Shown here one piece after another: positions 1-32,841 of a stretch of 32,841 nt of DNA (position 1 is the first letter of the stretch; each line of letters begins with the position of its first letter). The stretch is taken from assembly GCA_049599895.1 (NCBI GenBank), contig JBMYPC010000016.1, positions 1 to 32,841 of the forward strand, written 5' to 3'. The stretch is from Bacteriovoracaceae bacterium. GTDB taxonomy: Bacteria; Bdellovibrionota; Bacteriovoracia; Bacteriovoracales; Bacteriovoracaceae. Under the pieces are notes generated by a model. It was not told where the DNA came from. It saw only the letters and a list, made by a program, of their open reading frames with translations, and did not search any database. Both the position numbers and the translations under genes were made by a program.

Positions 1-406
1 ACATGAAGCGGCTATCTGCAGCTCTCTGTGTGAGAAGTACTACGACCTTAAGCTTTTGGCACAAAACATTCAAAACGTAAAAGATAACTTCACAAGGTTT
101 TTCTCATTTGGCCTAAAGGAAAATAACCCCGAAATTGAAGCCAAAGACCATACCACTCTTGCCTTTATGACAAAGCACCATCCAGGGGCCCTTGTAAACT
201 GTCTCACAGAATTTTCAAAGAACTTCATCAATCTTACTAAAATTGAGTCTCGCCCAATTCCTCACAACCCTTTTGAGTACATCTTCTATGTGGACTTTAG
301 AGGGTCTATTGATATGCCCGAGACTCAAGTCGTTTTAAAAGAACTTGAAAAAGACACTAAAGAAATTAAGATTATTGGATCTTACAAAAGAATAAGAAAA
401 GGTTAA
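1..406 (+). CDS. pheA: Prephenate dehydratase (PDT-ACT), 5'-truncated by window edge
   Basis: Frame is open from position 2 (HEAAICSSLCEKYYDLKLLAQNIQNVKDNFTRF). PDT motif N-x-TRF and ACT motifs PGAL, INLTKIESRP, YIFYVDF, IGSY are present. Confidence 0.9.
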   Translation, partial: HEAAICSSLCEKYYDLKLLAQNIQNVKDNFTRFFSFGLKENNPEIEAKDHTTLAFMTKHHPGALVNCLTEFSKNFINLTKIESRPIPHNPFEYIFYVDFRGSIDMPETQVVLKELEKDTKEIKIIGSYKRIRKG

Positions 407-412
407 ATACGA

Positions 413-1396
413 TTAAGCGGAATGCTTTAACTTTTCTCTTTCAGCACAATAATCAGAAAACTCTGTCACAATCACCTGCGGATCGAGAATGACGATCTGC
501 TCTTTATTTTGATAGAGCCAATCATAAAGATGTTTCGATCTTTCTACTGAACCGGCCCAAATAACCTCTCCCTCTTGATTAGAGGTAATAAAAGGTCTTC
601 CAAAATGTTGAAAACTTGGGGTTAAATCAAGTTTTGATTGATGAAGTAGTTTGAGAACCAACCTTTCTTCTGTCCCCATCACTCTTCTCATGGCGACAAT
701 AAAATCTTCTATTTCAACCTTGGTGAAATTTACTTCATATGCACCTGTAATATTTGGCTTTATTTCGACGATCTCGCTCATTTGAAAATAAACAAGACAC
801 TTCTCGAGACAGTCTTCTGCAACAAGGGAAAGTTCACCTTCAATCACAACAACTCTTAAAGGATAGATTTCTAAAATTCGATTGTCTTCTAAACGAGCAT
901 AGAGAGCAATTGAGTTCTCAATAGCGTCCTCGAGTTTTGAGATCAACTCTGCAGAACTTGTTCCATTAATTCTTAAAAACATATTCTGTTTTTGCTTCTC
1001 TCTTTCAATGACTGAATAGAGATTATGTTTATTGGTTTCCCCTAAAACAGTTTGAATTTTTTGATCTAGGGTTTGAAAATAATTTGTTCTTTTAGTTTCA
1101 TCGCTTGCTGACATCATCGTTGATTGCAGTGCCATCCATTCATTGAAACTCATATCAACTTTTACTCTTGCATTGTAATCAATAACCCGAAGAAAGCTTC
1201 TTCCCAAAATGTCCTTTTCGATGGAAATCGGAAAATCGCACTTATGACAGAAGGACACAATTCGGATGAGCTGGTCTTCATTAAGTCCAAGCTGAAGCTT
1301 CACTTCCTCTAAGGATACCTGTTTGATCTGATACCTTTGGAGAAAATCTAAGAATTGCCAAAAATATCTCTGCTCTAACAATGAATTATCAAGCAT
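413..1396 (-). CDS. WYL-domain transcriptional regulator (HTH-WYL-WCX architecture), divergent
   Basis: N-terminal HTH-like segment (VSLEEVKLQLGLNEDQLIRIV), WYL-like core (LEDAIE...EIYPLRVVVIEGELSLVAEDC...F) and WCX-like tail (LYDWLYQNKEQIVILDP); 327 aa is typical of the family. Confidence 0.7.
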   Translation of the reverse strand: MLDNSLLEQRYFWQFLDFLQRYQIKQVSLEEVKLQLGLNEDQLIRIVSFCHKCDFPISIEKDILGRSFLRVIDYNARVKVDMSFNEWMALQSTMMSASDETKRTNYFQTLDQKIQTVLGETNKHNLYSVIEREKQKQNMFLRINGTSSAELISKLEDAIENSIALYARLEDNRILEIYPLRVVVIEGELSLVAEDCLEKCLVYFQMSEIVEIKPNITGAYEVNFTKVEIEDFIVAMRRVMGTEERLVLKLLHQSKLDLTPSFQHFGRPFITSNQEGEVIWAGSVERSKHLYDWLYQNKEQIVILDPQVIVTEFSDYCAEREKLKHSA

Positions 1397-1529
1397 TTAC
1401 GAACCTCTAACTCTGTTCAATTAGCTTTATGCCAGTGCAAACTAGTCGGGTATATAGGGGGCAAACTTTAGTGATTTTTGGCCAGGAACATGAAATAATA
1501 ATCTAACAGCTTGAAATTACTCATCGAAA

Positions 1530-2030
1530 ATGAAGGATTCTATGCTCTATAAATCTCTACTTAAAAATCCCATACTGATGATTGGTATTCTTTTTATGTC
1601 GATCTTTCTCATGACTCATGGAAAGAAGTTTATGCAAGAATATAAAACCAATCTCACTCCCACTTCTTGCCGAGCACTAATGGTCAAACTCGAGCGCCGT
1701 CTTCCGGCCCACTGGAAAGCTCATTGTGAGGAAAACAACCTTGCTGTGGAATACTCACTCGAAATTCCTAAAAAAATTCAAAAACAAAATGAAATCAGAC
1801 AATTTGCCTACCGTGAACTTGCCAACAGTCTAAGTTTTATTGCTAAAAATTCTCCAGAGGATAATATGCAAAAAACCGATGTTGTCAGAGTCAGAATGAA
1901 ACTTGAAAAACTCACAATCAACGCAGTCACCGAGGGACGCTTTCTCTCAAAACTCTACTCACTCACCGACCCTAAGTTGATTACGAAACACATCCAAGCA
2001 ACTGTCCAAGTCCAAGAAGTTCCCAACTAA
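1530..2030 (+). CDS. Hypothetical membrane-anchored exported protein
   Basis: 166-aa ORF with one N-terminal hydrophobic helix and two Cys; divergent from the WYL gene. Confidence 0.7.
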   Translation: MKDSMLYKSLLKNPILMIGILFMSIFLMTHGKKFMQEYKTNLTPTSCRALMVKLERRLPAHWKAHCEENNLAVEYSLEIPKKIQKQNEIRQFAYRELANSLSFIAKNSPEDNMQKTDVVRVRMKLEKLTINAVTEGRFLSKLYSLTDPKLITKHIQATVQVQEVPN

Positions 2031-2882
2031 ATTTTGAATATTTTTGGGATCGGCCTCAATGACATCTTTTTGAAGCTCATATCTCCAAGCATGAAGTTGA
2101 AGTATCTCATCTTGATCAAAAGCTCCATAAAGAGAGTCCCCAACTATAGGATGGCCTAAAGCCTTCATATAGGCCCTAATTTGATGTCGAATTCCAGTAT
2201 CAAGTTCTATACAAACAAGACTTATGTCTTGATCAGGAAGATAAAAAGATTGAATAATTTTAAGGCAACCTTCACGCCCCCCCTCAGAAACGACAATTGT
2301 TTGTGAAGCCTTTTCTCCTTTGTGAGAGAAAAGAGCTTTGACAACTCCACGCTTTTTAATCTCTCCTTGAACAAGACAGAGATAAACCTTCTTTTTTAAT
2401 ACTTTAAAAAGTGTCTCTTTTTTCTTTTCGACTTTCTTTTTTGAATAAAGAACTAATCCTGAAGTCTCCCCATCGAGACGATTTAAAAGTCCACGATCGA
2501 GGTGTTGCTGATGATTTATCAAAAGGCTTCCTCTACCAATAGACCTCAGGTAGGAAAGAAGGTTTTCTTTATCACTATATCCTCTGGCCTCACACTGGAC
2601 TCCTGAAGGTTTGTTCAAAATAAGAAAGTCTTCATTTTCAAAGATAATCTTGGGGAGAGGCCCTATAAACTCAGGATTGATTCTTCCAAAGTTTAAAACA
2701 TCAAAGAGAACTTCTTTTTCTTGGAATGCTTCCACCGAAATAGTTCTTTGTTTTTTTGAGAGATTCTTTTTAAGAGATTGCTTAGAGAAACCAAGCCTCA
2801 TTAATGCCTCATCAAGAGAGCTATAACTTTGTGTAAAACAAAGAAAGGTTTTTTTATCTTGATTGGACTTTGAAGCCATCAC
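1959..2882 (-). CDS. RluA-family RNA pseudouridine synthase
   Basis: Motifs LNKPSG, NRLDGETSGL (catalytic Asp), TGIRHQIR, GHPIVGDSLYG, LHAW. Confidence 0.9.
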   Translation of the reverse strand: MMASKSNQDKKTFLCFTQSYSSLDEALMRLGFSKQSLKKNLSKKQRTISVEAFQEKEVLFDVLNFGRINPEFIGPLPKIIFENEDFLILNKPSGVQCEARGYSDKENLLSYLRSIGRGSLLINHQQHLDRGLLNRLDGETSGLVLYSKKKVEKKKETLFKVLKKKVYLCLVQGEIKKRGVVKALFSHKGEKASQTIVVSEGGREGCLKIIQSFYLPDQDISLVCIELDTGIRHQIRAYMKALGHPIVGDSLYGAFDQDEILQLHAWRYELQKDVIEADPKNIQNLVGNFLDLDSCLDVFRNQLRVGE

Positions 2883-3684
2883 TCATGAGATCAGTTTTTC
2901 TAAGAAGAAACTCAACTCTTCTTGAAGCTTTTTGATTATCGGCTTCTGACTGACCGGGTATTTTGATAGGTCTTGTGTCTCCATAAAAGACAGTGGTAAT
3001 CCTCTCTGGATTCACTCCTCTTTTGATCAGTGCTCGAGTCACGCCTGTCGCCCTTAAACTAGAAAGTTCATAAGGCCCAAGACTTCCATCTTTTGATTGC
3101 TCATTAACTGAAGCATGACCTTGCACAAAGACTTTCCACTCTTTCGCTCTCATCATTTGCACAATTCTTTCAAAAACAGGAATCGCCACATCACTTTTTC
3201 CAATGGACCCCTCTTCAAAAATAATCTTATCTTTAATTGTGACCTTTACCCCTTCAGGAAGTTCTTCAATTTCAGCATTATCACTTAACTGAAATTGACT
3301 CAGATCATTTTTCATCTCTTTTAAATCTTCATCTGAAGCCCGATTAATTTCATGTTTATCAAGAAGACCTTCTGTGGTTAAAAACTCAATGGGAAATGGT
3401 TTGATTGGCTCAGAACTATCGAGCATTGTCGGACTATCATCAGGAGACTTCCCTCTTTGAATAACTTTTCCATGCTTTAAAACATTTCCACCAAAAGCAT
3501 TTCGAATCGAGCCTAGTGCTGCTTCATATTTAGCAGATTCCGTTTTCGCAAACGAAAGAAGAAGAACGAAAAATGTCAGAAGCAGTGTCACAAGGTCAGA
3601 AAAAGTCCCCATCCAGCCCGGAAGGCCAGGAACACATTCCTCACATTTGGGACATTCGGGTTCTGCTGGTGTTTCGTCGGCCAC
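2854..3684 (-). CDS. motB: Flagellar stator B subunit (MotB/PomB) with OmpA-like peptidoglycan-binding domain
   Basis: TM segment WMGTFSDLVTLLLTFFVLL with the essential Asp; OmpA-like motifs VQGH, ELSSLRA, YGDTRP, RRVEF; directly downstream of motA. Confidence 0.93.
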   Translation of the reverse strand: MADETPAEPECPKCEECVPGLPGWMGTFSDLVTLLLTFFVLLLSFAKTESAKYEAALGSIRNAFGGNVLKHGKVIQRGKSPDDSPTMLDSSEPIKPFPIEFLTTEGLLDKHEINRASDEDLKEMKNDLSQFQLSDNAEIEELPEGVKVTIKDKIIFEEGSIGKSDVAIPVFERIVQMMRAKEWKVFVQGHASVNEQSKDGSLGPYELSSLRATGVTRALIKRGVNPERITTVFYGDTRPIKIPGQSEADNQKASRRVEFLLRKTDLMSDGFKVQSR

Positions 3685-3699
3685 GCTCTTTTCCCTTTA

Positions 3700-4470
3700 T
3701 TATTCGTCCCCACCTTCATCAGCAGCTGGTCTCTCTGCTGGTGGTAGAAAAGATCCTAGTTTTTCTTTAATAAGTCTTGGGTTCTCACCGGCGACAATTC
3801 CAAGAGTCCCCGCAATGATAATGGACATTTTAGTCACTTCCATTTTTGAGCGAGTTTCAAGTTTTGTTTTAAAAGGATTGGCAACAATGTTTGCGATACA
3901 TGCACCATAGAATGTTGTTAAAAGGGCAACGGCCATGGCGGGACCAATGGCAGCCTGATCCGTTAGGTTCCCAAGCATGATAACCAGACCAATCAGGGTC
4001 CCGATCATCCCAAAAGCTGGACCATCGTTAGCAATTTCACCAAAAAGAGTACTTCCTACCTTATGTCTTTCAACAAGAGCATCAATTTCAAGTTGAAGGA
4101 TAGAACTAATCACCTCTGGTGGTCGGTTGTCCGCTGCGAGTGTCATCGCTTTTTTAAGAAACGGGTCATCAATAGGTACTTTTTCAAGGGCAAATACCGA
4201 CTCTCTTCTTGCTGTTTCAGCAAGGTTTCCAATCTCTTCAATTGTGGCCTTGGGATCAGCTGGAGAAAAGAACAAGGCCTTCATCGCAATCCCCACAACC
4301 TTTTTAACAACCTCTAAAGGCCATTTAATAAAGGTTGCTCCAATCACCCCAAGCCCAACAACAATGAGTGATGGAACGTCGATAAATGCAGCGAAGTCAC
4401 CACCTGCAAAGATTGAACCTACAACCGCTCCAACACAGAGGACGAGGCCAATGACCGTAGCGATATCCAT
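3700..4470 (-). CDS. motA: Flagellar stator A subunit (MotA/PomA)
   Basis: MDIATVIGL start, FIDVPS, PAFGMIGTLIGLV, IGPAMAVALLTTFYG and GENPR motifs. Confidence 0.95.
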   Translation of the reverse strand: MDIATVIGLVLCVGAVVGSIFAGGDFAAFIDVPSLIVVGLGVIGATFIKWPLEVVKKVVGIAMKALFFSPADPKATIEEIGNLAETARRESVFALEKVPIDDPFLKKAMTLAADNRPPEVISSILQLEIDALVERHKVGSTLFGEIANDGPAFGMIGTLIGLVIMLGNLTDQAAIGPAMAVALLTTFYGACIANIVANPFKTKLETRSKMEVTKMSIIIAGTLGIVAGENPRLIKEKLGSFLPPAERPAADEGGDE

Positions 4471-4533
4471 AATTCCCCCAAATAGACCTCAAAAGAGATC
4501 ACAAATTATCAATTTATAGAGATATCGTATTGT

Positions 4534-4560
4534 TTTTCGGTACCCTAGAAAGTGAATTTA
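4534..4560 (-). promoter_or_regulatory. Candidate sigma28 (FliA) promoter for motAB
   Basis: Minus strand reads TAAA-N15-ACCGAAAA against consensus TAAA-N15-GCCGATAA, about 60 bp upstream of motA. Confidence 0.5.
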
Positions 4561-4599
4561 GGTAGATAGAACGAAAAGGAAAAATTTGCCTAAAAAACC

Positions 4600-5850
4600 T
4601 TATTCAAAGACAGGAAAGTCTACTCCATCCTGAAGCAGAATTACAGAAGCATCAGCTCCTCTAAAAAAAACAATATCAAGAAGAGAGCTGTTTTTATCTT
4701 TCTTGAGAGCATAGAGAGACTCTTTTGAAGCCCGAGAGCAACTCTTGGGTGTCGTTAAAAAACGAAGCACATCAGAATCAGGCTTTGCCATCCCTTTAAA
4801 CTGATGAGAACTGTACTTAAGCTTAGTCCCCTGCACACACTCTTTAAGAATCCCGATATTATGAGAAAGTTTGTTTTTTTTAAACATCGAAAGCGCCATT
4901 ACTTTTTCAAACTCGGAATTAAATGTCTGAAGAAGCCTCTCTCCTTTTTTCTGGCGGGCCTTAATCTCTTGAAAGAAAAAGTTCACTTTATTTCGCTCTA
5001 GTACAGCACGGTAATAGTCTTTAAGTGAATCGCATTCTTTTTTGATGATCTTATTTCGACAAAGCATCAGGCGATGAGTTTCATATTGAAGATTAAATTT
5101 TTGTAGAGGATTCAATCTTTTATACTTTTCCTGATCGTAAGTCTTAAGAATAATTCTCTCGATACCATTGATTTGCTTTTCACTTACGATATCGATGTTT
5201 CGAAGCAGTTGCCTTATGTTTCGATAATATTCGTCTTTCACAGCAGCTTTCATTTCATTGACGATTTGAATATCAGACTTTTCTTTTGGCTTAAGTCGAG
5301 AAAGGTTTATAACACTTGGATCCGCACCGTTTTTTAGCAATAGTCTTATGAGCTTGTGATCAATTGGCTTTTTGCTTAAAGCAAGTGACAGAGGATAAAA
5401 GCCTTCTTTAGTTGGTGTATTTAAAGGAAACCTTCTTTTAAGAAAAAACTTAACAAGATTTGTATTACCGACAAGGATAGCTGAGGCGATGGGCATCGAA
5501 GATTTCTTAGGCAGAAGATAGTAAGGAGTAAAAACATCAAGAACAAATTGTTCCTCATTGTTGAGAGCCGCGTATGACAGGCAATCAAGGCCTTTATTGT
5601 CTTCGTAATAAGCATCAGCGCCGAGGGCAAGAAGCTCATCAAAGGCCTTTTTATCTCCCAAGGCACACGCATAAAGAAGTGGTGTCTGTTCAATCTTTTC
5701 TGACTTAACATCAACACCTTTATGATCAAGGCTTAATTGGTAAAGTCTTTCATACTCAGCGTTATCAATGGCACTGCCAAATTTTTTGAACACTTCATTT
5801 GAAGCCATTACATCTGTCATTGTCAGGATGAGAAAAAAGATTATTTTCAT
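4600..5850 (-). CDS. Secreted ankyrin-repeat protein with unknown C-terminal domain
   Basis: Signal-peptide-like N-terminus; about 4 ankyrin repeats (TPLLYACALG, CLSYAALNN, PIASAILVGN, YPLSLAL...LLKNGADP). Confidence 0.8.
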   Translation of the reverse strand: MKIIFFLILTMTDVMASNEVFKKFGSAIDNAEYERLYQLSLDHKGVDVKSEKIEQTPLLYACALGDKKAFDELLALGADAYYEDNKGLDCLSYAALNNEEQFVLDVFTPYYLLPKKSSMPIASAILVGNTNLVKFFLKRRFPLNTPTKEGFYPLSLALSKKPIDHKLIRLLLKNGADPSVINLSRLKPKEKSDIQIVNEMKAAVKDEYYRNIRQLLRNIDIVSEKQINGIERIILKTYDQEKYKRLNPLQKFNLQYETHRLMLCRNKIIKKECDSLKDYYRAVLERNKVNFFFQEIKARQKKGERLLQTFNSEFEKVMALSMFKKNKLSHNIGILKECVQGTKLKYSSHQFKGMAKPDSDVLRFLTTPKSCSRASKESLYALKKDKNSSLLDIVFFRGADASVILLQDGVDFPVFE

Positions 5851-5917
5851 GGAGTTATTGTAGCGAGAAAGTGCTATTGAATCGAGAGAAAAGACGAGAA
5901 AGTTTATGAGTACTTCC

Positions 5918-5963
5918 CCATGGGAATAGGGTCTGTCCGTAGACCCATTTTGTATCCCATGAG
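5918..5963. repeat. Nested intergenic inverted repeat (stem-loop)
   Basis: CATGGGA...GGGTCT-gtccgt-AGACCC...TCCCATG; no clear U-tract. Confidence 0.5.
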
Positions 5964-5986
5964 GTCAATTTCATCCGTGAAAACGA

Positions 5987-6265
5987 CTACTCTTCCTTCA
6001 TGGTCTTATCTAAATAATTAAGCATTACCTTTCTAAGATTTCCTAGAGTCACATAATCTGACTCAAGAAGAAGTTCTTTTTTAATATAATCAACAGGAAA
6101 TCCTGTAATGTCTGAAATTGTATCTAAAGAAACATTTGATTCTTCAGAATGATTTTCAATGTTATGGGCATCAGAACGAGTTTCAATTACCGATTGTCGA
6201 TTTGAATTGTCCTGATGTGAGCTTTGCGTCCATGTAGAGGTGGTCCCCTCTCCTGCTACACTCAT
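5987..6265 (-). CDS. Hypothetical small protein (about 92 aa)
   Basis: ATG at 6265 is preceded by an AAGGAG SD and preferred over GTG at 6292; disordered N-terminal half and a helical C-terminal segment (ISDITGFPVDYIKKELL). Confidence 0.7.
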   Translation of the reverse strand: MSVAGEGTTSTWTQSSHQDNSNRQSVIETRSDAHNIENHSEESNVSLDTISDITGFPVDYIKKELLLESDYVTLGNLRKVMLNYLDKTMKEE

Positions 6266-6358
6266 ATAACACTCCTTTGCGTGCCTACTCACCGCGACAC
6301 TTAATCCCTAAGTGTTTAAAATCTGCGATGATATACCTCTGTCCTGTGGTCTTGTAAA

Positions 6359-6388
6359 ATCTTATCTGGCCATACTGTTCAATGTCAA
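6359..6388 (-). promoter_or_regulatory. Candidate sigma70 promoter for the small hypothetical gene
   Basis: TTGACA-N18-TAAGAT on the minus strand. Confidence 0.45.
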
Positions 6389-6439
6389 ACCGCAGAAAGG
6401 GCCTGACTTAAGATGTAAGTTTTTATTAGGTGCTTAGCC

Positions 6440-7636
6440 CTAATCTTGAGTCTTTTTATAACCTGAATCTAATAAAGCACTGAAACTTCTAACTTTTCGG
6501 AGCATCTCTTCAAACTCTGACTGGGACTGGCTTTGTAAGGTTATTCCTCCTCCTGCACCATAAAAGAGGTTTCCTTTTTTGAGCTCAACTTCAGAACTTC
6601 TAATATTGATTGAGCCACAAGCATAGTTTCCATGACTGATTATTGTTGATCCACAATAAAACCCACGGGAATAACCTTCAATTTGATGGATCATTTCACT
6701 CACTCTCTCTTTCGGAGCTCCAGTGATACTTCCTCCTGGAAACAACCGCTTCACCACATCCCAGAGATCATGATTAAGCTTAAGCTGTTTTTGGACAATA
6801 GAGAACTGATGTAAAATTCCAGGAACTCTCAAGGGTACCGAACGAGAAATCACTTCTGAAAAATCCCCTCCGATTGAACTTAAGTCATTTCTCATGAGGT
6901 CTGTAATCATATCAAGCTCGGCTTGATTCTTAGGGCAATTTACTAATTCATGCCAGACCTTCTGAAAATTGTCCTTTGAAGAGAACTTCGCAGTCCCCTT
7001 GATGGGAAAAGTTTTAATCATGCGACTTTCATTTCGACCTTCAATTCGAAACAAGCATTCGGGAGAATTGGAAAGATAAAGCTTATCTTTTGATGGAATA
7101 AAAGTTGCGTTAGCATAAGCCCCAATATTTTCTTTTTGTTGCCATAGTTTAGAGACAAGAGAAAAAGCTTCAAGATCTTTACCAGTGGTTTTATTTCTAA
7201 GACCAAATTCAAAGGGTCTCGTAAGATTAATCTGATAACAATTTCCCTTTAAGAGATTGTCATAGACCTTTTGAAAAAGCTCTTCGTATTGAGAAAATTG
7301 AGGGGAAGCCAATTCAGTTAATTCAAAATCGTCCCCATCACCGAGGTTTTTTATTGCTTCAAAGTCTTGATATTCAATTTTAAGAACATAATTTCGCTCA
7401 TCTTCAAATAGCTTTTTATCGTGATGTAAGAGTTCATTTAAGTAATCATAAAAAACAATAAAAACTTGATACGTTTTTGAACTTAGACTTTGAAACTCTG
7501 ATTTTAAATCTCCTTCTTGGCGAGAAGATATAGTTGAAGAAAGAAGGTCTTCAACATGTCGAGATGTATACAACTTCGCATTCAGAGGATTTTTAAACTT
7601 AAGAAACTTTTCTTTATAGGGAATGATCGTCCACAT
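6440..7636 (-). CDS. pabB: Chorismate-binding enzyme, aminodeoxychorismate synthase component I / anthranilate synthase I family
   Basis: GNCYQINL, SPECLF, PIKGT, KNQAELDMITDLMRNDL, FPGGSITGAPK, SRGFYCG, INIRS, GAGGGIT motifs. Confidence 0.8.
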   Translation of the reverse strand: MWTIIPYKEKFLKFKNPLNAKLYTSRHVEDLLSSTISSRQEGDLKSEFQSLSSKTYQVFIVFYDYLNELLHHDKKLFEDERNYVLKIEYQDFEAIKNLGDGDDFELTELASPQFSQYEELFQKVYDNLLKGNCYQINLTRPFEFGLRNKTTGKDLEAFSLVSKLWQQKENIGAYANATFIPSKDKLYLSNSPECLFRIEGRNESRMIKTFPIKGTAKFSSKDNFQKVWHELVNCPKNQAELDMITDLMRNDLSSIGGDFSEVISRSVPLRVPGILHQFSIVQKQLKLNHDLWDVVKRLFPGGSITGAPKERVSEMIHQIEGYSRGFYCGSTIISHGNYACGSINIRSSEVELKKGNLFYGAGGGITLQSQSQSEFEEMLRKVRSFSALLDSGYKKTQD

Positions 7637-7644
7637 AAATGAGA

Positions 7645-9006
7645 CTATTGATTTGAGGGAGCATCCTCTCTTTGAGAAAGAGGCTCAAAACTTGTGTAGG
7701 CACCAATGAATGCAAGTTTCACTGTCCCTGTTGAACCAGCACGGTTTTTCCCAAGGATCACTTCAGCAACACCAGGCTCTTTAGTGTCTTGGTTATAATA
7801 TTCATCTCGGTAAATAAACATCACAATATCCGCATCCTGCTCAATGGCACCAGATTCACGAAGATCGGATGTATTAGGACGTTTATTCGGTCTTGATTCA
7901 ACCCCACGGTTAAGCTGAGATAAGGCAATGACAGGACATTCAAGTTCTTTGGCCATAGACTTTAAGCTTCTTGAAATTTCTGCAATCTGCTGCTCTCTTG
8001 AAGGGTTTCCGGTATGAGATTTCATGAGCTGAAGGTAGTCGATGATAATCATACCAAGACCTTCTTCAGCTTTAATTTTTCGACATTGGCTGAGGATATC
8101 AAGAACAGTCGTACCACCATTATCATTAATATAAATTGGAAAATTGGAAAGCTTTTGCACAGCTGTTCCAATATTTCGAAGATCAGTATCGTTGAAATCT
8201 TTCATTCGAACTTTTGCCGCTGGAACTTTGGCTGTTGAGGTTAAAATCCTCATGGAAAGTTCTTCGGCCATCATCTCTAGAGAAAAGATCGCAATTGGAA
8301 GACCAGTGGTCTCAACTGCATTAACTCCAAAGTTTAGAGCAAGAGCTGTTTTCCCCATCGCGGGACGAGCAGCAAGAACAATAAGTTGACCAGGTTGAAG
8401 ACCAAGAAGAATCTTATCAAGGTCAGTATAGTTAGTGGGAATTCCAGCAATCTCACCAGGTTTTCGAGAAGTGTCCTCAAGCTTTTTAAGGTTTGCTCTA
8501 AGAGTTGAGTTAAGCTTGATCATCCCCCCACTTTTGGCTTCGTTAGTGAGTTTAAAAAATGAAGCTTCAACTTCTTGAATAAAGTCTTCTGTTTTTCCAG
8601 AAAAAGTTTTCCCAAGGTCTGCAACTCTTTGAGCTGTCTTTACGATATCCCTTAGACTTGATTTTTCTTTAACAATTTTTGCGTAATCATAGATATGAGC
8701 GGCTGAAGCCTGCTCTTCGACGATTTCGATGATAAATGATTGTCCGCCTAAGGATTCAAGCTGGCCTCTTTCAGAAAGCTTTGAACAAAGAGTGACGTAA
8801 TCAATAGGCTTATTGGCAAGCACGAGATCTTGAATCGCATCAAAAATCTTTCCATAGGCAGGATGATAAAAATCTTCCGCCACTAACTTAAGATCAGCGA
8901 TTTCATCAAAAGCAGAATTATCGATAATGAGGCAACCTAAAAGCGACTTCTCGGCCAAAAGATCGTGCGGTAGCTCTCTAGGCCCTGATTGAGTCGGTTG
9001 GTTCAT
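7645..9006 (-). CDS. dnaB: Replicative DNA helicase DnaB
   Basis: AARPAMGKT, FSLEM, IDYLQLM, LSQLNR and DLRESGAIEQDAD motifs; no intein visible. Confidence 0.98.
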   Translation of the reverse strand: MNQPTQSGPRELPHDLLAEKSLLGCLIIDNSAFDEIADLKLVAEDFYHPAYGKIFDAIQDLVLANKPIDYVTLCSKLSERGQLESLGGQSFIIEIVEEQASAAHIYDYAKIVKEKSSLRDIVKTAQRVADLGKTFSGKTEDFIQEVEASFFKLTNEAKSGGMIKLNSTLRANLKKLEDTSRKPGEIAGIPTNYTDLDKILLGLQPGQLIVLAARPAMGKTALALNFGVNAVETTGLPIAIFSLEMMAEELSMRILTSTAKVPAAKVRMKDFNDTDLRNIGTAVQKLSNFPIYINDNGGTTVLDILSQCRKIKAEEGLGMIIIDYLQLMKSHTGNPSREQQIAEISRSLKSMAKELECPVIALSQLNRGVESRPNKRPNTSDLRESGAIEQDADIVMFIYRDEYYNQDTKEPGVAEVILGKNRAGSTGTVKLAFIGAYTSFEPLSQREDAPSNQ

Positions 9007-9049
9007 TTGCCCTCTAGATGCATAAAGATGAATTTCAAGATGAGATTAA

Positions 9050-9697
9050 TTAATAACCTTTAAGAATCTTTGCAGCTTCTTCACTAAGTCTTTGATCTTC
9101 AGTTTTTTCAGCTGGAGTTGCTGCCTTAGCTTCTCCCTCACCTTCTGCAGATTCCTCAGCTTTTGCCTCGCTAGCTTCTTTGGCTTCTTTTTCTTCAAGA
9201 ACCTTAGCTTTTTTCATTTCTTCTTCACGTTTTTTGATTTCTTCAATCTGCTTAGGATCTTGAGTAACGCTAACTTTAAATTCAGCTTCTACACCTTGAA
9301 AAAACTTCACTTTAATATCGAATGTTCCAAGAGCTTTGATTGGGTTAGCAATAACGAGATGTCTTTTCTCAACATCAAATCCAGCATCGTTAAGAAGTTT
9401 ACTAAGTTCAGTTGAAGTAACTGTTCCAAAAAGTTTTCCACCTGTAGAAACTCTTCTTACAATATCAACTTGGTGTCCATTAAGCTTAGAGCTAACATCT
9501 TTAGCATAAGATTTTTGCTCATCGATTTTCTTAGCAAGTTTCTTTTGTTGATTCTCAAGAACTTTTTTATTTGATTCATCTGCGAAGACCGCAAGGTTTC
9601 TTGGTAATAAATAATTTCTCCCGTATCCAGGCGAAACATTTACAATATCACCAACGTTTCCAAGGGATTGAACTCTCTCAGTAAGAATAACTTTCAT
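9050..9697 (-). CDS. rplI: 50S ribosomal protein L9 with a long charged C-terminal extension
   Basis: MKVILTERVQSLG..GYGRNYLLP and GKLFGTVT motifs; GGAGG SD before ATG at 9697. Confidence 0.95.
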   Translation of the reverse strand: MKVILTERVQSLGNVGDIVNVSPGYGRNYLLPRNLAVFADESNKKVLENQQKKLAKKIDEQKSYAKDVSSKLNGHQVDIVRRVSTGGKLFGTVTSTELSKLLNDAGFDVEKRHLVIANPIKALGTFDIKVKFFQGVEAEFKVSVTQDPKQIEEIKKREEEMKKAKVLEEKEAKEASEAKAEESAEGEGEAKAATPAEKTEDQRLSEEAAKILKGY

Positions 9698-9786
9698 TTC
9701 AGGTCCTCCAGCATATATCACACAGCGTCATTTGATTATTTTCTTTCCGTTTGATATCACATTCCTCATGGAAATCAAATGAGAAA

Positions 9787-10758
9787 TCAAGTTTCTGGGC
9801 CAGTTTTTGGCCTTAAAAATTTTCTAAAATTAATCCATCCATCAAAAACCCCAAAAAGCACCACAATCTGCCACGCCATCGTAACAGTCAGCAGCACTAA
9901 AAAGGTTCTTAAGAAGCTTCGAATCCGTAGGTAGTCCAATAAAGTTATATAAAGTCCAAAGCCTTGGAAGAAATAAAATAATCCAATTCCATAAAGAAGG
10001 TTGCTTCCTAAAACAATAAGAGCGTCACCCCAAATATAGTCCCCAGCAACCCTTAGAGTGAGGGCAAGAATTAAAGGCCAAAGCATGACATCGGGAACTT
10101 TAAAATGAACTAACTCTTTTACGGTATAAGGATAGGCGTGACGGATCTTCCAAAGAAGAGAATTACGTAAAACTAAAAATAATGTTGCCCAGAAAGTAAA
10201 AAAGATCGTGATAAAAATCACAGAGGGCATCCAATTGATAATATCTTTTGCAAAGGCCTTTGGATCACTGAGAAAGTCCTCAAGAAGCCGTGCCTGTTCT
10301 CCGCCAGCAGAGATGAGTTCTTTGTTTTGAAGTTTCATTTGCTCAAAAAGTTCTAGGACCTTTGCTTCAACAAGGCCTGTAATGGAGCCACCTTCAAGGA
10401 TAACAACTCCTAGAAGAAGGACAAAGATCACGCCCACAACAGCAAGGCCAAATGTCAGAAGGCCCTTTACGGGATGCCATTTCCTTAAAATGACTTCAGC
10501 ATTGAGAACCCCAATAACAGCCGAAAAGAAGTAAGCAAAAGGCATATAGGAAAGCGCAAGCATGTACATTGATAAAGCGACAGAAAAAAGCATAAAGCCA
10601 AGAACGAGAACTAAGGATTTTTGTCTTCCATAAAGAAGAACCGCAATGGTCAGAGGGACACTGGCAAACAATGAAAGCGGGCCAAAAGCACAAAGTGCCA
10701 TCGCAGTAAGCCCGAGGAAAAGAAGTTTACCGTTTGTGAGATTTTCTTGATCAATCAT
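9787..10758 (-). CDS. DUF2232/YybS-family multi-pass membrane protein
   Basis: Many TM helices, YFFQG and FGVFDGWINFRK motifs; usual position between rpsR and rplI. Confidence 0.8.
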   Translation of the reverse strand: MIDQENLTNGKLLFLGLTAMALCAFGPLSLFASVPLTIAVLLYGRQKSLVLVLGFMLFSVALSMYMLALSYMPFAYFFSAVIGVLNAEVILRKWHPVKGLLTFGLAVVGVIFVLLLGVVILEGGSITGLVEAKVLELFEQMKLQNKELISAGGEQARLLEDFLSDPKAFAKDIINWMPSVIFITIFFTFWATLFLVLRNSLLWKIRHAYPYTVKELVHFKVPDVMLWPLILALTLRVAGDYIWGDALIVLGSNLLYGIGLFYFFQGFGLYITLLDYLRIRSFLRTFLVLLTVTMAWQIVVLFGVFDGWINFRKFLRPKTGPET

Positions 10759-10772
10759 TTTCAGTACATATC

Positions 10773-10803
10773 AAAAAAAAAGGCCAGAGACATGCCCTGG
10801 CCT
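10773..10803 (-). terminator. Rho-independent terminator after rpsF-rpsR
   Basis: Minus strand AGGCCAGGG-catgt-CTCTGGCCT followed by a T run. Confidence 0.85.
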
Positions 10804-10825
10804 AAAATATTTGCTTAGATTTTTC

Positions 10826-11452
10826 TTATAAGCTTTTTGCCGTGTAGTTTGAGATTGAACTTGCGATACCAATTGCTCTTGCTCTTTTAATCGCAGTTGT
10901 TGCAAATCTTTGGTGCTTACGGCTAACACCTGAAACTCTTGCAGCAGAGATTTTTCCAAACTCGTTAATAAGCCAGTTAAAAGTTTGAGGATCTTTCCAG
11001 TCCGCTCTTACTTTTTTAGCTGTAAACCAACAAGTTCTTCTCTTAGCAAACTTTCTTCTCGATTTTGCCATGTCTGAACCTTTCTCTTCCATTTCATCAA
11101 GAGCTGATCCAGAGTATTTTTTAGAATATGGACTTCTGTAAGTCTTAACAACGTCTTCAGCCTTAAGCTTAGGACATTTAATAATAAGGTGCTTAAGAAC
11201 AACTTCAGAAATTCCAAGACGTCTGTTGACTTCAAAGTTTGTATCAGCAGGAGCTGAGTAAACAAGAACGAAAAACCTTGCAGTTTCTTTTTTGTCAGCA
11301 GTAGCTTGGGCAAAACGAACTCGTCCCCAATCATCTTCGATAAGTACTTCACCACCTGTTTCAGTGATAGCACCTTTAATGTTCTCAATGGATTTTTTGA
11401 TGTTGTCTTCACCAGCATCATCAGCGTTAGCGATTGCTAATTCGTAGATCAT
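10826..11452 (-). CDS. rpsF-rpsR: Fused 30S ribosomal protein S6-S18
   Basis: The first ~92 aa are S6 (MIYE..., GGEV..DDWGRVRFAQ, ISEVVLKHLII). The last ~75 aa are S18 (CWF, DWKD, NEFGKISAARVSG, KHQR, AIKRAR). One continuous frame with a GGAGG SD. Confidence 0.9.
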   Translation of the reverse strand: MIYELAIANADDAGEDNIKKSIENIKGAITETGGEVLIEDDWGRVRFAQATADKKETARFFVLVYSAPADTNFEVNRRLGISEVVLKHLIIKCPKLKAEDVVKTYRSPYSKKYSGSALDEMEEKGSDMAKSRRKFAKRRTCWFTAKKVRADWKDPQTFNWLINEFGKISAARVSGVSRKHQRFATTAIKRARAIGIASSISNYTAKSL

Positions 11453-11456
11453 AGAT

Positions 11457-11500
11457 CCTCCTGGGTATTGCCTATTTTCCTATACTTGAAATAAGCGAGG
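11457..11500 (-). ncRNA. Candidate S6:S18 ribosomal leader (cis-regulatory RNA)
   Basis: 5'-CCUC|GCUUAUUU-loop-AAAUAGGC|AAUACCCAG|GAGG-3': hairpin, C-rich internal bulge, and a basal stem pairing with the SD. Confidence 0.65.
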
Positions 11501-11587
11501 TTTAAAATGTTTGTCGTTTTTAGCAAGACTGACTCAGCTTGTACATAACTCAAAGCACAAATCAAGTAAACTTTCTAGGTTAAAATA

Positions 11588-11618
11588 AAAAAGCCCCTGT
11601 TAACTTTAAGGGGGGCTT
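11588..11618 (-). terminator. Rho-independent terminator after the pseudogene
   Basis: Minus strand AAAGCCCC...GGGGCTTTTTT. Confidence 0.8.
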
Positions 11619-11643
11619 TGCAAAGGTCTTTATTATTAACTAC

Positions 11644-12251
11644 TTAATACTGAATATTTCTTAGTCCACTACTTCCAAATGAACCAAAGGTCGCTTGGGA
11701 GATATCAGTACATTCCGCATTGAGCTCAGTGATACTGTTTCCTATCACTGTTCCCGGAACTGTTTCGTTATAAGTTAAGTGGCTATCGTTATCGATATGA
11801 CATTCACCTGAGTAAGATAAAGACTTGGAATTGGGTGTGGTCCAGGTCTTGGTCCAGGACCTATGCCTCCACCAGGAAGTTTTTGAAGCATATCTTTAAT
11901 CACAAGCTTCATTCTTTTTAATTCACTTTTCATTCACTTTTCTGCTCGAGGGCCAGTATTTCCGTACTCCATTCGATGAGAAATCTTTGAAATTTTTTCA
12001 GCAGAAGATTTTAGAATTTCAGCGTCGTCAACGAGTGACCCTGCGTATAGAGTCGTACTGGTTTAAATTTCCAGTACTCAACTTTGTGAAGACCGGGCGC
12101 TGACGCTTTAAGAGATTCCCTGGTCATCAAAACTGTCCGCTGGACACTTTTGCTGCTCAGTGAAAGCCTGAAACCTCAACCGGTTTCAGTATAGGTTGAA
12201 ACAAAATGCCGATGATAATGCGATGATTGATAATTTTTTAAATGCTTGCAT
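11644..12251 (-). pseudogene. Pseudogene of a ~150-aa secreted protein (insertion, in-frame TGA, frameshift)
   Basis: AAGGGAG SD, then MQAFKKLSIIALSSAFCFNLY* cut by an insertion. It continues in frame as AGSLVDDAEILKSSAEKISKISHRMEYGNTGPRAEK*MKSELKRMKLVIKDMLQKLPGGGIGPGPRPGPHPIPS, frameshifts near 11820, then reads LSYSGECHIDNDSHLTYNETVPGTVIGNSITELNAECTDISQATFGSFGSSGLRNIQY*. Confidence 0.8.
12046..12193. mobile_element. Small non-autonomous structured insertion element (MITE/PATE/REPIN-like), copy 1
   Basis: TATA at both ends; left 63 bp match copy 2 at 56/63; right-end hairpin CTGAAACC/GGTTTCAG; removing 144 bp restores the host frame. Confidence 0.8.
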
Positions 12252-12328
12252 GTTATGCTCCCTTACATAATTTTGATTGAAACTTCCGTCCCGATCCATC
12301 GAGTGAAATTTTATATGGGGAGCCTTAG

Positions 12329-12345
12329 AGCAAATGCTTTGCCAA
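12329..12345 (-). promoter_or_regulatory. Candidate sigma54 -24/-12 promoter for the pseudogene
   Basis: TTGGCAAAGCATTTGCT has exact GG-N10-GC spacing, about 80 bp upstream of ATG 12251. Confidence 0.6.
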
Positions 12346-12442
12346 CTTTTTAGACAGTTTTTGGGATCACTTTAGCCTTTTCGAAAAGGACTGGATGCAA
12401 AATGTCCCTTTTGAATGGTGTCAACACAGTCACATATCTCTC

Positions 12443-12480
12443 TTGAACTGAAAACTGCCAGGATATATACTAGTATATAT
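12443..12480 (+). promoter_or_regulatory. Sigma70 promoter with overlapping 18-bp palindromic operator; likely leaderless transcript
   Basis: TTGAAC (12443-48)-N17-TATACT (12466-71); ATG 7 nt later with no SD; perfect palindrome ATATATACTAGTATATAT at 12463-12480. Confidence 0.7.
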
Positions 12481-12946
12481 GCTACTAAGAAAAGTCATTC
12501 AATCATTTAAGAAACACAAAGTCCCCTACGCTATAGTAGGTGGTCATGCCGTCGCCCTCCATGGTGCGGTTCGTGGAACGATTGATATTGATTTCATCAT
12601 AAAATGGAGCTTGAAGAACCTAAACGCTTTTGAAAAGGCACTTAATGATATTGGTCTGCAATCAAGACTTCCCATTACTGCGGATGATCTTTTTAACTTT
12701 AAAGACGAATACATTAAAAATCGAAACCTTATTGCCTGGAACTTCACAAACGCAAGTGATCCTTCTGAGCAAATTGATCTTGTTATTAACTTCGACTTAA
12801 CCAATGCTTCTGTTAAAAAAATAAAGATTCAAAATGAAACTTATAATGTCATCTCAAAAAAAGATCTTATAAGGATGAAAAAGATCTCAGCTCGAAAGCA
12901 AGACCTTCTTGATATAGAAGCTCTGGAGAGACTCGATGAAATCTAA
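12479..12946 (+). CDS. Small nucleotidyltransferase (DUF6036/DUF2204/AbiEii-like), putative toxin
   Basis: YAIVGGHAVALHG..RGTIDIDF Pol-beta-type motif and C-terminal LIRMK..SARKQDLLD motif. Confidence 0.8.
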   Translation: MLLRKVIQSFKKHKVPYAIVGGHAVALHGAVRGTIDIDFIIKWSLKNLNAFEKALNDIGLQSRLPITADDLFNFKDEYIKNRNLIAWNFTNASDPSEQIDLVINFDLTNASVKKIKIQNETYNVISKKDLIRMKKISARKQDLLDIEALERLDEI

Positions 12947-13196
12947 AGCATTACAGAAATTTAGTGATGAATATTTAAAAAATGCGAGAACATTAAGTCC
13001 GGAGCAAGTCTTATCTTTTTTAGAGGACTTTAGACTGCTCCATGGCCATTCAGACGAAATCAAAAAATCAAAGCTTATTAGTATGAAAGTTCCTCAAAAT
13101 CTTCTTAACGCTTTCAAAAATAAAGCTCAACTTGAAAACATCCCCTACCAAACCCTTATAAAAAAGCTGATGACTGATTATTTAAAGCACTCTTAG
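12936..13196 (+). CDS. Small protein with C-terminal ribbon-helix-helix (CopG/BrnA-like), putative antitoxin
   Basis: KLISMKVPQNLLNAFKNKAQLENIPYQTLIKKLM matches the BrnA/CopG-type pattern; 11-bp overlap with the NTase gene and a GGAGAG SD. Confidence 0.75.
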   Translation: MKSKALQKFSDEYLKNARTLSPEQVLSFLEDFRLLHGHSDEIKKSKLISMKVPQNLLNAFKNKAQLENIPYQTLIKKLMTDYLKHS

Positions 13197-14773
13197 TAGT
13201 CTTGTGGAAAAATTTCATATTGCTCTAAGTGATAAGAGTTCTCTGAACGAATCTGAAGGCTCTTAGAATACTTCTCCTCAAGTTCTTCAATCATATTGTA
13301 TTCACTATCACAAAGCCTCGCAGTTACTTTGGGATGAGCATAAATAAAGACTTTCTTTCCTTTAGACTTAGAAAGAGTTTTTGTTAGCTCCCTGACAAGT
13401 TCATAGCAAACAGTGAGGGTTGATTTAATTCGTCCAGTGCCTTCACAATAAGAACAATGATCACAAAGGATTCTTGTTAGAGTGTCTCTGGTTCTTTTTC
13501 GGGTCATCTCGACAAGACCAAGTCCCGAAATAGGCATCACATTGGTTTTTGCGCGATCCTTCTTAAGAGCATCAAGTAAGCTTTGATAAACAGCTTCGCG
13601 GTTTTCTTCTTTTTCCATATCAATGAAATCGATAATGATGATCCCACCACAATTTCTAAGTCGCAGCTGATAAGCAATCTCTTTTACTGCTTCAAGGTTA
13701 TTTCTGAGAATTGTTTCTTCAAGGTTCTTTCTCCCGACAAACTTTCCTGTATTCACATCAATTGAAACCAGGGCCTCAGTCTGATCTATATTAAGAGATC
13801 CACCACTTCTAAGATAAACCTTATTTGAAAGGGCCCGTTCAATTTCCATGTCCACGCCCATTTTTTCAAAGAGAGGGACCTCACCTTCGTAGTTTTCACA
13901 CTTGCCTTTAAGGCCTGGAAGAAACTTTGAAACAAACTTTTCAACTTCTTTAGCATTTTCAGCCGTATCTACCACAATCTCTTGAACATCTTCATCGGTA
14001 ATGTCCCTTAGAATTCTTTGAATAAAATTGAGATCTTTATGAATTAACGACGCTGGCTTTGAGTCTTTCACTTTCTTCTCAACTTCTTTCCAGATTTTAA
14101 CCAGCATATTGTAATCAGCTTTAAGAGTTTTATAAGACTGACCTTCAGCGACAGTTCTCGCGATAATCCCTGTCCCCTCTGGTCTTACGGTATCAAGAAT
14201 TTCCTTTAAGCGATCACGTTCTTCATCATTTTCAATTCTTCTTGAAACACCTGTGTGTTCAATAAAAGGCATAAAAACCACATGCCTTCCCGCAAGAGTG
14301 ACATGTCTTGTCACTCGAGGTCCTTTGGTTGAGATCGGCTCTTTTGCCACCTGAACTAAAATTTCTTGGCCTTCCTTTAAGAAAGACTCGATTGAAGCAG
14401 TGTTAGGACGAAACTTCATATTCACACTTTCAGACAAAGTGCTGAATTCATCAGGAATGACTTCTCCAACTCTCTCTTTTTCTTCATTCATCTTTCTGGC
14501 CTTTTCGGCCATCTCACGTTGCTCTTCAAGACTTGGAAGATAAGCATCGTCCACATAAAGAAAAGCCGCTTTCTCCCAACCAATGTCGACAAATGCTGAT
14601 TGCATCCCAGGAAGAATTCTTAAAATTTTACCTTTATAAATGTTTCCTACTTCAGGGCGGTCTCTGTCACCAACAACTTCTCGATCAATGAGAAAATCGA
14701 TAATTTCTTCATTTTCAAGCAAAGCCGCACGACACTCGTTAAAGGTCTGATTGATAATTAATTGTTTTGTCAT
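13193..14773 (-). CDS. rng: Ribonuclease G (Rne/Rng family)
   Basis: VGNIYKG..ILPGMQSAFVDIG S1 domain, KGPRVT, IDVNTG, IIIDFIDM, GLVEMTRKR and CSYCEGTG zinc link; no RNase E scaffold tail. Confidence 0.93.
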   Translation of the reverse strand: MTKQLIINQTFNECRAALLENEEIIDFLIDREVVGDRDRPEVGNIYKGKILRILPGMQSAFVDIGWEKAAFLYVDDAYLPSLEEQREMAEKARKMNEEKERVGEVIPDEFSTLSESVNMKFRPNTASIESFLKEGQEILVQVAKEPISTKGPRVTRHVTLAGRHVVFMPFIEHTGVSRRIENDEERDRLKEILDTVRPEGTGIIARTVAEGQSYKTLKADYNMLVKIWKEVEKKVKDSKPASLIHKDLNFIQRILRDITDEDVQEIVVDTAENAKEVEKFVSKFLPGLKGKCENYEGEVPLFEKMGVDMEIERALSNKVYLRSGGSLNIDQTEALVSIDVNTGKFVGRKNLEETILRNNLEAVKEIAYQLRLRNCGGIIIIDFIDMEKEENREAVYQSLLDALKKDRAKTNVMPISGLGLVEMTRKRTRDTLTRILCDHCSYCEGTGRIKSTLTVCYELVRELTKTLSKSKGKKVFIYAHPKVTARLCDSEYNMIEELEEKYSKSLQIRSENSYHLEQYEIFPQDY

Positions 14774-14799
14774 GATATATCCTTAAATTTTTTTATTCT

Positions 14800-16014
14800 T
14801 TAAAGTAAAATTCCTGCAATGGAAGCTGTCATAAAACACGCAAGAGTTCCTGCAATTAACGACCTCATCCCAAGTTCGGCGAGAACCGTTCTCTTTGATT
14901 CTTCTAGGGCACCAATTCCGCCAATTTGAATTGCAATAGAACTAAAGTTTGCAAAACCACAAAGAGCATATGTGGAAATGATCACACTTCTTGGTGAAAG
15001 GTTGGCCATTTGATTTTGAAGATCAAGGTAAGCAACAAATTCGTTAAGAACAAGTTTCTTTCCAAGCAATCCTCCAACAATAAAACAGTCTTTCCAAGGT
15101 GCTCCTAAAAGAAAGGCCACGGGAGAAAAAAGATAGCCCATAATAAGCTCGAAGCTTAACTCTGAATAACCAAAAAGCCCCCCAACGAACCCAAGTAATC
15201 CGTTTAAAAAGGCAACCAATGCAATAAAGGCCACAAGCATCGCTGCAACATTAAGGGCGAGCTTCAATCCTTCTGCAGCTCCTTGAGAAGCGGCATCAAT
15301 GACATTGACCGATTTAACTTTAAGATCAATGGAAACATTGCCTTTAGTATTAGAAGCTTCAACTTCTGGAACCATCAGTTTCGCACATACAAGAGCAGCA
15401 GGAGCCGACATCACAGAAGCAGCAAGTAAATGTCCAGCATCAATTCCCATTCCCACATAAGTCACAAGAACTCCACCTGCGACAGTGGCCATCCCCCCTG
15501 ACATCATCGCCATTAGCTCTGATCGGGTCATTGATTTAAGATAGGGCTTGATCACAAGTGGTGCTTCGGTTTGCCCAGCAAAGACGTTCGCTGCAGCCGC
15601 TAAACTTTCAGTTCCCGATGTTCCCATTATTTTCACCATGAACCAGGCCATGACTTTAATGAAAAACTGCATCACCCCCAAGTGATAGAGAACACTCATA
15701 AAACTGCTAAAGAAAATAATTGTGGGAAGGACCATGGAAAAGAAAACAAAACCCATCTTTTCATAACTGGCCAGGCTTCCAAAAATAAACTCTGCCCCGA
15801 CTAATGAATAATCAAGAAAGCTTTTGACTGTATCTCTTGCACTGGCAAAAGCACTTTGACCAAGGTCTGTTTTGAGAATAATAATGGCAAAAAAGAGCTG
15901 CGCTAAAACTCCTGTGACAACCGTTTTCCAATTAATAGACTTTCTATTACTGGATAAAGCATAAGCGAGAGCAATACAGGCCGCTAATCCCACGAACGAA
16001 ATCAATCTTTCCAT
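14800..16014 (-). CDS. nupC: NupC/CNT-family concentrative nucleoside transporter
   Basis: VLPTIIFFS, FAGQTEAPL, GMATVAGGV, NEFVAY and LCGFANFSSIAIQIGG motifs. Confidence 0.93.
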   Translation of the reverse strand: MERLISFVGLAACIALAYALSSNRKSINWKTVVTGVLAQLFFAIIILKTDLGQSAFASARDTVKSFLDYSLVGAEFIFGSLASYEKMGFVFFSMVLPTIIFFSSFMSVLYHLGVMQFFIKVMAWFMVKIMGTSGTESLAAAANVFAGQTEAPLVIKPYLKSMTRSELMAMMSGGMATVAGGVLVTYVGMGIDAGHLLAASVMSAPAALVCAKLMVPEVEASNTKGNVSIDLKVKSVNVIDAASQGAAEGLKLALNVAAMLVAFIALVAFLNGLLGFVGGLFGYSELSFELIMGYLFSPVAFLLGAPWKDCFIVGGLLGKKLVLNEFVAYLDLQNQMANLSPRSVIISTYALCGFANFSSIAIQIGGIGALEESKRTVLAELGMRSLIAGTLACFMTASIAGILL

Positions 16015-16054
16015 TTCGAAACCTCAAGTAAAAATTTTGTGAATCGCTAAAAAA

Positions 16055-16528
16055 CTAAAAAGAAATCGGGACGGAAAGAAACGTGCCATTTTTCATCGCA
16101 CTTACTTTAGAATTTTTATTCCAGTTAAAACTTAGCTCCCCTTGAGTTTGAGGTGCTTCATATCGCCAATGATTTCTTTTATAACTTAGGTTATCTTCTA
16201 CGCTTTCTTGGCTCTTGGTCGCTTGCAGATAACCGACAATCCCAACGCCAATAATGATCCCGATTGCACCACCTGTGACAATATTCTTAAGGTGATCTCC
16301 TGGCTCTTCGTAGAAAGATAAGGTTGATAGTCCAAGGATTGCCCCAGCTCCCATCATGCCACCAACGATATAAACACTCTCTAATGAATCTGCCAAAACG
16401 GCATCTGTTCCACTAGTTGCATCATTATCTTGGGCCATACTTTGGGTTGAAAAAAGAGCTAACGCAAAGCTCATTAACGCCGCTTGGCAAAATTTTAAAT
16501 GACAAATATCAATTCGCTTGTTTCTCAT
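16055..16528 (-). CDS. Hypothetical exported protein with Gly-rich hydrophobic helices
   Basis: Signal peptide (..SMA|QD), GGMMGAGAILGLS and GGAIGIIIGVGIVG helices, terminal Phe. Confidence 0.7.
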   Translation of the reverse strand: MRNKRIDICHLKFCQAALMSFALALFSTQSMAQDNDATSGTDAVLADSLESVYIVGGMMGAGAILGLSTLSFYEEPGDHLKNIVTGGAIGIIIGVGIVGYLQATKSQESVEDNLSYKRNHWRYEAPQTQGELSFNWNKNSKVSAMKNGTFLSVPISF

Positions 16529-16633
16529 GCACTATTTCCTTGTTTATAGGATGGCATTACCTCTATAATTTTTCCACTATTTCTTCAGGAAACTTAACCG
16601 GATTATGCTCCCACAGGCAAAATTCCACAAAAA

Positions 16634-17956
16634 ATGAATATTATGATGCTGAGCCCCTATTTAATTATCAAAAAAAAGCGCGATGGACACAAACTCAGTG
16701 AGTCTGAAATTCAATGTATAGTTGACTACATCTCTTCAGAAGAGATCCATGATTCTCAACTTGGGGCCTTTCTTATGGCGACCTTTCTGATGGGAATGGA
16801 TAAGGATGAAACCTTTTGGTTAACTCGAGCAATGATGGAATCAGGTCAGGTCTTCAAGTTTGATGGATCTGATTATGTCGATAAACATTCTACTGGTGGC
16901 ATCGGCGATAAGACTTCTTTTATCCTCGGTCCGATTGCGGCAAGTTGTGGAGTCAAGGTTCCTATGATTGCAGGACGAGGTTTAGGCCATACAGGTGGAA
17001 CCGTTGATAAAATCGAATGTATCCCTGGCTTTCAAACATCAAGAACTCCCGAACAATTTAAGGAGCAGCTTGAAGATATCGGAATCGTTCTGATCGGACA
17101 AACGGGAGATATCGCTCCCGCTGACAAAAAGCTTTATTCTTTAAGAGACGTTACTGCGACAATTGATTCGATCCCCCTTATTACCGGATCAATTATGAGT
17201 AAAAAGCTTGCAGAGGGTGCCAATGGCTATGTCTTTGACATTAAAGTCGGCAATGGCGCCTTTATGACAAACTTAACAGAAGCGAAAAAACTTGCCCGCT
17301 CACTGATTAGCACCGCTAAAAAGTTTGACCGTAAAGCGGCTGCTTATCTTACCGACATGAACCAGCCTCTAGGATTTGAAATTGGTAATGCTCTCGAAAT
17401 AAAAGAATCAATTGATGTCTTAAAAGGTAAAGGACCTAAAGACCTCTCAGATCTTTCTATTGAGTTCGCTGCTGCGATGATCCACATTGCCGGCAAAGCA
17501 AAGTCTTTAACCTCTGCAAGAAAACTTGCAAAAGCCTCAATTAAAAATGGCAAGGCCTTTGAGAAGTTTCGCGAACTAATCGCTTATCAAGGTGGGAAAC
17601 TGGATCCTATTGATGATCCCAGTAAGCTTAAGATCGCGACCGAAAAGACAATGGTTTATCCTGAAAGCAAAAGTTATCTGAAGTCTGTGGCGACTACGAG
17701 TCTTGGCAATTATCTCATAGAGCTAAAAGGTGGGAGGAAAGTCCCTGGGGAAACACTTGATCTCTCCACAGGGATTACGTTTTTGAAGAAAGCTGGTGAT
17801 AGCTTGAACCCTAAAGATCCCATGGCCATCATTCACCATCATAAAGACCAACAAGATCTTGCGGATGACATTGCAAGACGAATTAAAACGGAAACTCTAA
17901 AGTTTTCTAAACAAAAAACTAAGAAGTTAGAACTCATAAAACATGTTATTGATTAA
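16634..17956 (+). CDS. pdp: Pyrimidine-nucleoside / thymidine phosphorylase
   Basis: KKRDG, DKHSTGGIGDK, GRGLGHTGGT, APADKKLY..RD and SIMSKK motifs. Confidence 0.95.
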   Translation: MNIMMLSPYLIIKKKRDGHKLSESEIQCIVDYISSEEIHDSQLGAFLMATFLMGMDKDETFWLTRAMMESGQVFKFDGSDYVDKHSTGGIGDKTSFILGPIAASCGVKVPMIAGRGLGHTGGTVDKIECIPGFQTSRTPEQFKEQLEDIGIVLIGQTGDIAPADKKLYSLRDVTATIDSIPLITGSIMSKKLAEGANGYVFDIKVGNGAFMTNLTEAKKLARSLISTAKKFDRKAAAYLTDMNQPLGFEIGNALEIKESIDVLKGKGPKDLSDLSIEFAAAMIHIAGKAKSLTSARKLAKASIKNGKAFEKFRELIAYQGGKLDPIDDPSKLKIATEKTMVYPESKSYLKSVATTSLGNYLIELKGGRKVPGETLDLSTGITFLKKAGDSLNPKDPMAIIHHHKDQQDLADDIARRIKTETLKFSKQKTKKLELIKHVID

Positions 17957-17979
17957 TCGCAATCATTGCGGAGGAAAAG

Positions 17980-18795
17980 ATGTACGATAAAATTGGTGAA
18001 TCAGCACAAGCGATCCAAAATAGTAAACCTTCACACCCAAAAGTGGGAATTGTTCTAGGATCAGGGCTCGGGGCTTTTGTTGATCGAATTGAATCACCAA
18101 CAATCATTCCTTATAAAGACATCCCTCATTTCCATGACACAACTGTTGAAGGACATGAAGGCCGATTGATTCTCGGAAAAATTGGAGACACAGAAGTTAT
18201 TATTCAACAAGGAAGACTCCATGCTTATGAAGGTCATCCAATGGAAGAAGTGGTTCTTCCTGTAAGAGTAATGGCCACATTAGGAATCGAATCTCTTATT
18301 CTCACCAATGCTTCGGGTGGAATCAATCTCGATTACTCGGCTGGAAACCTTGTTTGTATCAGAGATCACATTAACTTAATGGGAAGAAATCCCTTAGTTG
18401 GTCCAAACAACAATGAAAAAGGTCCTCGCTTTCCTGATATGACGAGTGCCTATGCTCCAGAACTTAGAGAACTTATTCTTAATTCTGCAAAAAACCATTC
18501 TATTGATGTTAAAGAAGGTGTTTACGCCGGAGTCTTAGGTCCAACTTACGAAACACCTGCTGAAATCCATATGCTGAGAACAATTGGAGCTGACATGGTG
18601 GGAATGAGTACTGTTCCTGAATGTATTGCTGCAAACCATCTGGGTGTAAAAGTCGCCGGAATTTCTTGTGTGACCAATATGGCCGCTGGTATTGAAGCCG
18701 AAAAACTTGATCACGCTGACATTAAAGAGCAGGCCCTCAAGGTAATGGACAATTTTAGCCAGCTTTTATTGGATGTTGTAACCGCAATTAAATGA
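17980..18795 (+). CDS. punA: Purine-nucleoside phosphorylase, trimeric PNP I type
   Basis: VLGSGLG, GRLHAYEG, TNASGG, GPRFPDM, GPTYETPAE, GMSTVPE and TNMAAG motifs. Confidence 0.95.
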   Translation: MYDKIGESAQAIQNSKPSHPKVGIVLGSGLGAFVDRIESPTIIPYKDIPHFHDTTVEGHEGRLILGKIGDTEVIIQQGRLHAYEGHPMEEVVLPVRVMATLGIESLILTNASGGINLDYSAGNLVCIRDHINLMGRNPLVGPNNNEKGPRFPDMTSAYAPELRELILNSAKNHSIDVKEGVYAGVLGPTYETPAEIHMLRTIGADMVGMSTVPECIAANHLGVKVAGISCVTNMAAGIEAEKLDHADIKEQALKVMDNFSQLLLDVVTAIK

Positions 18796-18897
18796 CAGAA
18801 CTAACACTTTAGTTGAATAGGAAAATATTTTTTGCCTTTCCCAAAAACCTAAAAGCCAGTTAAGATTAAACTTAAGATAAATAAATATCTCGAGCGA

Positions 18898-20232
18898 ATG
18901 TTCGGAAAAAAGACCATGACAAAAGAATCTCTTAGCGACCAAATTAAAAATCTTAAATTTTGTGTTTTTGACCTCGAAACCACTGGTGGAAATCAACAGA
19001 ATGACAAAGTCATTGAAATCGGCTTAGTCAATATCGAAGGCTTAGAAGTTGTTGATAAAAAACATTTTCTCATCAATCCGCAAATTAAAATTCCAGATTT
19101 CATTCAAAAGTTGACCTCTATTTCTCAGGACGATGTTAAAGACGCTCCTTTAATAGAAGAAGTTGTTGATGAAATTGTTGAGTTTATGGGAGACAAGGTT
19201 CTTGTGGCCCACAACACCTCTTTTGATGTGCCATTTTTCAATTCGGTTCTTGCAAGACTAGGCAAGCCTCAACTCGAAAACCGAAGTCTTTGCACGAACC
19301 TTATGACTCGTTATCTGATTCCCAATCTTCTCAATAGTAACCTAAACTATATGAGTAAGGTCTTTGGAATCAAACATAATAAGGCCCATCGTGCTCTCGA
19401 TGATGCTCTTGCCGCAGCAGAACTTCTTCTTAATTACATCAATATTTTTATCCACAAAGATATTAAAAAGATTAATCATCTTTACTATCCACGGAATAAA
19501 TATGAACTCGATCGTCTTCATTTAAGATCAAAAGATGAGTTTGAAGCTAACAGGGCCAGTATTCAAAAAATCAAGACTCCCTTTCTTCTCACAATTAAAG
19601 GGCATAATGGTGTTATCCTCTATTCTTTTCCTTCTTTAAGCACAAAAGAACAAATTAGCTTTGTGATGGATAAAATTAATTCTTTTGATTGGGAATCTGT
19701 CACCATAAGACTGTTTGGATCGTTCCTCGAATCTTTTATCCAGTTCAACAATCTTTTTAATAAGATGGATATTCAAATGAAAAAGGAAGTCGTCTCTAAA
19801 CTAAGAGGCTTTCATACAAAAGAATATCGACTTCAGGAAGTTTCTGAAGAAATTCTCTCTAAAAGAAAAGTTGGAGATTTTGTCATCGCTCAACATCTTG
19901 TTCCTGAACAGTTTATTATTTTTCCAATAAAGTCACTTCATGCTAAATCGGGATTAATTTTTCGCTATCCAGGACATAAAAAGAAACTTCTTCAATACAT
20001 CCAATCAAGGTCCTCAAAGGGTCATTCGGCAAAAGCAAAGAAGGCCCATTATGCTCCTCAACTAAAAGATCTTATTCAAAATACCATTCGCTACCATTTT
20101 AATAAAAGTGATGAATTCTTTATTTTTGATAAGGATCTCGCTTTAAAAACACCAGAGCATTTCTATAAGCAGTTTGAGATTTTCTCAGCGAAAAATAAAT
20201 ATCATTACAATTATCCCAAAGAATATATTTAA
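18898..20232 (+). CDS. DEDDh 3'-5' exonuclease (DnaQ/PolC-like) with large C-terminal extension
   Basis: VFDLETTG, VAHNTSFD and HRALDDA motifs; start may be 18916. Confidence 0.85.
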   Translation: MFGKKTMTKESLSDQIKNLKFCVFDLETTGGNQQNDKVIEIGLVNIEGLEVVDKKHFLINPQIKIPDFIQKLTSISQDDVKDAPLIEEVVDEIVEFMGDKVLVAHNTSFDVPFFNSVLARLGKPQLENRSLCTNLMTRYLIPNLLNSNLNYMSKVFGIKHNKAHRALDDALAAAELLLNYINIFIHKDIKKINHLYYPRNKYELDRLHLRSKDEFEANRASIQKIKTPFLLTIKGHNGVILYSFPSLSTKEQISFVMDKINSFDWESVTIRLFGSFLESFIQFNNLFNKMDIQMKKEVVSKLRGFHTKEYRLQEVSEEILSKRKVGDFVIAQHLVPEQFIIFPIKSLHAKSGLIFRYPGHKKKLLQYIQSRSSKGHSAKAKKAHYAPQLKDLIQNTIRYHFNKSDEFFIFDKDLALKTPEHFYKQFEIFSAKNKYHYNYPKEYI

Positions 20233-20526
20233 CCCCAGAATTGATCCCGCAAGAAGAACTTTTCCAGAGTGAAAAGAATGGACCACTTCATAAGAAAGTG
20301 TACTAAACGTCGTTAGCCCGCCAAGAAGACCGATTCTAAAAAAAGATCGAACCGACTCTGATGTACTTTTAAAATATTCATTTAAGGCAATGATAATAAG
20401 ACTACCTACAACATTGACAATTACAGTGCCAAGAAATGGTTTTGATAAAAATAAAAGTGAAACAAGGTAACGAAGACTTGCTCCTATTCCTCCCCCAAGA
20501 AAGACAAAAAGAACTTGTTTAAGCAT
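20185..20526 (-). CDS. crcB: Fluoride efflux channel Fluc/CrcB
   Basis: GGGIGASLRY, GT..VN..GS and GLLGGLTTFST motifs. Confidence 0.9.
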   Translation of the reverse strand: MLKQVLFVFLGGGIGASLRYLVSLLFLSKPFLGTVIVNVVGSLIIIALNEYFKSTSESVRSFFRIGLLGGLTTFSTLSYEVVHSFHSGKVLLAGSILGLNIFFGIIVMIFIFR

Positions 20527-22003
20527 AAAGAGTCATCCTATCGCCTTTAAAATCAAACTTTAATCTTTGCGAATTTAAAAGATATCGAAAAAGGCTTGAA
20601 TCTCCAATTTCAAGGTCAAACTGTTCAAGACCTTGGTATTCAAAAATTAAATTCTGCTCTTCAAGCTTAGCTTTCAACTCAAGACCATGAGTTTTAATAC
20701 CTTCATTAATGAGATCTCTTCGGGAAGCTTTTGTGAGAATCTCACTAAGAATTAAATAAAAGATAATAACCATAACCGCGTGGTTAACATTGTGAATTGA
20801 TGATTGCGGTCCTTCGATTCGAACACTAAGGTGAAGACCATCATTAATCATCCTCGGTCTCAAAAGCTCTAAGGCCTTTTCAATACCATTTTCAATGTTC
20901 ACGTCTTCTTTTGATTGAATGTTCTTTTTTACAAAGCCAAGAAAAAGTTCAACCAAATCTCGACAACGATTCATGGAATCTTTCATCTCTTTAAGAAGTT
21001 CTACTTCATCAGCAGCAAAGCTTTCAAGGATCTCAAGAACTTGAATAGAGTTTAAAATTCCACCAATGGGATTATTGAGTTCATGGGCAATAGAGCTACA
21101 GACAATTCCAAGTTCTTCGTTAGAGCTTTCCATCATTGAGTCGTATTGATCTTTCGTTAATCTTTCAAGAGTCAGGAGTTGTTCTTTGAAATTGCTCTTC
21201 TCATAGCGTTTAAAAAGATAATAAAACCCACTTAGCTTGATCACCTGCTCATTTTGAAGAGTTTCAAGTTCTGACAAAGGAATTGAGAGTTGATTAAAAT
21301 AAAGATTTGAATAGATTAAATTTTTATGATCTTCAACGATGCAGCAAGCGATTTCTTGAAATTCCTCCGGAAGCTCAAACTTTTTTGGATGATTCTTTTG
21401 ATCATTGATAAGACACCACCAAAGATAGCTGATTGCTTTCACTTCTCTTGAATGGTTTTCTTTGTGCTCAAAAACTCTTTTTTCTTTTACAGAAGGAAAG
21501 TGAAGTCTCTGTGTGTTTAAGCTTTCACTCAATTTTAGACTTGAAAACTCTCCCGAAAAAGCGTTCTCATTGAGATGAAGGTTGCTACTTGTATTCGTTG
21601 GCCCCATGAGTTTTGAAAACTCCTCAAGAATCAGTTTTGAGAAAGAATCATCATTTCTTAAAGAATCAAAAAAAACTTCAAGGTCATCTTTATAATTAAA
21701 CTCTAATTGATTCAACAACCAAGTGTTGACTTGCTCGCGACTGAGCCAGAATTCAATTTCATGGGCTATTGCTTCGAGATTTTTACTATCTAAGACATCG
21801 ACTTTAATATAATCAACATCAAACTTTGAAAGGTTTACTTTTCTTAAGTCTAAAATAACAAAGAGCTTCTGAGAGTTTTCTTCTTTAATCAATTTTTCAA
21901 TTTCATAATCACAGCAAAAAATTAAACAAGAGTTTGTGGAAAAAGATCCAACTTTCTCTTTTAATGATCTCGGTGAATTGAGTAAAAAAGCTTCCGTTTG
22001 CAT
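20519..22003 (-). CDS. Cytoplasmic HisKA-domain protein with degenerate ATP-binding domain
   Basis: H-box SIAHELNNPIGG; no recognisable N, G1, F or G2 boxes; no N-terminal TM helices. Confidence 0.7.
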   Translation of the reverse strand: MQTEAFLLNSPRSLKEKVGSFSTNSCLIFCCDYEIEKLIKEENSQKLFVILDLRKVNLSKFDVDYIKVDVLDSKNLEAIAHEIEFWLSREQVNTWLLNQLEFNYKDDLEVFFDSLRNDDSFSKLILEEFSKLMGPTNTSSNLHLNENAFSGEFSSLKLSESLNTQRLHFPSVKEKRVFEHKENHSREVKAISYLWWCLINDQKNHPKKFELPEEFQEIACCIVEDHKNLIYSNLYFNQLSIPLSELETLQNEQVIKLSGFYYLFKRYEKSNFKEQLLTLERLTKDQYDSMMESSNEELGIVCSSIAHELNNPIGGILNSIQVLEILESFAADEVELLKEMKDSMNRCRDLVELFLGFVKKNIQSKEDVNIENGIEKALELLRPRMINDGLHLSVRIEGPQSSIHNVNHAVMVIIFYLILSEILTKASRRDLINEGIKTHGLELKAKLEEQNLIFEYQGLEQFDLEIGDSSLFRYLLNSQRLKFDFKGDRMTLYA

Positions 22004-22008
22004 ATTGA

Positions 22009-23271
22009 TTAAGATTTTCTCACATTTGCTGTTCCATCATGAAAATGGATTTCAAAGTTCTCTTCAGGGCATCTCTCAAACTCCGAAAATGAAGGAACGA
22101 CATCATCATCTTGAGATAAAAAACAGTATCCTCTCTCAAGCACATTTTTAGGAGAGAGGGCCTTAATATTGACTTCAATTTGTCCTAAAGATTTATCAAG
22201 ACCTTCAAGGTTTTGTTTCATGCCGTTTACTAATCTTTCACCTAACTCATCAACCTCTATTTCTTTCTCCGAAAGGTCAATGGCATTTTCGAGATTGAGT
22301 CCCTTAAAACGTTGAATGAGAAGACTAATCTCACCTTTCATTTTTTCAACACCAATTTTCGGGTTTAAACGGTTCAGCTTTTCACGAATGGGAGAAAGTC
22401 TTTTTAAAGGCCAATGATTAAAATATGATTGAAAAACTTGAAGCTCTTTTTTAAGAAGAACTTGAGCTTTAGTAAGATCTTCTGCTGCAGCACTTGGAGT
22501 CTCAAGCCTTTTGTCAGCGACATAATCAAGAATCGTATAATCTCTTTCATGACCAATAGCCGAAACGATTGGCACAGGGCTATTGAAAACATCATAGGCT
22601 AAACCTTCGTCATTAAAAGCGCAAAGGTCTTCAATACTTCCCCCACCACGAGTCATCACGATCACATCAATCGGTTTATGATTTTGATGATATTTAAGAG
22701 TTTCAAGCAATGCCTTTCTTAAACTTTTGGGAGCTTCTTTTCCCTGAACCACCGCTGGAACAATGATCAAATTCATCCAAAGGCACCTTCTTGAATAGAC
22801 TTCAATAAAATCTTTAACAGCAGCTCCATGCTCAGAGGTAATAACGGCAATTCGATCAGCGTAGGGAGGGATTGCTTTTTTAGCTTCAAGAGAAAAAAGT
22901 CCTTCTTTTTGAAGCCGCTCCTTTAAGATTTCATATTGGGCCATGAGGGCCCCACTCCCCTTTGCCTTGATCACTCGGCAAACAAGCTGGAAGGTGCCCT
23001 TTTTGTTATAGACTGAAAGTCCACCAGAGCAGAAGATCTCATCACCATCTTTGATTTTTTTGACTTCCGGATTTCTAAGTGCATCTGACTTAAAAATCAC
23101 ACAAGAAATTGATGAGTTTTGATCAGAGAGATTAAAGTATATATGTCCGGCCATCGAAGGTCTTAAGTTTGAGACCTCCCCAATAACTGAGACTCTTTGA
23201 AACTGAGATTCAAGCTTTAACTTTATAGCAGAGACAACTTCTGAAACGCTTGAAACAGTTGCTGCTGACAT
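22009..23271 (-). CDS. xseA: Exodeoxyribonuclease VII large subunit
   Basis: GEVSN..GHIYFNL.D OB fold, RGGGSIEDL, SAIGHERD, TPSAAAE and LERGY motifs. Confidence 0.96.
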   Translation of the reverse strand: MSAATVSSVSEVVSAIKLKLESQFQRVSVIGEVSNLRPSMAGHIYFNLSDQNSSISCVIFKSDALRNPEVKKIKDGDEIFCSGGLSVYNKKGTFQLVCRVIKAKGSGALMAQYEILKERLQKEGLFSLEAKKAIPPYADRIAVITSEHGAAVKDFIEVYSRRCLWMNLIIVPAVVQGKEAPKSLRKALLETLKYHQNHKPIDVIVMTRGGGSIEDLCAFNDEGLAYDVFNSPVPIVSAIGHERDYTILDYVADKRLETPSAAAEDLTKAQVLLKKELQVFQSYFNHWPLKRLSPIREKLNRLNPKIGVEKMKGEISLLIQRFKGLNLENAIDLSEKEIEVDELGERLVNGMKQNLEGLDKSLGQIEVNIKALSPKNVLERGYCFLSQDDDVVPSFSEFERCPEENFEIHFHDGTANVRKS

Positions 23272-23274
23272 AAA

Positions 23275-24639
23275 CTACTTTCTTATGATCTTTTGAACAG
23301 TTTTAAATGATTTAATATAGCCAGCGCTTAAATGAACAAGATAATCGCTATGGGGAACAAAGCTTGAACTCACAGACTTAGCTTTTTTAGATTTATTCAT
23401 TTTGAATTCTTTTCTCTTTTGAGCAATTCTTTCTTTTTCTTCTTGAAGTCTTCTCTTTTTCTCTTCTTCAGTTTCAATTGTTGCTGTTAAGTGATTACGA
23501 AGATCTTTTTCTCTGACTTGCCTCTTTTTGGTCTTTTTAGTTTCAAGCCAATCACCTTCAACATCAGTAATTTCAATATCAGGCTTAATACCAATGGCCT
23601 GAATTTTCTTTCCTGAAGGAGTCATATACTGAGCAATCGTCATTTTCACACCAGTTTTGTCATCAATCTTAGCAATGGTTTGAACAGAGCCTTTTCCAAA
23701 AGATGTTTCACCCATAATGATCGCTCGGCTAGTGTCTTGTAATGCTCCTGCAACAATTTCAGAAGCCGAAGCTGAAGAACTGTTGATGAGAACAACCACG
23801 GGAAGCTCTGTCTCTTTATAACCCGTTTTTCTCACATAACGGATATCTTTATTTTTTGGATCTCGACCCTCAGTTGAAACAACGACACCATCTTCAAGAA
23901 AAATCGACGAGACATTAACGGCCTCATCCAATAATCCACCTGGGTTGAATCTTAAATCGAGAATAATCCCTTTGGGCTTTTTCACTTTCTTTCGATGCTT
24001 CTTAATCGCATTAGAAATTTGTTTTGCTGAACCTTTAGAAAACTGAGTGAGTCGAACGTAGATCACATCTTCTTCAACAATATCTGATTTTACAGTTTGA
24101 GTTTTAATAATTTTTCTTTTTAGTGAATACTGCTTAATTCCCTTAACACCATCTCTTAAAACACCGATGACAATTTTCGACCCTGATTTTCCGCGCATTT
24201 TTTTGATGACTTGAGCAAGTGATAAACCAATCATTGATTCATGATTAATTTCGACAATTTTATCACCAGGTTGGATTCCAGCTTTATGAGCAGGAGAATC
24301 CTCAATTGGAGTAATCACAAGAATCACTCCATCTTTTTGAGTTACTTCAATGCCAAGACCACCGAATTGTCCCTCAGTGTCTTCATTCATCTTCTTGAGA
24401 ATTTCTTCATCAAGATAGGCAGAGTGAGGATCAAGGGTATTAAGCATTCCATTAATCGCCCCTTGAATTAGTTTTTGTGTATCCACAGGTCTGTAATATT
24501 GAGATTCAATAAGAAAGAGAACCTTGTTAAACTGTTCGAGTTTCTCAAATCTTGATTTTTTATTTGAGGACTTTTTATCTTCAGCATTAGCAGAAAAACA
24601 AACAAATAGAGCGATTAGTAAAATTCTCGAAATCTTCAC
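23275..24639 (-). CDS. ctpA: Carboxyl-terminal processing protease, S41 family with PDZ domain
   Basis: Signal peptide, LDPHS, FGGLGI, DLRFNPGGLL, SASASEIVAGALQD and FGKGSVQ motifs; GTG start with GAGGAG SD. Confidence 0.93.
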   Translation of the reverse strand: MKISRILLIALFVCFSANAEDKKSSNKKSRFEKLEQFNKVLFLIESQYYRPVDTQKLIQGAINGMLNTLDPHSAYLDEEILKKMNEDTEGQFGGLGIEVTQKDGVILVITPIEDSPAHKAGIQPGDKIVEINHESMIGLSLAQVIKKMRGKSGSKIVIGVLRDGVKGIKQYSLKRKIIKTQTVKSDIVEEDVIYVRLTQFSKGSAKQISNAIKKHRKKVKKPKGIILDLRFNPGGLLDEAVNVSSIFLEDGVVVSTEGRDPKNKDIRYVRKTGYKETELPVVVLINSSSASASEIVAGALQDTSRAIIMGETSFGKGSVQTIAKIDDKTGVKMTIAQYMTPSGKKIQAIGIKPDIEITDVEGDWLETKKTKKRQVREKDLRNHLTATIETEEEKKRRLQEEKERIAQKRKEFKMNKSKKAKSVSSSFVPHSDYLVHLSAGYIKSFKTVQKIIRK

Positions 24640-24707
24640 GGACTTCTCCTCAAACTGAATAAATTAAAAGTGATAACAAACACACTAACTAGTTGTAATT
24701 TGAACAT

Positions 24708-24916
24708 TATATAGTCCTAGAGGTTTAAATTTCAAGTAATCAACTTTGTGAAGACCGGGCGCTAACGCTTCCCCGGTGTGCAAAAAAAGTTGCCACAAGG
24801 CAAGTTTTTGTGCATCCAGCGGACAAATGGTTTTCCGCTTGGTGCTTTAAAGCGTGCCACTGGCACCCTTTACCGCAAACCGGTCTGCGACGCCTAAAAC
24901 CTCCGGTTTTAGTATA
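24708..24916. mobile_element. Small non-autonomous structured insertion element, copy 2
   Basis: Same ends as 12046-12193; TATA at both ends; nested stems AGACCGG/CCGGTCT, ACGCTT/AAGCGT, a 16-bp imperfect hairpin, AGCGGA/TCCGCT and terminal CTAAAACC/GGTTTTAG. Confidence 0.8.
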
Positions 24917-25898
24917 AGAGTCGTCTATCAATCAAATGAATCGTGTTTTGGACAAGATTCTTGTTTCTGACTTCAAAATAGAGACTTCCATTCTCACCAG
25001 GCTTTAGGTTTGTGTAACCGACCAAATCGCTTGCCTCGAGTTCCTCATTTAAGGAAACTCTTGGGAGAAATGGACCAAGAAAAACAGAAATTTTAGAATG
25101 CTTATGTTTCACCATAACAATGTTTCCAAAGCCAGACATACTCCCCACATAAATCACTTTTCCAGGTCTTGAGTTAATGACTTCTGTTCTTCCTTTTATC
25201 TGAAAATAAACACCTTTTTTCTTATGAGTATATTTTGAAAACTGCTTAACAGGAGGTTTAAAAAGTGGACCGAAAACCTTTGATCTTTTTTTCTTTGATA
25301 AGCCCAGTTTCTTTTTTAATCCTTTATGAGACTGAAGCCTTGAACCTAATGACTTTGATTGATTTTGCAGTTTTTCTTCAAGCGCTAAAATTTTTAAATT
25401 CAGTCCTCTCTCAAATTCTGAAAGACCATCAAGCTTGGCTTCAATCATCTCAACATCACCCTGTGAGCGCTTGATTTCTGTTTGAAGATCTTTAAGCTCA
25501 AGAAATTTCTTTTTAAAGTGTTTTCTCATGATCTTTTTTACAAGAAGTCCAGAGGGATCACTTGAAAGTTGTTTTTGTTCAATCAAGACTTTTTTTAATT
25601 TATTATCAAGATCTGATTTAAGCTCTACAGAAGCTGCAGTTAAAAGCTTAAGTTCATCTCGATGAACAGCAAGATCAACTTCAAGTTCATTTTTAGTTTG
25701 CAAAAGATCAAGGAGTTTTTGATTTTGACTCTTAAGTTTCGAACCCATATTTGAAACCTCTGAGCGCATTTTTCGAACTTCAAGAGAGGAAAGATTCACC
25801 TTTTGTCTTAATGTTTTCAGCGTTTCTTTTGATGCATGTACGGGTTGAGCTAAAATGCTCATAAAAAAAAGAAAAAATAAAGGTCTTAAGTTCTTCAT
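24909..25898 (-). CDS. envC: EnvC-like murein hydrolase activator (coiled coil plus degenerate M23/LytM)
   Basis: Signal peptide, long coiled coil, GKVIYVG..GFGNIVMVKH and LYFEVR; zinc ligands absent; follows ftsEX. Confidence 0.7.
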   Translation of the reverse strand: MKNLRPLFFLFFMSILAQPVHASKETLKTLRQKVNLSSLEVRKMRSEVSNMGSKLKSQNQKLLDLLQTKNELEVDLAVHRDELKLLTAASVELKSDLDNKLKKVLIEQKQLSSDPSGLLVKKIMRKHFKKKFLELKDLQTEIKRSQGDVEMIEAKLDGLSEFERGLNLKILALEEKLQNQSKSLGSRLQSHKGLKKKLGLSKKKRSKVFGPLFKPPVKQFSKYTHKKKGVYFQIKGRTEVINSRPGKVIYVGSMSGFGNIVMVKHKHSKISVFLGPFLPRVSLNEELEASDLVGYTNLKPGENGSLYFEVRNKNLVQNTIHLIDRRLLY

Positions 25899-25905
25899 GC
25901 GTCTC

Positions 25906-26694
25906 TTAAAATCTTTTCCAGCTTAACTTCGAGCTGTTCATCAATAGACCCATAAAAAGAAAAATACCAAAGGCTATGCCAAAATACTGAAGTGGTAAGT
26001 GATGAGGCTTCATTTGAAAAGCTGCAACAGCAAGCCCATAAGAGAGAGCAAGCAACATGAGAAAACTCAAAGAATGAAGTATATGAATCTTTATTCCAGG
26101 ATAGGTTCTTTTAGCATAATGGCGGATTACAAAAAAGGTATTACTTTCAGAACGTACAAGAAAGAAGCCAAGAACAATTATAAACAAAGTCAGAAATCCA
26201 TAACTCAAATTCATTTTGTTTTGAACCAGAAAGTTTCCAAGAGAAAACTCTGTGATTTTTTCTGGCCATCGAATATTACCTATTTCAGCCTCATTGCGAG
26301 TGAGTCTTTTGATATAACTTTGAAGCATCGACTGTGAATCAGAGCCAAGCTTTGGAGAAAAGAAAACCTCAAAGCCAAAATAATCTACTAAAGATTCGAT
26401 TTCAGTATCGTTCATTTCAACACTGCCAAGGAGACTTTTAAGACCATCTTTAATTGCTTCAGCATTAGAGAAATCAATTCGTTCAATGCCAGGAAGATTA
26501 ATAAGCTTCTGCTTTAGCACCTTTGAATCGAAACTTGTCGGTGCGACAACTTGAAAAGATGGCAACAGGTTTGGTGTGCTTTCGGTCTTATAATAAAGAA
26601 AGAAATTAAAAATCATCAAAGGAAGTACTAAAGAAAGAGCTCTCAGTACAAAAAACTTTTTAAAAAGATCAAGATATAACTTTAAATAAAACAT
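25906..26694 (-). CDS. ftsX: Divergent FtsX-like permease
   Basis: 1+3 TM layout with a periplasmic loop (LINLPGIERIDF); lies between ftsE and envC. Confidence 0.55.
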   Translation of the reverse strand: MFYLKLYLDLFKKFFVLRALSLVLPLMIFNFFLYYKTESTPNLLPSFQVVAPTSFDSKVLKQKLINLPGIERIDFSNAEAIKDGLKSLLGSVEMNDTEIESLVDYFGFEVFFSPKLGSDSQSMLQSYIKRLTRNEAEIGNIRWPEKITEFSLGNFLVQNKMNLSYGFLTLFIIVLGFFLVRSESNTFFVIRHYAKRTYPGIKIHILHSLSFLMLLALSYGLAVAAFQMKPHHLPLQYFGIAFGIFLFMGLLMNSSKLSWKRF

Positions 26695-27353
26695 GCCCTT
26701 CCCGCGTGGATCATTCTTCCTTTTTCAAGATGAATTGTTCTTCCAAAATGTTTTCTTGCAAGGGCTTGATCATGAGTGGCCCAAAGAATTGCAAGTTTCT
26801 CTTTATTAGAAAGATAGCTAATAAGGTCATACACTTTTGTTGTTTTCGCCTCATCCATTGCACTTGTTGGTTCATCAAGGAGTGCTAATTCAGGTTTTGT
26901 TAATAGTGTTCGAATAAGGGCCACTAACTGCTGCTCTCCCCCACTCAACTCTGAGACTCTAGAGTCAAGGGCAGGCTTTAAGCTAAAAAAGTTAAGATAC
27001 TCATTCATAAGAGCTTGAAACTTTTTTTGTCCAAGTAGCCCAGTATCAGCATAGGAAAGGTTGTCTTCAACAGTCATTGACTGCAAACAGCGAACATCCT
27101 GAAACAAGAGTGCCATTTCCGTTTCCTCTAATTGCTGGATGAGCTTTCCATTTGTTGGAGAAAGTTCGCCATAGATCAGCTTCATTAAAGTGGACTTCCC
27201 TGCACCTGAAGCTCCGGTGAGGAAAATAAATTCACCACGTCCCATTTCAAAGCTGACCTTTTGCAGGGCCTGCTTTTTTAGGCCATATTTCTTAGAAACT
27301 TCGCGTAAGCAAAATAAAGTTGAAGGAGCTTTTTTAGATAAAGTTCGATTCAT
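26682..27353 (-). CDS. ftsE: FtsE-like ABC ATPase
   Basis: FLTGASGAGKSTL, LSGGEQQ, LLDEPT and ATHD motifs, plus operon context. Confidence 0.8.
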   Translation of the reverse strand: MNRTLSKKAPSTLFCLREVSKKYGLKKQALQKVSFEMGRGEFIFLTGASGAGKSTLMKLIYGELSPTNGKLIQQLEETEMALLFQDVRCLQSMTVEDNLSYADTGLLGQKKFQALMNEYLNFFSLKPALDSRVSELSGGEQQLVALIRTLLTKPELALLDEPTSAMDEAKTTKVYDLISYLSNKEKLAILWATHDQALARKHFGRTIHLEKGRMIHAGRACFI

Positions 27354-27420
27354 TGATTATCCGATGCAAAAATCCATATTCGCAAAAGGGATTAAGTATT
27401 GAAAACTTGAGTGTCATCCC

Positions 27421-27481
27421 TGACTGATAAGGACCCTCTTATCAGTCAAGAAATAATACCTTAATAGTATGGTCAGATCAA
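27421..27481 (-). promoter_or_regulatory. Candidate sigma70 promoter of the ftsE operon followed by a perfect 11-bp inverted repeat
   Basis: TTGATC-N17-TATTAT (27481-27453); TGACTGATAAG-N6-CTTATCAGTCA at 27421-27448. Confidence 0.55.
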
Positions 27482-27539
27482 GCCACTCTGTAGAATCGGG
27501 GTATTTGAGAAAGTAATATAAATGACTGAAAAAATTAAG

Positions 27540-27572
27540 AAAAAAAGAAAGCCCGAGCATGGATCTCAGGCT
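27540..27572 (-). terminator. Rho-independent terminator after the 69-aa gene
   Basis: Minus strand AGCCTGAG-atccatg-CTCGGGCT followed by TTCTTTTTT. Confidence 0.8.
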
Positions 27573-27580
27573 ATTGTTTT

Positions 27581-27790
27581 TTATTGTAGTACTTTTTTAG
27601 ATTTAGATTTTTTCTTTTTATTTGCTGCAGCGATTTGACCGTGGATAACTTTCATCATGATCAAAGCTTCTCTTCTGAATTTGCTTTCGTAAACAAATCT
27701 GTAGAAGTTCTCTACGTCAGATGTTTGCTTAAAGTTTCTTACACCCTTTGTTCCATCTGTAGCAGCATTTGTTGTTGTGGTTGTTGCCAT
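27581..27790 (-). CDS. Small basic hypothetical protein (69 aa)
   Basis: Strong TAAGGAG SD, its own terminator, and a Lys-rich C-terminus. Confidence 0.8.
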   Translation of the reverse strand: MATTTTTNAATDGTKGVRNFKQTSDVENFYRFVYESKFRREALIMMKVIHGQIAAANKKKKSKSKKVLQ

Positions 27791-27865
27791 TTGGGGCTCC
27801 TTATATTTTCAATTTTATTTAGTTCTTAAGAAAAAAATAATCATAGAACATAAAACTCGAAATAA

Positions 27866-27892
27866 GAAGGGTGATGCGGTATCACCCTTTTT
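27866..27892. terminator. Terminator hairpin downstream of the GAF-AAA+ regulator
   Basis: AAGGGTGAT-gcggt-ATCACCCTT with T-rich flanks. Confidence 0.7.
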
Positions 27893-27911
27893 ATCTTTAT
27901 TATGCGTTAGA

Positions 27912-29459
27912 TTATTCTCTGTTTCCAATCATTCCGTAACTATGAAGCTTGTTGTAAAGAGTCTTCACTGTAATCCCAAGCATCTTAGCTGTTTTTGTTT
28001 TGTTTCCACCTAGGTGATCAAGAGTTCGGCAGATGTGCTTTTTCTCTAGTTCATCAAGTGTCATTTCATGGTAGTTGAAGTCTTCTTCATTTGATTGCTC
28101 AGCTTCAACATTTTCTCTAAAAATCGACTCGCTAATGTGGTTCTTTTCAACAATTGGACCGTCAGAAAGGATATAAGCTCTTTCAACAACGTTTTGAAGT
28201 TCTCTTACATTTCCTGGCCATTGGTACTCTCTAAAGGCCTTGATAACACCTGGAGAAAAAGACTTTTGAGAATCTCTCTCTTTTCCTTCGTTGAGAAAGA
28301 AAGTCGCGAGAAGAGCGATATCATCAGTTCTTTCTTTTAATGCAGGAACATTAATGTTGACTGTATTAAGAGCGTAAAAGAGATCTTCTCTAAAAGCGTT
28401 CTTTTCTACTTCTTCTTCTAGGTTCTTAACCGTTGAAGCAAGAATTCTTACGTCGGCTTGGTATGGCATCTGACCATTTACTCTAAATGCCATTCCCTGG
28501 TTGATATAAAGAATAAGTTTTGATTGAAGGTTTGCTGGAAGTTTTGAAATGCTCTTAATAAGAACTGTTCCGCCGTTTGCTTTTTCAAGAACTCCGTTTC
28601 GAACTCTTGTTGTCCCAGTCGCTTCAACAATTTCAACCCCAAAGATTTCTTCTTCTAGTTTGTCTTCAGGAAGTGCACTACAGTCGACCGTTAAGAAACT
28701 GTAATCTTTTCTTTCTGATTGGCAGTGGATTTTTCTGGCAGAAAGCTCTTTCCCACATCCATTCTCTCCAATGATAAGAGCGTTGGCATTTGTCTTTGAA
28801 ACTTTCTCAAGGATACTCTTAAGTCTTACCATTTGATCAGAGTTCCCAATGATATCTTTATCAGAGATTTTAAATGCTGAGTTGAATTGTCCAACAGATT
28901 GTCTTTTACTAAGTTCATTTTCTTTTTCTTCAATTCTTTTGAGAAGAGATTCATTTAAGTGCTTTGCAGAAAGGTACATCTTCATATTAAGAAGTGGGCT
29001 TTTAATCACTTCAAGAATTTCAATAACATTGCTGATATCCATTCTTTCAAATTTTCGCTCACCATTAAATGACTGAAAGTGAATTGTCGCGATCGCAAAG
29101 TTATCAACAACTACTGGAATACAAAGTTCTGATTGAACTCCATCTTTAGACTCACTTACAAAGAGTGGATCTCTTGAAACATTGTTGCTGAAGTATGATT
29201 TTTTAGTACGGATAACGTGACCAGTAGGACCTTGGCCTTTATCTAGTTGTTTTCCATCTTTTACAATTGATCCGTTACAAGCAATAAGTTGTGTCGATTG
29301 GTCATCAAGAACCTTGTAAACCATTACTCGGTCACAAATTACGCACTGGGCCAAAAATTTAGATAATTCGTTAAAGAATAATGACTCATCTAACGTTGAA
29401 AGTAACAATGATGTAAGCTCTTGAATTTCCATTGAAGCTTTGGCCAGAATTCCAGACAT
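27912..29459 (-). CDS. GAF-AAA+-Fis HTH enhancer-binding-protein family regulator, atypical
   Basis: GAF (GPTGHV..SELCIPV), Walker A GENGCGKE, FREDLFY, WPGNVRELQN and HTH (GGNKTKTAKMLGI..KTLYNKL); GAFTGA and Walker B motifs are degenerate. Confidence 0.9.
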   Translation of the reverse strand: MSGILAKASMEIQELTSLLLSTLDESLFFNELSKFLAQCVICDRVMVYKVLDDQSTQLIACNGSIVKDGKQLDKGQGPTGHVIRTKKSYFSNNVSRDPLFVSESKDGVQSELCIPVVVDNFAIATIHFQSFNGERKFERMDISNVIEILEVIKSPLLNMKMYLSAKHLNESLLKRIEEKENELSKRQSVGQFNSAFKISDKDIIGNSDQMVRLKSILEKVSKTNANALIIGENGCGKELSARKIHCQSERKDYSFLTVDCSALPEDKLEEEIFGVEIVEATGTTRVRNGVLEKANGGTVLIKSISKLPANLQSKLILYINQGMAFRVNGQMPYQADVRILASTVKNLEEEVEKNAFREDLFYALNTVNINVPALKERTDDIALLATFFLNEGKERDSQKSFSPGVIKAFREYQWPGNVRELQNVVERAYILSDGPIVEKNHISESIFRENVEAEQSNEEDFNYHEMTLDELEKKHICRTLDHLGGNKTKTAKMLGITVKTLYNKLHSYGMIGNRE

Positions 29460-29585
29460 GATCTTCTCCTTTCCATTGCTTTTAGATAAACCGGTGCCAG
29501 CAGCTTCTCTAAAGCAATTTCGTTTTTTTTGAAACCACTCACTTGTTTCAAAAAATGCTAAGTTTTAAATTTGATTTTTAACCGT

Positions 29586-29632
29586 GTGCGTCAAGCTGTT
29601 TTTATAATACAGTGCGTCTGAAGTTTTTACAA
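29586..29632 (-). promoter_or_regulatory. Candidate sigma70 promoter with GACGCAC direct repeats flanking the -10
   Basis: Minus strand TTGTAA-N17-TATTAT; GTGCGTC on + at 29586-92 and 29612-18. Confidence 0.45.
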
Positions 29633-29682
29633 GAGTTTTTTTGTCGGATAATAAAAAAAAGACAGGGTCTTCGCAAATCTAG

Positions 29683-30975
29683 CTAGTTAGTCCATCTAGG
29701 ACTGATACAATTTTCATCATTAGGGGTAATATTCCCTATAATTTTTCCATCTCGGTCCATTATGTATAAAACTTGGACAGCTTTTCTAGAGGTGATAACC
29801 CGTTGAGATGAGAAAGCGATAAACTCTCCATCCACGGAATAAGTCGGGTCCTCATTGGAACCAAAGTCCTTGGTAAGCCGAACAAGGTTTGATCCATCGC
29901 TACCGATTCGAAATAAATCAAACCGGCTATCCAGCCAGGAGGAAAAGACGATTTCTTTACCATCTGGGGAGAACCTGGGGGTAGCATTGTACTTTCCAAC
30001 AAAGCTGATTCTTTTTACATTTTTTTCCTTCATTGAAGGATCCATCGTGTAAATCATTGGTTTTCCTGGTCTATCAGAAAGAAAAGTTATTAACCTTCCA
30101 TCGTAGGAAATCGAAGGGTCAACATCAAGTGCGTAATGTCCTGTAATTGGAGTAAGGTTCTTTGTGGCCAAATTAAGTTTAAAAATATCTGCATTACCTC
30201 TATGGCTTAATGTCAGGTAGATTTCTTTTCCACCGGGGAGAAAAACAGCTCCAGAGTTGATACCTTTACGGCTTGAGATGATTTCAGATTTTCTTGTTTT
30301 AAGATCAAAGAGGTGAAGATTAATATTTCTTCTTTTGGCCTGATCATTAATTAAACTATAAATCACCTTGCGACCATCCACAGAGGCAGCCGGAGAAATA
30401 ACAAGACCGTTATGTCTTGTTAGTTGTCTTCTTCGTTTTCCATCAAAGTCCATGACAAAGAGTTCTTTAATAGCATCTCTTCCTACCTTTTTAGTTTCAC
30501 AAACTGAAAAGATTCGAGACTTAAAGATAGAGCTCTTTCCCGTTAGTCTTTTATAAATATCATGAGAAATTTCATGCACATAACTTCGATCACTCTCTGA
30601 ATTTTGCGAAAGGACCTGCTCAGAAGTGATTTGAAACTTTTCTCCATTCTCTTGATGGAATAAAACTTGAAGTTGATTTGAGTTATTCACTTCAATTTTG
30701 ATGAATGTCCCCTTGAAGCCTTCTGGCTTTACAAGGTCAAAATCAGAAGAAGAGACTTCAAAATATTTTTGATAAAATTTAAAATTTGAAACAAAGGTTT
30801 CTCTTAACCATTTTTGATGACTTAGGCTCTTCCCTTCAGAGTTAAAAGGACCAGAGATAAAAACTTGCAGCTTTTCAAGTTCAGCCTCACCAACTGCAAT
30901 AATGGACTTCTCTGTATTAGCAAAAACTTGAAGGCTCAAAAAAGAAATGAAAAAAAATATTGTATAACGTTTCAT
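29683..30975 (-). CDS. tolB: Tol-Pal beta-propeller protein TolB
   Basis: Signal peptide, MDFDG..QLT and multiple PD40 repeats (PRFSPDGKEIVF, PTYSVDG, SPRW). Confidence 0.93.
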   Translation of the reverse strand: MKRYTIFFFISFLSLQVFANTEKSIIAVGEAELEKLQVFISGPFNSEGKSLSHQKWLRETFVSNFKFYQKYFEVSSSDFDLVKPEGFKGTFIKIEVNNSNQLQVLFHQENGEKFQITSEQVLSQNSESDRSYVHEISHDIYKRLTGKSSIFKSRIFSVCETKKVGRDAIKELFVMDFDGKRRRQLTRHNGLVISPAASVDGRKVIYSLINDQAKRRNINLHLFDLKTRKSEIISSRKGINSGAVFLPGGKEIYLTLSHRGNADIFKLNLATKNLTPITGHYALDVDPSISYDGRLITFLSDRPGKPMIYTMDPSMKEKNVKRISFVGKYNATPRFSPDGKEIVFSSWLDSRFDLFRIGSDGSNLVRLTKDFGSNEDPTYSVDGEFIAFSSQRVITSRKAVQVLYIMDRDGKIIGNITPNDENCISPRWTN

Positions 30976-31001
30976 GGAAAAATCCTTTTAAATTCAAAAC
31001 T

Positions 31002-31808
31002 CTAAAGAGGAAAGCCTAGTATGAGGTCCCCTCTAATCAGACGATAAACAATCTCCTTGCCTGGTCCAGGTAGTGAAGATCTCCAAATCGCCTCTATTGC
31101 TTTTTTGTCGTAATCGGCGTTGCCGCTACTTTCGATAACTTTTAAATTAATCACTTCACCAGCAGCATTAATAAAGACTTGTATTCGACATTGAAGTCCC
31201 TTATCAATGAGATAGGATGGAAGCTTCCAGTTAATTTTGACAACATCGGGAACTTGAAGAATATAGTTATTAAATTCGGATTCAAGTGCATCAGTGGCTT
31301 CCCCACCGACAAGAGAAGTCCCTTTACTAATCTTATTTCCTTCAAGGATAAGTCCCTTTAACTGATTACGAATTTTAGAATTTATTGGCGAAGAACTATT
31401 GGAACTTGTCTTTTTCTTAGTCTTCTTTGGGCTCTTTTTCTGTTTATTGACCTTCACTTTTTTCTGACTCAGGTTCTTAATAAGATCCTGAAAAGATGTC
31501 TTCTTTTTTGCTTTTAAAAAATCATTCTCGCTAGGAGGCTGGACTTTCGTAGGAGCCTTTTCTTTTTGCGTCTCAACAACTTCTCCGCCTCCGCCCTGAG
31601 ACAGTTTTGATAAAGCCTTAAGCTCTTGAAGTGTATGTTTTGGCATTCCCACAACATCGACCCGTATCGAATTTTTAACAAGTTTTGTATTTGAAAGATT
31701 GAGGCTTTTTTTATCTGTCCCCTTCATCTGATAACCAATCATCAAAAGAAGAACAAGGGCATGAAGCCCAAGAGATTTTTTAATGTTGATTTCAGAATCG
31801 TTTATCAT
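31002..31808 (-). CDS. tolA: TolA/TonB-family energy transducer
   Basis: N-terminal TM with S-x3-H motif (SLGLH), Lys-rich linker, C-terminal domain (NWKLP, SSGNADYDKKAIEAI). Confidence 0.8.
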   Translation of the reverse strand: MINDSEINIKKSLGLHALVLLLMIGYQMKGTDKKSLNLSNTKLVKNSIRVDVVGMPKHTLQELKALSKLSQGGGGEVVETQKEKAPTKVQPPSENDFLKAKKKTSFQDLIKNLSQKKVKVNKQKKSPKKTKKKTSSNSSSPINSKIRNQLKGLILEGNKISKGTSLVGGEATDALESEFNNYILQVPDVVKINWKLPSYLIDKGLQCRIQVFINAAGEVINLKVIESSGNADYDKKAIEAIWRSSLPGPGKEIVYRLIRGDLILGFPL

Positions 31809-31825
31809 GAACTTTCAAACCCCTC

Positions 31826-32239
31826 TTATTTTGGAGATTTTTCAATTTCTGTCACCAAAGCAATTTGTGAAAAGCCATTTTTCTTTAAAAATGACATTAG
31901 CTTAGCAACAAATCCATACTTCAAAGTTTCATCAGCTCTTAAAAAAACGACTTCTGTCCCAGTTCTTTTAAGTTCACTTTGAAGATATTGAATGAGTTCA
32001 TCTTTAAGAATTTTCTTTTTCCCGACATAAAACTCTTGCGATTGCGTATAGGAAAGAACGATCTGCTCAGAGTTCAGATTTATGGGATTGACCTCCCTTG
32101 TCTTGGGAAGGTTCAGTTGAATCCCATTAAACATAAGAGGGGCGGTAATCATAAAAATAACAAGAAGTACTAACATGACGTCTACAAAAGGAGTCACGTT
32201 GATGTCGTTAAATAGTCCTTTGTTTCCTGAAAATGCCAA
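31826..32239 (-). CDS. tolR: TolR/ExbD protein
   Basis: INVTPFVDVMLVLLVIFMITAP and LRADE..YG motifs; TTG start. Confidence 0.92.
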   Translation of the reverse strand: MAFSGNKGLFNDINVTPFVDVMLVLLVIFMITAPLMFNGIQLNLPKTREVNPINLNSEQIVLSYTQSQEFYVGKKKILKDELIQYLQSELKRTGTEVVFLRADETLKYGFVAKLMSFLKKNGFSQIALVTEIEKSPK

Positions 32240-32254
32240 ACTCAGCCCCCTTTT

Positions 32255-32841
32255 TTATATCAATGTTCTCTCAACCATATTGATGAAATCGCGCTTAAAG
32301 TTTTTCATCTGCTCAAGCTCGACCTGCACCACGGAACTATAATGATTGAAATATAAAACCGCCGGAATAGCCACCGCGAGACCGATGGCCGTGGCAATGA
32401 GAGCCTCTGCAAGTCCAGGGGCGATGGTTTCGATTGTCGCTCCACCGCTAGCAAAAGCAGAAAATGAGTCCATGATTCCCCAGACTGTTCCGAGGAGTCC
32501 GATAAACGGAGCTGATGAGCCCACACTTGCAAGAAAGGTCATCTTTTTTTCTAAAAGGATTTGAGACCTTGAAATTCCGTTATCAAGCGCTCTTTCTAAG
32601 TTATCAACCCCAAGGTCAATAAAGTGTTGTTTCAAAACTTGTTTGGATTTTTCACTATCAACTTCACTGGATATGTCTTTTAACTTTCGAAGCTCTGAAT
32701 ATCCTTCCTCAAAAACGATCTTAAGAGTTGAATCCTCGAGTCCTGCACATTGGGTTTGAATCTCACCAAGTTTTTGAGTTTCTCTAAAGATGGTAGAAAA
32801 TTTTTGATTAAGGAGCGCATTATTTTTAAAAAGAGATCTCT
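32255..32841 (-). CDS. tolQ: TolQ/ExbB proton channel, 5'-truncated by window edge
   Basis: APFIGLLGTVWGIM and APGLAEALIATAIGLAVAIPA motifs; frame is open to the window end. Confidence 0.92.
   Translation of the reverse strand, partial: RSLFKNNALLNQKFSTIFRETQKLGEIQTQCAGLEDSTLKIVFEEGYSELRKLKDISSEVDSEKSKQVLKQHFIDLGVDNLERALDNGISRSQILLEKKMTFLASVGSSAPFIGLLGTVWGIMDSFSAFASGGATIETIAPGLAEALIATAIGLAVAIPAVLYFNHYSSVVQVELEQMKNFKRDFINMVERTLI

Follow-up and report, generated by a model that had tools for sequence, protein, structure and literature searches.

The ribosomal proteins S6 and S18 normally are separate chains which pair on the platform of the 30S subunit, and fusions between two core ribosomal proteins are rare. 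The window, i.e. the whole analysed stretch of 32,841 nucleotides from a Bacteriovoracaceae bacterium, contains both in what appears to be a single gene. Is this a genuine fusion, what would its product do, and how did it come about?

A single reading frame for S6 and S18

A sequence-only reading of this DNA had claimed one frame of 208 codons in which S6, a linker and S18 follow each other. This was borne out by the open reading frame and by Pfam; the strand, unstated before, is minus. The fused rpsF-rpsR gene (bS6-bS18; 10826..11452, minus strand; also identified by NCBIfam) starts with ATG at 11452 and ends with the stop codon at 10826-10828; the 208 codons contain no internal stop. Pfam Ribosomal_S6 (PF01250) matched residues 3-92 with 54.4 bits (cut-off 27) and Ribosomal_S18 residues 147-196 with 52.9 bits (cut-off 21). 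The NCBIfam model for S18, TIGR00165, scored 49.1 bits, above its cut-off of 38.75, and that for S6, TIGR00166, scored 33.6 bits (E 3.5e-8), under the equivalog cut-off of 42.9. Judged by its sequence the S6 half is divergent. The Pfam match and the alignment of a predicted model delimit a bS6 domain of residues 1-92 (11177..11452, minus strand). Pfam, NCBIfam and alignments place a bS18 domain of the zinc-free form at residues 133-208 (10829..11056, minus strand). The linker peptide quoted in the earlier reading is indeed present between them. Family searches of the whole assembly (97% complete, 266 contigs) returned the fused ORF as the sole S6 match and the sole S18 match. The claim that neither ssb nor priB separates the two halves also held, as the two SSB-family matches of the assembly both are on contigs other than that of the fused gene.

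Downstream follow, all on the minus strand, a gene for a DUF2232 membrane protein (9787..10758; Pfam), rplI for L9 (9050..9721; Pfam and NCBIfam) and the dnaB helicase gene (7645..9006; Pfam). A terminator-like hairpin with a T run, a consensus match only, separates the fused gene from that for the DUF2232 protein (10771..10803, minus strand). Among 25 relatives listed, the next gene mostly appears to begin about 20-40 nt after the fused gene. Considering the hairpin here and the short gap in most of the relatives listed, the fused gene may have a transcript of its own in the source genome. A conserved terminator 3' of the fused gene was considered and discarded; the scan, positive in 32 of 66 relatives, was too loose. 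No sigma-70 promoter was found by a promoter scan. Within the fused gene a 137-codon ORF is open in an alternative frame (11008-11421, minus strand), probably a shadow frame. Elsewhere in the window (12479-13196, plus strand) a gene for a DUF6036 nucleotidyltransferase is followed by a CopG-antitoxin-like gene, a pair resembling toxin-antitoxin modules.

Could the single frame be an assembly error or the accidental loss of a stop codon in one genome? Such events deserve consideration: many singleton gammaproteobacterial 'fusions' have linkers which look out of frame and retain an S18 start. A protein search with the fused product gave 334 matches. All 120 of those listed carry both domains, and the non-self ones are 46-59% identical; their names include Bacteriovoracaceae and Halobacteriovorax, e.g. 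Halobacteriovorax sp. GB3 (WP_273870392.1). Because these orthologues carry both domains at such distances they independently confirm the fusion. Hundreds of fused orthologues with conserved linker residues refute the artefact, to which we assign practically no probability. As for reads over the linker, which the sequence-only reading had proposed to check, little was gained, and no RNA run was listed as holding the gene. One Logan contig spans the 901 bases with 0 differences, possibly derived from the source sample itself, and no independent Logan run bridged the whole linker. Comparison of the homologous sequences supports the view that the single-chain S6-S18 is encoded by a natural, inherited fusion gene.

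Linker and S18 half of the fused protein

The linker has two dissimilar halves. Conservation, pLDDT and structural overlay mark the first half, residues 93-116 (11105..11176, minus strand), as the C-terminal tail of S6. A predicted helix (98-104) is followed by a conserved motif with P108, S110 and G115, which are invariant in 120 close homologues. The AlphaFold2 pLDDT of this half is 82-89, and up to about residue 115 the predicted model overlays the tails of solved S6 chains. The S6 proteins of relatives in which the genes are split terminate a few residues past a shared Y-x-x-P motif. By conservation and pLDDT the second half, residues 117-132 (11057..11104, minus strand), is acidic, variable and predicted to be flexible (mean conservation 0.47, pLDDT 63-70). 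In the fused proteins it ends in D-hydrophobic-x-K-D-R, which includes D127-M128, and the same motif is located within the N-terminal extension (44-67 residues) of split S18s. Residues 117-132 are best read, from this shared motif, as a remnant of that extension. The linker then is S6's own C-terminal tail plus a shortened N-terminal extension of S18 and contains no new sequence.

Counted between the core of S6 and the first cysteine of S18, 72 fused loci have 35-54 residues vs 71-89 residues, summed over both proteins, in 8 split ones; the fused span is at least 17 residues below the split span. Because it is shorter, we infer an in-frame deletion, not readthrough of a stop codon. After ssb/priB had left the operon, such a deletion would have taken the rpsF stop and the spacer together with about 20-40 codons of the low-complexity N-terminal extension of S18. 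The earlier remark that the linker reads as coding sequence gained support from 13 close pairs. Of 172 linker differences 128 were at third codon positions, and codon differences were 102 synonymous vs 41 non-synonymous. The third-position excess indicates that selection acts on the protein sequence. By these counts the linker is constrained coding sequence under purifying selection.

Does the chain remain whole? It might be synthesized in one piece and then be cut in the acidic loop, such that the ribosome holds separate S6 and S18. Residues 117-132, variable and predicted to be flexible, would be protease-accessible; however, a conserved cleavage-like motif was not detected, the segment varied in length and sequence over the 72 loci, and the conserved part, residues 102-116, matched the path of the S6 tail. 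Cleavage therefore seems quite improbable to us. Even less should be expected from an internal start at M128 or M121, by which free S18 would be produced beside the fusion. M128 is situated just before the S18 core with a purine-rich stretch ahead of it, the source linker has two in-frame ATGs, and an ATG is present in 30 of 72 fused linkers. Yet only 35% of 120 homologues have a methionine in the M128 column. In a scan reaching back at most 40 codons from the S18 cysteine, 35 of the 72 fused genes had no ATG, GTG or TTG; therefore they cannot produce S18 alone from a usual start in that stretch. The D-M/V/F motif of the split relatives lies inside the S18 extension, far downstream of the real start, and pairing with the anti-SD was computed as -4.4 and -3.1 kcal/mol for the two internal candidates vs -10.3 kcal/mol at the true start. 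The uninterrupted frame points to a covalent 1:1 S6-S18 product.

In the S18 half all of 36 homologues share W152, K153, K189 and R192. They align with Y23, K24, K60 and R63 of the 75-residue PDB chain 11bq_R, which we take to be E. coli S18. PMC4647458 links these S18 residues to the contact with S6 and to binding of the leader. The zinc site is different. C141 and H180 are kept and the other two cysteines are lost. The CxxC/CxxH zinc motif was found in 0 of 72 fused loci and 0 of 120 fused proteins, and CxxC is kept in 6 of the 8 relatives with split genes and in 10 of 12 outgroups; as kin are not independent, this pattern reflects few events. Two genomes, G206 and G392, are split, yet their S18 is zinc-free as in the fused forms. 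bS18 exists in C+ and zinc-free C- forms. With two of four zinc ligands missing the fused S18 resembles the latter; unlike the C- paralogue of zinc starvation it is the sole S18 of its genome. Zinc-free (C-) forms are mentioned in PMC3353972.

AlphaFold2 with 144 alignment rows gave a pTM of 0.85 and a mean pLDDT of 89.9, with 36 rows a pTM of 0.61 and a poorly resolved S18 part, and the Atlas model of the fused protein has a pTM of 0.78; a textbook pair may reach such scores through its likeness to solved structures. The predicted S6 domain matched S6 chains, best 9h90_f with Z 12.1 and rmsd 1.6 over 104 aligned residues, i.e. it has the S6 fold. Among 60 listed of 120 matches no PDB chain covered both an S6 and an S18 domain. 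The models predict a compact two-domain fold; in it the first half of the linker is ordered and follows the S6 tail, and the second, acidic half loops out.

The mRNA leader and a function for the single chain

Upstream of the gene we identified a candidate S6:S18-binding leader (11457..11500, minus strand), in which a short helix pairs with the SD, and a hairpin and a bulge with CC immediately ahead of the SD are present. The definition of this motif, S6S18CBM, was taken from PMC3854524 and PMC3895269. A CC at most 2 nt from the SD was present in 68 of 71 fused leaders vs 17 of 221 other SD-bearing genes of the source genome. A hairpin opening at the conserved motif was possible in 58 of 71 vs a shuffle mean of 24 and maximum of 34, and the hairpin positions show several pair types each. 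A 3-pair SD helix can form in 57 of 71. An automatic consensus fold of the leaders gave only 3 pairs with little covariation, and the leader of the source genome itself was no more stable than shuffles (z -0.6). Rfam, which may hold no such family, returned no relevant leader match up to E 10. According to PMC4647458, the effector requires both proteins and their interface. The SD-pairing helix, the hairpin and the CC bulge are S6S18CBM-like and kept in nearly all fused genomes; unlike the known two-protein effector, the putative effector here is one polypeptide. From the conserved leader it would appear that the single-chain S6-S18 exerts feedback on its own mRNA.

In E. coli the bS6:bS18 heterodimer is encoded by rpsF-priB-rpsR-rplI and in B. 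subtilis by rpsF-ssbA-rpsR; a structure is PDB 1G1X. The fused protein shares with it both folds, the gene order, the downstream rplI and the S18 residues Y23/K24 (here W/K), K60 and R63. In contrast to the two gene products of the heterodimer it is one chain from one frame. Its sole-copy status and the kept residues suggest that in the 30S subunit it is bound to the central domain of 16S rRNA. We consider it very probable that S6 and S18 in this one frame yield a tethered S6:S18 pair which binds 16S rRNA and represses its own translation. The product would fold as such a pair and bind 16S rRNA on the 30S platform, and repression would operate through the retained mRNA leader. Pairing of S6 with S18 would become intramolecular and 1:1, and feedback control would read one protein instead of a two-protein complex. 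Such a ready-made tethered S6:S18 may serve in studies of 30S platform assembly and of feedback.

Another consequence concerns the ends. In E. coli the C-terminus of S6 is the site of glutamylation by RimK, and the N-terminus of S18 that of acetylation by RimI. Unlike the heterodimer, the fused chain has neither a free S6 C-terminus nor a free S18 N-terminus. A class-wide single-chain S6-S18 would mean that the free ends of the pair and their modification are dispensable. A loss of RimI as a result of the fusion was considered: the cut-off of TIGR01575 (RimI) was passed in 3 of 42 genomes, one of them fused; GNAT paralogues blur the rest.

The S6 tail has a further known role. In F. johnsoniae an S6 C-terminal extension (W100, R103, K107) contacts the 3' end of 16S rRNA, and in Flavobacterium the bS6 tail region helps to conceal the anti-SD in a pocket of bS21, bS18 and bS6 (PMC7797042). 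When the predicted model is aligned with 7jil_k (Z 11.3, rmsd 2.4, 107 aligned), the first half of the linker runs over the stretch taken by this extension. However, an SD preceded 38% of 1658 long ORFs of the source genome vs 6% at a control position (ORF starts are crude). The source genome uses SD sequences normally and has no full anti-SD block, and the idea that the linker blocks the anti-SD was abandoned as unsupported. A loss of bS21 as companion of the fusion was likewise ruled out by bS21 matches in 41 of 42 genomes searched. The source genome gave no bS21 match in the 97% complete assembly, which should be taken as not found rather than absent.

Distribution and history of the fusion

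How widespread is the fusion? A survey of 301 genomes of the phylum gave full-length matches in the source family and one sister family only, and all 12 outgroup loci inspected directly were split. The class sample comprised 238 Bacteriovoracia genomes, of which 228 matched; the 10 unmatched ones are less than 90% complete. About 217 of the 228 are fused. This count includes 72 loci inspected directly and 4 at contig breaks; the rest was counted by a single strong match. No internal stop was seen in the 150 matches listed in the class survey. Eight genomes from five genera of the source family are cleanly split (G206, G392, G327, G375-G378 and G382). All 8 have an own S6 stop codon and a downstream ATG, and 7 of 8 an SD-like run. 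The sequence-only reading had named split genes in close relatives as evidence against the fusion. They do exist in these genomes; they affect its history, not its reality. Outside both counts are G174, G448 (contig end) and G309. In G174 (locus L077, C61:10600-12900) the linker has an in-frame TAA with no start after it; the related P0127 is fused, and the TAA is probably a consensus error. Genomes with two matches were explained by contig breaks (G446, G458, G450) or a truncated fused gene (G333). The fused genome G388 (L155, C102:1-2244) has a second, distant S6 match, perhaps on a contaminant contig. In each of G375, G376 and G378, two full-size secA genes pass the cut-off of the family.

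A species tree was calculated from five proteins of 28 genomes (4085 columns, quick LG+G4); it leaves out G327 and G377, for which SecA only was available, and the composition of G249 is biased. Beside each of two large fused groups it places one split clade, and the fused, reduced genome G249 branches deepest. By AU tests a common clade was rejected both for those family members that are fused (p 0.0039) and for the split ones (p 0.0043). As neither group holds together as a clade, the state has changed repeatedly. ssb/priB between rpsF and rpsR is already missing in most outgroups examined and in all 8 split relatives, and an rpsF operon without them is consistent with PMC3895269. The loss of ssb/priB preceded the fusion.

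We lean towards several origins of the fusion within the class because most split S18s look ancestral, with zinc motif and extension, and because the linker signatures of the two big fused groups differ, K-T-P-F-S-K-x-x-x-G-S vs Y-x-N-P-N-H. Considerable weight, short of preference, is due to a single basal fusion in the order, after which clean fission or gene replacement would have occurred at least twice. By parsimony the fewest changes are three, and one gain plus two losses satisfy this number; gains alone require at least four. Also in line with a single fusion are the fused state of the deepest-branching G249, the zinc-free S18s of the split G206 and G392, and the S6+S18 gene tree, which joins the six zinc-motif split forms (support 81) that the species tree separates. 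However, a long extension and the four-ligand motif, the latter present in 10 of 12 outgroups, are retained in 6 of the 8 split S18s. Fission would thus call for the return of two cysteines, 20-40 codons and an SD, and the differing linker signatures also do not fit. When the possible sequels of a single origin are separated, later fissions retain that tentative standing, and replacement by gene transfer is improbable. The best candidates for true fissions are L021 (G206) and L146 (G392), both split and with an S18 which lacks all three cysteines. G249 (L022, C2:47500-53000), of the same order, has 0.9 Mb, is rated 96% complete and possibly is a reduced symbiont. It has the shortest fused linker (35 residues), and rplI apparently follows directly after the fused stop without a DUF2232 gene. 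Fused and split sister genera allow to test what advantage the fusion brings.

A profile search of 1.84 billion representatives returned at least 150 proteins, and 41 of those listed match both halves. Ten of the 41 are Bacteriovoracia-like; several others look like artefacts, among them singletons which were rejected. A gammaproteobacterial 'family' of 22 two-domain proteins was also dismissed, being mostly frameshift-type singletons; only P0184/P0273 count. Repeats thus support two unrelated fusions, the P0188 family (8 clusters) and the pair P0184/P0273, whose S6 domains branch away from Bacteriovoracia. By this branching the same fusion is present in at least two unrelated lineages. The domain order of these database records is the same. 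In the P0188 group (P0188, P0392-P0398, P0171, P0198, P0245) the N-terminal arm of S18 is gone, and the S6 tail runs directly into the S18 core. The zinc motif is absent in the P0188 group (0 of 8) and in P0184/P0273; the singleton P0178 keeps it. In the Atlas, two-domain clusters have 61 and 55 members, with a phylum known for only 9 and 3. A speculative and rather doubtful extension is that the fusion was repeatedly selected, arising more than once within the class and also in unrelated phyla, nearly always with a zinc-free S18; the tether would take the place of zinc in keeping S18 folded against S6, and a one-protein feedback switch would be the gain. If true, Bacteriovoracia with their fused and split sister lineages would be a natural experiment on the reason for separate ribosomal chains and on the zinc economy of the ribosome.

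The searches of open literature listed no paper on a natural S6-S18 fusion, and term look-ups in PMC3353972, PMC9297842, PMC2837039 and the first 300,000 characters of PMC7203096 gave no passage on one. The fusion apparently is undescribed there, widespread and recurrent. Databases have recorded it in part. Both domains already figure in some IMG names, e.g. 'ribosomal protein S18/ribosomal protein S6'; NCBI names the protein S18 only and IMG often S6 only. With such single names S6 or S18 can escape marker-gene pipelines.
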